A stretch of DNA of 64,000 bases from Paracoccaceae bacterium. Lineage in GTDB: Bacteria; Pseudomonadota; Alphaproteobacteria; Rhodobacterales; Rhodobacteraceae. The notes under the pieces were generated by a model, which was given only the letters and a program-made list of their open reading frames with translations, did no database searches and was not told the DNA's origin. The translations under genes were made by a program, and so were the position numbers. Shown here one piece after another: positions 1 to 64,000 of this stretch; position 1 is the first letter of the stretch, and every line of letters starts with the position of its first letter. Where the stretch lies: positions 787,116 to 851,115 of the forward strand of contig OZ242030.1 of assembly GCA_965205055.1 (NCBI GenBank), given 5' to 3'.

Positions 1-53
1 TTAGAGAGGACGGCATCCTGCACGTAGCGTATGCAGTTGCGTCGCGTTTTGTT

Positions 54-314
54 TTGCTCAATGAAAGATCGATTACTGGTGGCGCGTTGGAAGTTACCAT
101 TGAAAGCTGCGTCGACGGGAAAGAATTGACGGATAACGAAGTAACTGAACTTGCTGTGGACTTTGAAAGTAAGCTTCGAGATAATGGATTTATTTGGAGC
201 CCGATTGGAAAGGAACGTTGTTGCTGTGAGCCCGGAATTCCGAGCCTGATGAATTACATATTGGAATGGAAAGATGATCGTGATCGTGAACTTGCGCGAA
301 TCCGCGGATCCTGA
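54..314 (+). CDS. hypothetical protein (orphan, TTG start)
   Basis: 86-aa ORF from the track with no recognisable motif. It lies in a visibly AT-richer segment beside an IS remnant and may be spurious. Confidence 0.2.
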   Translation: MLNERSITGGALEVTIESCVDGKELTDNEVTELAVDFESKLRDNGFIWSPIGKERCCCEPGIPSLMNYILEWKDDRDRELARIRGS

Positions 315-459
315 CTTCAACACTTTATTTCGATCACCACTTGTTTCAGATGTTTACACCTAAATTTTGGTCACTACATCCGGCTGTGTTCTAGCGGCTG
401 GTCTTAATCTTTTGATGCCCTATTTGGAGGGAGGGGCCGAAGCGCTCCGAGTTAGCCGT

Positions 460-640
460 TCAGTTGAGAGGCTTTGCCTCCTTTTCGTTGTGCAACTCTA
501 TGAACTCCCGAATCGACCTTTTGAGATCCTCGATGGACTCGCAGATGCCGCGCCGGAATCGGCGGCAAGTCAATTTCCGGAAAGGCCCTTGGCGGCATTC
601 ATCTGGAAGCAGAAGGTCGGCGTGTAGTGGAAGGTTCATC
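460..640 (-). pseudogene. IS630-family transposase, C-terminal fragment
   Basis: Minus-strand translation ...FRKLTCRRFRRGICESIEDLKRSIREFIELHNEKEAKPL resembles the conserved C-terminal tail of IS630-type transposases (..RG.F.S...L..AI..FI..HN...KPF). No upstream catalytic part is present. Confidence 0.45.
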
Positions 641-843
641 GGCGAAGACCCGTCAGTTTTTGGACTGGGGCCTGTTGCTGTTCCGAACGCCCAGCTGGAT
701 CGAATGAGGTCGCCGAAAGAAACTTGGAACACAGCGCGATGTAGTGCCTAAATTTAGGCGAAAACACATAAAACAAGTGTTTGTCGAAATAGAATGTCGA
801 AGTCAGGCGTGCGCGTATAATCTCAGTTGTCTGTATCCATCGA

Positions 844-1257
844 TCAGGCTGATTCGCCCTCGGATTTGATCCCGAAAGATTCTTCCAGTCCGGTTGCGAT
901 TTCCTCGGCAAAATCAGCCAATTCCGTCAAGTTCGCATAATCCTCGTCCGGAATTTCCTTGTCTTCAGACTCGCGGATCGCTGCATCCTGCTTCGATTCG
1001 ACCGAGCTGCGCGGAGCATCCAATTGGCCTTTGGCTTCTTCGGCTTGGCGCTCAAGATTGCGAATTTGATCCGCGAAACTCAGTGCGCACATGATCAGCA
1101 GATGGGGAATTCCGATATCTTCCTGGTCCACCCATCTTTGCATCTCATGGTTCAGCATGTCGCGTGCAGTGACCGTCGCTTCGTGCTCGTCGTCGGTGCA
1201 GGCGATGTCGTACTGGCGCCCCCTTACCGATACCGGAATTTCAGGCATTTTCTTCAT
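844..1257 (-). CDS. zapA: cell division protein ZapA
   Basis: MKKMPEIPVSVRGRQYDIACTDDEHEATV... is a ZapA-type N-terminus, followed by an acidic coiled-coil tail. ATG at 1257 (alternative 1248) is preferred over the longer ORF-track start at 1320. Confidence 0.85.
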   Translation of the reverse strand: MKKMPEIPVSVRGRQYDIACTDDEHEATVTARDMLNHEMQRWVDQEDIGIPHLLIMCALSFADQIRNLERQAEEAKGQLDAPRSSVESKQDAAIRESEDKEIPDEDYANLTELADFAEEIATGLEESFGIKSEGESA

Positions 1258-1717
1258 CCGTTGCCAGCAGCGACTCCAAGTCGGACAGGATTCCGTCCAG
1301 TTCCGAAACTCCTTCGGCACGCTGCTCGATTATTGAATCCAATTTGGACCGCAATTCCGCGACCGCGTTCGAATCGCTGGATTCCGCTGTCTCGCGAGCC
1401 TGCTTCAGATCTTCAAGTTTGGCTTTCAACTGAGCATTGTCCGAAAGAGCGTTTTCCAGCAAGCCCTCCAATTCTCCGATTCGTGTGTTCGCCGCTTCAA
1501 GCTCAGCGGTCCCGGTCTCCGCCTCCGGTTCGCGACCTGCGGTCGCGTCGTTCAGTTCGACGTCTGCCGAATCAGGCTCTTGGATTTCCGGATCATCAAT
1601 TTTGCCATAGCTGAATGAAATTGAACTTTCAGACTGGAGTTTTCCGTAGCAGACCTCGATTCGCTCAAGCGCTGACGCGATGCGCCGGGCCTGCTCTGCA
1701 GCACCTTCTTCCGTCAC
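1241..1717 (-). CDS. coiled-coil protein upstream of zapA (DUF4164/ZauP-like)
   Basis: 158-aa acidic coiled-coil ORF that overlaps the zapA start. Position and composition match the partner gene usually found upstream of zapA in alphaproteobacteria (from memory). Confidence 0.65.
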   Translation of the reverse strand: MTEEGAAEQARRIASALERIEVCYGKLQSESSISFSYGKIDDPEIQEPDSADVELNDATAGREPEAETGTAELEAANTRIGELEGLLENALSDNAQLKAKLEDLKQARETAESSDSNAVAELRSKLDSIIEQRAEGVSELDGILSDLESLLATDEENA

Positions 1718-1899
1718 TGATGGTTATCCCGCAATTGTTCGGATATATTCTTTTCGCAACATAACCCGTCCAACGCAATGTATTCGCGAGATACATTGTT
1801 CTCAACTGTATTGTGGACTTGATTTCGCGAATTGTTCCGATATGCGCTGCCGCAGAATTCGAGGTGCGGCTCGCGGGCCGGCGAATCACAGAGGTGCCG

Positions 1900-3918
1900 A
1901 TGGAAATCACTGCACTGCGCAAGCGTCATCCGGTTCACTGGCGAAACGCGTGCGCGCTCAGGGCTCTGGCCATGGACGCGGTGCAGAGCGCGAATTCAGG
2001 CCACCCCGGAATGCCGATGGGCATGGCCGACGTCATGACTGTGCTTTTTCATAACCACCTGAAATACGATGCGTCGTGCCCGACCTGGCCCGACAGGGAT
2101 CGGTTCGTCCTGTCGGCTGGCCACGGCTCGATGCTATTGTACGCAGCCCTTTGCCTGTCTGGATACAAAAACTGCGGCATGGACCAAATCAAGCGCTTTC
2201 GCAAGCTGCATTCCGTCGCGGCCGGGCATCCCGAAATCATGCCCGAAGCCGGGATCGAGACGACCACCGGCCCGCTTGGCCAAGGTTTGGCGAATGCCGT
2301 CGGCCTAGCCATCGCGGAAGAATCGCTCCGCGCCCGCTTCGGGAATAAGCTGGTCGACCACATGACCTATGCAATCGTCGGCGACGGCTGCCTTATGGAA
2401 GGAATCAGCCAAGAGGCGATCAGCCTTGCAGGAATGCAGAAGCTTTCAAAGCTCGTCGTGCTGTGGGACGACAACGGCATATCGATCGACGGCGACATTT
2501 CGAAGAGCGACGCCACCGAGCAGATCGCTCGATTCAACGCGTCCGGCTGGACGTGCCTTTTGTGCGACGGGCACGATCCGGAGCAGATTGACGACGCCTT
2601 GCAGGATGCGAAAGCCAGCCCCTATCCCGCGTTAATCGCCTGCAAGACTAGAATTGGATTCGGCTCCCCCAAGAAAGAAGGCACCGCTTCGGCGCACGGT
2701 TCTCCGCTCGGCGACGATGAGATCGCGGCAGTTCGTGACATCTACGATTGGCCGCATCCAGCTTTCGAAATTCCGGCGGAGGTATCAGAGGCTTGGGCAA
2801 AGGCGGGCTCTCGCGGCGCAATGCTTCGCGAAGAATGGGAGCATCGCCGCGACTCGGTGTCATCCAGACGCAGAGAGCAGTTCGACAGGATGCTCCGGGA
2901 TGATCGTCCTTACAGGCTGAAGGCCGCGTTCAACAAACTGAAGCGCAACGCATCAAAGGAGCAGCCCAAGCTTGCCACCCGCAAATGCTCGGAAGAAGTG
3001 CTCAAAGCAATAAACCCGATCCTGCCTGAAATGATCGGCGGTTCCGCGGACCTGACAGGTTCGAACAACACCAAGACTGCCGACTTGGGAGAATTCAGCC
3101 CGCAGTTTCGCAGCGGACGATACATCCATTATGGAATCCGCGAACACGCCATGGCAGGCGCCATGAACGGCATGGCCCTTCACGGAGGCATTCGCCCTTA
3201 CGGGGGGACATTTCTATGCTTCAGCGACTATGCTCGCGGGGCGATGCGCTTGTCCGCATTGATGGGTCTGCCGGCAATTTACATAATGACGCATGATTCG
3301 ATCGGACTGGGCGAAGACGGACCTACGCATCAGCCGGTCGAGCATCTGGCGATGCTTCGCGCGACGCCGAACATGCGTGTCTTCAGACCCTGCGACGCTG
3401 TTGAGACCGCCGAAGCTTGGCAATGCGCGCTGGCATCGCGGAAGACCCCGTCCGTCATTGCGCTTACGAGGCAAAGCTTGCCGACTTTGCGAGTTCAGAA
3501 CAGCAAGGACAACAAGTCCTCGAACGGCGCCTATATTTTGCGGAGATCTGCAGCGCGGACGCAGGTAAATCTGTTGGCTACCGGATCCGAGACCGCGATC
3601 GCGATTGCAGCGAGGGATTTGCTGGAAGCAAAAGGCATCGGCACGAGAGTCGTTTCCATGCCGTGCTGGGAGCTTTTTGAAGCAAAGGATGAAAGCTACA
3701 GAAAGCGAGTTCTGCCCAAAGGCCCAATCAGAATTGGCATTGAGGCGGCATCTCGCCTTGGCTGGGACAGATGGCTCTGCGGAGAGCGCGGGTCAGAACG
3801 CAAAGCGGCCTTCATCGGAATGGACGGATTTGGAGCGTCGGCCCCTGGCAACGACCTGTTTGAACACTTCGGCATAACAGCGAATGCTGTGGCCGAAAAA
3901 GCCGAATCAATGCTGTAA
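1900..3918 (+). CDS. tkt: transketolase
   Basis: MEITALRK...[19 protein letters not shown] motif; 672 aa from ATG 1900. The ORF-track start at 1813 adds a non-homologous extension. Confidence 0.95.
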
Positions 3919-4084
3919 ATTGCGCCCGTCACGGTTGGAAAAGAACCGAGAAATCCCGTCATATCGGATGAAATCGGCTTCATGCAGGTGTTCGGTGCAC
4001 AAGCGGCAAGTGCTCCAAGGCATCCTTTAGGCCGGAATTGTCCCAACTCTTCGAAATTTCGTTGAAACCAATTTGGAGAAAAAA

Positions 4085-5083
4085 ATGACTGCAAAGGTTG
4101 CGATCAACGGCTTCGGCCGGATCGGAAGGCTTGTTCTGCGCGCAATAATCGAGTCCGGAAGGTCGGATATTCAGGTTGTCGCCGTCAACGACCTGGCCCC
4201 TGTGGAACAATTGGCCCACCTGCTTCAGTTTGATTCCGTGCACGGCAGGTTTCCGGGAAAAGTGGGATTCGGCGAAGCAACTATCGACGCGGGGCGCGGA
4301 CCCATCCGGGTGACCGGAATGCGCAATCCGGAAGAACTTCCTTGGGGCGATGTCGATGTCGCTTTGGAGTGCACTGGGCTATTCGCGTCGCGCGAGAAGG
4401 CGGCAAGACACTTGGACAACGGTTCAAAGCGGGTTTTGGTGTCCGCACCCGCTTCCGGCTCGGACAAGACAGTTGTCTATGGCGTGAATCATGAGACGAT
4501 GGAAAGCAGCGACCAGGTGATTTCGAATGCCTCGTGCACGACGAACTGCCTTTCTCCCGTGGCGATGGTGTTGAACGAGGCCGTCGGGATTCGCCGCGGA
4601 TTCATGACGACCATCCACAGCTACACCGGCGACCAGCCGACGCTCGATGCCATTCACAAAGATCTCTACCGTGCGAGAGCCGCCTCGGTGTCGATGATTC
4701 CAACATCGACGGGCGCTGCGCGAGCCGTCGGCTTGGTGCTGCCGGAGCTCGCAGGTCGGCTGGACGGCGTGGCCATTCGAGTTCCCACGCCGAACGTGTC
4801 GGTTGTCGACCTGAACTTTGAAGCCAGCCGGGAAACGACCGTCGAAGAAATCAACGAGGCGGTCATCAGCGCTTCCAAGGGCAAGTTGAAGGGCATTTTG
4901 GGATATACCGACCGACCCAATGTTTCGGCCGATTTCAATCATGATTCGCGTTCGTCGATTTTCCATCTGGATCAAACCAAAGTGATGGACGGCACCTTTT
5001 GCCGCGTCCTTTCCTGGTACGACAATGAGTGGGGCTTCTCCAACAGAATGGCGGATGTGGCCGTTGCGGTAAGCCAGCTTTGA
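4085..5083 (+). CDS. gap: glyceraldehyde-3-phosphate dehydrogenase
   Basis: KVAINGFGRIGRL and the SNASCTTNCL active site. ATG 4085 is preceded by GGAGA. Confidence 0.95.
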   Translation: MTAKVAINGFGRIGRLVLRAIIESGRSDIQVVAVNDLAPVEQLAHLLQFDSVHGRFPGKVGFGEATIDAGRGPIRVTGMRNPEELPWGDVDVALECTGLFASREKAARHLDNGSKRVLVSAPASGSDKTVVYGVNHETMESSDQVISNASCTTNCLSPVAMVLNEAVGIRRGFMTTIHSYTGDQPTLDAIHKDLYRARAASVSMIPTSTGAARAVGLVLPELAGRLDGVAIRVPTPNVSVVDLNFEASRETTVEEINEAVISASKGKLKGILGYTDRPNVSADFNHDSRSSIFHLDQTKVMDGTFCRVLSWYDNEWGFSNRMADVAVAVSQL

Positions 5084-5145
5084 TGCCGTCGACAAACGGT
5101 TCGCAAACGAATTTGAATTCGCCGAGGAGCAGCCGCGAGCGAAGC

Positions 5146-6336
5146 ATGGCTTGGAATTCGCTGGACGACATCGACGTTGCAGGCAAACGCGTGCTTGTGC
5201 GCGTCGATTACAACGTGCCGATGAAGGATGGACGCGTAGCCGACGCGACGCGGATCGTTCGATCGGCGCGCACGATCAACGAGATTCTGGACAAGGGCGG
5301 CATTCCAATCTTGCTCTCCCATCTGGGACGTCCGAACGGCGCCGCCAATCCGAAATTTTCGTTGAAACAGGTTGTTTCATCGGTGGAGGAGCATCTTGAA
5401 CGGCGGGTGAAATTCTGTGAATCAACGGTTGGGCCGCGGGCGGAATCTTTCAGCAGGAGCCAGTCGGCAGGCGAAATCTTGCTGATGGAAAATGTCAGAT
5501 TCTGCCCAGAAGAAACTGAAAACGAAGAACATTTTGTCCGCCAGCTTGCCAAGCTCGGGGATGTTTACTGCAATGACGCGTTTTCCGTCTCGCATCGGGC
5601 GCATGCATCGACTGCCGGATTGGCCTCGGTGCTTCCGAATTGCGCGGGGCGGCTGATGGCAGAGGAGCTCGACGCTCTTGCGAACGCATTGGAGCGCCCG
5701 TCCCCGCCCGTCGCAGCCCTTGTGGGGGGCGCGAAAATTTCAACCAAGCTGGAAGTCCTTTCAAACCTGATTCGCAAGGTGGACCACCTCGTGATTGGCG
5801 GCGGGATGTCGAATACCTTCTATCTGTCGCAAGGATTCTGCGTGGGCAGATCGCTTGCCGAGCCCGCCATGATCGCGACCGCGGCGGAAATCATGGCGGA
5901 AGCCGGCAAGCATGGCTGCGAGATCGTGCTGCCCGATCAAGTCGTCGTCGCAGACGGCCTGGAGCCCGATGCGAATTGGCGCGAGACCGGCCCGCAGGAC
6001 TGCCGGAGCCACGAAATGATTTTGGACTGCGGGCCGGTATCGGCCGCGCGGATCGCCGCGCTGTTCCGGACATGCCGCACATTGATCTGGAATGGACCGC
6101 TGGGCGCTTTCGAGACGAAGCCTTTCGACAATGGAACAAATCTGCTTGCAAGGGCAGCGGCCGAATTGACTGAAAGCGGATCGCTGATTTCAGTCGCCGG
6201 GGGCGGCGACACGGTTGCAGCGTTGAACACTGCCGGCGCCGCGAACCAATTCACCCATTTGTCCACTGCCGGCGGCGCTTTTCTTGAATGGCTTGAAGGA
6301 AAGGCGCTTCCGGGAATTGAGGCGCTTCGCCATTGA
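5146..6336 (+). CDS. pgk: phosphoglycerate kinase
   Basis: KRVLVRVDYNVPM and GGGDT motifs; 396 aa from ATG 5146. Confidence 0.95.
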   Translation: MAWNSLDDIDVAGKRVLVRVDYNVPMKDGRVADATRIVRSARTINEILDKGGIPILLSHLGRPNGAANPKFSLKQVVSSVEEHLERRVKFCESTVGPRAESFSRSQSAGEILLMENVRFCPEETENEEHFVRQLAKLGDVYCNDAFSVSHRAHASTAGLASVLPNCAGRLMAEELDALANALERPSPPVAALVGGAKISTKLEVLSNLIRKVDHLVIGGGMSNTFYLSQGFCVGRSLAEPAMIATAAEIMAEAGKHGCEIVLPDQVVVADGLEPDANWRETGPQDCRSHEMILDCGPVSAARIAALFRTCRTLIWNGPLGAFETKPFDNGTNLLARAAAELTESGSLISVAGGGDTVAALNTAGAANQFTHLSTAGGAFLEWLEGKALPGIEALRH

Positions 6337-6512
6337 GGCCGACTTGGCCATACTCCGCCGGTTTGCCCAAGGCTGGCGAATCGCAAATATGTCGCGGAGC
6401 ATGCTCCTGCGGCAGCCGAACGCTCAATGTCGAATTGGCTGTACCATCGGGTAATATCGTGTAAAATCTCCGGAAGCCGGTTCGCTTCCGATGCTGGAAA
6501 GGTTTTGAATCA

Positions 6513-7439
6513 ATGAAGATCACTGACGCGGCAAAGGGAATTCTTGCCAACTACGCGGGGGATTCGCCGGGCGTAAGGGCCAATCTGGTTCGCATCTTGA
6601 TGCATGGCGCCTTGTCCGGAACCGGCAAACTGATCATCCTGCCTGTTGACCAAGGGTTTGAGCACGGGCCGGACCGGAGCTTTCTGGTGAATGAACCCGC
6701 CTACGACCCGCACTATCACTTCGAGTTGGCAATTGAGGCAGGGCTCAGCGCCTACGCGGCTCCCCTTGGAATGATCGAATGCGGCGCCGACCGCTTCGCA
6801 GGCCAAATCCCGACGATACTGAAGGTCAACTCTTCGAATTCGCTGCTGCCCGGCGGCATGGCGAACGATCAGGCAATAACCGCGTCCGTCGATGATGCGC
6901 TGCGCCTGGGCTGTTCCGCGATCGGCTTCACGGTCTATCCGGGCTCATCGCAGTCAATGGAAATGTTCGAAGAGATCGCCGAGATTCGCGCCGAGGCGTC
7001 GGCGCACGGTCTGGCAACGGTCATTTGGTCGTACCCGCGCGGAGAAGACCTTGCCGGAAAAGCTCAGACTGCATTGGATGTAAGCGCGTACGCTGCCCAC
7101 ATTGCCGCGCTCTTGGGCGCGCACATCATCAAGATAAAGTTGCCCGAGTCTGATCTCCACATGCCCGAGACCAAGGAAAGATTGAGCGGCCAATCCGATT
7201 TGCATGACCGCTCGCGACGGGTCGCGCACTGCATGAGGGCGGCGTTCAATGGACGCCGAATTGTGGTTTTTTCGGGAGGCTCCGCGAAGACGTCCGATCA
7301 AGTTTTCGACGATGCGCAAGCAATCAGGGATGGCGGCGGCCACGGCTCAATCATCGGCAGAAATACCTTCCAGCGGCCCCGGGCGGATGCTTTGGAGATG
7401 CTGAGGAAGCTCGTCGACATCTACAGAAACGGGCAATGA
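6513..7439 (+). CDS. class I fructose-bisphosphate aldolase (DhnA/FbaB type)
   Basis: KLIILPVDQGFEHGP and HIIKIKLP motifs; it follows tkt-gap-pgk. Confidence 0.85.
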   Translation: MKITDAAKGILANYAGDSPGVRANLVRILMHGALSGTGKLIILPVDQGFEHGPDRSFLVNEPAYDPHYHFELAIEAGLSAYAAPLGMIECGADRFAGQIPTILKVNSSNSLLPGGMANDQAITASVDDALRLGCSAIGFTVYPGSSQSMEMFEEIAEIRAEASAHGLATVIWSYPRGEDLAGKAQTALDVSAYAAHIAALLGAHIIKIKLPESDLHMPETKERLSGQSDLHDRSRRVAHCMRAAFNGRRIVVFSGGSAKTSDQVFDDAQAIRDGGGHGSIIGRNTFQRPRADALEMLRKLVDIYRNGQ

Positions 7440-7626
7440 AATAACGAGATCCGCAACGAATTCTCGGTTCCGCAACACCTTGATGGCTGGCAATTGTGCC
7501 ACATTGGCGCAATTTTGCGGCGCAATTCCGGCTGCAGCCTGAATTTCATTGGCAAAACGCGGCGAGTACGCAAGAAATGCCGTCGACGCCGAACAATACG
7601 GCGCGAAAGATAAGTCAGAGCAGTAA

Positions 7627-7929
7627 ATGGCAAAGCTAGCACAGCGCCCATTCTATCGAGATCTAGGCATTTTCTCTCTATTCGTTCTGGCCCACATTTA
7701 CCTCGCGTTCACTGCGCTTCAGGGCAATCAAGGCCTTTTCGCGCGAATCCAGATCGAAGAGCAGATTTCCGAGCTTCGGACCGAGCTGGACGAGATTGAT
7801 TCCCAGATTGCCGTCATGGAAAACAAGACCAAGAGACTTTCGGATGACTTCCTTGACTTGGAGCTCTTGGATGAGTTGGCGCGCGAAAGACTCGGGTATG
7901 TCCATCCGAATGACAGAATCATCAACTGA
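7627..7929 (+). CDS. ftsB: septum formation initiator FtsB/DivIC family
   Basis: 100 aa with an N-terminal TM and coiled coil, ending ...ARERLGYVHPNDRII. It sits upstream of pdhA, as is typical for alphaproteobacteria. Confidence 0.85.
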   Translation: MAKLAQRPFYRDLGIFSLFVLAHIYLAFTALQGNQGLFARIQIEEQISELRTELDEIDSQIAVMENKTKRLSDDFLDLELLDELARERLGYVHPNDRIIN

Positions 7930-8312
7930 GCGCTGATCGTAGAAATTCCTTGCGGTCAGCGGTTTCCGTGCGCGTCGCAATCGTGATGATTCGACCGCTC
8001 TTGCGAGCAGGCGTCCTCGGATTTCCCGTGCCGGCGCAGCATGGCCGGTCTTTGTTCCCGGCCCTCGCCGACTTCTTCGCCTCCGACCCCGGCAACTTCC
8101 TTGACGCAAGAGAAATTTGCGCGTTCGACCGCTTTTTTTGATCCGCGCGACAAGTGATTCGCTGAATCTTGTTGAGGCGACGGCGGGCCTCTTGAGGAGA
8201 GCCGTCAACCGTCATTGCCTTCGGTGTTCAATTCGCTGGAAAGTTTCGGCTTCGGATTATATAACGGCGCGAATTCTTGAATGCGAAATTCGGTTTGCTG
8301 GCGGAAAATTCG

Positions 8313-9317
8313 ATGGCGCGCAAAAGCCCACCTCAAAAGCAAGATGCGTCAAAGAAGGAGCTGCTTGATCTATACAAGCAGATGCTGCTCATCCGCCGCT
8401 TCGAGGAAAAGGCCGGCCAGTTGTACGGAATGGGCCTGATCGGAGGCTTCTGCCACTTGTACATCGGTCAGGAAGCCGTCGTTGTAGGATTGGAGGCCGC
8501 AGCCGGAAAAGACGACAAAAGGATAACGGCTTACAGGGATCACGGCCACATGCTGGCCTGCGGAATGGATCCGAAAGGCGTGATGGCGGAATTGACGGGC
8601 CGAAGCGGCGGATATTCGCGCGGAAAAGGCGGGTCCATGCATATGTTCAGCAAGGAAAAGCAGTTCTACGGCGGGCACGGCATTGTCGGCGCCCAAGTGC
8701 CGCTGGGAGCGGGCCTCGCGTTCGCCGACAGGTACCAAGGAAACCGAAACGTAACGTTCACCTATTTCGGCGACGGAGCGGCGAACCAGGGACAGGTTTA
8801 CGAGACGTTCAATATGGCGAGCCTATGGAAGCTGCCTGTGATCTTCGTGATCGAAAACAACCAGTACGCGATGGGCACCTCCGTGGAACGTTCGTCTTCA
8901 ACCCCTGAATTGCATACGCGCGGCAAAGCGTTCGACATTCCGGGCGAGAGCGTCGACGGGATGGACGTGCTGCTGGTCAAGGCGGCCGGCCAAAAAGCGG
9001 TTGATCACTGCAGAAGCGGAGCCGGTCCTTACATTCTTGAAATGCATACCTACAGATATCGGGGCCATTCAATGTCCGATCCCGCCAAGTACCGGACCCG
9101 AGAAGAGGTGCAGAGCGTACGCGAGGAACGGGACCCTATTTCCAATCTCAGGAATTTGCTTGTCGAAAAAGTGCGGATGTCGGAAGCCCAGCTGAAAGCG
9201 GTCGACGCTGAAACCAAATCCATCGTCAACGACGCTGCGGAATTTGCGCGGAACAGCCCCGAGCCGGATTTGTCGGAACTTTGGACCGATGTCCACGCGC
9301 CGGCCGACTTCAAATAG
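8313..9317 (+). CDS. pdhA: pyruvate dehydrogenase E1 alpha subunit
   Basis: YFGDGAANQGQ TPP motif and YRYRGHSMSDP loop; ATG 8313. Confidence 0.95.
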   Translation: MARKSPPQKQDASKKELLDLYKQMLLIRRFEEKAGQLYGMGLIGGFCHLYIGQEAVVVGLEAAAGKDDKRITAYRDHGHMLACGMDPKGVMAELTGRSGGYSRGKGGSMHMFSKEKQFYGGHGIVGAQVPLGAGLAFADRYQGNRNVTFTYFGDGAANQGQVYETFNMASLWKLPVIFVIENNQYAMGTSVERSSSTPELHTRGKAFDIPGESVDGMDVLLVKAAGQKAVDHCRSGAGPYILEMHTYRYRGHSMSDPAKYRTREEVQSVREERDPISNLRNLLVEKVRMSEAQLKAVDAETKSIVNDAAEFARNSPEPDLSELWTDVHAPADFK

Positions 9318-9476
9318 TGTGGCTGCCGCTTTGGCGCGTTTGCCCAATGAAGCGAGGCGTTGCCGAACTTCCTTGGTCGTATATGAATATCCAAAGCAAG
9401 CCGCGCGGACGAATCATAGCGATGCCGCGGCAGAATCCAGAACCAGGAACTCGCATTCCAGCCGGGGCATGAAGTA

Positions 9477-10472
9477 GTGGGAAATATCTCAAGCACGACA
9501 AAGACCGTCCGCGAGGCGATCCGCGACGCGATCGCCGAGGAAATGCGGCGTGACGAGTCCGTATTCCTGATGGGCGAGGAAGTCGCCGAATATCAAGGGG
9601 CGTACAAGGTCTCGCAAGGGCTCCTTGACGAGTTCGGTTCCCGGCGGGTCATTGATACGCCGATTACCGAGCACGGTTTCACAGGCCTCGGGGTCGGCGC
9701 GGCATTGGCCGGATTGCGGCCGGTCGTCGAGTTCATGACTTTCAACTTCTCGATGCAAGCAATTGATCAAATTGTAAATTCCGCGTCCAAGACGCTCTAC
9801 ATGTCCGGGGGGCAAATAGCGTGCCCGATTGTATTCCGCGGCCCGAACGGCGCTGCCGCGCGGGTTGCCGCGCAACACAGCCAGGACTATGCCGCATGGT
9901 ATGCCCACTGCCCCGGCTTGAAAGTCGTCCAGCCATATGCGGCGGCGGACGCGAAAGGGCTCTTGAAGTCCGCCATTCGAGACCCGAATCCCGTTGTGTT
10001 CCTGGAGAATGAGATTCTCTACGGCCGCAGTTTCGAGGTGCCGACCGACGAAGATCATGTCGTTCCTATCGGCGAGGCCGCGATTGCAAGAGAAGGAACC
10101 GACGTGACGATCGTCTCGTTCGGAATTGGAATGGAGCACGCCTTGGCGGCAGCCGATGCTTTGGCGGACGAAGGAATCAGCCCGGAAGTCGTCGACCTTA
10201 GAACGCTAAGACCTATGGACACCGGCACGGTTGTGAATTCTGTAAAGAAAACCAACAGGTGCGTGACCGTTGAAGAGGGCTGGCCGGTCTGTTCCATCGG
10301 CGCCCAGATCAGCGCCGTGCTTATGCGCGAAGCATTCGACTGGCTGGACGCTCCGGTTCTGAACTGCGCGGGCGCGGATGTGCCGATGCCGTACGCGGCG
10401 AATCTCGAAAAGCAAGCTCTCGTTACGCCGGACCAGATCGTCGAGGCCGCTCGGTCGGTCGCATACCGGTAG
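9477..10472 (+). CDS. pdhB: pyruvate dehydrogenase E1 beta subunit
   Basis: [17 protein letters not shown]...IDTPITE motifs. The GTG start is uncertain by a few codons. Confidence 0.9.
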
Positions 10473-10483
10473 AGGAGACACCC

Positions 10484-11749
10484 ATGCCGACAATGCTTCT
10501 CATGCCAGCTCTCTCGCCAACCATGGAGGAAGGGACGTTGGCGAAATGGCTCGTGAGCGAAGGAGACGCCGTAAGCTCCGGCGACCTGCTTGCGGAGATC
10601 GAGACGGACAAGGCAGTCATGGAGTTCGAATCTGCCGACGACGGGATTGTCGGGAAAATTCTGGTTCCTGAAGGTTCGCAAGGAGTCGCGGTAAACCAGC
10701 CGATTGCGATCCTGGTGGAGGATGCTTCGGAAGTAGGCAAGGTTTCTCTCCCTGACGAGGCGCAGGCTGTCGGCGCCGGGCCGAAAAAAGAAACCGAAGC
10801 CGTCGCGGAGAAAGATTCTGAACCGGCGCCGGACAAGCAAGCGGCGCAACCGAGGGAAGATGCGCCGGCGCGGATATTCGCTTCTCCTGTGGCGAAGCGG
10901 ATCGCGCAGTCAAAAGGTTTGGAGCTTTCATCGATCTCCGGATCGGGCCCGCACGGGCGCATTGTGAAGGCCGACGTCGAGAATTTTGAGGCGTCCGCGC
11001 CTGCTGTTTCCGCCGCGCCGTCTCCCGGTTTTGAAGCGTTGATCGGACAATATGAAGCCCGCGAGCACGAGGTGATACAGCTTGACGGCATGCGTCGCAC
11101 CATCGCCGCGCGCCTTACCGAGTCGAAGCAGACCATCCCCCATTTCTACTTGCGGCGCGATATTCGAATCGACAAATTGTTGGCTGTTCGATCTGAGTTG
11201 AACGCCGCTTTGGCCGTTCGCGATATGAAGATTTCCGTCAACGACTTCATCATCAAAGCCGCCGCCATGGCGCTTCAATCGGTCCCCGAAGCGAACTCGA
11301 TCTGGGCGGCGGACAGAGTCTTGAAGTTCAAATCTTCGGACGTCGCGGTTGCAGTGGCGGTGGATGGCGGTTTGTTCACGCCTGTCCTATTCGATGCCGA
11401 TACGAAGTCGCTGTCCCAGCTCTCGTCGGAGATGAAGGATCTCGCCGAACGCGCCCGCAGCCGTTCGTTGAAGCCGAACGAATATCAAGGCGGCAGTTTC
11501 GCGATTTCGAACCTGGGGATGTACGGCATCGACAGCTTCGACGCTGTGATCAACCCTCCGCACGGATCCATTCTTGCGGTCGGAGCCGGCGCCAAGCGGC
11601 CTGTGGCGGGCGACGACGGCATAGAAATTGCGACGGTAATGTCAGCGACGCTGTCCGTGGATCATCGCGTGATCGACGGCGCCCTCGGAGCTCGCCTGCT
11701 GGCGTCAATTTTGGAAAATCTGGAAAATCCGTTGCGGATGCTGCTGTAA
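10484..11749 (+). CDS. pdhC: dihydrolipoamide acetyltransferase E2
   Basis: Lipoyl domain [14 protein letters not shown]...EIETDKA and catalytic [10 protein letters not shown]. Confidence 0.95.
11624..11749 (+). repeat. direct repeat copy 1 (native 3' end of pdhC)
   Basis: 126 nt aligns without gaps to 12732-12857, about 106/126 identical by hand alignment. Confidence 0.85.
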
Positions 11750-11840
11750 CGTCCTCGGACGGAAGCATTCGCGATCTGTCTACCACTGTCGAATGCGCGC
11801 TTCGAGAGAGACAGCATCATGACTCCGCGAATGAGCGGCC

Positions 11841-12281
11841 TTACCTGCCCAATGGACTAATCTGTGCATGACCGGCGAGCGTCGCCACCGTTCCGCGATG
11901 CTCTGTCGACGCCAGCGCATTCGCAAAGCGCTCGTCCGCCGTCACCATCCGGGCACCGTGTCGTTGCGCCAGCGCCAAATACATAAAATCGTAGACCGGC
12001 CTTTCGAGCGTCAGCGCGAGACGAACCGCATCCGCGCACACCGCTTCATCTTTGCACCAACGAACGGGCAATGCCGATACGGCGGTCATCAGAACAGCGG
12101 CTTGATCGCGTTCGATCTCGCCCAGCCGGGCCTTGCGCCATAGGGCATTCGCAACCTCGCACGCCATCAGACGCGGCGCATAGAGGTCGTCGCCGTCCGT
12201 CAGCAAGCGATCCGCCGCGTCCGAACCCTCCTCCGCCACCAGCCATTTCATGGCCACGCTTGCATCGACTACAATGCGCAT
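11841..12281 (-). CDS. vapC: PIN-domain toxin VapC
   Basis: MRIVVDASVAMKW... PIN N-terminus; 146 aa. The start overlaps the antitoxin stop (ATGA). Confidence 0.85.
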   Translation of the reverse strand: MRIVVDASVAMKWLVAEEGSDAADRLLTDGDDLYAPRLMACEVANALWRKARLGEIERDQAAVLMTAVSALPVRWCKDEAVCADAVRLALTLERPVYDFMYLALAQRHGARMVTADERFANALASTEHRGTVATLAGHAQISPLGR

Positions 12282-12538
12282 CAGCCAACGCGATGTCCGT
12301 TGTCGCGATCCTCGCGGATCAGGACTTCCGAAGGCGTCTGCGCGCGCCCTTCGGTCTTCCTCCGCAGTTTCGCGGCCAGAGCCCGGAAGGACTCACGCTT
12401 TGCTGCCATGTCGTCTTCGACAGCGCGCGTTAGTATGTGGCGCGCCTCGCCCTCCAACGAGCGGTCGTTTCCTGCCGCGCGCTGTTTGAGCTTCTGCACC
12501 ACGCCGTCGTTCAGCTGCCTTACGTTGATCGTCGCCAT
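12281..12538 (-). CDS. vapB: RHH/Arc-type antitoxin (FitA/VapB-like)
   Basis: MATINVRQLNDGVVQKLKQRAAGNDRSLEGEARHIL is a ribbon-helix-helix antitoxin signature. ATG at 12538 is chosen inside the longer track ORF. Confidence 0.8.
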   Translation of the reverse strand: MATINVRQLNDGVVQKLKQRAAGNDRSLEGEARHILTRAVEDDMAAKRESFRALAAKLRRKTEGRAQTPSEVLIREDRDNGHRVG

Positions 12539-12731
12539 CGTGATTCGTCTCCGACTATTTGCCATCAATTTGATATCAGATTGCGGCAATGCAGGCAAAT
12601 TTGCGGGCTCGCATCTTTGTGAACGCGCTATTGGATCAATCGCCTCCGCTGAGAACACCAAAAGACAGCGAAACGCAGTGCTGAAAAGTAGGCCGAAACG
12701 CGCAAAAATTTGTCGAACCCGGGCCGACTTT

Positions 12732-12857
12732 GAAATTGCCGCGGCGATGTCGGCAACGCTGTCCGCGGATCATCGCGCGGTCGACGGCGCCCTTGGAGCC
12801 CGCTTGCCGGCTTCAATTGTGGAAAACTTGGAAAATCCGTTGCGGATGCTGATGCAG
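12732..12857 (+). pseudogene. orphan second copy of the pdhC 3' end (no stop, no 5' part)
   Basis: Encodes [41 protein letters not shown], compared with the pdhC C-terminus [42 protein letters not shown]. Confidence 0.85.
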
Positions 12858-12896
12858 CTTTGCGGTCGGGAGCGCTCGCGCAGCCGTCCGGCGTCG

Positions 12897-12924
12897 GAAA
12901 AGCACGGGTCGGCATTCCCGACCC
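12897..12924 (-). terminator. Rho-independent terminator downstream of cysE
   Basis: Minus strand reads GGGTCGG-gaatg-CCGACCC followed by GTGCTTTTCC. Confidence 0.5.
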
Positions 12925-12930
12925 GATACC

Positions 12931-13758
12931 TCATTCGCCCAACAACTGATTCATGGTTGCCGAGGGCTGATCGCAGCCCGCTTCTCCGACAATTCTTGCC
13001 GGAACGCCCGCAACCGTCTTGCAGCAAGGCACTTCGGTCAAGACGACCGAACCGGCTGCCACCCTTGAGCACCTGCCCACGGATATGTTTCCCAGGACCT
13101 TCGCCCCTGCTCCGAGCATGACGCCGTCGCCGATCTTTGGGTGCCGGTCTCCGTCGTCCTTTCCCGTGCCGCCGAGCGTCACGGAATGGAGCATCGATAC
13201 GTTGTCCGAAATGACGGCCGTTTCGCCGATCACGATCGAATGGGCATGATCCATCAGGATTCCCTTGCCTAGAACGGCGCCGGGATGCACGTCCACGCCG
13301 AAAACCTCCGACACGCGCATTTGCACGAAATAGGCGAGATCCTTCCGCCCGTGCCGCCAAAGCCAGTTTCCGACCCTGTAGCACTGGATCGCTTGGAATC
13401 CCTTGAAGAACAGCAATGGCTGAATGAATGCGTGACATGCCGGGTCCCTATCGAAAACGGCAATGATGTCCGCCCTCGCCGCAATTCCAAGCGACGCGTC
13501 CTCCGCATGCGCCTCATCCGCTATTTCACGCAAGATCTGTTCCGACATCTCTCGAGAAGCAAGTTTGACCGACAACCTGTAGGCAAGCGCGCTTTCCAAT
13601 GAAGCATGGTGCAGCAAGCTGGTATGAATCAGTCCGCCCAGGAGCGGCTCCTTTTCAATTGAAGCCTTCGCTTCGGTTCGAATTCTTGTCCAAACCGGGT
13701 CTGTCCCGGCGGACTCTATCTCTTGCGACTTCATCTCGACGATTGCGCCGTTCATCAC
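12931..13758 (-). CDS. cysE: serine O-acetyltransferase
   Basis: N-terminal SATase helical domain plus hexapeptide repeats (DHAHSIVIGETAVISDNVSMLHSVTLGG). Confidence 0.9.
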   Translation of the reverse strand: MMNGAIVEMKSQEIESAGTDPVWTRIRTEAKASIEKEPLLGGLIHTSLLHHASLESALAYRLSVKLASREMSEQILREIADEAHAEDASLGIAARADIIAVFDRDPACHAFIQPLLFFKGFQAIQCYRVGNWLWRHGRKDLAYFVQMRVSEVFGVDVHPGAVLGKGILMDHAHSIVIGETAVISDNVSMLHSVTLGGTGKDDGDRHPKIGDGVMLGAGAKVLGNISVGRCSRVAAGSVVLTEVPCCKTVAGVPARIVGEAGCDQPSATMNQLLGE

Positions 13759-14024
13759 CTACCAATCCTTCCTGATTCCGTCATTGGCTAAGCAATGCGA
13801 TTTCGATGGGCACCACAGCAAGTTCGCCAAGGTTCAGTTGATTTCAAAGCTACGCGATACATGGGGTCATCCTGAGGATGTAGCAAGAGGCATAGCAACT
13901 TTTCTCCCCTGATTCGGATCGAGACTGATCAGCAAATTGACCCAAGCGGTTCGATGCAGGTTCAATCTTTATCCGACAAGTTCGCAGCCCGATGCATGCA
14001 GCCCCAATTTTGACGCAGTGGGTG

Positions 14025-15194
14025 TCAGCCGCCTGATTCCGACTGCCTCTCTCTCTCAATTTGACGCCACTTCCGCACGTTCGCCCGATGCTCGTTGTAG
14101 GTTTTGGCGAATGCGTGACTTCCCGTTCCGTCGGCAACAAAAAACAGAAAATCGCTTTCGGCAGGATTAAGCGCAGCTTGGATCGCCGCCCGGCCCGGAT
14201 TTGCGATCGGCGTCGGAGGCAGCCCGTCGATCTCATAGGTGTTGAACGGCGTTTTGCGCTTTAGCTCGCTTTGCCGCAAGCCGCGTCCAAGAACGCCGCG
14301 GCCTTCGGTTATCCCGTAGACCACCGTAGGATCCGACTGCAACCGCATTCCTGATTGCAAGCGATTGACGAATACCGATGCGACCAGTCCCCGCTCGCTT
14401 GACACGCCAGTCTCCTTCTCAATGATCGAAGCGAGGATGAGCGCTTCCTGAGGAGTTTCAATAAGCGAGTCATCCGGTCTTCGGGCCCATTCCTCCTCGA
14501 CTATATCACTCTGCGACTCGATCATTCTGGAAATCAGCTCATCCACCGTAGCTCCGCGCACGACTTCGTAAGTATCAGGCGCCAAAGATCCTTCGTCCGG
14601 CATCGAAGCAGCCTCGCCTTCAAGGAACTCAGCGTCGTTGATCGCTTCGACGATCTGCCAAACGGTCAAGCCCTCGGTGATCACGACTCTGAATTCGATC
14701 GGTATGCCCGAGTTCAGAACTTCAAGATAAGGTCCGCCCGCATCTTCGGTGCCTGGGAATTTCGCAATTTCAATTGTCTCGTCCGACCCTGCGAGACGTT
14801 CGATCAACGTCAGCTCTCCGCCCGAAGCCTTGGCGTGGTACGTCGCGACGTATCTCCGCCGCGAAGCGGAAGACGAAGTGATTGTCTCAAGAATTTCGGA
14901 CATCGACGCATGCGAATCTATCTGGAATGTGCCGTGCTTGATCTCGGTGTCCTGGCCTGTAAATTTCGCTCCGTACCTGAATACGATCCCGCTGGTTATC
15001 GCGCCGAGGTCCGCCAATTCGGCTGCGACCCCCGAGATTGTTTGACCTTTCGGAATATCGAAAAAAAACGCGCTGTCGTGCGGACCGGACCGCGTGAACT
15101 GATGGGCTCCCGCGACGACAACCCCGCAGACTCCGAGCACAGCTACGATGGCCAGCGTGATTGCGTTCGAAGCCAGATCCCCGAGCAGCTTCAT
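14025..15194 (-). CDS. mltG: endolytic transglycosylase MltG (YceG-like)
   Basis: N-terminal TM and YceG family body. It overlaps the fabF stop in the conserved fabF-mltG arrangement. Confidence 0.85.
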   Translation of the reverse strand: MKLLGDLASNAITLAIVAVLGVCGVVVAGAHQFTRSGPHDSAFFFDIPKGQTISGVAAELADLGAITSGIVFRYGAKFTGQDTEIKHGTFQIDSHASMSEILETITSSSASRRRYVATYHAKASGGELTLIERLAGSDETIEIAKFPGTEDAGGPYLEVLNSGIPIEFRVVITEGLTVWQIVEAINDAEFLEGEAASMPDEGSLAPDTYEVVRGATVDELISRMIESQSDIVEEEWARRPDDSLIETPQEALILASIIEKETGVSSERGLVASVFVNRLQSGMRLQSDPTVVYGITEGRGVLGRGLRQSELKRKTPFNTYEIDGLPPTPIANPGRAAIQAALNPAESDFLFFVADGTGSHAFAKTYNEHRANVRKWRQIERERQSESGG

Positions 15195-16447
15195 CGAATC
15201 TTTTCGAATACCAGTGTCGCGTTGGCTCCGCCGAAGCCGAATGAATTCGACATCGCGACAGAAACCTCTCGCTTCTTCGCGGAATTGGGAGCGAGATCGA
15301 ACTCCCCGTCCGCTTCGGGGTTGTCCAGATTGAGCGTCGGCGGCACGATTTGATCGCGAATCGACAGGATGCAGAACACCGCTTCGACCGCGCCCGCAGC
15401 GCCGAGCAAATGTCCGATCGACGACTTGGTCGATGAAATTGTCGTCGTTCCCAACGAAGCTCCAAGCAATCGCTTGATCGCAGCAAGTTCAATCATGTCG
15501 GCGATCGTCGATGTGCCATGGGCATTGACGTACGAGAGTGCGCTTGGCGGCTGTTCGGCCCTCGACAATGCCGCGGACATTGAACGAAACCCGCCGTTGC
15601 CGTCGGGCGCGGGCGCAGTGATATGCGCGGCGTCGCCGGACAATCCGTAGCCTGTCAGTTCGGCGTAAATCTTCGCCCCGCGCCGTGCCGCATGCTCGAA
15701 TTCCTCCAGAACAACGACGCCGGCCCCCTCGCCCATCACGAATCCGTCCCGGTCGGAGTCAAAAGGTCGGCTGGCGCGCTCCGGCCGAGCCTTCCATTTG
15801 GTGGACAATGCTTTGCATGCGTTGAATCCTGCGACGCCAATTTCGGATATGGGGCTCTCCGCGCCTCCCGCTATCATCACATCGGCGTCTCCGATCTGGA
15901 TCAGCCGCGCCGAATCGCCGATTGCATGGGCGCCTGTCGCGCAAGCCGTTACGACAGAATGGTTGGGACCTTTGAAGCCATACTTTATCGAGATTTGGCC
16001 CGATGCAAGGTTGATCAACGCGCCCGGAATGAAGAACGGGGATACGCGTCGCGGCCCGCGTTCTTTGAGCAACAACGCGGTTTCGGCAATGGAACTCAAG
16101 CCGCCGATCCCGGAACCGATCATCACGCCCGTTCTCAGAAGCTCCGATTCATCGGTCGGCTTCCAACCGGCGTCGCAGACCGCCTGCTCGGCAGCCGCCA
16201 TTCCATAGAGAATGAAATCGTCGACTTTGCGGCGTTCTCTGGGCGGCATCCAATCGTCGGGATTGAATTCTCCCGGATCTGCGCCGAGCGGGACCTCGCA
16301 GGCGTAATCGGTGGCAAGGTGCTCGGCATCGAATTTCTTGATCGTTTTCGCAGCCGATTTCCCGGATATCAGTCTCGACCAGGTCTCCTCCACTCCGCAT
16401 GCAAGGGGCGTCACCAAACCTAGTCCCGTCACTACAACTCGCCGCAT
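15191..16447 (-). CDS. fabF: beta-ketoacyl-ACP synthase II
   Basis: MRRVVVTGLGLVTPL..., the ACATG active-site Cys region and NAHGTST. Confidence 0.95.
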   Translation of the reverse strand: MRRVVVTGLGLVTPLACGVEETWSRLISGKSAAKTIKKFDAEHLATDYACEVPLGADPGEFNPDDWMPPRERRKVDDFILYGMAAAEQAVCDAGWKPTDESELLRTGVMIGSGIGGLSSIAETALLLKERGPRRVSPFFIPGALINLASGQISIKYGFKGPNHSVVTACATGAHAIGDSARLIQIGDADVMIAGGAESPISEIGVAGFNACKALSTKWKARPERASRPFDSDRDGFVMGEGAGVVVLEEFEHAARRGAKIYAELTGYGLSGDAAHITAPAPDGNGGFRSMSAALSRAEQPPSALSYVNAHGTSTIADMIELAAIKRLLGASLGTTTISSTKSSIGHLLGAAGAVEAVFCILSIRDQIVPPTLNLDNPEADGEFDLAPNSAKKREVSVAMSNSFGFGGANATLVFEKIR

Positions 16448-16534
16448 GGCCCCAATCCTTCTTGCGCGCGGTCTGTTGCAACCGCTGCTTCAATTTAGGC
16501 AAGACGCGTCCTGCCTCAAGTCTTGCGGAAAACC

Positions 16535-17269
16535 TTAAACCAGATCTTCGATGCGCGGCTGAGCCGCTTCCAAAGCTTCCTCAATCGTGATCGTCTTGTT
16601 GAACAACGCGTCTCCGACAATCACGCCGGAAACGTATTTGAGCTGCTTCAACCGCTCGATATCGTGTTTTGTTCGCACCACGCCGCTGGCGATGACCGGG
16701 CTGGTCGAGACGGCGGCAAGGAGCTGCAATGTCTCGAATGTGTTTTCAGCGTTCCCGACGTTGGCGTCGATGTCGGTGATGATGACGGACGCCAGCGGCA
16801 CGGACTCGAGCGACCTCACGAAATCCAGCGGCTTGATCGCATTGTGTCGAAGCCAGCCATGCGTCATCGTATCGCCCTTCCAGACATCGACGGCCACGGA
16901 AATCTGGTCGGGATAAAGTCGCGCGGCCCGCTGCAAAGAGTAGAAATCCAGCGCGGCCAAGGTTCCCAAGACCACTCGTCCGGCGCCGCGATCGATCCAT
17001 TCCGAAATTTGATCGACGGAGCGGATGCCGCCCCCGATTTGGACCGGGATTCCCGAGTGCCGAATCAATTCAAGGATGAGTTCGCGATTCTCGCCGTCGC
17101 CTTTGACTGCGTCGATATCGGTGACGTGCATCCAAGACGCTCCGGCAGCCGCGAAGCCTCTCGCCGTTTCAATCGGATCCACATGCCAGACCATGGGTTC
17201 GCTGGTTCGCCCGCGCCTCAACGTGACGCAGCGTCCGTTCAAAAGTTGCAGGATTGGATAAACGATCAT
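16535..17269 (-). CDS. HisA/HisF-family (beta/alpha)8 isomerase, HisA-like
   Basis: MIVYPILQLLNGRCVTLRRG...HVTDIDAVKG...VQIGGGIRS...VIASGVV aligns along its length with ProFAR isomerase-type sequences. Confidence 0.75.
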   Translation of the reverse strand: MIVYPILQLLNGRCVTLRRGRTSEPMVWHVDPIETARGFAAAGASWMHVTDIDAVKGDGENRELILELIRHSGIPVQIGGGIRSVDQISEWIDRGAGRVVLGTLAALDFYSLQRAARLYPDQISVAVDVWKGDTMTHGWLRHNAIKPLDFVRSLESVPLASVIITDIDANVGNAENTFETLQLLAAVSTSPVIASGVVRTKHDIERLKQLKYVSGVIVGDALFNKTITIEEALEAAQPRIEDLV

Positions 17270-17437
17270 TGCGGCCTCCCCGGTTTTCCAACGCAGTGCG
17301 AATTCGCGACACTTCCGCTGTCCGCTTGCAGTCGCTGGAGCGGCGCCCCGGACAGCCGAGAGCGCCGTTGCTTGGGCTGGCTGATTTACGAAACCTTGGA
17401 ATTCAATTCCGCATGCTGCTCCAACATCGTCCAGCTG

Positions 17438-17680
17438 TCACGACGCGTCAGTCGCTTCAATAATGAAATTTACGGCGTCGCCGAAAGTATTGATAGTTTC
17501 TGCGTCTTCGTCTCGAATTTCAATGCCGAATTCTTCTTCGAACGCCATCACCAACTCGACGGTATCCAAGCTGTCCGCTCCGAGGTCGCCGATGAATGAC
17601 GCGCTGGTGTCGACGTCAGCTTCATCCACACCCAAATGCTCGACAACAATTTTTTTTACCCTTTCAGCGATATCGCTCAT
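17438..17680 (-). CDS. acpP: acyl carrier protein
   Basis: [19 protein letters not shown] phosphopantetheine site. Confidence 0.97.
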
Positions 17681-17918
17681 GGATACTCCCTCAGCTCTTT
17701 GCGGAAATTCACCGCGTATTGGGCCCAGCTCCTGCGAACTGACCAGCCAACCTTGCCGACCTGTTCAGGTTCGGCGCAAGGTCATCGGGTTCAATTCTTG
17801 AGTTGCTGTTGAATGCCTTATTGCTACCAATCCGCCACAACCGGTTCAACGGCCGGGCGCGAGCGATATATCACACGACGTCAACGCTGCAAGTGCGCTT
17901 GTTGCCGCCGCGGCCAGA

Positions 17919-18656
17919 TCAGATCATCGCCAAGCCGCCGTTCACATGCAGCGTCTGCCCGGTCACGTATCCGGCTTCATTCGAAGCGAGGAACAAAGCG
18001 CCGGCGGCGATTTCGTCCGCCGTTCCCATCCGTCCGATCGGAACATTTTCGAGTATCCGCTCGCGTTGCTTGTCCGAAAGCCCGTCGGTCATTTCGGTGG
18101 CGATGAACCCTGGCGCAAGCGCGTTGACGGTGATTCCCCTGCTGGCGACCTCCGCCGCAAGCGATTTTCCGAATCCCGCCAATGCGGCCTTCGACGCGGC
18201 GTAATTGGCTTGACCGGGATTGCCGGTTGATCCGATCACCGACGTCACGTTGATGATTCGCCCCCATCGCGACTTCATCATTCCTCTCAAGACATTCTTC
18301 GACAGCAGCATCGCGGCGTTCAGGTTGATCGCGATCACGTCGTTCCAGTCGCTTTCGGAAAGCCTGAGGAAAAGGCTGTCCCTCGTTATGCCGGCGTTGT
18401 TGACCAGGATATCGACCGAGCCGAGGGCGTCTGCGGCCGCGCTTGAAAGCTCCCGAATCGAATCAGCTGTGGAAAGGTCGTATCGGAGCGCATGCACGCT
18501 ATCTCCGAATTCATCCGCAAGCGCCTGAAGTTTTTCCGACTTCGTTCCTGTCGCGGCGACTGTCGCTCCCGCCTTGATGAAGCGTCGAACTATCGCGGAG
18601 CCGATGCCGCCGGTCGCGCCCGTGACCAGCGCCCGCTTGTTTGTCAGGTCAAACAT
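17919..18656 (-). CDS. fabG: 3-oxoacyl-ACP reductase
   Basis: MFDLTNKRALVTGATGGIG and YAASKAAL. An alternative ATG lies 4 codons upstream at 18668. Confidence 0.92.
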   Translation of the reverse strand: MFDLTNKRALVTGATGGIGSAIVRRFIKAGATVAATGTKSEKLQALADEFGDSVHALRYDLSTADSIRELSSAAADALGSVDILVNNAGITRDSLFLRLSESDWNDVIAINLNAAMLLSKNVLRGMMKSRWGRIINVTSVIGSTGNPGQANYAASKAALAGFGKSLAAEVASRGITVNALAPGFIATEMTDGLSDKQRERILENVPIGRMGTADEIAAGALFLASNEAGYVTGQTLHVNGGLAMI

Positions 18657-18669
18657 GTTTTCATCCATT

Positions 18670-19605
18670 TCAAGATTCCGCCGACAAGGCTGTCAAATCG
18701 TCCAGACTGCTGATCGAGCGGGCCGCAACGGACCGGTCGATCCTCCTTATCATTCCGGTCAATGCGTTGCCGACGCCGATTTCCCAGATTTCGCCAACTC
18801 CGTCGGCCGCCATCCGCGTCATCGATTCACGCCACCGCACCGTCCCTTCGATTTGCCGGACGAGCAGATCCTTGATCTCCGAAGGCGAAGTCACCGGCTT
18901 GGCGGCGACATTCGACACGAGCGGGCAATTCGGCTCGGCGATTTCGGCATCTTCCAGCGCGGCTCGCATCGTTTCGGTCGCCGGTTTCATGAGGCCGCAG
19001 TGGAACGGAGCGGATACCGGCAGCATGACCGCCCTTCTCGCGCCTCGTTCTTTGGCGATCTCAACAGCGCGCTCCACAGCGCTCCGATGGCCCGAAACAA
19101 CCACCTGCCTGGGGTCGTTGTCGTTTGCTGCCTCGCAAACTTCGCCTTGAGACGCCTCCCTCGCCACCTCGATGACGGCATCGTACCCCAAACCAAGCAA
19201 AGCCGCCATGGCGCCCTCTCCGACGGGGACCGCGTCCTGCATCGCTTTTCCGCGAATCTCCAGCAGGCGGGCCGCATCCGCCAATGCGATGGAACCGGCG
19301 GCGCAGAGAGCCGAATACTCTCCCAAACTATGTCCTGCTACGAAAGCAGGCCGGAATCGACTGCCATGCTCGGCGTCGATAGCTTTAAGAACCGCGATCG
19401 AGGTGGCCAGCAGCGCCGGCTGCGCATTCGTCGTCAGCGTCAACTCTTCAATGGTTCCGGTCCAAATGATCTTCGACAAATCCCGGCCCAAGGCATTGTC
19501 CACTTCGTCGAACACCTCGCGCGACTGCCGGTACTTTTCGGCAAGCGCCTTGCCCATCCCGACCGCTTGCGCGCCTTGCCCGGGAAACACGAATGCTCTC
19601 TTCAA
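18670..19605 (-). CDS. fabD: malonyl-CoA:ACP transacylase
   Basis: FVFPGQGAQ and GHSLGEYSAL motifs. Confidence 0.95.
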   Translation of the reverse strand: MKRAFVFPGQGAQAVGMGKALAEKYRQSREVFDEVDNALGRDLSKIIWTGTIEELTLTTNAQPALLATSIAVLKAIDAEHGSRFRPAFVAGHSLGEYSALCAAGSIALADAARLLEIRGKAMQDAVPVGEGAMAALLGLGYDAVIEVAREASQGEVCEAANDNDPRQVVVSGHRSAVERAVEIAKERGARRAVMLPVSAPFHCGLMKPATETMRAALEDAEIAEPNCPLVSNVAAKPVTSPSEIKDLLVRQIEGTVRWRESMTRMAADGVGEIWEIGVGNALTGMIRRIDRSVAARSISSLDDLTALSAES

Positions 19606-19991
19606 TCAAACCTCCTTGGTTCACCGGCCTGCAAGTATCGATTGCGGACGGCACCGTCCATATTGAATTCAACGCGGATATTCATGCCGCCCTTGAAGCA
19701 TTGTTCTGGAGGCCGTCGCAGAAAGACGTGCGGCTCCAGTTTGAATCACGGAATCGCCCGCTCGAGTCGCCCAGATCGGCTTGACGCCGAAGGATTTGCG
19801 ATTGTGCGCCCGGCCAAAGTTCTCCGTGAATCAGTTTCAACTTTTTTTCAGCGCCATCCGGCTCTTGATTTCGCTGCCGCAGGGTATATACGTGCGCTTC
19901 TTCCGTGCAACAAATTTAGTCGCGTTGCCTCTCGTGTGCGGTAACGGAAGAAACTCGCCGCACTTTGAAGCAACCGGAACAGGAATGTACG

Positions 19992-20315
19992 ATGCCACTA
20001 TACGAGCATGTTTTCATTGCGCGTCAAGACATATCGAACTCGCAAGCCGACGCTCTGACCAAGCAATTCGAGGAAATCCTGACCGAAAACGGCGGCGAAG
20101 TCGTCGGATCCGAGTATTGGGGCTTCAGAAAGCTTGCCTACAAGATCAAAAAGAACCGCAAGGGCCACTATATCTTTATGAAGACGAAGGCGCCGCCTGC
20201 CGCGGTCCACGAAATGGAGCGCAGAATGGGCTTGCACGACGACGTCATGCGCGTGCTCACATTGAAGGTCAAGGAGCACAGCGAAACTCCCTCCGCCATG
20301 CTTCAAAAACGCTGA
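19992..20315 (+). CDS. rpsF: 30S ribosomal protein S6
   Basis: [13 protein letters not shown]...; ATG 19992 follows AGGAA. Confidence 0.95.
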
Positions 20316-20361
20316 ATGTTTCGGCTGCGCCCGACGATCATCCGACCAGGAGTGCTTTGAA

Positions 20362-20589
20362 ATGGTAAAGAAAACATTTTTCCGGCGTCGCAAGGTTTGT
20401 CCGTTCTCGGGAAGGAATGCCCCGAAAATCGACTACAAGGACGTCAAGCTTCTGCAACGCTACGTCTCCGAGCGAGGCAAAATCGTGCCGAGCCGCATCT
20501 CCGCCGTTTCCGCGAGGAAGCAGCGCGAACTGGCGCTGGCGATTAAAAGGGCCCGGTTTCTGGCCCTGCTGCCCTATTCGGTAAAATAG
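20362..20589 (+). CDS. rpsR: 30S ribosomal protein S18
   Basis: [10 protein letters not shown]...[19 protein letters not shown]. Confidence 0.95.
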
Positions 20590-20598
20590 GAGGCACCG

Positions 20599-21228
20599 AT
20601 GCAGCTTATTCTCTTGGAGAAGGTGGCAAGTCTCGGCCTGATGGGCGATGTCGTGCGTGTCAAGCCGGGCTATGCGAGGAATTATCTTCTTCCTCAAAGC
20701 AAAGCGCTTCGTTTCAGCGAAGAAAACCAAAAAATCTTTGAATCCAGAAAGCTGGAGCTGGAAGCTCGCAACTTGGAGCGGCGCAAAGATGCGGAAGGCG
20801 TCGCTGAAAAGCTGGAAGGCCGCGAATTCATCGTCATCAGATCGGCTTCGGATACGGGATCGCTGTACGGTTCGGTATCGAAGCGCGACATATCCGATGC
20901 CGCAGCTGAAGAAGGCGTCACACTCAACCGGCAGCAGATTGAATTGGCCCGTCCGATAAAGTTTCTGGGGATTCATGCCGTGCAGCTTTCCTTGCATCCC
21001 GAAGTCGAAGTCGAGCTGAAAATCAACGTCGCGCGTTCGCGCGACGAAGCCGCGCTGCAGTCCGAGGGCAAAACCATAGCGTCTCTGGCGGAAGAAATGG
21101 CGGAAGAGGACCGCCGCGAGCATGCCGAGATGTTCGATTCGATGGGAGCGGTCCTTCAGGAGGACGAGGAAGACGGGCATGCCGAGGAAGAGGATTCGCA
21201 GCCTGAAAGCGAGCTTCCGGCGGCTTGA
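20599..21228 (+). CDS. rplI: 50S ribosomal protein L9 with acidic C-terminal extension
   Basis: MQLILLEKVASLGLMGDVVRVKPGYARNYLLPQ. Confidence 0.95.
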   Translation: MQLILLEKVASLGLMGDVVRVKPGYARNYLLPQSKALRFSEENQKIFESRKLELEARNLERRKDAEGVAEKLEGREFIVIRSASDTGSLYGSVSKRDISDAAAEEGVTLNRQQIELARPIKFLGIHAVQLSLHPEVEVELKINVARSRDEAALQSEGKTIASLAEEMAEEDRREHAEMFDSMGAVLQEDEEDGHAEEEDSQPESELPAA

Positions 21229-21513
21229 ACCAGCCAGATGGCATCTTCTTTGGCAGGCAGCCATCAACAGTTCCGGACATGGCGTCCATCGTTCGGAACT
21301 TGCCTCCCTCGTGCTGCGCGACGCGATAGAGTTCAGACCGGCGTCTTGATCCAGTTGAGGGCGTGATTTAGCTTTCCGCGAAAGTGCTTGACTCTCCGCC
21401 TTCCCTCCCTTGGCGAAGTTCACTATCCCGTGAGACTTTACGGCATCTGTTGACGCCATTTCATGATCGTAGCAGCGCCGACCCGGCACCCGGCATCAGT
21501 CGGAATCTTCAAC

Positions 21514-21953
21514 ATGCAAAGAAGTTCTTTGATGAGTTTTTGCAGACGGGCCATCATGGTTTGCATGTTGCTGGCGTTGGCGTCCTGCAGTGGAGGAAGT
21601 GGCAAAGCGGGAGGAGGTGAGCGAGGTGCTTCCGTTCGAAGCTTGATAGACAATGCCGCAAGTCTCGAGATGACTGATGCAATTGTTTCAGGGAGCCGAG
21701 TAAGAACCAATTGCTCCGGGACGGTGTGCGAATCAAGCCCAGATGCTGGAGATTGCAGCTTGGCGCCCAGACACGCGGAATGGCTGCTTGCCAACAGCGA
21801 TACCGGCAGAGCCGAAAACACCAGACGCTCCGAAAGCGGGTCGGAAACATATATCTGAACGGGAATTTTTACGGGCCCAATGCGGAAGAGACCGCAGGCG
21901 TATTCGAATTCGAACTTGATTTCATATCGGGCGGCTGGTTTGCAAAAAAATGA
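21514..21953 (+). pseudogene. small TbpB-like lipoprotein, frameshifted
   Basis: Signal peptide plus lipobox (MVCMLLALASCSGG) in one frame, which stops at 21856-21858. The family C-terminus ...YLNGNFYGPNAEETAGVFEFELDFISGGWFAKK* continues in another frame. The frame break lies at or near ATATAT (21849-21854). Confidence 0.6.
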
Positions 21954-22187
21954 ATGAGCAATGCCAGCTGACCGCATTGAGACCCTGCCGCGCGGAGCTG
22001 CAGGACTGTCTCGCCGACCATTCATCTCAATCTGATGGAGCAGCTCTCCCGATCTTCCGGATAGCAGATCCTGCGCTCGCAACTCGTCTAGCGGTCGGTC
22101 TTTAACGCGGTTGCGAGCTCAGGCATATCGCCCGCCCGCACAACGCATGCGCAATCAAATCGAGTGGTTGTTTTCGGATTCTGCGCA

Positions 22188-22430
22188 GGAAGCGCATCCC
22201 GGCAGTCAATTCTCTTCAGCAGAAGGCTCTCGTCGCCGGTCCGTTCGCAATTGCGCTGTTCGACCTGAATTGCATCAAGAGGCAGGCATTGGCGAGGTTG
22301 GAGCTGCCACGGGTATTCCGGAAAGCAATCGGCTAAACAGGCGAGCTGGAAACTCAATTCCGAGTATTCAAATTCCAGCCGATTCTTGATAGGCAAAGCC
22401 GATAAATTCGGCGATATCCGGCAACCCTCG
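22188..22430 (-). mobile_element. degenerate 3'-terminal remnant (copy F) of ISKra4-like IS
   Basis: Minus strand shows CGAGGGTTGCCGG..., out-of-frame pieces ...SSSPV*PIAFRNTRGSSNLANACLLMQFRSN..., and a terminal GGGATGCGCTTCC. This is collinear with remnants at 54838-55073 and 61720-61956. Confidence 0.5.
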
Positions 22431-22465
22431 AATTGGCTGAAACTTGCGACATAGGAGGAAGAACT

Positions 22466-24412
22466 ATGACTGGCATCTTGAATCCGCATGCTGATTTCGT
22501 GTCGAAGGCAAGAATTAATGCCGAGCAATTTCAATCTCTCTACAAGCAATCCATGGAAGATCAGGAAGGCTTCTGGAGCGAGGTCGCGCGGAACATCGAT
22601 TGGATCAAGCCCTTTGCGAAGGTGAAGAACGTCAATTTCAACAGCCCGGACATATCGATCAAGTGGTTCGAAGACGGAACGCTGAATGTATCCGCGAATT
22701 GCCTGGACAGGCATCTTGTGACCAGAGGCGACAAGACCGCGATCATCTGGGAACCGGACGATCCACGGATGGATTCGAAGCACGTCAGTTACCGCGAACT
22801 TCACGAGCAAACCTGCCGAATGGCCAACGTCTTGAAGCGACTTGGCGTATCCAGAGGCGACCGGGTCGTAATCTACTTGCCAATGATCCCTGAAGCTGCG
22901 GTCGCAATGCTGGCATGCGCGAGGATTGGCGCCATGCACTCCGTCGTTTTCGCCGGATTCAGCGCCGATGCGCTTGCGAATCGGATCAGCAACGCGGGCG
23001 CGAAACTGGTGATCACGGCCGACGAAGCCCCCCGCGGCGGCAAGACAACCCCGCTGAAGGCCAACGCCGACCGAGCTTTGGAGCATTGCAGCGACGATGT
23101 GCAGCTCCTCGTCGTGAAACGCACCGGCAATGCCGTCTCTTGGAATGATGATCGCGATCATGATTGCACGGCCTTGCTAGCCGACGCGTCTCCCGAATGT
23201 CCCGTCATGGAGATTGGCGCGGAGGAGCCGCTGTTCATTCTTTATACTTCAGGTTCGACGGGGCAGCCTAAAGGGGTGGTGCACACATCCGGAGGCTATC
23301 TCGTCTTCGCGGCATACACCCACCAGACCGTATTCGATTATCGGGAGGGCGACGTCTACTGGTGCACGGCTGACGTGGGATGGGTAACGGGCCACAGCTA
23401 CATCGTGTACGGCCCGCTGGCCAACGGAGCGACGACGCTGATGTTCGAGGGCGTGCCGACTTTCCCCGACTTCTCGCGCTTCTGGCAAATCTGCGACAAA
23501 CATCAGGTCAATCAATTCTATACAGCTCCGACGGCGATCAGGGCGCTCATGGGCAAAGGCGACCAGTGGGTCAAGAAATGCGATCTAGGTTCGCTTCGAG
23601 TGCTCGGAACGGTCGGAGAGCCAATCAATCCGGAAGCTTGGCGTTGGTATTTCAATATAGTCGGCAAGTCCCGTTGTCCGATCGTGGACACTTGGTGGCA
23701 GACTGAAACCGGCGGACATCTCATCACGTCTTTGCCCGGCGCCATGCCCATGAAGCCGGGTTCGGCCGCAAAGCCGTTTTTCGGCGTTGAACCTGTCGTT
23801 GTCGACCCGGCGACGGGCAGTGAGATCGGGAGTACGGAGGCATCGGGAGTGCTATGCATCAAGGATAGCTGGCCCGGCCAGATGCGCACGATCTACGGGA
23901 ATCACCAAAGATTTGTGGAGACGTATTTCAGCCAGTATCCCGGACTCTACTTCACGGGGGACGGATGCATTCGCGATGCCGACGGATATTACTGGATCAC
24001 GGGGCGAGTTGACGATGTGTTGAACGTTTCGGGACACCGTTTGGGAACAGCCGAGATCGAAAGCGCGCTGGTGCAGCACAAGGACGTGGCTGAATCTGCC
24101 GTGGTCGGTTATCCGCATGATGTCAAAGGCCAAGGCATATACGCGTATGTCACTCTGAACGTCGGGGTCGAGCCATCCGACGAATTGAAAGCGGAACTGG
24201 TTGCGATGGTCAGATCGGAAATCGGCCCGATCGCCAGACCGGACTATTTGCAATGGTCCCCGAATCTCCCAAAGACCCGTTCCGGCAAAATCATGCGCCG
24301 GATACTGCGCAAAATCGCTGAAAACGACTTTGGCGCGCTGGGCGACACCTCGACGCTGGCCGAGCCCGAAGTCGTGGACGACCTCATTGCCAGCCGCTTG
24401 AACCGCGCTTGA
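22466..24412 (+). CDS. acs: acetyl-CoA synthetase
   Basis: [14 protein letters not shown]-binding motif; 648 aa from ATG 22466 after AGGAGGA. Confidence 0.95.
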
Positions 24413-24568
24413 CCGCAATTCCAAGCAGGCAACCACGACAAGAAACGGAGCATTCCTTCGGTGCAGCATAGCCGGACTCATGCCCGAAGCCACTCCGAGC
24501 GGCGGCGCAATATTCGACTGCGGAACCGAGCAGTCCTTTTTTCAACGAAATAGGCGCGATACAAATTT

Positions 24569-25270
24569 ATGGCTCCAAGAGATGTTCAAATTGCGCCGTC
24601 GATCCTTAGCGCCGATGCTGCGGATCTCGCGCGCGAGTGCGCCGCACTTCAAGATGCCGGGTGCGACTGGATCCATTTTGATGCGATGGACGGGCATTTC
24701 GTGCCCAACCTGACTTTTGGCGCTCGCACTTGCGCCGCGATTCGACCTCATGTCCAATCGCTCTTGGATGTCCACCTGATGATATCGCCGGTGGATCCTT
24801 TGGTCGGCTCGTTTGTCGAAGCCGGCGCAGACATTATTACCGTGCATGTTGAATCAGGACCTCACATCCACCGGACCTTGCAAAACATAAGATCAATGGG
24901 ATGCCGCCCAGGAATTGCGCTGAACCCCGGCACTCCGGCCTCGGCGATATCGAACCTTTTGGATGTCGTCGATCTTGTATGCGTCATGACGGTTAATCCG
25001 GGATTCGGCGGTCAGGATTTCATCAGGAGTCAGATTGCGAAAATCGAGGAGATCGCGCGAATGATTGGCGACCTGCCCGTGCATTTGGAGGTTGACGGCG
25101 GGATATCGAAAGAGACGGCAGTGCTTGCGACGCAAGCTGGGGCCGACGTGCTGGTCGCAGGCACGTCAGTTTTCGAGGGCGGCTCTGCCGATGAAGCGGA
25201 AGTCTATCGACAGAACATCCTTGACCTTCGCACCGCAGCTGTCGAAGGCGCTGGCGACACGAGCCAGTAA
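24569..25270 (+). CDS. rpe: ribulose-phosphate 3-epimerase
   Basis: IAPSILSAD...HFDAMDGHFVPNLTFG...VNPGFGGQ. Confidence 0.93.
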   Translation: MAPRDVQIAPSILSADAADLARECAALQDAGCDWIHFDAMDGHFVPNLTFGARTCAAIRPHVQSLLDVHLMISPVDPLVGSFVEAGADIITVHVESGPHIHRTLQNIRSMGCRPGIALNPGTPASAISNLLDVVDLVCVMTVNPGFGGQDFIRSQIAKIEEIARMIGDLPVHLEVDGGISKETAVLATQAGADVLVAGTSVFEGGSADEAEVYRQNILDLRTAAVEGAGDTSQ

Positions 25271-25357
25271 TCCGGCTTCCGTTGCAGAATCTGGACAATG
25301 CGGGAGTTCGCGCTCATATATTGCTCGATGCAGAAAATTTTGAAGTAGGACAGACAG

Positions 25358-25906
25358 ATGGCTGAACATTCTCCGGTTTGCGATTTCGGATGGAAAGCGC
25401 CCGAATTCAAACTGCCGTCGACCGACGGCAGACAATTGTCGCTGAGCGACATCGCGGGCGAGAACGGCACTCTCGTCACGTTCATCTGCAACCATTGCCC
25501 TTACGTCCACGCGGTGATCGACAGGCTGATTGCCGAGGTCTCCGCGCTGGAGAAATTCGGAATCGGCGCGGCTGCGATCTGTTCTAACGATGCAACGAAT
25601 TATCCGGATGATTCCTTTCCGAACATGGTGAAATTCGCGAAGAGAAACAGGTTCAATTTCCCTTACCTGCACGACGAGGACCAATCGGTGGCGAGGGCTT
25701 ACGGCGCAAGCTGCACGCCGGATTTCTTCGGGTTCAATTCAAGGAATGAACTTCAATATCGGGGCCGGCTGGACAGTGCTCGGCAAGCCGGGCGTTCCGA
25801 AGATACCCGCCGCGAACTTTACGAGGCGATGGTCGGGATATCGAAAACTGGCAACGGCCCCGAACACCAAATTCCTTCGATGGGTTGCTCCATCAAGTGG
25901 AAATGA
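25358..25906 (+). CDS. thioredoxin-fold (AhpC/TSA-like) protein
   Basis: CNHCPY CxxC motif in a thioredoxin-fold context; 182 aa. Confidence 0.75.
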   Translation: MAEHSPVCDFGWKAPEFKLPSTDGRQLSLSDIAGENGTLVTFICNHCPYVHAVIDRLIAEVSALEKFGIGAAAICSNDATNYPDDSFPNMVKFAKRNRFNFPYLHDEDQSVARAYGASCTPDFFGFNSRNELQYRGRLDSARQAGRSEDTRRELYEAMVGISKTGNGPEHQIPSMGCSIKWK

Positions 25907-25977
25907 AGCCATCGAAACCTTTGCCACGAATTGAACCAGCGGAGTGACTTTCTCAGTCCGCGACGCTTCAAGGATCG

Positions 25978-27093
25978 TCATACCCCGCCCCAGATTTCTT
26001 CGGCTGTCTTGACGACAAGCTCCAATTTTTTCCATTGCTCGTATTCGGTAAGCTTGTTGCCTTCTTCCGTTGAAGCAAACCCGCATTGCGGCGCGATGCC
26101 CAGTTGCTCGATGTCCGCATGTTTCGAAGCTTCGTCGAATTTCCTTTTCAGGTCATCGACCGATTCCAGTTCTCCCGATTTCGTCGTGATGAACCCCGGC
26201 AGCACGCGTTGTTTTCCGCGCGGCAGGAGACTGAGCGGCTCCAGCCCGCCAGCTCGCTCCGTGTCGTACTCCATGAAGAAGACGTCGACGCCGGTTTTGT
26301 TGAAAATGGCGGCGGCGGCGGGGTCGTAGCCGCCGGCCGCCGCGTGAGCGGACTGAAAGTTGCCTCGGCACATATGCATCGCGATCGTCAGATCATCCGG
26401 CCGGTCCTTGATTGCCTCATTCATCATCCATGCGTATCGATCAATCAGCCAATCAGGATCTTGGCCCAGATCCCGCTTGGCATTCCGGTGCACCGGATCG
26501 CAAAGGTACGCAAAGAAAATATCGTCCATCTGCAAGTAACGGCATCCGACTTCATAGAACGCATTCAATGCATCGCGATAGACGGCGGCAATATCGGCGA
26601 ACAAAATATTCAAGTCTTGGTATTCTTGCGGAAGGATGTCTTCCAGCGCCACTCGGAAATGGCAACAGCTGGGCCCGGGAATTGAAATCTTGGGCAGCAC
26701 GGACGTGTTGTCGGCCACGAATTGAAAATGCTCCAACATCGGGTGGTCGCCTGGAAAGCCGAGCTTTCCGGAGATGACCGGAAAAATCGGGCGCAAATTT
26801 ACGCCGGCGAATCGGACGCCTTCATCCTTTTCCACAAGATCCAAGCCGTCCAGCATTCCCATGAAGTCATAGTGCCAAAAGGATCTGCGGCATTCGCCAT
26901 CCGTGACGCATCTAAGCCCGATACTTTCCTGAGTCCTGATGGCAGCCTTTATCGCGTCATCTTCCGCACGCTTGAGCTCTTCGTTGCAAATGCCGTCATT
27001 GTCTCGATGTCTTTTTCGCAGCTCCGCCACTGCAGACGGGCGCAGCAAGCTTCCAACATGATCCGCCCTGAATGGCGCGGCATTGTCGCTCAT
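25978..27093 (-). CDS. cobalamin-independent methionine synthase-like (MetE C-terminal family) protein
   Basis: 371 aa. FRADHVGSLLRP..., the HMCRGN and FMEYD regions are typical of the short MetE-like family. Confidence 0.8.
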   Translation of the reverse strand: MSDNAAPFRADHVGSLLRPSAVAELRKRHRDNDGICNEELKRAEDDAIKAAIRTQESIGLRCVTDGECRRSFWHYDFMGMLDGLDLVEKDEGVRFAGVNLRPIFPVISGKLGFPGDHPMLEHFQFVADNTSVLPKISIPGPSCCHFRVALEDILPQEYQDLNILFADIAAVYRDALNAFYEVGCRYLQMDDIFFAYLCDPVHRNAKRDLGQDPDWLIDRYAWMMNEAIKDRPDDLTIAMHMCRGNFQSAHAAAGGYDPAAAAIFNKTGVDVFFMEYDTERAGGLEPLSLLPRGKQRVLPGFITTKSGELESVDDLKRKFDEASKHADIEQLGIAPQCGFASTEEGNKLTEYEQWKKLELVVKTAEEIWGGV

Positions 27094-27559
27094 CCTTGTA
27101 TCCTTTCTTCACGATTCCGTTCATCCGCCCTCACCTGCCCGGACGTATGCATGCGAGTCTTCCCAACCAGTTCCGCCGACAAGAATGAACTTTGCCAAAC
27201 TGCGGACGCGATATCAAGAAATCAAATGGAACTGGTTTTCAATGCGCCTTTTCAGCAAGAAAAATGCGAGCGGCGAAGCCAAAACAAATAGAAAATTTAA
27301 GGATGCTCAGCACCCGATTGGAATTCCAAAAAAGATTGATGTGAAGCACATTTCATTGTATTCAAGATAACATTCATGCCGCACGGCAAAATGAATCGGC
27401 CACGATCCAGAGGCCATCATCAGGCCCAACAATCTTCCGCAGGTTCTCGATTGGAACGGCATCCATGTGGTCGGCATTGCGGAACGGCCGCCCGCGGAAC
27501 TTGATCACATTTTCATGTCCGAAATGGGTGCCAGCGGCGGACCGGTTGGCCATGGCCTC

Positions 27560-27856
27560 TCATTGTTTCGCGTTCAGCATTGCCTGTCACGGGATGGCGT
27601 TCATGCGGGATTGGCAGCCCTTGCCTCCGGCATTTAGCCAAGCCAGCACATCGGAGTCCAGACGGGTCTTGATCTGCTACTTGACCGGACAGTAATGCCT
27701 GTGCCGTTTCATCTCTGCGATCTGTGCGTCGGTCAGCTCGGGAATATCGCTCGTGTCGACCTCATCGTCGGGCTTCGCGGCCAAGCGTTTGAGGTTCTCC
27801 TTCTGTGCTTCCGTCAAAGGCGGGAGCGTATCGCGTGCATTTTTAACCGTCTTCAT
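27560..27856 (-). pseudogene. BrnA-type antitoxin with in-frame TAG
   Basis: MKTVKNARDTLPPLTEAQKENLKRLAAKPDDEVDTSDIPELTDAQIAEMKRHRHYCPVK*QIKTRLDSDVLAWLNAGGKGCQSRMNAILRQAMLNAKQ. The stop at 27677-27679 replaces the conserved K of ..PVKKQI. Confidence 0.7.
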
Positions 27857-28127
27857 ATCGTTTTCTTTCTTTATGCGTTGCGGAACGAGCCGAAATGATG
27901 CGGGTCAGCTCGACTGGCTCATCCGTCGGCCCCTTTCCGTTAACGTGTGGGCTGCCAGAACTACGGTCAGCCCGTCGATCCGGCCAACCGACTGCCGACC
28001 GTAGCTCTCCACAACCTCAGGACAGCTCGATCAATCAAAGGAAACACGCATCCCCAAATTTTTCAATACAAAAACTGAGGAAAGATTGCTTCAGAATACG
28101 AAGGTTTCAAATTTGACGGCTGCGCAT
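27843..28127 (-). pseudogene. BrnT-type toxin, multiple stops and frameshifts
   Basis: Pieces ..GMRVSFD*.., ..GRIDGLTVVLAAHTLTERG.. and ..RIISARSATHKERKRYEDG* lie in different frames. The intact length would be 94 aa. It overlaps the brnA start. Confidence 0.6.
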
Positions 28128-28816
28128 CAGTTCCTTGGTTCTTTGAGCCAGATAGTTTCCGATCCCCTGCCATCTCCTATCTCTACAACACGTTCAACAT
28201 GGTCGACAAGATCATAAACGGCGTATTTTACAGCAACCTCCACAAGGCTGGTTCGTCTTCTCATTTTCAGCGAGGATGGTTCCGCGCCAAGGCGAGCGAA
28301 GGTATTTTCATCTCGATAAGCAATATTTTTATTCTTTGTAAATCCGCTGTTTATCGGTGATAAATAAATTTTCTGTCCATTGGTTTTCAACAAACTTTCT
28401 GTATTCACTACCAATACGGTATTTCGGTATTTTTTGTAAATCATAAGCATCCTTTTGAGTCTTTCCTTGCAGGGGAAGAAAAAGACCATGCCGTTAAGGA
28501 TCTTGTACCAGCATGCCGGACTCATGTCTCTTGGCAGCGCTTTTCGCAATCCGTCATCGGACAAAGGCCACTGATCTCGTATCGAGACATTGTCGTGAAC
28601 GGGATGATTCAGTGCAACCCAGTCAGGACGGCGGCAAGATTCAATCTTGTATCTTGGTTCTCCCTTGTATTGAAAAAGATCGAGCAACGCAGTCGTTGAC
28701 AGCAACCCGTGCTTTCTGATCGAAGGCCAGCTACCCGGCGCAGACATATGGTAGATAAACGGGTGATTCCGTACCAACGCTTCAGCGGTTAGCATTGAGC
28801 TGCCCCACATTCGCAC
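28127..28816 (-). CDS. hypothetical protein, AT-rich, possible ADP-ribosyltransferase-like fold
   Basis: 229-aa intact ORF, visibly AT-richer than its neighbours. N-terminal HPFIYHMSAPGSWPSIRKHGLLS resembles the YH.T...SI...GLLS start of DarT-type enzymes (weak, from memory). Its stop overlaps the brnT ATG (TGATG). Confidence 0.6.
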   Translation of the reverse strand: MRMWGSSMLTAEALVRNHPFIYHMSAPGSWPSIRKHGLLSTTALLDLFQYKGEPRYKIESCRRPDWVALNHPVHDNVSIRDQWPLSDDGLRKALPRDMSPACWYKILNGMVFFFPCKERLKRMLMIYKKYRNTVLVVNTESLLKTNGQKIYLSPINSGFTKNKNIAYRDENTFARLGAEPSSLKMRRRTSLVEVAVKYAVYDLVDHVERVVEIGDGRGSETIWLKEPRN

Positions 28817-29040
28817 CTATTGCCAAGAGCGTTCATGACTTGGTCCCTCAAAAAACAACAGGCCGCCCAGCGCAGTTCAAGTTTCATGCTGCCTGAAATT
28901 CGTTTGGCGATCAAAACCGTTGTTCAATCCATTAAATCCAACCAATGCAACGCGATCAAGAGTTCACGACGATGAAGCAAGGCGCACTGCTTTCGTGTTT
29001 CGATTGCGAACTTGCCAACAGGTGAAAGATGGCGATGCGT

Positions 29041-29049
29041 CTCCGAATT
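29041..29049. repeat. target-site duplication, left copy (CTCCGAATT)
   Basis: Identical 9-mer at 30411-30419, each abutting a terminal inverted repeat. Confidence 0.85.
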
Positions 29050-29216
29050 GGGTGCATCCCATGTTTTTTGGTGAAGTGATCGCGGCGCTGCACTTCCTCC
29101 AATCGATGATTTCGTGCCTGCGGTTGTTTTCCAAGCCGCATTCGCAGAGCGCGGGGCGTTGGCTTCGGACTTCGACCAGCGGGCATCATGTCTGACCAAA
29201 TGTACGGGATGCACCC
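29050..29216 (-). mobile_element. MITE copy A (IS left end fused to last ~130 bp of the IS)
   Basis: Imperfect TIRs of about 23 bp: GGGTGCATCCCATGTTTTTTGGT / GGGTGCATCCCGTACATTTGGTC. Internal sequence is homologous to the transposase 3' end seen in remnants D, E and F. Confidence 0.8.
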
Positions 29217-29424
29217 GCCGATCCTTGGTACAGGCCAAAACCTGTCGAGCCTAGACAAACAATTGTCCGAGAGGGTTCTGTTTGCGGATGGAAGCTCATT
29301 CCGGCATTTGTTGGGCAAGCGACGCCCAAGTCAGCTCTTCAGCACAATCCTTTCGAGCAGAACCGATCTGCCGTCTACCTTCCCTGTGCGGCACGCGTGG
29401 TCATTTGTTCGGCCAATTCGGCCG

Positions 29425-29943
29425 TCATGGAGCTGCGGGCAGCCGATCTTCGACCACCACTTCAATGCGGGTCAATCGTTCGCGGATCTCGCCAATTTCG
29501 GCACGGATCTCGCCAATTTCGGCACGGATATCACCAATTTCTGCCCAGAGCTCGTCAAATTTAGCCTCGACTTTAGTCTCGAAACTTCTGAGATCTTCGC
29601 GCACGTCGCTGCGGAGTTCACTGATCTCGCCGCGAACATCTGAGATCTCGCCGCGAACGTCTGAGATCTCGCTGCGAATGGTGTCACTAAGCCAATAGAT
29701 CGCTCCCAATTGCACGGTCACCACGGCGGCGGCGGCCATGATGCCTGTCAAGACAATGACTGCCTTTGAACCAGAACTTTGCGTGGATTCCCGCGGGCGA
29801 GATTCGGCTGCAGCCACAAAGGATTTCATTGCCTTCTCGACTGAGCTGTCAACAGCCTTCTCGACGAATTCGCCAAGCGCCTTCGCGGTCTTGGGATCCA
29901 CGCCGCTTGATGTAAGCAGTTCCATCGAAGGTGCATTGGCCAT
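29425..29943 (-). CDS. heptad-repeat membrane protein (DUF1640-like by recollection)
   Basis: 172 aa: MANAPSMELLTSSGVDPKTAKALGEF..., one TM (AVIVLTGIMAAAAVVTVQLGAIYWL), then EISDVRG x3 and AEIGEIR x3 heptads. Confidence 0.7.
   Translation of the reverse strand: MANAPSMELLTSSGVDPKTAKALGEFVEKAVDSSVEKAMKSFVAAAESRPRESTQSSGSKAVIVLTGIMAAAAVVTVQLGAIYWLSDTIRSEISDVRGEISDVRGEISELRSDVREDLRSFETKVEAKFDELWAEIGDIRAEIGEIRAEIGEIRERLTRIEVVVEDRLPAAP
29485..29685 (-). repeat. two blocks of in-frame 21-bp tandem repeats inside the CDS
   Basis: GATCTCGCCAATTTCGGCACG x2 plus a degenerate third (29485-29547). GATCTCGCCGCGAACATCTGA x2 plus a degenerate third (29623-29685). Confidence 0.9.
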
Positions 29944-30244
29944 GATGGGACAATAGACGCAAGAGAGCAGGACTTCAAGACGAAATTCTGGTCGCATGCC
30001 CGCCGAGGTACTGCGCTTGCGTCGCGCATGCGCCCGCCGGGACAGAATTTCGCACAACATGGAACCCGCGACAACTTTGCCTTGACAAGCGCGCGCGCAT
30101 TTTTGAAATCCGGCACGCGCGGACGGATGCATTCGTCAACGCGAAATCCATGCGAGCCGGTTGCGCCGAATCACGTTGCCTGCCGGGATGCGGCAACGGA
30201 CTGCAGCAAGATCACGGGAATACACGACTGAGGCTTCTGGAAGC

Positions 30245-30410
30245 GGGGCGCAATCCCATGTTTTTTGATGAAGTGATTGCCCGGCATTTCCTCCAATCGA
30301 TGATTTCGGGCCTGCGATTGCTTTACAAGCCGCATTCGCGGCGAGCAGGGCGTTGGCTTCTGACTTCGATCAGCGGGCATCATGTCTGACCAAATGTACG
30401 GGATGCACCC
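30245..30410 (-). mobile_element. MITE copy B
   Basis: Collinear with copy A throughout. The inner terminus is degenerate (GGGGCGCAATCCC) and the outer terminus is perfect. Confidence 0.8.
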
Positions 30411-30419
30411 CTCCGAATT
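30411..30419. repeat. target-site duplication, right copy (CTCCGAATT)
   Basis: See 29041-29049. Confidence 0.85.
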
Positions 30420-30493
30420 TGGCAAGGTGACATTACCATCTTTTTTCCGCAAAAAGGTGGGCACATGAATCAAAGTCGGAACCAGACAAGTCC

Positions 30494-31663
30494 ATGCAGT
30501 CGCAGGTAGGCATCGTCGGAGGCGGTCCGTCCGGATTGCTGCTGGCCCGCAAGCTCGCTCTCGCCGGGATTGATGTTGTTCTGCTTGAGCGCCAATCCAG
30601 AGAGCATGTTTGCTCGCGAATACGCGCGGGCGTACTGGAGTGGGGCACCGTCGAGCAACTTAGGGAAGCAGGCGTCGGCGACCGAATGGATCAAGTCGGT
30701 CTGGTCCATGACGGTTGCTTGCTGGCTTTGGGCAATCGAACGGTGCGCTTGGACTTCGCCGGACTCGCCCGACGTTCCGTCATGGTTTACGGACAAACAG
30801 AAATCACCCATGATCTTTACGACGCGCTCAATGCCTCTGAAACACGGATTTTCCACGAGGTGCATGACGTTGAAATCCAAGGAGCCAACACGGAATCGCC
30901 AAGAATTGCTTTTCTTCATCAGAATGAAAGCAAATTGCTGCATTGCAGGTTCGTCGCCGGATGCGACGGATTCCACGGCGTGAGTCGGCAGACCATACCC
31001 AATTCGGTGCGAACGGAATACTTGAAGACATATCCGTTCGGTTGGCTCGGGCTGCTTTCCGAATCCCCGCCCGTGTCGGATGAGCTGATCTACTCGAAAA
31101 GCGCGCGCGGATTCTCATTGGCATCAATGAGAAACCGCAACCTCTCGAGATACTATATTCAAGTTCCGATCGACGACCGCGTGGAAAACTGGTCCGACAA
31201 TGACTTTTGGGACGAATTGAGACGCCGACTCCCGTCCGAATATGCCGAGTCGCTTGTTGCTGGGCGCGGAGTCGAAAAATCCATTGCGGCGTTGAGAAGC
31301 TTCGTTTCGGAACCGATGTCGTACGGATCGCTGTTTCTGTGCGGGGATGCCGCGCATATAGTTCCGCCAACCGGCGCCAAAGGTTTGAACCTCGCCGTCT
31401 CCGACGTGCATTACCTCTGCGAGGCGCTGGTGCGTTATTTCACTCACCGTGACGAAGACGGACTAAGAGAGTATTCTCCCAATGCCTTGTCGCGGGTTTG
31501 GCGCACCATGCGGTTCAGCTGGTGGATGTCGAACCTCCTGCATGTCTTTCCCGAAGCGTCTCCATTCGATGCGAAAGTCAGCGAGTCCGAATTCGACTAC
31601 TTGGCTGGCTCGGAGAATGGGCAGCGCGTCTTGGCCGAAAACTATACCGGCCTGCCCTACTGA
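30494..31663 (+). CDS. pobA: 4-hydroxybenzoate 3-monooxygenase
   Basis: VGIVGGGPSGLLLA FAD motif, CDGFHGVSR, LCGDAAHIVPPTGAKGLNLA; 389 aa. Confidence 0.92.
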   Translation: MQSQVGIVGGGPSGLLLARKLALAGIDVVLLERQSREHVCSRIRAGVLEWGTVEQLREAGVGDRMDQVGLVHDGCLLALGNRTVRLDFAGLARRSVMVYGQTEITHDLYDALNASETRIFHEVHDVEIQGANTESPRIAFLHQNESKLLHCRFVAGCDGFHGVSRQTIPNSVRTEYLKTYPFGWLGLLSESPPVSDELIYSKSARGFSLASMRNRNLSRYYIQVPIDDRVENWSDNDFWDELRRRLPSEYAESLVAGRGVEKSIAALRSFVSEPMSYGSLFLCGDAAHIVPPTGAKGLNLAVSDVHYLCEALVRYFTHRDEDGLREYSPNALSRVWRTMRFSWWMSNLLHVFPEASPFDAKVSESEFDYLAGSENGQRVLAENYTGLPY

Positions 31664-31681
31664 TTCCATTGCGAAAATTGG

Positions 31682-33367
31682 TCATTCATATCCAATTCCG
31701 ACTTCCACAAATGCCTGCCTTTTCTCAACCGTTGCGATTTCCACAGCTTTTTCCAAAACCTCGCGGAGGGCTGAGGGATCTTCGACCCTCTTCGCAAACG
31801 CGCGATTGGCGGCTGCCACCATCGTGAAATTCGGCGAAGGAGATAGCGACGTCAAAGGCATCCTGTTGAGCTTCGCAGCCAGTCCGTCCGGGTAAAGCTG
31901 GGTTACCGATTGCCTGACGGCTCCCCATCCTTCGTTGTTCAATACGATTGCAAGAACAGGCACGCTGAGCGATTCACATATCTGGTGGCATGCGACGGGA
32001 TTTGAAAAAATATACGAGCCGTCGCCCATCACCGCGACGCACAAGCGCTGAGGATCAGCCAGGCTTGCGCCGATCGCGCATGGAAACGACCATCCAAGTC
32101 CGCCGGAATGAGGCTCTTGGAACCACGAATTCCGTTTCGTGCGCTTCAATGTCCCGAGCATCGCGCCAAGCTCTGAAAAGACCGAAGAGTCGATATTTTC
32201 CAATACATCGCTCAATACGGCCGAAACGAATGCTTTCGTTATAGTGGAACGAGGCAAAAGGGCGGACTTTCGCAGATCATCGCGCAACGCTCTCGATTTG
32301 GCTTCATTTTTGATGCGTCGCTCGCCAGCCAAGCTGTTTGCAGGAAGAAGAGCGTCCATTGCTTCCGCAAGTTGAGGAATTGAGATTGCCAGCTCGCCGG
32401 CGATACTGAGGTCAGATCGGAAATTGCGCACGGGATGCTTGCTGAATATCGGATCGGGCCCCATGTTGATGATCGCAGCGCGCGGATTCAGCGGATGCCG
32501 ATCCGGCCACCATGGCGCGAGCGAATTCAAAACAAGCACGACGTCCGCGTCCTGCAGCCATGGCCCGGGGTCTGCGCCGACATGGCATTCGTGCTCCGTG
32601 GATATCGCCAGCGACGTAGCCCACCACGTGCAAACAGGGATGCCCCATGCGCGGACCATTTCCGAGAATGCATCGAAGCTTAGGTCGTCCCCTGCCCCGC
32701 GCTGGGCAATTATCAGGGGTCGCTTTGAATTCGCCAACAAGTCGGCAGCCGCTTCAATATCTCTTGGCGCAGGCGCGGACAAAGCGGGGCTGAATTGAGG
32801 GTTTGCCGTTGCGCGCTCTGCGTCAACGGCTTCGCACAATACTTCGCGCGGCAAGGAGATATAAACCGGGCCTTTCGGAGTGGAACTCGCGATCGCATGC
32901 CCGCGATCAAGCAATTCGAATATCTGTTCGGGAGCCCGGAGTTCGCAGTCCCATTTGCAGGCTTCCCTGACCAATGCGGTCTGGTCCCGCATTTCCTGGC
33001 CCCAGCCAATCGGAACGGTTCTCGCTCCAAATCGCCCGCTTTCAGTCGTCGGCGTTCGGCCGGACAGAAGCATCAGCGGAATGTGCTCGCACGCCGCGTT
33101 GATTGCACCGACCGCACCGTTCGCCAGACCGACATTCGTATGAAGCATCACTGCTTGGGGAAAGCCTGAAATCAGGAAATATCCGTGCGCCATGCCCATG
33201 GCTGCATGCTCGTGTCCTACGGCAACCGCGGTCGGGACATCCGCGCCCGAGGCCATCGCTTCGGCCAAGCCTTCGATTATCGGCGGAAAGTCCGTTCCGG
33301 AATTGGCGAACACATAATCCACGCCAAGCGTTTTCAAGCGTTGGAATATCGCGCCGCCCGCAGTCAT
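31682..33367 (-). CDS. thiamine-pyrophosphate enzyme, acetolactate-synthase-like family
   Basis: MTAGGAIFQRLKTLGVDYVFANSG..., a central domain, and the C-terminal MGDGSY TPP motif. ATG 33367 is chosen inside the longer track ORF. Confidence 0.85.
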   Translation of the reverse strand: MTAGGAIFQRLKTLGVDYVFANSGTDFPPIIEGLAEAMASGADVPTAVAVGHEHAAMGMAHGYFLISGFPQAVMLHTNVGLANGAVGAINAACEHIPLMLLSGRTPTTESGRFGARTVPIGWGQEMRDQTALVREACKWDCELRAPEQIFELLDRGHAIASSTPKGPVYISLPREVLCEAVDAERATANPQFSPALSAPAPRDIEAAADLLANSKRPLIIAQRGAGDDLSFDAFSEMVRAWGIPVCTWWATSLAISTEHECHVGADPGPWLQDADVVLVLNSLAPWWPDRHPLNPRAAIINMGPDPIFSKHPVRNFRSDLSIAGELAISIPQLAEAMDALLPANSLAGERRIKNEAKSRALRDDLRKSALLPRSTITKAFVSAVLSDVLENIDSSVFSELGAMLGTLKRTKRNSWFQEPHSGGLGWSFPCAIGASLADPQRLCVAVMGDGSYIFSNPVACHQICESLSVPVLAIVLNNEGWGAVRQSVTQLYPDGLAAKLNRMPLTSLSPSPNFTMVAAANRAFAKRVEDPSALREVLEKAVEIATVEKRQAFVEVGIGYE

Positions 33368-33997
33368 GCCGACTGAATTTGATTCAGCAATTTTATTCAA
33401 ACCAACCCAAAAACCGGAACAATGACGAAACTGGCCGGAGTAAACATCCGGCGACCACAGGGTCAAGCTTGGCACCGCAAGAACAAGCCCGACACGCAGG
33501 ATTCCGTTCCCAGGAGCGGAGCGATGCACTTGAATTTTTCAACCATCGCGGTGACTTTGGCAACGGCTGAAATGACGACCCATTCAGCCCGAACGGCGTG
33601 TTGCCAAGCCTAGTTCCACGACGATCAATGCAAGAATTCCGAACCATATTTTCAAGCTCTCGCGCTCATTGCCAATGCAGTGCCGCCGATTTCCTGATCG
33701 AGACCGTCGTTGATCCCTGCGAGCAGCGGCAAAAAAAAGCGGGATGGCAAGCAACGGCATGCCGCAGAAACAAGCTCAGCCCTCTGCGGCAATCCGACTG
33801 TTCGAATGAGTTTGGCTTTCCAATAGACGCGACCGATTCAGGTTGACGCATATCCGGCGTTCACGAAGCAGTTCGGGCATTGTGAATTGGCATTCGTCCG
33901 GCGACGGAACGCCTGCATTGAAGTACCTGTTCCGGAAACTTAGCCTACCGCGCCGTGAATATGCGGCGGCCGGAAATCTTCAGGCCAGTGCCCAGGG

Positions 33998-35831
33998 TCA
34001 GTCGCCGACGGGTCCCACCTCGACGCCGTAAGTGCCGTCTTCGCGGACGAGCGCCGCGCCGAAGCTGCCGACGATCGACAGGTGCAGGCCGGTGGCGGCA
34101 GTGTTCCCGTCCTGAAGATACCAGATTCCGGCCGCCTCCAAGCCTGCGGGCGGACCGTAGAAGTTCCCCTTGTAGCCTCCCTCCGCGAAAGCCGACAACG
34201 AAGCGGTGTCGATGACGCCGGCGTACGATCCCGATGCGTCGATGCCGGTTGCCTGAAGCGTCAGAGCGTCGCTGATCCTGATGTAGTCTTCCCACTCACC
34301 TTTGCCGTTGTTGAAGGATTCCAGGTTTTCAATCTTTCCGCTGATCCTGTTGTCGGCCGCGATTCCGGAAATTGTCGCGGTCAGCCTTATGTCGCCCCGC
34401 AGCCTCAAATAGTTGGCTCCCGCCAGTTGCGGATAGTTCCAAGCGGCTATGAGGACAATCCCGAATTGCGAGGCCAAGGTCCGGCCCCTGAACGTCCCGC
34501 CGATGATCTTGTCGGCGTCGGCAATGTCCGTGGTCCTCATGCCCGCCTCGTTCTTGAACGCGTCATAGCCCACATGGAAGGGGAAAGTCCGCCGTCCAGG
34601 TATTATCGTTTCTGAACTCACCGGCCTCATGAAGCTGTCGGAGAATTCCATGTGCCCGTAGGCCGCATAGGACAGGTAGCGGTTCACGTCGTCGCGCGCG
34701 TAGGCCGCCGGGTCGTCCGGGTCTTCGAGATTCCTGTCCAGGCCGACATGGTTGGACAGCCGCATGGTGTAGGTGCCCAGCTCCTGGCCGTCCCCGAGCC
34801 GGCTGCTGCCGATGGCCGCCGTCAGCTCCGAATTCGGCATGAGCGCGGCGGTCCAGTAATGCTCGGCGTTGCCCTCGGGCGAGGCCCTCGGAGGTCCGAA
34901 CTCCAGCTTCAGATCGTATCCGCCGTTCGATCCATTAGGCTGGACCCATTGATAGTGTGACTCAAAGAGGCCAGGAAGTCTGAAATCGAGGCCGGGCGCG
35001 CCTTTTCCACCCATGTCCACGGCAAGCCCGCTTGGAGTGATTCTGAGGCCAGCGACGAGTCTCGGATCTTCGCCGTCGTTTCCGCCGTCGGCGGGGTCCA
35101 CAAAGGAGTGCGGTCTATCGAAATCGGGTCCCATATACAGAAACCTTCTTAGGTCCCCCAAGACAACCGAGCTTTGCGGACGATCCGTATAAACAACAGG
35201 GATTCCCCGCATGCGCAGCCGGTCGCCGCTGCTGCTCAGGCCTGGGGACATCACGACCTTCCCATCCTCATGCATTAACGCCGGGATATCCTCCTTCGTC
35301 AGCAGATCCGCGGCGTCGGCGCCGTTCTCCCTTCGCGGATTGCGGACCACTCTCGAGAGCTCGGGCACGGGCCGGAGACTCTCCCTTCCTATGACCAGGG
35401 CGGACGATCCCGCCCATCCCGCGCTGCTTTCCGCGGCGCGCAGCCTCGGCAGGTCCTCGGCCTCGGCGGCGTCCGCCTTGACGGCCAACCTAGCCGCCCG
35501 GGCGATTCTTCCGGCGTCGTCCGGCGGCGATGCCCGCCGCGGCTACGGCGGCCGCTACCCTGCTCCGGGCGGCGGCCAGATCCGCCTCCGCTTCCGCCAG
35601 CTCGTCGTCGAACAGTTCCGCCTCGGTCCTTCCGTCCTCGACCGGCTCGGCGGGTTCGGGAACGCCGGTTCCGGGATCGGGGGTCTCGGTTTCAGCGGTT
35701 TCGGTCTCTGCGGTTTCCGGGTCGGTCATCTCGTTTTCGGGAGCCACGGACGCCGGCGGATTGCCGCCGGAGCAGGCGCCGAACGCCAACGCAGCGGCGC
35801 AAGCGAGAGCTGCGGTGAGTTTGGTGTCCAC
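33998..35831 (-). pseudogene. TbpB-like surface lipoprotein, copy 1 (frameshifted by internal deletions)
   Basis: GTG 35831, signal and lipobox (LACAAALAFGACSGG), ET-rich linker and Ala-rich coiled coil end at a stop at 35490. The body continues in another frame from ~35488 to ...GGYKGNFYGPPAGLEAAGIWYLQDG...GSFGA. It lacks ~90 nt that copy 2 has in the Ala-rich segment. Confidence 0.75.
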
Positions 35832-38188
35832 GAGTGATTCCCCCGTCAATGCCGGTTCATTGCCCTGTCGCCTTCGGGCGGTCCGCGCCCATTTACTGGG
35901 GTGGCCGATGTCCAGTGCTTGTTTTGCGGCCGGAGACCGGATTCGCTGAGAGCGGATCAAGCCAAGACCGACTTGGTCAGCTTGCTCTTCGCGGCTCAAG
36001 AAGCCTCCGCTGTCTCTTCCTCGAGAATTTCTTGAAGCGCGCTTCGGACGAGACCGAGGACACTATCAAATTTCTACTTTTAACTCGCTGATCATTCGGT
36101 ATGTCCTCATGGTTCGGCAGTGCTGTATCCGCGGCGGGAAGATCGTCCAAGCGGCCTGGAACTTCAGGATTTCGAGGAACGGCTGCTGCTTCGACCACGG
36201 ACTGGCAGACTGTCGGGTTCGGCGGAGCTTTCGACCAAAAAGCGGGATGGCAAGCAACGGCATGCCGCCGGAACAGGCTCAGCCCTCTACGGGCAATCCA
36301 AATGCTCGAATGAACCTCGCGTTGCAGATAGAACGCGCCCGGCTCAGGTTGACGCGCTTCCGGCGTTCACGAAGCAGTTCGGGCATTGTGAATCGGCATG
36401 CGTCCGGCGACGGAAAGCCTTCCTTGGAATGCCTGTTCCGGAAATGGGAACTGCCGGGCCCGGAGGGCGCGGCAGCCGGCAAGTTTTTGGGGCCGTGCCC
36501 CGGGGTCAGCCGCCGAGCCCCACCTCGACGCCGTAGCTGCCGTCTTCGCGGACGAGCGCCGCGCCGAAGCTGCCGACGATCGAAAGGTGTAGGCCGGTGG
36601 CGGCAGTGTTGCCGTCTTGGAGATACCAGATTCCGGCCGTCTCCAAGCCGGCGGGCGGTCCGTAGAAGTTCCCCCTGTAGCCTCCCTCCGCGAAAGCCGC
36701 CGGGTAAGAGGCGGGGTCTATGACGCCTTTGAACTCTCCATCCGCGCTGATGTCGGTCGCTTGGAGCGTCAGAGCGCCGGAGATCCTTGCATAGTCTTCC
36801 CAGATGCCCTTGCCGCTGCTGAAGGATTCGAGGTTCGTGATCCTTCCGCTGATCTTGTTGTCGTCCGCGGTCCCGGAAATTGTCGCGGTCAGCCGGACAT
36901 CGCCCCTCATCCTCAAATAGTTGGCGCCCGTCAGTGACGGAAAGTCGCCATGGGTCCCTATGGCTTCAATCGCAAATTGCGAGGCCATTGTCCGGCCCCT
37001 GAACGTCCCTCCGGTGATCTTGTCGGCGCCGGCGACATCCGTGGTCCTCATGCCCGCCTCGTTCTTGAACGCGTCGTAGCCCGCATGGAAGGGAAAGGTC
37101 CGCCGCCCGGGGAATATCGTGCTTCCGGTCGGTAAGCTGTCGACGAATTCCATATGCCCGTAGGCGGCGTAGGACAGGTAGTGGTTCACGTCGTCGCGCA
37201 CGTAGCCCGCCGGATCGTCCGGATTTTCGAGATTTCTGTCGAGGCCGATATGATTGGACAGCCGCATGGTGTAGGTACCCATCGCCTGACCGTTGCTGAG
37301 CTGGTTGCTGGAACCCGCCACAATCTCCCGCGACGGCATGAGCTGGGCCGTCCAGTAATGCTCGGCGTTGCCCTCGGGCGAAGCCTTCGGAAGACCGAAC
37401 TCCAGCTTCAGATCGTATCCGCCGTTCGACCCGCTGGGCAAAACAAATCGAGCGAAAGCAAAAAAGGCGTCGGGATGTCTGAAATCAAAGCCGAAAGCGC
37501 CTTTTCCGCCCATGTCCAAGACAAGCCCGCTCGGAGTGATTCTGAGCCCAGCGACGAGTCTCGGGTCCTCGCCGTCGTTTCCGCCGCCGTTGCGGTCTAC
37601 ATGGGAGCGCGAATCGTAACCGGCTCCCATAAGCAGGAACCTTCTACGATGCGAAGGTTCATTAATCATAACAGCGACCGGGATTCCCCGCATTTGCAGC
37701 AGGTCGCCGCTGCTGGCCAGGCCTGGGGACATCACGACCTTCCCGTCCTCGTACGCAACCGCCGGGATTTTCGCCGCCGTCAGCAGGGTCTCGGCGTCGG
37801 CGCCGTTCTCCCTTCGCGGATTGCGGACCACTCTCTGGAGCTCAGGCACGGGCCGGAGACTCTCCCTTCCTATGACCAGTGCGGACGCCGACCATCCCGC
37901 GCCCGCGCTGCTTTCGGCCGCGCGCAGCCTCGGGAGGTCCTCGGCTTCGGCGGCGTCCGCCTTGACGGCCAGCCTAGCCGCCTGGGCGGTCCTTTCGGAG
38001 TCGTCCGGAGGCGCCTGCAGCGCGCGGGCCGCCGCGAGGGCGTCCGTCAAAGCCTTCCGCGCGGCGGCGATGTTCGCCAGCGCCCTCGTCCGGTCGCCTC
38101 CCGTCCTGGCCGCCGCGGCTACGGCGGCCACTACCCTGCTCCGGGCTGCGGCCAGATCCGCCTCCGCTTCTTCCAGCTCGTCGTCGAA

Positions 38189-39859
38189 CGATCATGTTTC
38201 AAAAGTTCTGCAAAATGCTTTCAAAGAAGTTCGGTCATGGCAAGTCCTTGGTTTCGCTATCAACCATCCCTTGCAGGAAAGGACGACACCATGACCGGGA
38301 TGCATAGTAGATCGAAGTTGGCCGAGTTCAAGTCGGAGCTTGAGTGTGGGGGCGACGCGGTTCGCGAGCTTTTGCGTGGCATGCTTCAGGAGATTCTTGA
38401 GGAAGAGATGACCGAGGCCTTGGGCGCCGCGAAGGGCGAGCGGACGTCCGACCGTCTGGGTTATCGTTCCGGTTATTACAAGCGTCATTTGACGACGCGT
38501 GTCGGCCAGGTTGAGCTTCGCGTTCCGCAGGATCGGAACGGCGCGTTCAGCACCGAGCTGTTCGAGCGCTACGAGCGTTCGGAGAAGGCGTTCGTCTTGG
38601 CATTGATGCAGATGTATGTTCACGGGGTTTCGACCCGGAAGGTCGCGAAGGTGACGGAGGCGCTTTGCGGCCACGGTTTTTCGGCGTCGACGATCAGCCG
38701 GCTCAATGCGAAGCTGGATGCGGAGCTCGGGAAGTTCGCGGAGCGGCGTCTGGAGGGTTCGTTTCCCTATTTGATTCTGGACGCCCGCTACGAGAAGGTT
38801 CGCGAGGACGGCGTTGTCCGCGACCGCGCGGTTCTGATCGCGGTCGGGGTCGACGCGTCGGGCCGCCGACAGGTTCTCGGCGTCGAGCTGGCGGAGGGCG
38901 AGAGCCATGCGAGCTGGCGTCGGTTCCTGGAGTCTTTGAGGGATCGCGGCCTGTGCGGCGTCGTCCAGATTGTTTCGGACGACCATTCCGGCTTGACGAA
39001 GGCGATCCGGGAGGTTGTTCCGGAAGCGGTCCGCCAGCGGTGCTACGTCCATTTCCTGCGGAACGCCCGGGCCCATTTGAACTCGCGTTCGGGCGACGGC
39101 TGCCTCAAGGAGCTTCGCTGGATCTATGATCGTCCGAGCGTCGAGGAGGCTCGGCGGGATCTGGCCGCGTGGCTGGAGAAGTGGCAGGCGTCGCAGCCGA
39201 AGCTTTGCGATTGGGTCGAGGCGACGATCGAGGAGACGTTCGCGTTCCTGCGGCTTCCCCGGCAGCATCATATTCGGATGCGTTCGACGAACATGCTCGA
39301 GCGCTTGAACGAGGAGATCAAGCGGCGGACGAAGGTCGTCCGGATTTTCCCGGACGCCCGCAGCTGTCTGCGGCTTGTCCGGGCCTTGTGCGCGGAGACG
39401 CACGAGAGCTGGATGGAGGACGGCGTCCGCTATCTGGACATGGATCTTCTTCAGGAGCAGCGTCGGGCCGATCTGCGGAAGCTGGCGGCATGACGATCGC
39501 ATTCGGGGTTTTCGCCCGAGTCAATTCGCCCGGGGCGCGGCCAGCATGGAAAGCCTGTGGACAATCCCTTTGGGCGCTGTCGGCGCGCGTCCTGCTCCGG
39601 GCCGGGATTGACCACATCCTTTCCACACTTTCCGCGCCGCGCCGATCGGCCAATATGCCGGCCCGCCGCCGCTCCGATAAATGGGGTCTCCGCGGCGGCG
39701 GGCCGGCGTGGCCTCGGCGCGGGGCCGCGTCCGCCCTCCGCGGCCGGATCCGAAATGCGGAAATACGAATTCATGCCTCCGGCTTCGCCCGAGGGGCATC
39801 GAACCCGAAACCAAGTCTTGACATTCCTGATCGAAATTGCAGAACTATCGGTACACTAC
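38189..39859 (+). mobile_element. IS256-family insertion sequence
   Basis: Flanked by the 8-bp direct repeat TCGTCGAA (38181-38188 and 39860-39867). Subterminal inverted core is AGTTCTGCAA. One transposase gene, then a 366-bp non-coding tail. Confidence 0.85.
38291..39493 (+). CDS. IS256-family (Mutator-like) transposase
   Basis: MTGMHSRSKLAEFK...LTEALGAAKGERTSDRLGYRSGYY...LILDARYEKVRE...IVSDDHSGL...RSTNMLERLNEEIKRRTKVV; 400 aa. Confidence 0.93.
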   Translation: MTGMHSRSKLAEFKSELECGGDAVRELLRGMLQEILEEEMTEALGAAKGERTSDRLGYRSGYYKRHLTTRVGQVELRVPQDRNGAFSTELFERYERSEKAFVLALMQMYVHGVSTRKVAKVTEALCGHGFSASTISRLNAKLDAELGKFAERRLEGSFPYLILDARYEKVREDGVVRDRAVLIAVGVDASGRRQVLGVELAEGESHASWRRFLESLRDRGLCGVVQIVSDDHSGLTKAIREVVPEAVRQRCYVHFLRNARAHLNSRSGDGCLKELRWIYDRPSVEEARRDLAAWLEKWQASQPKLCDWVEATIEETFAFLRLPRQHHIRMRSTNMLERLNEEIKRRTKVVRIFPDARSCLRLVRALCAETHESWMEDGVRYLDMDLLQEQRRADLRKLAA

Positions 39860-40206
39860 TCGTCGAAAAACCTCTCCGCCTCGGTCCTGCCGTCCTCGGG
39901 CGGAACCGTTGTCTCGGTCTCGGGGGTCTCGGTTTCAACGGTTTCGGTATCCGGGGTTTCCGGGTCGGCTATCTCGGTCTCGGGAGAGGCGGGAGCCGGC
40001 GGATTGCCGCCGGAGCAGGCGCCGAGCGCCAGCGCCGCTGCGCAAGCCAGAGCTGCGGTCAGTTTCATGTACATGGGCGTTTCCCCGTCGGTGTCGGTTC
40101 AGTGTCTCTTTGCCTCTCGCCGCCGCATGCCCCGCCGTCCCGTCCTGAACGAGCTCCGGCGTTCGCGCCCACTGCGGCGGCCCTTTGGGCAGCCGCGAGC
40201 ATCGTA

Positions 40207-40216
40207 GGGGGGGGGG
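40207..40216. repeat. homopolymeric G10 tract
   Basis: Ten consecutive G (C10 on the gene strand), about 135-140 nt upstream of the copy-2 lipoprotein start. The homologous position in unit 1 has only GGGG. Confidence 0.9.
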
Positions 40217-40559
40217 TGATTGATGTCCAGTAGTTTTTCGCGGTCGGACACCGAATTCGCCGCCGCGGGATTCAAGCCGCATCCTCCCGGCCCGCCCGCT
40301 CTTCGCAGCGTTCGAAGCCTCCGTCGTCTCTTCCCCGGGGATCTCCCGGAGCGCGTTCTGGAATCCGGCGCTTCGACTGCGGCCCTCGCGGACCGTCCGG
40401 TTTGGCGGAGCTTCCGGCCACCCGACAGCCATGGGGCGGAACGCAGCGTCAAGTGTGTCTTATTGATAGACCGCGGACCGAGTCTTCGACGCGCTCAAGC
40501 CCGGCATTGGATCCGCTTGCTCAATGAATATGCATCCCGGCCGTCGAGTCGCGGTCGGC

Positions 40560-40860
40560 CGCGAAACTAAAAGATTTGCAATGGCCGCTTCCTCGCGAAA
40601 GCTTCTGCGGGACTTCTGAAACGCGATCCGAGGTCGTGCAGCTTTCCGCGCAACGTTACGACGTCCGGGCCTTGGGGCGGAACGCCAAGAAGCGGGCGGT
40701 CAATTCGACATCAATCCGGTCCGTCCTGGTCGCCGCGCCCCAGCTTCTCCCGAACGCCTCGGCCTGCTCTCGGCGTGATCAAGCTGCAAGGGATTCAGCG
40801 AAGAAACGCTCTGGAGAGTGCCAGCATCAAGTTGAAACAGCAGCATTTTCGTACGACCGC
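40560..40860 (-). pseudogene. IS110-family transposase fragment
   Basis: Minus-strand pieces ..LDAGTLQSVSSLNPLQLDHAES.. and ..AATRTDRIDVELTARFLAFRPKA.. (compare the ..VNP.QV..FA.. and KTDRIDA..LARF motifs) lie in different frames. Confidence 0.4.
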
Positions 40861-40927
40861 ATCGGGACCTCCGGGTGCGCGCCAACTTGAGCCGGACACG
40901 TTCCAAAATCCTTGCTCGGCCCATTGC

Positions 40928-41962
40928 TTACTTGGCATTCCTGGAAATAAGCTCTCTTGCTGTTCCTACCAGCCGAGATCCATCGATGCCCAGTTCATCG
41001 ACTTCGCTGATCCAGCGCGAAACCACCGGCTCCAGTGCGGCCTGAAACTCGGAGGTTTCAGCCTCACTGAGGACGATGTGCTCGTTCCCTGCTTCCACAG
41101 CCATGCCGATGCCAACATCGTCCGAAGCTTTCCAGATTTCACCGACTTCACCCCACCAATCACGCCCGGAGGCCTCCTTGAAGGCGAATTGGACGTCCGC
41201 GGGAAGGCTGTTCCATCTGGCCTCGTTCATGGAAACCTGAAATGTTGTCGTTCCGAAACGCGCCCCGTTGAAGCCTTCGATCTGGTATTGGGTCTGTTCG
41301 TGTATCTTGAGCGAAGGAATGATTTCCCAAGGAATGAACGCGCCGTCGACTGCCCCCTTCTGCAGCGCCTGATGAAGATCGGTGACGGGCATGGAAACGG
41401 GGCTGGCGCCCAGAGCCTCGATGCTCCATGCTCCGGTCCGCGTCGGAATCCGCATCTTCGCGCCCTTCATTTCACGAGGCGAACGGACGGCTCGATTGCG
41501 CATATGAATGCCGTGTCCTGCGTGCACATGCAGAAACATGACCTCCAGACCCGCGTATTCCTGCTCCAACTCACTTTCGAACATGTCGTAGAGCGAAAGA
41601 TTCGCGGCGACGGGATCGTTAACATAGACGAAAGGCAGCTCCATGACTTCGGTGCGCGGAAAAAGTCCCGGCGTATATCCGTTCACCGCCCAAACCAAAT
41701 CCACGACGCCTTCCCTGGCTTGGCTGACCAGCTCGGCCGGCCGGCCGCCGAGCGACATCGACGGATGGATTTCAATTGCGACCTTGCCGCCCGAGTTCTC
41801 TTCGACTTGCCTAGCCCACGGCTGCAGCATCCGCGCGTGCGCCGGAGATTGATCACTCAGCAAATGGTGCAGTTTGAACGTGTATTCTTGACCGTTTGCC
41901 GCCGATGCCGTCAGAACGCAGGCTGCCGCGAACGGAAGAATTTGTTTGATTGCGTTCACCAA
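40928..41962 (-). CDS. dctP: TRAP transporter substrate-binding protein (DctP family)
   Basis: Signal peptide plus DctP-family body. No dctQM is adjacent; the downstream sequence is an IS remnant. Confidence 0.85.
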   Translation of the reverse strand: MVNAIKQILPFAAACVLTASAANGQEYTFKLHHLLSDQSPAHARMLQPWARQVEENSGGKVAIEIHPSMSLGGRPAELVSQAREGVVDLVWAVNGYTPGLFPRTEVMELPFVYVNDPVAANLSLYDMFESELEQEYAGLEVMFLHVHAGHGIHMRNRAVRSPREMKGAKMRIPTRTGAWSIEALGASPVSMPVTDLHQALQKGAVDGAFIPWEIIPSLKIHEQTQYQIEGFNGARFGTTTFQVSMNEARWNSLPADVQFAFKEASGRDWWGEVGEIWKASDDVGIGMAVEAGNEHIVLSEAETSEFQAALEPVVSRWISEVDELGIDGSRLVGTARELISRNAK

Positions 41963-42090
41963 TGCATTGTCCTCAGACCGGTAATTCCTCGCACGTCCGA
42001 AGTTGTGCTCGCTTACCGACCGCTCCCATTGAGCGCGACCTTCCCAGGAGTCTGTCCTCAGCTCAATATATCACGCGCCTCAAAAATGAC

Positions 42091-43074
42091 TCAACGACAT
42101 TCGGTGCGAGCCGAATTCCGCAAACTGCTTGGGCGAACCTCGTATCCCGGACTTTCGGACTCTGTATCGACGATCTCGGATGGAAAGCCGGGAGCAAGAA
42201 TTTTTTCGCCGCATTTGTCCTCCAGTCTCCGAACGACGTTCGGAGACCATTCGCGCGCTCCGTATCGAGCCGCCGCGTCTTCGAACGCGAATTTGAGTAC
42301 CGGCGCAAGTTCAAGGGGAACTCTTCCTCGCTCCGCGACATCGCAGAACAAATTCAAGTCCTTCAAAACCAGATCCATCGTGAAATTTATGTTCCGGCTG
42401 CCGTTCAGTATGACTTGGCTTTCAGTTTCGTGAACGAATGAATTGCCCGACGATATGCGAATCGCTTCGTAAGTCGTTCCCAAATCCATTCCGGCTTTCT
42501 TTGCGGCCGTCAGAGCCTCGCACAAACTCACCAAATTCGCCGTCGCCAAATAGTTGGTCACGACTTTGAGAATCGAAGCGGAGCCAAGGCCGCCAGTATG
42601 CAGAATGCGGCGCCCCATCGCAGACAGCAGCGGCAGGACGTCCTTGAATACGGAACGCTCGCAACCCGCAAATATTGAAATGTTCCCGGTTGCCGCCCGA
42701 TGGCAGCCGCCCGAAACCGGGCAATCCACCGGTCGGACGCCCAATTCAGCCGCTTTCGCGCCCAGCCGTCGAACCTCGCGTTCGTCGGTGGTGCTCATCT
42801 CGCACCAGATCGTTCCGGGCCTGGCGGCCGACAGCAGTCCGCCCTCGCCTTCCACGACCGCGGCGCTTGCTTCAGGATTGGGAAGACAGGTTACGGCGAC
42901 ATCGCACCGCGCCGCCAAGTCGCCGACGCTCTTGGCTGCCATGGCTCCCTGAGCAGCAAGTTCATCCACCTTCGCCGCATCGAGATCGTGCGCCATTAGC
43001 TCAAAGCCATTCCGCAACGCGCTCCCGGCGAGCTTGCCTCCAACATTTCCCAGACCGATGAATCCGACTCTCAT
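42091..43074 (-). CDS. NAD(P)-dependent beta-hydroxyacid dehydrogenase (3-hydroxyisobutyrate dehydrogenase family)
   Basis: MRVGFIGLGNVGG Rossmann motif and the 6PGDH-like C-terminal domain. Confidence 0.85.
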   Translation of the reverse strand: MRVGFIGLGNVGGKLAGSALRNGFELMAHDLDAAKVDELAAQGAMAAKSVGDLAARCDVAVTCLPNPEASAAVVEGEGGLLSAARPGTIWCEMSTTDEREVRRLGAKAAELGVRPVDCPVSGGCHRAATGNISIFAGCERSVFKDVLPLLSAMGRRILHTGGLGSASILKVVTNYLATANLVSLCEALTAAKKAGMDLGTTYEAIRISSGNSFVHETESQVILNGSRNINFTMDLVLKDLNLFCDVAERGRVPLELAPVLKFAFEDAAARYGAREWSPNVVRRLEDKCGEKILAPGFPSEIVDTESESPGYEVRPSSLRNSARTECR

Positions 43075-43153
43075 TTTCGCTTCCTGTCTCCGAACTGGCA
43101 GATTTGCAGGAATTGCTATGTAATGTCGAAGCTCAAAGCAAGTAAAGCCAAAC

Positions 43154-43501
43154 TCACACTTCTATTTTATGGGGAGCGCCTAAAAACGCCTGCCGGTTGA
43201 ACGGAAACTGTTCAAGCTCAGACGACAAATTGCGTTCGTCGACGCTGCATTCAAACGCCCGAAGATGTCGAGCCCGACAACTAGGACCGTATTCCAGTTG
43301 TATGTTTTTGGCTTGCAGATTGTCGGATGAGGCAGTTTCAAAGACATCACAGCATCCTACTTTGTTCGCGGCGCCGCTTTTGATTTTATTATTGGATAAC
43401 GGATGGAATTCGTTTATTGATTTGAACAATCCCGCCATTTTGCTTTTGGATTGATAATCAATCCTTTCAGTACTAGAAATAAATTTATGCAAATTCGCCA
43501 T
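43154..43501 (-). CDS. hypothetical protein (AT-rich orphan)
   Basis: 115-aa ORF from ATG 43501 with no recognisable motif. The segment 43100-43520 is visibly AT-richer than its flanks. Confidence 0.3.
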   Translation of the reverse strand: MANLHKFISSTERIDYQSKSKMAGLFKSINEFHPLSNNKIKSGAANKVGCCDVFETASSDNLQAKNIQLEYGPSCRARHLRAFECSVDERNLSSELEQFPFNRQAFLGAPHKIEV

Positions 43502-43539
43502 CAGGTTGCGCACTTTGCGGTTGCAGCCGACCGCCCAGC

Positions 43540-44949
43540 CTACTTTTTCAGCGATTGAAAGGCAGCTAAAGCGGCATTGCGCGATTTCTTCAAATCTACG
43601 ACAGGCATTGGATAGATCTTGCCAAGCGCGATGTCGGCTTCTTCCAGAATATGATTGGGTGCCTCCCACGGGGAGAATAGAAATTTGTCGGGCAACGCGG
43701 CAATTTCAGGCACAAACTGCCTTACATAGCATCCGCCGGGATCGAACTTTTGCCCTTGCGCAACGGGGTTGAAAATTCTGAAATACGGCGCTGCATCCGC
43801 GCCGCAACCGGCAATCCATTGCCAATTTGCGCTGTTGCTTGCCAAATCCGCGTCCACAAGGGTGTCTCGAAACCATTTTTCCCCGTGACGCCAATGTATC
43901 ATCAAGTTCTTCACCAAGAACGAACCGACGATCATTCGCACTCGGTTGTGCATGTATCCGGTCTGCCAAAGTTCGCGCATGCCGGCATCCACCATTGGGA
44001 TTCCGGTCATCCCTTTCTGCCAGGCCACCAGATTTTCATCAGGTTCACGCCAGGGGAATGCATCGAATTTGGTTTGCAGATTGCGGCGGTGGAGGTCGGG
44101 ATGATGGAACAACAAGCTGTAGGAGAACTCGCGCCAGCCCAGCTCTCTGCAGAAATGATCCGCGTTCTTGTCGCTCGCCGCGTTCCGGATCGCATGCCAT
44201 GCTTGGTTCGGGGACAATTCCCCGGATTGCAGGTAAGGCGAAAGGCGCGACACATTCATCCGCGCCGGATAGTCGCGCCTATCTTTGTAATCGCCCAGCC
44301 CGGTCTCGCAAAACCGAGCCAGCCTCTCCCGGGCTCCAGCCTCTCCCGCCCGCCAGTGCTCCATGATTCCAGCGCACCAAGGCCGCTCAGGCAAACGGCC
44401 CGGCATTCTTAGGTCCAGAGCTTTCTGGTCCTTCAGCCAGTTCATGCCCTCGGGTGCGGGCAGAGGCATGCGCGGAGGCGCCGCTGCCAAGCATCCCTTG
44501 CGATAGAACGGCGTGAAGACCTTGTAGTGCGCGCCGTCCTGTTTGCGCACGGTCCACGGCTCGAACAGAAGCGATCCGTTGAAACTCTGCGCTTTGACCC
44601 CTCGATTCTTGAGGAAGGCTTTGATTTCCTTGTCGCGCGCGATTCGCCAAGGTTCATAACAGCGGTTCCAATAGACGGCCTCAACATCAAAACGGGCCGT
44701 AAGTTCATCGAATACCGTCTTCGCCGGTCCGCGGCGGAAATTCAGCTTTCCTTTCATCGAGGCATTCAGAGCCGCCAGCGCATGATGCCGCCAGACCCCG
44801 GCCGCTGCGCCGGGAGCAAGGTCGGCGGCCTCCGCATCATCATCAATCCAGATTGGCAGCACACGCTTGTGCAGCGCCGCTTCCAGAAGCGCCGGATTGT
44901 CCGAAAGGCGCAAATCCCGCCGGAACCACATTATCGCGAAAGATGTCAT
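43540..44949 (-). CDS. phrB: deoxyribodipyrimidine photolyase
   Basis: MWFRRDLRLSDNPAL..., WREFSY, TGIPMVDAGMRELWQTGYMHNRVRMIVGSFL. Confidence 0.93.
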   Translation of the reverse strand: MTSFAIMWFRRDLRLSDNPALLEAALHKRVLPIWIDDDAEAADLAPGAAAGVWRHHALAALNASMKGKLNFRRGPAKTVFDELTARFDVEAVYWNRCYEPWRIARDKEIKAFLKNRGVKAQSFNGSLLFEPWTVRKQDGAHYKVFTPFYRKGCLAAAPPRMPLPAPEGMNWLKDQKALDLRMPGRLPERPWCAGIMEHWRAGEAGARERLARFCETGLGDYKDRRDYPARMNVSRLSPYLQSGELSPNQAWHAIRNAASDKNADHFCRELGWREFSYSLLFHHPDLHRRNLQTKFDAFPWREPDENLVAWQKGMTGIPMVDAGMRELWQTGYMHNRVRMIVGSFLVKNLMIHWRHGEKWFRDTLVDADLASNSANWQWIAGCGADAAPYFRIFNPVAQGQKFDPGGCYVRQFVPEIAALPDKFLFSPWEAPNHILEEADIALGKIYPMPVVDLKKSRNAALAAFQSLKK

Positions 44950-44967
44950 CAGCGCGCTTTTCTGATG

Positions 44968-45684
44968 TCAGGGTTCAATGCGGCTTCCGTCCCAAGCATA
45001 GCAATGCCCGCTGTCGGATGCGCCGAGATTTTCAAGAACCTCAAGCATCCGAATGACGGCGTATTGCGGTGAAAACAGCTTGTCCGGAGCAACATTGCTC
45101 TGAAACGGCTTTGAAAGAGGGCTGTCCACGGTGCCCGGATGAAGCCCGACAACGACGGCATGAGGATTGCGGCGGCCCATCTCGATCGAAGCGCTGCGGA
45201 TGATCATGTTGAGCGCGGCCTTCGACGCCCGATAGGAATACCAGCCGCCAAGGCGGTTGTCGGAAATGCTGCCGACGCGGGCCGAAAGCGCTGCGAAAAC
45301 GGCCCTGCGGCAGCGCGGCATCAATGGCAGAAAGTGCTTTGCTATCAAGGCCGGACCGACCGTATTGGCGGAATACAGCGTCAGAAGCTTGTCCGCGCTC
45401 AGATCGCGCAGGGACTTTTCAGGCATCATGCCGGCTTGATGCAGAATTCCGCCCGCGGCGACGATCAGATCAACCGGACCATACTGTCTTGCGCGCTCAG
45501 CCGCGTTCCGCAAGGATGCCTCATCCAGATAGTCCACGCGCACAGTCCGGACGCGCACATCGGATGAACGCAAACCGGTTCGCGACAGACTGCTGATGCA
45601 GGCATTCGGATATTTTCGAGCCAGTTCTGCGGCGAAGGCCGCTCCGATCGCTCCGGAACTGCCGCTTACAACGATATTACGCAT
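44968..45684 (-). CDS. short-chain dehydrogenase/reductase (CsgA-like)
   Basis: VVSGSSGAIG, YSYRASKAAL; 19 nt upstream of phr. Confidence 0.85.
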   Translation of the reverse strand: MRNIVVSGSSGAIGAAFAAELARKYPNACISSLSRTGLRSSDVRVRTVRVDYLDEASLRNAAERARQYGPVDLIVAAGGILHQAGMMPEKSLRDLSADKLLTLYSANTVGPALIAKHFLPLMPRCRRAVFAALSARVGSISDNRLGGWYSYRASKAALNMIIRSASIEMGRRNPHAVVVGLHPGTVDSPLSKPFQSNVAPDKLFSPQYAVIRMLEVLENLGASDSGHCYAWDGSRIEP

Positions 45685-45717
45685 TGCTGATCACGTCTTT
45701 GATAGGCCATTGTTCAA

Positions 45718-45745
45718 GTTACGAAACCGTTCGACATGAAGATCA
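45718..45745 (-). promoter_or_regulatory. sigma-E (RpoE/ChrR-type) promoter candidate for the SDR-phr operon
   Basis: Minus strand reads TGATCT-N16-CGTAAC, ending ~34 nt upstream of the SDR ATG. Confidence 0.6.
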
Positions 45746-45760
45746 TTTTTTATTCAAAAG

Positions 45761-45788
45761 TGATCCGGCTTACACGTCGCTGCGAAAA
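45761..45788 (+). promoter_or_regulatory. sigma-E promoter candidate for rpoE-chrR (autoregulation)
   Basis: TGATCC-N16-CGAAAA on the plus strand upstream of rpoE. Confidence 0.55.
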
Positions 45789-45869
45789 CTGTTTATGATG
45801 GAGCGATGGTTGAAAATTGCGCCGCAGAAACGCTGGTGCCGCGCGACGGCTGAACGCGGCGTTGCAATC

Positions 45870-46427
45870 TTGTCGTTGGACAACACAAAAATATCCGAGC
45901 AGACCAAGCATTTGCTGGCCGTGCGCGATAGACGCGACAAGGATGCTTTTGCTGCGCTGTTCGATCATTTCGCCCCGCGACTGAAGGGGTTTTTCATGCG
46001 CAGCGGCTGCTCTGCCGCATTCGCGGAAGAAATTGTCCAGGATGTGATGCTGACGCTGTGGCACAAAAGCGCGCAATTCGATCCTCATCGTGCCCAAGCT
46101 TCGGCCTGGATCTATAAGATCGCCCGCAACCGCCACATCGACCTGTTGCGCAAATCGAGCCGACCGCTGCCGGAAGAGTACGAAAGCGAAATGCGGACCG
46201 AGCCTGACACCACGCAAATTCTGTCGCTCCAACAGGAGGCGGAGCAATTGAGAGAAGCGCTGAAGAAACTGAATCGCGAACAACGGCAGGTGATCGAACG
46301 CGCCTACCTCGGCGAGTTGACCCATCGGGAGATCAGCGCCTCGACCGGGCTGCCGCTCGGCACCGTCAAGTCCCGCATCCGTCTTGGCCTTGAGCGGCTG
46401 CGCCATGAACTGAAAGGTCTGAGATAA
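45870..46427 (+). CDS. rpoE: ECF sigma factor RpoE (ChrR-regulated group)
   Basis: ..RDKDAFAALFDHFAPRLKGFF...THREISASTGLPLGTVKSRIRLGLERLR. The TTG 45870 start is chosen by length comparison with R. sphaeroides RpoE; an alternative ATG is at 45795. Confidence 0.85.
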   Translation: MSLDNTKISEQTKHLLAVRDRRDKDAFAALFDHFAPRLKGFFMRSGCSAAFAEEIVQDVMLTLWHKSAQFDPHRAQASAWIYKIARNRHIDLLRKSSRPLPEEYESEMRTEPDTTQILSLQQEAEQLREALKKLNREQRQVIERAYLGELTHREISASTGLPLGTVKSRIRLGLERLRHELKGLR

Positions 46428-46429
46428 TC

Positions 46430-47065
46430 ATGTCAGCTATCACGCATCATATACCGGATCATCTGCTTGCGGCGTACGCCTCTTGCAGCCTTCCGGATGC
46501 ATTTGCGCTGGCGGTGGCAAGCCATATTTCCATGTGTCAGCTTTGCCGCGCCGGGCTTGAGGCCCACCAGCTGGCCGGCGGCATTCTGCTGGACGACAGC
46601 TCGGCGGAAAATCTCTCCGGCACCTTGAAATCCGACGTCATGGCGCTGCTGGACCAGCCCTTTCATACCGAACCGGAGTATGGGCGGCGCGAAATCTTTC
46701 CCGGTCCTCTCAACGCGACCATGAAGGGGCTGAATCCGGCTTGGAAGAAATTGGGGATGGGCGTCCGGCAAAGCATTCTGTTTGCCGGCAAGGAAGGCTC
46801 GGCGCGCCTGCTCTGGATTCCGCCGGGCCAGCACGTTCCGGATCATGGCCATAACGGGCTGGAACTGACGCTGGTGCTTCAAGGAAGTTTCTCCGACGAG
46901 ACCGGGCATTACGGCGTCGGAGATCTGGAGGTCGGCGATGAAGATCTGGAGCACACGCCGGTTGCGGGGACTGAAGTCCCGTGCATCTGCTTGGCCGCGA
47001 CCGATGCGGCCCTGCGGTTCAATGCCTTCATTCCCCGGCTGCTGCAGCCGCTTTTCCGGATATGA
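46430..47065 (+). CDS. chrR: anti-sigma-E factor ChrR
   Basis: N-terminal zinc anti-sigma domain (H..ASHISMCQLC) plus a C-terminal cupin (PDHGHNGLELTLVLQGSF). It lies 2 nt after rpoE. Confidence 0.9.
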   Translation: MSAITHHIPDHLLAAYASCSLPDAFALAVASHISMCQLCRAGLEAHQLAGGILLDDSSAENLSGTLKSDVMALLDQPFHTEPEYGRREIFPGPLNATMKGLNPAWKKLGMGVRQSILFAGKEGSARLLWIPPGQHVPDHGHNGLELTLVLQGSFSDETGHYGVGDLEVGDEDLEHTPVAGTEVPCICLAATDAALRFNAFIPRLLQPLFRI

Positions 47066-47791
47066 TCATTTGCCGCGCCAGACGATGAAATCGGGCAAAA
47101 TCGCGAGCGCGCGGATGAACCATGAGAACGGCGCAGGAAAATCCGTGCGGAATTGGCGCTTGCGAATGGCCTTGATCACGTGGCTCGCCGCTTCTTCCGG
47201 CGTCATCAGCATGGGCATCTTGAACGCGTTCTTCGCCGTCAGCCGGGTGCGGATGAACCCGGGATTCACCAGCTTGACGGCAATATTCGTCTTCCGCAAA
47301 TCGTAGCGCATGGTTTCCGCCATGCTGCGCAGCGCCGCCTTGCTCGAACCGTAGCCGAGCGCGGCCGGGAGCCCGCGATAGGCCGCGAGCGAGCCGACCA
47401 GAACGATTTCTCCGGCATCACGGCTTAAAAATCGAGGAATGACCGCTCCGACCACATTCACGGCGCCCGCGTAATTCACCGCCGACATCCGCAAAATGGC
47501 GTCCGTATCCCATGCTTGCGTCGCGATCGGATCATAGGCTCCGGCATTGTAGATCACGATATCGGCGTGGCAGGCCTGCGCCGCCGCGTTTTCGACGGCC
47601 TCCGGCTCAACTGCGTCCATCACCAGCGCAGTCGCTCCGGGCAATGCGTCGCAGAGTGTTGTCAGCCTTTCGCCGTTGCGCGCAGACAATATCAGATGCA
47701 CGCCTTGGCCATGGAGTTGTTTGGCCATCGCCCTGCCAAGCCCTTCGCTGGCGCCGATCAGCCAGCAGGTTTTTCCGCGCAAATCCTTCAT
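47066..47791 (-). CDS. short-chain dehydrogenase/reductase
   Basis: CWLIGASEGLG, YGSSKAAL. ATG 47791 overlaps the upstream gene's stop. Confidence 0.85.
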   Translation of the reverse strand: MKDLRGKTCWLIGASEGLGRAMAKQLHGQGVHLILSARNGERLTTLCDALPGATALVMDAVEPEAVENAAAQACHADIVIYNAGAYDPIATQAWDTDAILRMSAVNYAGAVNVVGAVIPRFLSRDAGEIVLVGSLAAYRGLPAALGYGSSKAALRSMAETMRYDLRKTNIAVKLVNPGFIRTRLTAKNAFKMPMLMTPEEAASHVIKAIRKRQFRTDFPAPFSWFIRALAILPDFIVWRGK

Positions 47792-48561
47792 GTGTCGGCT
47801 TTGCCGAGCTCCGAACAGTTCGAAACCAGCCGCTCCGGTGGGGGCGGGTTCCGAACAAACGGTGCCCGCTTCCTCCAAAGTTTGAGCGCCTGCCAGTGAA
47901 TCAGAATCTTCGTGCGCAGCCCGCTGGCCGGACGAAGGACGGCCGCTTTCAGCAAGGACAGGTTGCTGGCCGGCCGGCGCATTCCGGCAAGAGTCGCGAT
48001 TACGCCTTCCGCGCCGTTTCGAAATGAAATCAGGATGTTGACGCGGTCGTCGGTCAGGCCGAAGTTGAACGTGTATTCGCCTGCCACCTGCTGGAAGGGC
48101 GATACATGCATGATTTTCTCCGCATGGACGGGCTCGCTGAATGCAATCTCGCGGAAATCCTTGCGCGCGCAGAAATAGCAGTGCCGATGCCCGAAGGTAT
48201 TGTCCACTTCCGCAACGAAGGCGCGCGGCCTGCCGTCGATCAGAGCGATCCAGAAACTGACGGGGTTGTACTGGAACCACAGAAAGCCCGGCTGCGCCAG
48301 AAGCAGCAGCTTCGCATCTTCGACAGGAAAGCCCTTGTCCCTGAGCAGCGCGCGAAACCACTCCGGCCCAAGACCCTGCCGGCGGACGCCGCCGTGGTGG
48401 CGGTCCTTCAACGACCAGAGGTTGAACCGGTTGCGCGACAACAGCAGCGGCCCTTTCATCTCCGGCGGCGTCAGGATGAAATCCACGTTGTAGCGGAATG
48501 CGTTTTTCAGCGCGCCCCGGCGTGCGTGCGTCGTTACGGCCTGAATATGCTCCGCCTTCAT
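47788..48561 (-). CDS. DUF1365-family protein
   Basis: MKAEHIQAVTTHARRGALKNAFRYNVDFILTP... is a typical DUF1365 N-terminus. The long track ORF upstream of 48561 is antisense to the FAD enzyme gene. Confidence 0.8.
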   Translation of the reverse strand: MKAEHIQAVTTHARRGALKNAFRYNVDFILTPPEMKGPLLLSRNRFNLWSLKDRHHGGVRRQGLGPEWFRALLRDKGFPVEDAKLLLLAQPGFLWFQYNPVSFWIALIDGRPRAFVAEVDNTFGHRHCYFCARKDFREIAFSEPVHAEKIMHVSPFQQVAGEYTFNFGLTDDRVNILISFRNGAEGVIATLAGMRRPASNLSLLKAAVLRPASGLRTKILIHWQALKLWRKRAPFVRNPPPPERLVSNCSELGKADT

Positions 48562-48567
48562 ATCGGC

Positions 48568-48595
48568 AATACGCCTCCTCTCCGCCGCCGGATCA
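48568..48595 (-). promoter_or_regulatory. sigma-E promoter candidate for DUF1365-SDR
   Basis: Minus strand reads TGATCC-N16-CGTATT. The -10-like hexamer ends 7 nt from the ATG. Confidence 0.6.
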
Positions 48596-48612
48596 GATTT
48601 CTTCGGATAAAG

Positions 48613-48640
48613 TGATCCGCCCGCGTTCCGGCCGCGTAAT
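48613..48640 (+). promoter_or_regulatory. sigma-E promoter candidate for the FAD-oxidoreductase/CFA-synthase-like operon
   Basis: TGATCC-N16-CGTAAT, 33 nt upstream of ATG 48673. Confidence 0.65.
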
Positions 48641-48672
48641 CGCTGCACTAGCGAAACGGCAAGGCAATTGGA

Positions 48673-50013
48673 ATGCCAAGTCAGAGTTCCGGCCCCCGGA
48701 AGAAAATCGCAGTTGTCGGCGGCGGAATTTCGGGCCTTTCGGCAGCATTTTACCTGTCTGGACGTCACAATGTGACACTGTACGAAGCCTGCAGCCGCCT
48801 CGGGGGCCACGCCCGAACCGTGCTGGCGGGCAAAAACGGGAATCAGCCGGTCGACACCGGTTTCATTGTTTTCAACTACGCGACATACCCCCATCTGACC
48901 CGGCTGTTTCACGATCTTGATGTGCCGGTCGAGAAAAGCGACATGAGCTTCTGCGCCAGCATCAACAACGGCGCTGTCGAATACGGGCTTGGCGGCCTGC
49001 GACCCCTTCTCGCTCAGAAACGCAACCTGCTGCGCCCGCGGTTCCACCGGATGATCTTGGACGTGCTGCGCTTCGGCAAGCAGGCCGCGACCACCGCGAA
49101 GAGCGACGACACAACCATTGCCGAACTGATTGAAAGCATGGGTCTCAGCCGCGAATTCCGGGACTGGTATTTGCTGCCGATGTGCGGCGCAATCTGGTCG
49201 ACGCCCATGGAGGAGATCGATGCCTTTCCGGCGAAATCGATCATTCGGTTCTTTCAGAACCACGCGCTTCTTGCCGGCAGCGAAAAGCGGCAGTGGTGGA
49301 CGGTCAAGGGCGGAAGCATCGAGTATGTCCGGCGGCTTGAAACCGCGTTGCTGGCGCAGGGCTGCCAGATCCGCGCGGGAGCCGCTGTCCGGAACGCCTG
49401 TCGCCAGGATCTTGGCGTCACGGTGGTCACGGATGGGCGAAAGCAGCGGTTCGATGAGATCGTCTTGGCCTGCCACACGGATCAGGCTCTCCACATTCTG
49501 GGCAACGACGCAAATCGCGCGGAGAGAGATGCTCTGTCCGCAATCCGCTATCAGCCCAATGCCGCCATTTTGCACGCCGACCCGAGCCAAATGCCCGAAC
49601 GGCGCGCCTGCTGGTCGAGCTGGGCCTACAAATCTCAGGAAGGCGCGATCGGCGTGACCTACTGGATGAACAGCCTGCAAAGAATCGACAAGAGCGATCC
49701 GCTGTTTGTTACCCTGAACCCGGCCTATCCGATCCGGGAAGACCGGGTTTACGATGCCGTTGAATTTGCGCATCCGGTCTATGACCGCAAGGCTCTCGCA
49801 GCGCAGAAAGCCATCCGCGCCATTCAAGGACAAAACCGCACCTGGTTTGCCGGAGCTTGGAACCGTCACGGTTTCCACGAGGACGGCATCGCCAGCGCAA
49901 TGCGCGTCGTGCGGGCCATGAATGCATCCGTTCAAAAGAAAGGAACAGAACTTGCGACTTACGAACAAAGCTCTGAAGACGGAATTTCTGTCGACTTGCG
50001 AGCGTCTGCATGA
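48673..50013 (+). CDS. NAD(P)/FAD-dependent oxidoreductase (amine-oxidase/desaturase-like)
   Basis: KIAVVGGGISGLSAAFYL dinucleotide motif; 446 aa. Confidence 0.88.
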   Translation: MPSQSSGPRKKIAVVGGGISGLSAAFYLSGRHNVTLYEACSRLGGHARTVLAGKNGNQPVDTGFIVFNYATYPHLTRLFHDLDVPVEKSDMSFCASINNGAVEYGLGGLRPLLAQKRNLLRPRFHRMILDVLRFGKQAATTAKSDDTTIAELIESMGLSREFRDWYLLPMCGAIWSTPMEEIDAFPAKSIIRFFQNHALLAGSEKRQWWTVKGGSIEYVRRLETALLAQGCQIRAGAAVRNACRQDLGVTVVTDGRKQRFDEIVLACHTDQALHILGNDANRAERDALSAIRYQPNAAILHADPSQMPERRACWSSWAYKSQEGAIGVTYWMNSLQRIDKSDPLFVTLNPAYPIREDRVYDAVEFAHPVYDRKALAAQKAIRAIQGQNRTWFAGAWNRHGFHEDGIASAMRVVRAMNASVQKKGTELATYEQSSEDGISVDLRASA

Positions 50014-51112
50014 TGGGCGGCTGATCCTGCGCACCCCGGAAGGCGAGTGCCGCCACTTCGGAGCCTCCGGTCCCGAAGCCGATCTGACGATCCGGGACTG
50101 GTCGGCCGTTTCCGCGATCGCCGCCCGCGGACAGGTGGGCTTCGGCGAAGCCTATGTCCAAGGGCTGTGGGATACATCATCGATCGAAGACCTGATGGCT
50201 ATGGCCCTCAAGAACCGTGACCGCCTTGCGGCCTACGACCGTGCCGGACTGTTTGCGAGGCTGAAATTCCGCATCGTCGACACACTTTTGCGAGCCAATT
50301 CGCTCAGAGGAGCAAGGCGCAATATTCGCAGCCACTACGACATAGGAAATGAGTTCTACCAGCTCTGGCTGGATGAAGGCATGAACTACTCCTCAGCGCT
50401 GTTTGAACTCGACGACGATGATTTGTCTCGCGCTCAGCGGAACAAGAATGCCCGTGCCTTGTCGCGGCTTACCGAGGGCGAATCCATTCTTGAAATCGGT
50501 TGCGGCTGGGGCGCCTTCGCCGAGTATGCGGCCGGCGAGGGACGCAGCGTCACCGGCGTGACCATTTCGCCGAGCCAGCGGGCTTGGGCCGACAGCCGCC
50601 TCGACGGGCGCGCCGATATTCAGCTGCGCGACTACCGCGATGTGTCGGGAACGTTCGACAACATCGTTTCCATCGAGATGATCGAGGCCGTGGGAGTGCG
50701 CTACTGGCCGCAGTACTTCGCCGCGCTTAAAAGCAACTTGGCGGATGGCGGGCGCATTCTTGTGCAGGCCATTACCGTGCGCGACAGCTTCTTCGATACC
50801 TATCGCAAATCTTCCGACTACATCCGGCAGTATGTCTTTCCCGGCGGGATGCTGCTGAGCGACAGCGTCATTGAACAGCAGGCCCGCGCAGCAGGCCTGC
50901 GGGTGAATGAAAATTTCAAGTTCGGCCGGGATTACGCGAGAACCTGCCGCCTTTGGTCCGCGCGCCTCAAGTCGCGCAAAGCGAAAATCCATGAATTGGG
51001 CTTCAACGAAAGCTTTTTCCGCAACTGGCACTATTATCTGGAAATCTGCGCGGCTTCTTTCGCGGTCGGCCATACCAGCGTCTCCCAAGTGGAGATGGCT
51101 CATGGGGCATAG
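49952..51112 (+). CDS. cyclopropane-fatty-acyl-phospholipid synthase family protein
   Basis: HYDIGNEFYQLWLD and the ILEIGCGWG SAM motif. The start is uncertain (TTG 49952 or ATG 49922), and it overlaps the upstream gene's end. Confidence 0.88.
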   Translation: MRLTNKALKTEFLSTCERLHDGRLILRTPEGECRHFGASGPEADLTIRDWSAVSAIAARGQVGFGEAYVQGLWDTSSIEDLMAMALKNRDRLAAYDRAGLFARLKFRIVDTLLRANSLRGARRNIRSHYDIGNEFYQLWLDEGMNYSSALFELDDDDLSRAQRNKNARALSRLTEGESILEIGCGWGAFAEYAAGEGRSVTGVTISPSQRAWADSRLDGRADIQLRDYRDVSGTFDNIVSIEMIEAVGVRYWPQYFAALKSNLADGGRILVQAITVRDSFFDTYRKSSDYIRQYVFPGGMLLSDSVIEQQARAAGLRVNENFKFGRDYARTCRLWSARLKSRKAKIHELGFNESFFRNWHYYLEICAASFAVGHTSVSQVEMAHGA

Positions 51113-51433
51113 CGTGCCCGCGTTCATTTCCGTCCGCGCCGGATGCTCGCCGGTTCGGTCCACGTCTGTGGGAGCGCCTTTCGATTGTCGCGCTTTGGTC
51201 GGATCCTTCGGCTTTTCCGACCATAACGCTCTCTGCTTCGCGCCGAGGAGCGCCTATGCCCTGGCCTAAAGCAGGAATCCGGCATCGAACGAAGTCGCCG
51301 GCCAACTCTCAACAAAACCGGATTGATTGAAGGCGCCTTTGTCATTGCGTGAGAATCCGATCAGATTGGCTTGCGGCCTCCTTCGGAGCGGCGTCCCTTC
51401 CGCCGGCGCCGCCGGTTCTCCGCGGGGCAAGTG

Positions 51434-52651
51434 ATGCGCTACCCGCGAGTCAGCCTTTATGCGCTGATGCTGGCCACCGCCGGCATCCCGCTTTACATTC
51501 ATCTGCCCCGGTACGCATCGGTGCAATTGGACATCGGACTGGCGGCGCTCGGAGTGCTTTTGCTTCTGATCCGGGTGTTTGATTTCATTCAGGATCCTCT
51601 CTTGGGCTGGATCGCAGACCGATGGCCCGCGGCTCAGCCCGCGCTCGCGCTCGCCGCCGCCGCCGGGCTGGCTGTCGGCTTTCCCCTGCTGTTTTCGCTG
51701 CAGCCCGGCATGTTCTGGCAAATGGCAGCCCTGCTGGCATTGCTATTCACCAGCTACAGCCTCGGCACCATCCTGATCTACGGCCGCAGTGAAATTCTGG
51801 CGCGAAGCGCTGATTCGCAAGAGCTGCTGAAACTTGCCGGCTGGCGCGAGGCAGGCCAGCTGAGCGGAGTGATCATCGCCGCCGCCGCGCCCTCCGCTCT
51901 AATGCTGATCTGGACGGACAACCAGGCTTGGCTCGCCTTCGGCGTTCTGCTTGCAGTCGTCGCCCTGACGGCAGCGTTGGCCAGCCGTCCGATTTGGAGG
52001 TGCCTTCCCTCTCCAGCCGAACGGCTGTCCGGAGCTCGCTTGTCGGAATCCGGCGCGATGCGTCTGCTTGCCCTCGCACTGCTCAACAGCCTGCCTGTCG
52101 CGTTGACCTCGACCTTGTTTCTTTTCTTTGCCGAAGATCATCTCGAGCTGACGGGCCGGGCCGGTTTCTTCCTGCTGCTTTTTTTCCTGTCGGCGGGTCT
52201 CGGCATTCCTGTCTGGTCGTTTGTCAGCGCATATCTGGGAAACCGGCTGACGCTGGTCGCCGCCATGGGACTGGCGGTCGTTTCCTTCGCCGGCGCGGCA
52301 TTTATCGGACCCCGGAATCCAACGGGCTTTCTGCTGATCTGCGCCGGATCCGGCTTCGCCACAGGCGCGGATATACTCATCCTGCCCCTGATGTTCTCCA
52401 AGGTGCTGATTCGCGCGGGACTGAATGCGTCGTCCGCCTTCGGAATCTGGACCTTCGCGGGAAAACTGGCCGTTGCCCTCTCAGCGGCCACCGCTCTGCC
52501 CTTTCTTGAAACCGCCGGATTCATTCCGGGATCCCCCCTGACGCCGGATGCCCGGACGGCCTTGGTCGGAGCCTACGCCGTCGCGCCCTGCATCCTTAAG
52601 CTGTTTGCGCTCGGGTTCACCTTGACCTTGCCGAAAGAGGAAACGCCATGA
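51434..52651 (+). CDS. MFS transporter (GPH-like)
   Basis: About 12 predicted TM segments and the DPLLGWIADRW motif; ATG 51434. Confidence 0.8.
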   Translation: MRYPRVSLYALMLATAGIPLYIHLPRYASVQLDIGLAALGVLLLLIRVFDFIQDPLLGWIADRWPAAQPALALAAAAGLAVGFPLLFSLQPGMFWQMAALLALLFTSYSLGTILIYGRSEILARSADSQELLKLAGWREAGQLSGVIIAAAAPSALMLIWTDNQAWLAFGVLLAVVALTAALASRPIWRCLPSPAERLSGARLSESGAMRLLALALLNSLPVALTSTLFLFFAEDHLELTGRAGFFLLLFFLSAGLGIPVWSFVSAYLGNRLTLVAAMGLAVVSFAGAAFIGPRNPTGFLLICAGSGFATGADILILPLMFSKVLIRAGLNASSAFGIWTFAGKLAVALSAATALPFLETAGFIPGSPLTPDARTALVGAYAVAPCILKLFALGFTLTLPKEETP

Positions 52652-53190
52652 AACTATTCGCCATCGCCCTGCTTGCCGTCCTCGCGCTGATTGTCGCTCG
52701 GAACATGTTTCTGGGCTTCAGATCCCAGTCCCCGCAGGATTACTCCGAAACCGGTCCCGAATTCATCCTGCAGGAGCATCTGTCGGGTCGAATCATCTCC
52801 GAGGGGCTGATCTACGGCCCGACCGGCCGGGTCACCAGCAGTTTTGTCGCCGAGATGCACGGGGAATGGCAGGGCGACACCGGGACGCTGACGGAGAATT
52901 TCACCTATTCCAACGGCCGTACCCAGCAGCGCAAATGGCACCTTGCCGTTGGACCAGGCAACGCGTTCACGGCCACTGCGGATGACATCGTCAGCGAAGC
53001 GCAGGGCGTAGTGTCGGGCTCGACCGCAATGCTTAAGTATCGGATCACCCTGCCCGAACATGCGGGCGGCCATACTCTGACGGCCATCGATTGGATGTAT
53101 CTGACCGAGAACGGCGTGATCCTGAACCGCTCCGAAATGCGCAAATTCGGCATAAAAGTCGCGGAGCTGATTGCGACGCTGCGCAGGTGA
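52648..53190 (+). CDS. DUF3833-family lipocalin-like protein
   Basis: N-terminal TM, 180 aa, 4-nt overlap with the MFS gene. This is the typical last gene of this cluster type (from memory). Confidence 0.7.
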   Translation: MKLFAIALLAVLALIVARNMFLGFRSQSPQDYSETGPEFILQEHLSGRIISEGLIYGPTGRVTSSFVAEMHGEWQGDTGTLTENFTYSNGRTQQRKWHLAVGPGNAFTATADDIVSEAQGVVSGSTAMLKYRITLPEHAGGHTLTAIDWMYLTENGVILNRSEMRKFGIKVAELIATLRR

Positions 53191-53219
53191 ATTGAGCTTG
53201 CCGCCGCATTGACGGATTG

Positions 53220-53660
53220 CTTTCGTTCGGCCCGCGCTTTCGATCTTGAGGAAGGCGCGCTCGGCGGATTTCAATGTTGGGGTCGAAGGCTTTGTCGGCA
53301 ATAAGATTGAGTGCTGCCCGAACCGAAGTCTGCATGAATGGGTCTCCAGTTCCAGATCCTCCGCCCTTCGACAATGACCCGACGGTGCTTCGTCGCATGC
53401 TCCGCCGGTCTGCGGAAAGTTGGATTCGTTCGTCGCCGCGACGGCCGGAGAAAGGTGCTTCCTGTTTTGCCGGGCGGATGGGAGCGCGAAAGATCATCCA
53501 ATCATGAAACACAGCCCAAAGACTGTTTTGCATGCAGCGTTTGAAGGCGATCAAAGCGATGGAGCGGACGCCCCTTCCGGCTTTATCTGGAAGTGTGATG
53601 CCAGGATGGACAATCCGCATTTGAAAGCGGAGTTCCTTTTTGGTGAAGATCAGCTTGATC
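53220..53660 (-). pseudogene. IS5-family transposase fragments
   Basis: The minus strand contains ..LNLIADKAFDPNIE.. (DDE LxADKxYD motif) and further pieces in other frames. There is no intact ORF. Confidence 0.35.
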
Positions 53661-53999
53661 GGGATTGATCCGGGTACAAGACGCGCGGGTTCCAGGCTCC
53701 GCGGCGGCAGCTGCCTGCCGCGCTCCGACTCTTGACAGGTCAGACCAAATATGCAGACCTCGCGGCACTCATTTATGGCAATGAAGGGGAACTGCGGCGG
53801 ACGTTCGGCCTCAGCTCCGGAACCGAGGCCGGTGGCGGGCGATGCCGGAAACGCAGGGAAAAAGCGGCATAACCAAAAAGGAAATCACCCAGGCGACTGG
53901 CTCGGCGGCAGGGACGCAATTTCATTGACGGGCGGCCGGTAATCCGTTCTGTTTGCGGGTGGCGACGAGCAGGCTTGAGCTGATCGAGGGGAAGCGTAC

Positions 54000-54803
54000 A
54001 TGAATGAATTTAAGCGTATGGTCCGACTTGCGCTCGCCGCTGTTGCAATATCGGTCGGCGCATTGGAAGCATCGGCCACCACATTTACAAACATTGAAGA
54101 TCCGCCGCTGCACGAGGCGGCTTCTGCAGGGGATGAAGTTGAAGTGCTTGCGCTGCTTGAAGTCGGCACTGATCCGAACGCCGTGGACTTTTTTGGCTAC
54201 ACGCCGCTGCATGTGGCGGCAAGGGACGGGCACGCCGACGTTGCGATTGCGCTGCTGGAAGCGGGTGCCGACCCGAACGCCGTGCCAGTGGATAGGCCAC
54301 GGTGGCTATTGTCGGGCAACTCGGAGCGAACTCCGCTGCATACGGCGTCAAGGGGCGGGCACGCCGGCGTTGCGATTGTGCTGCTGGAAGCAGGTGCCGA
54401 CCCGAACGCCGAGGACGAGTCAGACCGAACTCCGCTGTTTTGGGCGGCAAGTTACGGAGACGCCGGCATTGCGACTGCGCTGCTTAAGGCGGACGCAAGC
54501 CCGAACGCCGAGGACACCTCGGGCATCACGCCGCTGCACTTGGCCGCAAGGAAGGGATACGCTGGCGTTGTGAAACTGCTTCTCGAGGCCGGCGCGAACC
54601 CGAATGACAAGGACAATGACGGCTGGACGCCGCTGCACGCGGCGGGAATCAACGGAGAAGCCAGAGTCGAGCAAATGCTGCTGGCCGCAGGCGGTGATCC
54701 GAACATCGGACGCGAAGCGAGATTAGCCTACGATCGGTGGCTGGCTGAAGAGGCGGAGAAACTGTGGCATGACATAGAGCGGCGATCTCCGGCCGAGCAA
54801 TGA
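54000..54803 (+). CDS. secreted ankyrin-repeat protein
   Basis: Signal peptide MNEFKRMVRLALAAVAISVGALEASA followed by 6-7 ANK repeats (TPLH.AA..GH..VA..LLEAGADPNA). Near-identical internal DNA repeats occur at about 54228-54280 and 54358-54410. Confidence 0.88.
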   Translation: MNEFKRMVRLALAAVAISVGALEASATTFTNIEDPPLHEAASAGDEVEVLALLEVGTDPNAVDFFGYTPLHVAARDGHADVAIALLEAGADPNAVPVDRPRWLLSGNSERTPLHTASRGGHAGVAIVLLEAGADPNAEDESDRTPLFWAASYGDAGIATALLKADASPNAEDTSGITPLHLAARKGYAGVVKLLLEAGANPNDKDNDGWTPLHAAGINGEARVEQMLLAAGGDPNIGREARLAYDRWLAEEAEKLWHDIERRSPAEQ

Positions 54804-54837
54804 CGTCGCTCGGCAATTGCCAAGCGCGACCGTCAGG

Positions 54838-55073
54838 CGCGGGCGCTGCGACCTCCATCGGAAACGAGGGTTGCCGGTCGGGTTCGGCATTTTGGAAAGC
54901 TCCTGCAAGCGCATCATCGGGAATCGATTCAAGCAGGCGGGGCGCCGCCGGTCTAGAGCGGGCGCCAACGCCCTGCTCGCCGCCGACTGCTTTGAAAACG
55001 CCTGTCGGTACGACTTTCATGACTGAGGTGCTGGCCGCACAGCAGCCGCCTGAACAAAAAATGGGATGCACCC
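54838..55073 (+). mobile_element. 3'-terminal remnant (copy E) of ISKra4-like IS
   Basis: Encodes ..KRGLPVGFGILESSCKRIIGNRFKQAGRRRSRAGANALLAADCFENACRYDFHD* and ends AAAAAATGGGATGCACCC. Confidence 0.6.
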
Positions 55074-55274
55074 GCCGGAGCAGAGTGGCGATGGGCGAAT
55101 CTTGATCGCTTTGCCGCAATGGAGCATCATGAATACGAAATATTTCATGCCGTCCGATGACCGGAATGAGTGCAACGAAGAAATGCGGAGATCAACAAGA
55201 ATGCCGAAAACCAAGGAAAAACAGTGCTCTACGCCGCCGAACGCGTCCGAATTGAAGCAGGCGCAAAAGATGCG

Positions 55275-55364
55275 TGGCGGAGGAGGTGGGATTCGAACCC
55301 ACGGTGGAGTTTCCCCCACGCCGGTTTTCAAGACCGGTACATTCGACCGCTCTGTCACTCCTCC
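55275..55364 (-). tRNA. tRNA-Ser (UGA)
   Basis: GGAGGAGTGACAGAGCGGTCGAATG...CCGGTCTTGAAAACCGG (anticodon TGA), long variable arm, GGTTCGAATCC T-loop, CCA end. Confidence 0.95.
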
Positions 55365-55507
55365 GATGGGATTCAGCTTGTAGCGCGATTCCAATCTTTC
55401 GTAAACTGCCGGAGGTCTTGACTCCGGCGCGTCGCGGAGTTGTGCACGCGAAAGCGCTTTCATTCGGCGCGAAATTTTGCGATTCAACAGAAAATGGCTG
55501 GTTCGCT

Positions 55508-56683
55508 ATGAAATCATTGCTTGTCGCTTTTGTCTGCGGAATGACGGTCGCAATTTCTGTTGCGATGTCGGCAGCAGCTTTTCAGACGACTGCGCGCAGC
55601 GCCATCGTGATCGATCATGGAACTGGGATCGATTTGATGGAAAAGAACGCCGACGTGCGAATCCAACCCGCGTCGATGTCGAAGCTGATGACGCTCTATA
55701 TGCTGTTTGAAGCATTGGATGAAGGGCGCCTCACCTTGGACGACAAACTTCCCGTAAGCAGTCATGCGATGTCGTTCAAAGGATCGTCCATGTTTCTGAA
55801 CAGGAATGACCGGGTACGGGTTGAGGACTTGATTCGCGGGATCGTCGTCTTGTCGGGCAACGATGCATGCGTCGTCGTCGCCGAAGCCTTGTCGCCAGAT
55901 GGCTCGGCGGATGGTTTCGCGCAGCTCATGACGCAGCGGGGCCGCGAAATCGGACTTGAAGATTCAAATTTCAAGAACTCGAATGGCTGGCCCGACGCCG
56001 ACCACTACATGACCGCGCGCGATCTCGGAGTGCTCACGAGGGGTCTGCTCGAGAGATTTCCTCATTACTATCACTATTTTTCGGAGCAGGAATTCGGTTT
56101 TGACGAGCGCGTCCCGTCGAATCGCTACAATAGGAATCCATTGCTGAAGCTTGGCATCGGGGCGGATGGCCTGAAGACGGGCTACACCAGTGACTCGGGA
56201 TACGGCTTGGTCGGGTCCGCCAAGCGGGGAAAGCGCCGAGTCGTCTTCGTTCTGGCCGGCATGTCCACCTTGGAGGAGCGGCGCGAAGAGGCGGAAAGGC
56301 TGGTCACTTGGTATTCATTTCAGTTCGAGGATCTCACCGCCTTCAAAGAAGGAGAGGAAGTGATCCAATCGCCGGTGGCAGGCGGCAAGGCGCTGACGAT
56401 TCCTCTGACGGTCCGAGAGGACGTCACGTTGCCGATTCCTACTGCTGCTGAAGATGCGCCCGCCGCCGTTGCGGAATTGGACAATGTGCCTCATGCGCCG
56501 ATCCGAACCGGCGACGTGCTGGGCACGCTCGTCGTTCATATCCCCGGCCTGCCCCAGCCTGCCCGCATCGATCTCATTGCAAAGCAAGATGTCCCTGAAG
56601 CAACGTTCATCGATGCTCTCCGCAATGCCGCGCTCATTCTCCTTGAAAGGTACGTTGTCGCTCCGATTTCGGAAATTTTATGA
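55508..56683 (+). CDS. D-alanyl-D-alanine carboxypeptidase (PBP5/6 family)
   Basis: Signal peptide, SMSK active-site motif (PASMSKLMT), SGN (LSGNDA), KTG (LKTGYT). The track ORF start at 55274 runs through the tRNA. Confidence 0.9.
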   Translation: MKSLLVAFVCGMTVAISVAMSAAAFQTTARSAIVIDHGTGIDLMEKNADVRIQPASMSKLMTLYMLFEALDEGRLTLDDKLPVSSHAMSFKGSSMFLNRNDRVRVEDLIRGIVVLSGNDACVVVAEALSPDGSADGFAQLMTQRGREIGLEDSNFKNSNGWPDADHYMTARDLGVLTRGLLERFPHYYHYFSEQEFGFDERVPSNRYNRNPLLKLGIGADGLKTGYTSDSGYGLVGSAKRGKRRVVFVLAGMSTLEERREEAERLVTWYSFQFEDLTAFKEGEEVIQSPVAGGKALTIPLTVREDVTLPIPTAAEDAPAAVAELDNVPHAPIRTGDVLGTLVVHIPGLPQPARIDLIAKQDVPEATFIDALRNAALILLERYVVAPISEIL

Positions 56684-57312
56684 ACAGGTGCGGAACTTTC
56701 GTAACGCTCGAGGGCATCGATGGTTCCGGCAAATCGACGCAGTCGCGCTTGCTTGCCGAAGGATTGTCGGCTGAAGGTCATGAAACCGTGCTTACTCGGG
56801 AACCGGGCGGTTCTTCCGGCGCCGAGGCAATCCGGGAATTGCTTTCTGACGGCGACACTTTCGATTGGTCGCGCGAATCAGAGATCCTTTTGTTCATGGC
56901 CGCGAGACGGGATCATTTGGACAAGCGAATCCTGCCTGCGCTGGCGGAAGGCAAAGTCGTGATTTGCGACCGGTATGTGGATTCAACGCGAGTCTACCAA
57001 GGATTTGGAAATCCTCGATTGAGGTCGATCATCGACGAGCTTCATAACGGCCTGATCCGAGTTTGGCCGGATATTACCTTCGTTCTCAATCTTCCGTTCG
57101 ATCTGGCAAAAGTGAGGATCGCGAAACGCCATGGAAGCGATTGGCGCTTCGAGAGCTATGGTGATCAAGCCGTTGATCTGCTCCGGATGTTCGATGAGCT
57201 GGCCGCTGCCGAGCCCGAGCGAATCAGGATGATTGATTCGTCGAGGGCGCAGCACGAAATCGCCGACGAAATGCTGACCATTGCACTCGAAAAAATCAAC
57301 AATGAGCGATGA
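56680..57312 (+). CDS. tmk: thymidylate kinase
   Basis: FVTLEGIDGSGKST P-loop. Confidence 0.93.
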   Translation: MNRCGTFVTLEGIDGSGKSTQSRLLAEGLSAEGHETVLTREPGGSSGAEAIRELLSDGDTFDWSRESEILLFMAARRDHLDKRILPALAEGKVVICDRYVDSTRVYQGFGNPRLRSIIDELHNGLIRVWPDITFVLNLPFDLAKVRIAKRHGSDWRFESYGDQAVDLLRMFDELAAAEPERIRMIDSSRAQHEIADEMLTIALEKINNER

Positions 57313-58423
57313 ACAGCCGGAATCGGACAGAGTTGGCGCGGCGCCCCACCCGCGCAACACCTTGAATTTGTTCGGGCAACTCGAGGCCGAGCAAAACTTT
57401 CTCTCTTCATTCGGTTCAGGCAGACTTCATCATGCGTGGCTGCTCACGGGGCCGCGAGGCGTCGGCAAAGCAACCCTCGCATGGCGAATCGCAAGGTTTC
57501 TATTGTTCGCGGCAAGGGCCCGAAGACACGCTCCGGATGATCATTCGACCGCAACCACTCTGGAAGTGCCGAATTCCGACCCGGTCGTCCGCAGCATTTC
57601 ACTGCTCGTGGATCCTTCTGTCAAACTTCTTCGCCGACAGTACGATTCTAAATCCAAACGCTTCAAAAAGGACATCTCCGTAACCGACGTCAGATCGATC
57701 AATGCCTTCATGAGCATGAGCTCGACGGACGGAGATCCCAGACTGGCGATCATCGATTCAGCGGATGACTTGAATGTCAACGCTGCCAATGCTCTGCTGA
57801 AGATATTGGAAGAACCTCCTGAAAACGCGTATTTCTTTCTTATCAGCAATGTGCCGTCGCGCCTTCTCCCGACGGTGCGCAGCCGCTGCAGAAATCTCTC
57901 CTGCTCGCCGCTTTCCGGCGATCATCTGGAGCAAGCGCTCCGTTCATCTGGAATCGAGCAATTCGATCAAGTTCCGTACCTGCGGGAACTTGCGTCGGGT
58001 TCGGTCGGCGAGGCGTTGCGCCTTCAGAACGACGACGGGCCGAAACTCTATGGATCGATCGTGGATTTGCTGCGCGATGCGCCACATATCAAAAAATCGC
58101 GAGCCGCAGAGATTGCCATTGATTGCGAAGGTGCTAAGTCCGAGGCGCGATACGACGCCACGACCCGCTTGCTTTCATTCCTGGTCGGGCGCCTCGCCAA
58201 GTTCGGGGCTACTCGAAGTGCCCCCGCCCCCGCTGCCGAAGGCGAAATTGACATGTTGAAAAGACTGGCTTCGAATCATTCGGCGGGGCGCCGCTGGGCT
58301 GATTTGTACTGCGAGCTGACCAAAAGTGCTGCAGACGCCAAATCAGTAACGCTTGATCCTTTCGCCGTCGTCATGGGCATGTTGAACGGCATTGAACGGG
58401 TCGCTGAAGAAGTAAGGTCATAG
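57302..58423 (+). CDS. holB: DNA polymerase III delta-prime subunit
   Basis: HHAWLLTGPRGVGKATLA, SRLLPTVRSRC. ATG 57302 overlaps the tmk stop. Confidence 0.88.
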   Translation: MSDEQPESDRVGAAPHPRNTLNLFGQLEAEQNFLSSFGSGRLHHAWLLTGPRGVGKATLAWRIARFLLFAARARRHAPDDHSTATTLEVPNSDPVVRSISLLVDPSVKLLRRQYDSKSKRFKKDISVTDVRSINAFMSMSSTDGDPRLAIIDSADDLNVNAANALLKILEEPPENAYFFLISNVPSRLLPTVRSRCRNLSCSPLSGDHLEQALRSSGIEQFDQVPYLRELASGSVGEALRLQNDDGPKLYGSIVDLLRDAPHIKKSRAAEIAIDCEGAKSEARYDATTRLLSFLVGRLAKFGATRSAPAPAAEGEIDMLKRLASNHSAGRRWADLYCELTKSAADAKSVTLDPFAVVMGMLNGIERVAEEVRS

Positions 58424-58430
58424 GTGCCGA

Positions 58431-59234
58431 ATGTCAGAACTTCCGGCGCTTGTTGACAGCCATTGCCACTTGGCGGATCCGAAATTCGCAGATGATCTCG
58501 ACGCGGTGGTCGAGAATGCCGCGCGCGCAGGCATAGAACGAATCCTAACCGTCAGCACGAAGCAATCCAATCTTGACGCGACTTTGGAAATCGCGGAGCG
58601 ATTTCCGCAAGTGTATTTTTCCGCTGGCGTGCATCCGCACTACGTAGCGAAGGAGCCGATGGCGACAGTGGCGGAGCTGACCGAACTCTCGAAGCATCCG
58701 AAGATGGCCGCGATCGGAGAAACGGGGCTGGACTACCACTACACGCGGGAAATAGCGGAAGAGCAGAAGGAAAGTTTTGCAATCCATATCGAAGCGTCGA
58801 GAAGATCCGGCCTTCCTTTGGTCGTGCACTCGAGATCAGCCGACGGGGATACCGGGCGAATTTTGTCGGAGGAATTCAGACAGGAGCCTTTCGGATGCGT
58901 ATTGCACTGTTTCTCGTCCGGGCGTGGCCTTGCGGCGCTAGCCGCCGAGCATGGCTTCTATCTTTCGATGTCCGGCATTGCGACATTTCCTAAATCCCAT
59001 GAGCTGAGGGACATTTTCAGCTCGATCCCTTTGGACAGGATCCTTGTGGAAACCGATGCGCCGTACTTGGCGCCGGTCCCGAATCGAGGAAAGCGGAACG
59101 AGCCTGCCTACACCGCGCATACGGCAGAGGTCGGCGCGGAATTATTCGGCCTCGACGCGAATGAATTCCGGCGGCGGACAACGCTGAACTTCAACCGGCT
59201 GTTCAGCAAAGCCGCGTTGGACGCCGGTCGCTAG
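58431..59234 (+). CDS. TatD-family metal-dependent hydrolase
   Basis: VDSHCHL..., GETGLDYHY, LVETDAPYL. Confidence 0.9.
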   Translation: MSELPALVDSHCHLADPKFADDLDAVVENAARAGIERILTVSTKQSNLDATLEIAERFPQVYFSAGVHPHYVAKEPMATVAELTELSKHPKMAAIGETGLDYHYTREIAEEQKESFAIHIEASRRSGLPLVVHSRSADGDTGRILSEEFRQEPFGCVLHCFSSGRGLAALAAEHGFYLSMSGIATFPKSHELRDIFSSIPLDRILVETDAPYLAPVPNRGKRNEPAYTAHTAEVGAELFGLDANEFRRRTTLNFNRLFSKAALDAGR

Positions 59235-59235
59235 C

Positions 59236-60033
59236 ATGTCCTGCATGCGGTACACGATTCTCGGCTGCGGATCTTCGGGCGGCGTCCCGAGAATCGGCGG
59301 CAATTGGGGCGTGTGCGACCCGACCAATCCGAAAAACGAGCGCCTTCGCTGTTCGCTGCTCGTGCAGCTCGTAGACGACGAACGCAAAACGGAAGTCCTT
59401 GTCGATTCATCGCCGGATTTGCGAGCGCAATTGCTTCGGGCCGGCGTGCGGACATTGGACGGCGTCGTGTACACGCATGCCCATGCGGATCACGTCAACG
59501 GACTTGATGATCTTCGATTGATATATATCAACAGAAAATCAAGAGTCCCGATCTGGGCGGACGATCCCACGAGCGCGGAATTGTCGCGCCGGTTCGACTA
59601 TGCGTTCAGAACGCCTGAAGGCGGCGGCTACCCGCCGATCCTCGAGCTGAATCCGATTGAAGGCCCGGTCAGGATCGAAGGCGATGCCGGGGCGATCACG
59701 CTCGAGCCGTTCGACGTTGAGCACGGCGGCATCCCCTGCAAAGGATTCAGGGTCGGAAATCTTGCCTACGTGCCGGACGTGTCGGGCATGCCGGACGCGG
59801 CTTGGAGTCATCTCGACGGTTTGGAATGTTGGATCGTGGACGCGCTGCAGCGGCGGCCGCACCCGACTCATTCCCACCTCGAGCAGACGCTTGAATGGAT
59901 TGCGCGCGCAGCGCCGAAACGCGCGGTTCTTACAAACATGCACGTCGACATGGACTACGAGGCCATTGCCGCGGAGACTCCGCAAAACGTAGAGCCAGCC
60001 TACGACGGCATGATTATTTTGATAAATCAGTAA
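59236..60033 (+). CDS. MBL-fold metallo-hydrolase (PhnP-like)
   Basis: YTILGCGSSGGVPR and the THAHADH motif. Confidence 0.85.
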   Translation: MSCMRYTILGCGSSGGVPRIGGNWGVCDPTNPKNERLRCSLLVQLVDDERKTEVLVDSSPDLRAQLLRAGVRTLDGVVYTHAHADHVNGLDDLRLIYINRKSRVPIWADDPTSAELSRRFDYAFRTPEGGGYPPILELNPIEGPVRIEGDAGAITLEPFDVEHGGIPCKGFRVGNLAYVPDVSGMPDAAWSHLDGLECWIVDALQRRPHPTHSHLEQTLEWIARAAPKRAVLTNMHVDMDYEAIAAETPQNVEPAYDGMIILINQ

Positions 60034-60034
60034 A

Positions 60035-60967
60035 TTGCAGATTATCCTTGAAGTAACGGTTCCGGTATTTCTGATTATCGGATTGGGCTATGCGGTCGTT
60101 TGGCGCAAATTGCTGTCCGCCGAACAGACGGACGGCCTGATGAGTTTCGCGCAAGGCATCGCCATCCCCTGCCTGCTCTTCAGAGCCGTATCGCAGATGG
60201 ATTTGGGATCCGGCTTCAACATCCTCATGCTGGTCTCGTTCTACGGGAGCTGCCTGGTCGTCTTCTTCGTGGGGATACTCGGCGCGCGGTTTCTTTTCGG
60301 CCGGCCTTGGGAAGACTCCGTGGTGATCGGGTTTGCCTGCCTCTTCAGCAATAGCGTGCTGCTTGGCCTCGCGATCATTGGCAGAGCCTTCGACGAAGCG
60401 GCACTGGAGAGCTGCGTCGTCATCGTCGCATTCCATGCGCCGTTCTGCTACCTGCTCGGGATAAGCACGATGGAAATCGTGCGCAGCCGGAGCGCGAATT
60501 TGCTTCGGACATCGCGGACCACTGCGACAACCATCTTCAAGAACCCCATCATGCTGGGAATTTTCTTGGGGATGGCATTCAACCTGCTGGACATCGCACT
60601 GCCCTCCCTTGTCGCGGACGCATTGGACATGCTTGCCAGATCAGCTCTGCCCGCCGCATTGTTCGCGCTCGGGGGCGTACTCGTCAGATACAGGCCGGAA
60701 GGCGAATTCAGGGTCATCGCGTGGATCGGCGTGCTCGGCCTGATCGTTCACCCCGCCGTCACCTGGATCTTGTCTCACATCGTTTTTGAATTGAACGCCA
60801 GTCTCATTCAAGGCGCCGTCATCACGGCTGCGATGGCGCCGGGCGTGAACGCCTACATTTTTTCAAATCTGTACGGGCGCGCAAAACGGGTCGTCGCCAG
60901 CAGCGTTTTGCTTGGAACTGCCTTCTCCATTGCAACCGGCTCGGCTTGGATAGCAATCGTCGGATAG
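60035..60967 (+). CDS. AEC-family (auxin efflux carrier) transporter
   Basis: About 10 TM segments and an N-terminus ILEVTVPVFLIIGLGY typical of the family. TTG start. Confidence 0.8.
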   Translation: MQIILEVTVPVFLIIGLGYAVVWRKLLSAEQTDGLMSFAQGIAIPCLLFRAVSQMDLGSGFNILMLVSFYGSCLVVFFVGILGARFLFGRPWEDSVVIGFACLFSNSVLLGLAIIGRAFDEAALESCVVIVAFHAPFCYLLGISTMEIVRSRSANLLRTSRTTATTIFKNPIMLGIFLGMAFNLLDIALPSLVADALDMLARSALPAALFALGGVLVRYRPEGEFRVIAWIGVLGLIVHPAVTWILSHIVFELNASLIQGAVITAAMAPGVNAYIFSNLYGRAKRVVASSVLLGTAFSIATGSAWIAIVG

Positions 60968-61110
60968 CGCAGCATTCAGCAGTTGAACACGACGTCTGCC
61001 ACACTTCGGGCCCGACGCAATTCGAGATTGCGCTCACTTGCTTCAAGCCAATGCGTTTTCGGGGGAGGCAACAAATTGCCAAGCCGGAAAAACCTGAGCC
61101 GCCAATCGAT

Positions 61111-61197
61111 TGGTGCGGCCGAGAAGACTCGAACTTCCACGGGTCTTACCCCACAGCGACCTCAACGCTGCGCGTCTACCAATTCCGCCACGGCCGC
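61111..61197 (-). tRNA. tRNA-Leu (GAG)
   Basis: GCGGCCGTGGCGGAATTGGTAGACGC...CAGCGTTGAGGTCGCTG (anticodon GAG), long variable arm, GGTTCGAGTC T-loop region, CCA end. Confidence 0.93.
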
Positions 61198-61305
61198 GAC
61201 TCAGGTTTAGTCATCGTATATTGGTTTGGCACGGAAAAGTGAAGCGTTTTTCGCCGGCCCGTCAGTAACTTGCATCATGCATTGATGCACACGATGTTGC
61301 AGGAG

Positions 61306-61585
61306 ATGATTTGATGCTTTCGATTCAAGGAAACCGAGCGGTTTTTTTCGAGGAAGTCGTGTTCGGCGATTCGTTGATTTCGAACGGCCCGCCAAGCGCA
61401 GATAGTTGTAGCTCAATGCAGCTGGTTGTCTCGATTCCTTGAATGCGCCGCCGGGAAATCAGTTTGAATCTTTGAAGGGCGGTCGGAGCGGTTCGCATAG
61501 CATCCGTATCAACGGCCAATGGAGCATTTGCTTTCGCTTTGAGGATGGAGATGCTTATGACGTCGAAATCTCCGATTGCCGCTGA
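61306..61585 (+). pseudogene. higB: HigB (RelE/ParE-family killer) toxin, decayed
   Basis: MI*CFRFKETERFF.. with an in-frame TGA at codon 3 and frame changes. The C-terminal half is readable: ..PPGNQFESLKGGRSGSHSIRINGQWSICFRFEDGDAYDVEISDCR*. An inverted repeat TGCATCA-N5-TGATGCA lies upstream. Confidence 0.7.
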
Positions 61586-61607
61586 TGTCACTGATGGAGA
61601 CATCGGC

Positions 61608-61703
61608 ATGACTAAGCTTGAACCAATTCATCCGGGCGAAATTTTGAAGTGGGACTTCATGGATCCCTTGAGTTTGCCCGCTGAGGCGCTGTTCGAACTC
61701 TGA
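61608..61703 (+). pseudogene. higA: HigA antitoxin, truncated after ~30 codons
   Basis: MTKLEPIHPGEILKWDFMDPLSLPAEAL.. then a stop. The HTH domain is missing and IS-derived sequence follows. Confidence 0.7.
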
Positions 61704-61719
61704 CTTCGGGCCAGCCGCG

Positions 61720-61956
61720 GATGCATTGCAGCATCTGCTGGAAACGCGGATTGTCGTTCGGAGTCGGCGTCGAGGAAAGCGTTCGCAAGCAGATATGCGG
61801 CAGCCGATTCAAATGGCGGCGAGTCGTTGGTCGAAATTTTGCGCCAATGCCTTGCTCGCCCTCAAGTGCTGCTTCGAAAACAACCCGAGGCCCAAAATCA
61901 TCGATTGGATGGATTGCAGCGCAGCCGCCGCCTGACCAGAAGTAATGGGACGCCCC
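61720..61956 (+). mobile_element. 3'-terminal remnant (copy D) of ISKra4-like IS
   Basis: ..WKRGLSFGVGVEESVRKQICGSRFK.. (frameshift) ..RWSKFCANALLALKCCFENNPRPKIIDW.., ending AATGGGACGCCCC. Confidence 0.6.
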
Positions 61957-62212
61957 GATTGCCCGACCAGGAAAAATTCCTTGCGCGCTTGGACCGAACG
62001 GATGGGCCGCGCGACGACACGTCCAAGCTCGAGAACGCCGCGCAAGCTGTCGTCTTCCGCGCCGAGCCTTTGCGAAAAAAAACGGATGGACGGCCAGCGC
62101 GAAGCGATATAGAGTGCGGAAATATGAAGCGGCCATTCGCGCCGAATGGTTCGGCGATGCGGCGTCCGGCCCGATGCGCGCCTGATGAACTTGTTGCGAC
62201 GGGAATTGGGCG

Positions 62213-62569
62213 ATGAGCGAGCCGACGATCCATGAGGTTTCCAAGGAACTGGCGACGCTGAGGGAACAGATGAACACGCACCAAGCGAAGTATGAAGGCG
62301 CTTTGGACAGATTCCACGCCACCATGTCGAAAAACGACGCCGCCTTCGAAAGGCTCCGGACCGACATGGCCAATAACTTGGCCAAAAACCAAGGTGCGTT
62401 CGAAGAGCTCCGGACCGACATGGCGAAGCGGGATGCCGATATGGCGAAGCGGGATGCCGACGCGGCGCACCGCGAAATCATCCGCTTGCGATGGCAGATC
62501 GGCATATGGATCGCCGGCGTTCTCGTCACAATCGCGGCGTTGGGAATCTTCATCCGTTTGGCGATCTGA
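62213..62569 (+). CDS. tail-anchored coiled-coil membrane protein (DUF1640-like by recollection)
   Basis: 118 aa. Coiled coil with repeated ..F(E)ELRTDMA.. and MAKRDAD x2 (21-bp tandem DNA repeat 62420-62461), and a C-terminal TM RWQIGIWIAGVLVTIAALGIFIRLAI. Confidence 0.7.
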   Translation: MSEPTIHEVSKELATLREQMNTHQAKYEGALDRFHATMSKNDAAFERLRTDMANNLAKNQGAFEELRTDMAKRDADMAKRDADAAHREIIRLRWQIGIWIAGVLVTIAALGIFIRLAI

Positions 62570-62681
62570 CGCGTTGCGGCGTGCAGCGCGCCCATGCCTG
62601 CGCTCATTGGCTGAACGCGCCGACAAGATTTCCGCATTCCATATCCTTCGTAATGCACGGCTCCAAGACCTTCGGGGAACC

Positions 62682-62843
62682 GGGCGCATCCCGATTTTTT
62701 GGTCAATCGATTGCGGCGCGGCAATCTTCTCCAATCGATGATTTCGCGCCTGCGGCTGGTTTCCAAGCGGCATTCGAGGCGAGCAGGGCGTCGGCTTTCG
62801 ATGGGCGGCATCCCGCGCGACCGAAAATTATGCGATGCGTCCC
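62682..62843 (-). mobile_element. MITE copy C
   Basis: Collinear with copies A and B. Termini are GGGCGCATCCC and GCGATGCGTCCC. It lies 43 nt upstream of the lipB ATG. Confidence 0.75.
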
Positions 62844-62885
62844 GTCGGGGCTGCAGATCGGAAAATTCGAAACATTCGGGCAAAA

Positions 62886-63578
62886 ATGGTGGACTGGATA
62901 ACGAATTCAGATCTTGTGGAGTACGCCGACGCCGTGCAGGAAATGGAGGCGCGCGTCGACCGCATTGCCGCCGGAACTTCCAGCGAGGCCGTATGGCTTT
63001 TGGAGCACCCTCCCCTCTACACTGCCGGGAAGAGCGCAAAATCGACGGACCTGAATTCGAATCCTCGTTTTCCCGTGCTCGAGACCTCTCGCGGCGGACA
63101 GTACACCTATCACGGCCCCGGCCAGCGCGTGGCCTATATCATGCTGGATTTGCGTCGGCGCGACCGCGATGTGAAGAAATTCGTCAGGATGATCCAAAAC
63201 TGGGCCATTATCGCCTTGCGCGACTTCGGAGTTCAGGGCCGCTCCAGTTCCAATGGAATCGGCGTTTGGGTCGAGCGTCGAACATCGATGGACCGGGACG
63301 GACCGGAAAGCGAACGGAAAATCGCCGCGATCGGACTCCGGCTCCGAAGATGGATCAGCTTCCACGGAATTTCGATAAATGTGGCGCCCGATCTTGATCA
63401 CTATTCCGACATCGTGCCCTGCGGCATCCGCGACTTCGGCGTTTCAAGCTTGGCCGACCTCGGAGTCGAGGCGACCATGCAGGATGTCGACAGAGCGCTC
63501 ATTCGCAATTTCGACGCCGCGTTTCATTGCGGCGACGAAGGCGCTCCTCCCGAATGGCGTGCGTGCCGCAAGACTTGA
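62886..63578 (+). CDS. lipB: octanoyltransferase
   Basis: ..VWLLEHPPLYTAG...RGGQYTYHGPGQ.. motifs; ATG 62886 inside the longer track ORF. Confidence 0.92.
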   Translation: MVDWITNSDLVEYADAVQEMEARVDRIAAGTSSEAVWLLEHPPLYTAGKSAKSTDLNSNPRFPVLETSRGGQYTYHGPGQRVAYIMLDLRRRDRDVKKFVRMIQNWAIIALRDFGVQGRSSSNGIGVWVERRTSMDRDGPESERKIAAIGLRLRRWISFHGISINVAPDLDHYSDIVPCGIRDFGVSSLADLGVEATMQDVDRALIRNFDAAFHCGDEGAPPEWRACRKT

Positions 63579-63700
63579 ACGAAGCGTGAAGCATCCGCCG
63601 ACAGTTGAGTTATCGGCGGCCCTGCTGTATCAACGCCGAGGGCAGACGGAGACAAAATCGGCATAGGCCGTTTTCCAAACAAAATCTAAAGAGGGATGTC

Positions 63701-64000
63701 ATGGCTGACATAACTGCGCACTCGGAAGAGCATCACGAGAATATCGGGTTTTTCACGCGTTGGTTCATGTCAACGAACCATAAGGATATCGGCATCCTCT
63801 ACATCGTGACGGCGGCTGTCGTCGGTTTCGTTTCGGTTGCGTTCACCGTTTACATGCGGATGGAGCTGATGGAGCCCGGGGTGCAGTACATGTGCCTCGA
63901 AGGGGCGAGCTTGGCCGCGGCCGCGGTGGAGGACTGCACCCCCAACGGCCACCTGTGGAACGTATTGATTACAGGCCACGGGATTCTGATGATGTTCTTC
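63701..64000 (+). CDS. ctaD: cytochrome c oxidase subunit I (5' partial; runs off the window)
   Basis: [36 protein letters not shown]...GHGILMMFF. An SD-like AGAGGGA precedes it. It is not in the ORF track because no stop falls inside the window. Confidence 0.9.

Follow-up and report, generated by a model that had tools for sequence, protein, structure and literature searches.

Introduction

Upstream of pobA, a small gene lies between two MITEs of one family, and this arrangement raises the question of whether MITE, gene and MITE arrived there as one piece or came together at the site. The locus belongs to the window, the whole 64,000-nucleotide stretch of a Paracoccaceae contig that was analyzed and to which all positions refer. 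In classical IS-bounded composite transposons such as Tn5 and Tn10, the outer ends of the two flanking elements are used; the unit upstream of pobA follows the same outer-end logic, although its flanking elements encode no transposase. The original prediction was that MITE, gene and MITE had moved as one unit, which is supported by an empty site in a relative, a family-typical 9-bp target-site duplication, a donor-like locus elsewhere and the lack of CTCCGAATT at other MITEs. We consider it likely that the unit is a non-autonomous composite transposon that moved as one piece into the DUF7002-pobA region.

Structure of the Unit and Its Flanks

The unit measures 1,361 bp (29050-30410) and consists of two MITEs in direct orientation, M1 and M2, which are 88.8-90% identical over ~165 bp and enclose one 172-aa coding sequence (Table 1). 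Repeats and ORF were both found again where they had been predicted; for M2, the end at 30410 stands, while its start moves from 30245 to 30247. The outer ends of M1 and M2 are complementary at 11 of 11 positions, in agreement with the perfect outermost inverted repeats (IRs) claimed before. This terminal IR is perfect over 11 bases, ends in ...CCC and can be extended imperfectly by eye to ~25 nt, and the inner IR of M1 is perfect as well. Matches to a loose IR pattern at 40075 and 25392 were attributed to chance. The unit contains no transposase; its sole conserved ORF is that of the 172-aa coiled-coil protein.

Identical 9-mers, as had been noted, flank only the unit as a whole. M1 taken alone is bordered by CTCCGAATT and GCCGATCCT and M2 alone by CTGGAAGCG and CTCCGAATT, neither pair matching, and the probability of a 9/9 flank match by chance is 4.8e-6. 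A 9-mer recurring at +1370 was encountered at 1 of 62,621 window positions, namely the unit's own flank. CTCCGAATT was not found at the end of any other MITE copy compared, which argues against the 9-mer being part of the element termini.

Table 1. Features of the pobA-upstream unit and of related elements in the window.
Feature	Positions	Strand	Remarks
Left target-site duplication copy, 9 bp	29041..29049		CTCCGAATT; kept in L005-L007 and L017
MITE M1, 167 bp	29050..29216	+	body probably derived from a degraded transposase C-terminus (minus-strand reading)
M1 inverted repeats	outer 29050-29060; inner 29206-29216		outer IR GGGTGCATCCC
Non-coding spacer 3' of the gene, 208 bp	29217..29424	-	81-87% conserved in all paralogous copies
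CDS, 172 aa	29425..29943	-	predicted N-terminal helix, single TM (~residues 61-84) and C-terminal heptad coiled coil
Conserved 43 bp 5' of the start codon	29944..29986	-	TTGAAG-17-TATTGT; abuts ATG
X region, 260 bp upstream	29987..30246	-	homologous to the upstream region at the dnaJ-like/bolA locus
MITE M2, 164 bp	30247..30410	+	matches MITE_B of the donor-like locus by position
M2 inverted repeats	inner 30247-30258; outer 30400-30410		inner IR degenerate (GGGCGCAATCCC); outer IR GGGATGCACCC
Right target-site duplication copy, 9 bp	30411..30419		CTCCGAATT (TTCCGAATT in L017); last base 74 nt upstream of the ATG of pobA
Second 3'-end fragment of the parent IS	54804..55073	+	IR 55063-55073
M4, 3'-end fragment of the parent IS	61740..61957 (start approximate)	+	transposase C-terminus remnant ...RWSKFCANALLALKCCFENN...; IR tip 61957
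CDS, 118-aa coiled-coil protein	62213..62569	+	predicted C-terminal TM; between M4 and M3
M3, diverged full MITE of the same family	62682..62833	+	just upstream of lipB

A MITE Family of Probable ISKra4 Descent

Three further relatives of the element occur in the window, namely M3, M4 and a fragment that reaches to 55073. This 55-kb fragment and M4 both look like transposase-gene 3' ends; the peptide encoded by M4 is ...GVEESVRKQICGSRFK / AASRWSKFCANALLALKCCFENNPRPKIIDWMDCSAAAA up to the stop codon, and the remnant peptides are 34-37% identical to the last ~60 residues of ISKra4-family transposases. A tblastn search of plasmids with the remnant gave weak E values (0.02-3); 7 of the 14 best records were annotated as ISKra4, the matches all fell at the extreme transposase C-terminus, and the best match was itself ISKra4-like (191 bits on NF033572, model positions 113-422 of 422). 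Common to the remnants and ISKra4 transposases is the motif IGSGAxESxxKxxIxxRxKxxGxRWSxxGAxxLLxLR. In the reverse direction, tblastn with an ISKra4 transposase matched the M4 remnant only. The single E values are weak, and the consistent position together with the motif suggests, with moderate confidence, that the MITE body derives from the decayed C-terminus of an ISKra4-family (Mutator-like) transposase. An ISKra4-derived MITE would be expected to have terminal IRs that are 18-39 bp long, with C as the last base.

Mutator-like p-MULT families, including ISKra4, generate direct repeats of 8-9 bp, and their IRs terminate in C (Guerillot et al., 2014, PMC3942029), and the 9-bp duplication of the unit therefore fits an ISKra4 origin. 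The ISKra4 group of the p-MULT4 families resembles the unit in the 8-9 bp duplications, in IRs ending in C and in the C-terminal motif; however, a transposase gene is present there, whereas here just MITEs and 3'-end fragments were seen. Searches of the window, 17 related loci, plasmids and JGI metagenomes turned up no intact transposase with these termini. The unit had no blastn match among plasmids, the 55-kb remnant peptide had no tblastn match among plasmids, and a word-index search for homologues of the 62-aa transposase remnant returned no candidates. Scans of the JGI metagenomes with two MITE patterns yielded 0 matches for one and 26 for the other, all spurious.

Several ISKra4 members insert upstream of sigma-A promoters, and for TnGBS-type elements the insertion sites lie 15-17 bp ahead of -35 boxes (PMC3942029). 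The right end of the unit lies 16 nt upstream of GTGACA (30427-30432), which is contained in AAGGTGACATT, a block invariant in all relatives. Targeting of -35-type boxes by the unit is only hinted at, other copies lying at inconsistent distances.

Empty Site and Age of the Insertion

A relative whose PobA is 86% identical to that of the window (L009) has DUF7002 and pobA adjacent and lacks the unit, and a single contiguous alignment of 64 columns runs over the insertion junction. It carries one diverged counterpart of the 9-mer, ATTCGAGGT, followed by the right flank with AAGGTGACATT; in a shuffle test of the left flank alone, 4 of 1000 shuffles reached the observed score. Since the uninterrupted spacer of L009 has one diverged 9-mer, the 9-mer is host target DNA, and the empty pobA-upstream site that had been proposed as a check exists. 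In a second relative (L008, PobA 90% identical), a different gene occupies the DUF7002-pobA spacer and the MITE is absent, with homology to the window restarting exactly at 30411 (CTCTGAAGT). This 633-aa spacer gene was considered as the parent IS and ruled out by its lipoprotein-like N-terminus and the absence of IRs. A relative with the interior gene at this site, and with neither MITEs nor a single-copy 9-mer, was not encountered.

These data bear on a competing account, in which two MITEs inserted independently around an already resident gene and their outer 9-mers match by chance. MITEs of this family are often located near gene starts, as that account would have it, but L009 has neither gene nor MITEs and its flanks are contiguous, the interior has a paralogous gene at a different conserved locus, and the low probability of a full 9-mer match applies to just this case. 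Independent insertion is thus next to impossible, refuted by the empty site and by the match probability.

The complete unit is present in three same-species metagenome contigs (L005-L007, 97.5-98% identical) and in a 1.4-Mb contig that is 88% identical to the window (L017), where the flanking 9-mers are CTCCGAATT and TTCCGAATT. Because a genome of only 88% identity has the same insertion, the insertion is old: it predates the split from a lineage now ~12% diverged, and its inheritance thereafter was vertical. The window and L017 agree at 89% of positions in the flanks, 88% in the CDS, 87% in the spacer and 86% in the X region, against 82% in M1 and 76% in M2; the MITEs fall below their flanks, are unconserved and are therefore decaying. 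The inner IR of M2 is degenerate in the window and intact in L017, and the outer IR of M1 is degenerate in L017. With its IRs decaying and the autonomous IS not found, the unit is most likely a fossil and probably immobile. Over their final 47 nt, M1 and M2 do not differ in the window species, and since this tract carries derived states that are missing from L017, it indicates that the two MITEs were partly homogenized by recent gene conversion in the window species.

A Donor-Like Locus and the Proposed History

A homologue of the cargo gene occupies the position between the dnaJ-like gene and bolA in the order cobT-cobS-dnaJ-like-[gene]-bolA-gatB in L010, L011 and L012, the first of which is the Paracoccaceae MAG CBDBBY01, elsewhere 92-94% identical to the window. 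The arrangement at this donor-like locus is MITE_A, Z (375 bp), spacer, gene, upstream X region, a 59-bp hairpin segment and MITE_B, with both MITEs in direct orientation. L010 and L011 keep both MITEs around the gene, and L012 retains a remnant of MITE_B; L012 was considered as an empty site for MITE_B and rejected as a deletion derivative, because a 13-nt IR footprint remains. The unit in the window corresponds to the donor-like order minus Z and minus the hairpin segment, and its derivation from that locus requires two deletions (the 375-bp Z and the 59-bp hairpin) or an unseen intermediate. CCGGAAGCG-type repeats border the hairpin segment and make its loss by slippage deletion plausible. 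M2 and MITE_B agree in junction, position and diagnostic bases. M1 and M2 resemble one another more than either resembles MITE_A or MITE_B, which we read as gene conversion, though other histories also fit.

A third locus was found in the MAG (L003), with orthologues in L015 and L016. L003 and L015 have the exact M1-spacer junction and the protein motif VEKAVG(K/R)AM in common with the pobA copy, and M1 shares diagnostic bases with their MITE; the L003-type locus has lost its outer IR and right part. L003 further shows a direct repeat of 285 bp and a left IR that is truncated; another IR lies 8 nt 5' of the -35-like box of the gene. An IS256-like nature of its right-hand flank was considered and found no support, the related window ORFs having no Pfam family.

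From these comparisons, the cargo gene looks native to the bolA locus, where two MITEs bracket it in what resembles the source arrangement. Transposition of the composite at least to the pobA site is supported, and it probably also transposed to the L003-type site. The comparison shows that two MITEs, of probable ISKra4-family descent, came to bracket a small chromosomal gene at a source locus resembling cobT-cobS-dnaJ-like-[gene]-bolA-gatB. The transposase of the parent IS would then have acted on the outermost IRs, that is the left end of M1 and the right end of M2; its supply in trans is inferred because no intact transposase with these termini was found. MITE, gene and MITE would have moved whole into the DUF7002-pobA intergenic region, where the 9-bp duplication was made. 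The mode was probably copy-out/paste-in, as in the IS256 and TnGBS relatives, since the source-type locus keeps its copy. All three paralogous loci have been retained.

In a two-step alternative, a solo MITE inserted with the 9-bp duplication, and a circle or other DNA carrying MITE and gene later recombined with it homologously, so that the composite itself never transposed. The end structure would be identical, the direct repeats MITE_A and MITE_B could release a circle, and the mosaic similarity of M1 and M2 with its 47-nt identical tract would be accounted for. However, no relative with a solo MITE was seen, L008 and L009 being free of the MITE and L005-L007 and L017 having the full unit; pop-out would remove the donor copy, yet three paralogous loci are all kept; MITE copies just 78-84% identical are a poor substrate for homologous recombination; and the 47-nt identity, being specific to the window species and absent from L017, post-dates the insertion. 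We therefore regard the two-step origin as unlikely and retain transposition as one piece.

The Cargo Gene and Its Product

The mechanical ORF of the cargo gene extends to 235 aa, and its homologues begin at MAN..., which gives the 172-aa protein. Intact ORFs occur at three paralogous loci, so the interior is no non-coding fragment of the parent IS. All indels among nine gene copies are multiples of 3, many of them 21-bp heptad units, and heptad number varies even among L005, L006 and L007; the heptad coiled coil is encoded partly by 21-bp tandem repeats. Conservation at three paralogous loci with every indel in frame leads us to take the cargo as a real gene. Within the species, the dN/dS ratio is 0.21; comparisons of paralogues give 0.55-0.9. 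The L017 copy has a single in-frame TGA in an otherwise open frame, the mark of recent pseudogenization or else of an error in long-read sequencing. The high ratio between paralogues and this TGA suggest that the gene may be dispensable.

Upstream of the gene, TTGAAG-17-TATTGT is conserved in all copies; with 8 of 12 matches, under the scan threshold, it could possibly be a weak promoter-like element giving a leaderless mRNA. Rfam, promoter and terminator scans of 28800-30600 returned nothing above chance. The X region is 76-78% identical to L011 and L012 and 86% identical to L017.

The product is predicted to cross the membrane once and to have a long, acidic coiled coil in which the number of heptads varies; the single TM and the heptad coiled coil were both found again, which upholds the description of the passenger as a small membrane-anchored coiled-coil protein. 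The positive-inside rule points weakly, with low confidence, to an N-in/C-out topology. In the AlphaFold model, a helix (17-47) and a disordered linker precede a helix at 58-167 that includes the TM (mean pLDDT 71). The profile searches and structure prediction that had been suggested for the protein thus gave an N-terminal helix, one long helix and, in Pfam, NCBIfam, PDB and AlphaFold, just generic coiled-coil or amphipathic-helix signals; the PDB profile search matched apolipoprotein-type repeats alone, and the CCDC90-like/DUF1640 family (PF07798) scored 27.5 bits, under its gathering threshold of 33.5, over the coiled coil only. The cargo family comprises 33 proteins in 5.8 billion by word-index search. 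A full profile search gave 13 representatives at E <= 1e-30, and matches past ~E = 1e-23 cover the coiled coil alone. Exact-protein look-ups with the PobA and DUF7002 proteins of the window returned no record.

A Second Gene Type Beside MITEs of the Same Family

A second gene of similar type at 62.2 kb had been described as bounded by ends of the same IS. A coiled-coil gene is indeed located there between the M4 fragment and M3, while a left IR facing outward was not found at this 62-kb cassette, which is therefore not a transposable composite. The 118-aa protein has no detectable homology to the 172-aa protein. A paralogous copy of the 118-aa type in the MAG (L002) is bounded by two full MITEs, with flanking 9-mers (CTTGGATTC and CTTGGCTGC) identical at 7 of 9 positions, and a third copy adjoins gatB with an IS-end remnant upstream. 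In the 4.9-Mb genome of a relative, an X-type or Y-type coiled-coil gene adjoins every one of the five MITE copies that match the pattern.

Such proximity is what a functional tie between the MITE family and the coiled-coil genes would produce, if these were accessory genes of an ancestral ISKra4-type transposon or benefited the element, the present units being deletion derivatives. The five of five copies in the relative and the L002 unit, a second MITE-gene-MITE arrangement with another gene type, agree with it, and some ISKra4 elements bear additional genes of unknown function (PMC3942029). On the other hand, the unit terminates on either side in a whole MITE carrying two IRs rather than in a single IS end, and in several species the gene occupies a conserved chromosomal context (cobS/dnaJ-like/bolA). 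The two gene types share no homology, the MITEs have changed no more slowly than neutral spacer (76-82% identity, compared with 89% in the flanks), and no transposase-linked copy was seen. We judge a functional tie very improbable and continue to read the cargo as a chromosomal gene captured between MITEs.

Two unrelated coiled-coil gene types are associated with these MITEs at six loci or more. It appears quite improbable that pairs of ISKra4-derived MITEs recurrently and selectively duplicate small membrane-anchored coiled-coil genes in this Paracoccaceae clade. If they did, the proteins would serve the element, or the MITE-bounded format would be selected because it lets envelope proteins vary in copy number and heptad length.

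Relation to Known Systems

Mobile insertion cassettes (MICs, e.g., MIC231) carry a passenger gene and no transposase between IS-type ends and are mobilized in trans. The cargo of a MIC lies directly between one pair of IS ends, whereas the unit has a complete two-IR MITE at each end, which sets it apart from this class.

Closer counterparts are the TIME-COMP elements, pairs of Tn3-derived MITEs bracketing host DNA whose transposition was shown experimentally (Szuplewska et al., 2014, PMC4133298; also PMC13367494). Like the unit, they have two non-autonomous MITEs (direct or inverted), no transposase and a family-typical target duplication. They differ in their Tn3 parent, 5-bp duplication, 38-bp IRs and location on plasmids, whereas the unit is ISKra4-like and chromosomal, with a 9-bp duplication; and their mobility is experimental, whereas that of the unit is deduced only from the duplication and the empty site. 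In Acinetobacter, pairs of 439-bp MITEs surround class 1 integrons, and MITE-297 has been described as well (PMC3934969, PMC6382973). These units likewise have the order MITE-cargo-MITE with direct target repeats and are read as mobilized in trans, but they carry resistance integrons or a mer region, have 5-bp repeats and are recent and plasmid-borne; the unit has one small gene as cargo and is old and vertically inherited.

The original prediction knew of no described class of MITE-mobilized cassettes with this type of cargo. This does not hold, as MITE-bounded composites are known and TIME-COMP1 carries a chromosomal gene of unknown function (PMC4133298). In the literature searched, no description of ISKra4-derived MITE composites was found. 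The unit adds an old and probably inactive case to a known class, and it opens neither a new mechanism nor a long-standing question. It is an example of non-autonomous elements capturing and duplicating an ordinary chromosomal gene, and it would extend the origin of such composites beyond Tn3-type MITEs to the Mutator-like (ISKra4) family. It also draws attention to a tiny family of membrane coiled-coil proteins, restricted to this clade, in which heptad number differs between strains, and it illustrates that a copy captured in this way can persist for a long time as a paralogue.

Repeat variation in the cargo gene and its 3' spacer

The 172-aa cargo CDS contains 21-bp tandem repeats (see table) whose number varies among near-identical strains, the same-species contig L006 having one unit more; the cargo CDS of L017, the 88%-identical relative that carries the unit, has two units fewer. 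The L017 orthologue also has one in-frame TGA (VDS*VEKAVG) with the frame open elsewhere; either the gene became a pseudogene recently or the 12.8x long-read assembly is wrong at this position. The non-coding spacer 3' of the cargo gene is 81-87% conserved over all paralogous loci, equal to the CDS, and contains small hairpins (e.g., GACAGGCCAAAACCTGTC), with no Rfam match found for it.

Cargo copies and a further MITE-bounded unit in a related MAG

At L003, the third paralogous cargo locus in the relative's MAG, the cargo copy is bracketed by a 285-bp direct repeat (92% identical), and an additional terminal inverted repeat (IR; GGGCGCATCCCATTTTC) is located 8 nt upstream of the -35-like box of the gene. 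DNA beside this copy has 88% identity to window 38190-38459. For the large ORFs in window 36100-42450 (including 541, 436, and 552 aa), no Pfam family was found. In the bolA-locus copy of the MAG, the spacer is interrupted by an IS630-family element encoding a 316-aa DDE_3 transposase.

The same Paracoccaceae MAG contains another MITE-gene-MITE unit, the cargo of which is a 93-aa homologue of the 118-aa coiled-coil protein of the window. Its two MITEs have inverted internal orientations, and the flanking 9-mers (CTTGGATTC vs. CTTGGCTGC), identical at 7/9 positions, are possibly a decayed 9-bp duplication.

Locations of the features described
Feature	Location	Remarks
21-bp tandem repeats	window 29483-29545, 29620-29680	inside 172-aa CDS; encode heptads (AEIGEIR, EISDVRG)
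Cargo orthologue	L017:4874-5390	
3' spacer	window 29217-29424	
Direct repeat	L003:4796-5080, 6734-7017	
IS630-family element	L010:5541-6760	same region as L001:211-1432
93-aa cargo unit	L002:597-1570	CBDBBY010000001.1
ISKra4-like IS, 3'-end fragment	window 54804-55073	transposase C-terminus remnant; IR 55063-55073
Ankyrin-repeat gene	window 54000-54803	
Mini-MITE	L008:8090-8160	~65 bp
633-aa gene	L008:2517-4418	

Element remnants and the DUF7002-pobA spacer

A 3'-end fragment of the ISKra4-like IS from which the MITEs derive is present in the window, immediately preceded by an ankyrin-repeat gene. A mini-MITE of the same family as M1 and M2, the two MITEs of the unit, occurs in the relative L008 and consists of two IRs with the body nearly absent. 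In L008 (PobA 90% identical), the DUF7002-pobA spacer contains, in place of the unit, a gene for a 633-aa lipoprotein-like protein in which no Pfam domain was found. This spacer appears to be a hot spot of gene gain.
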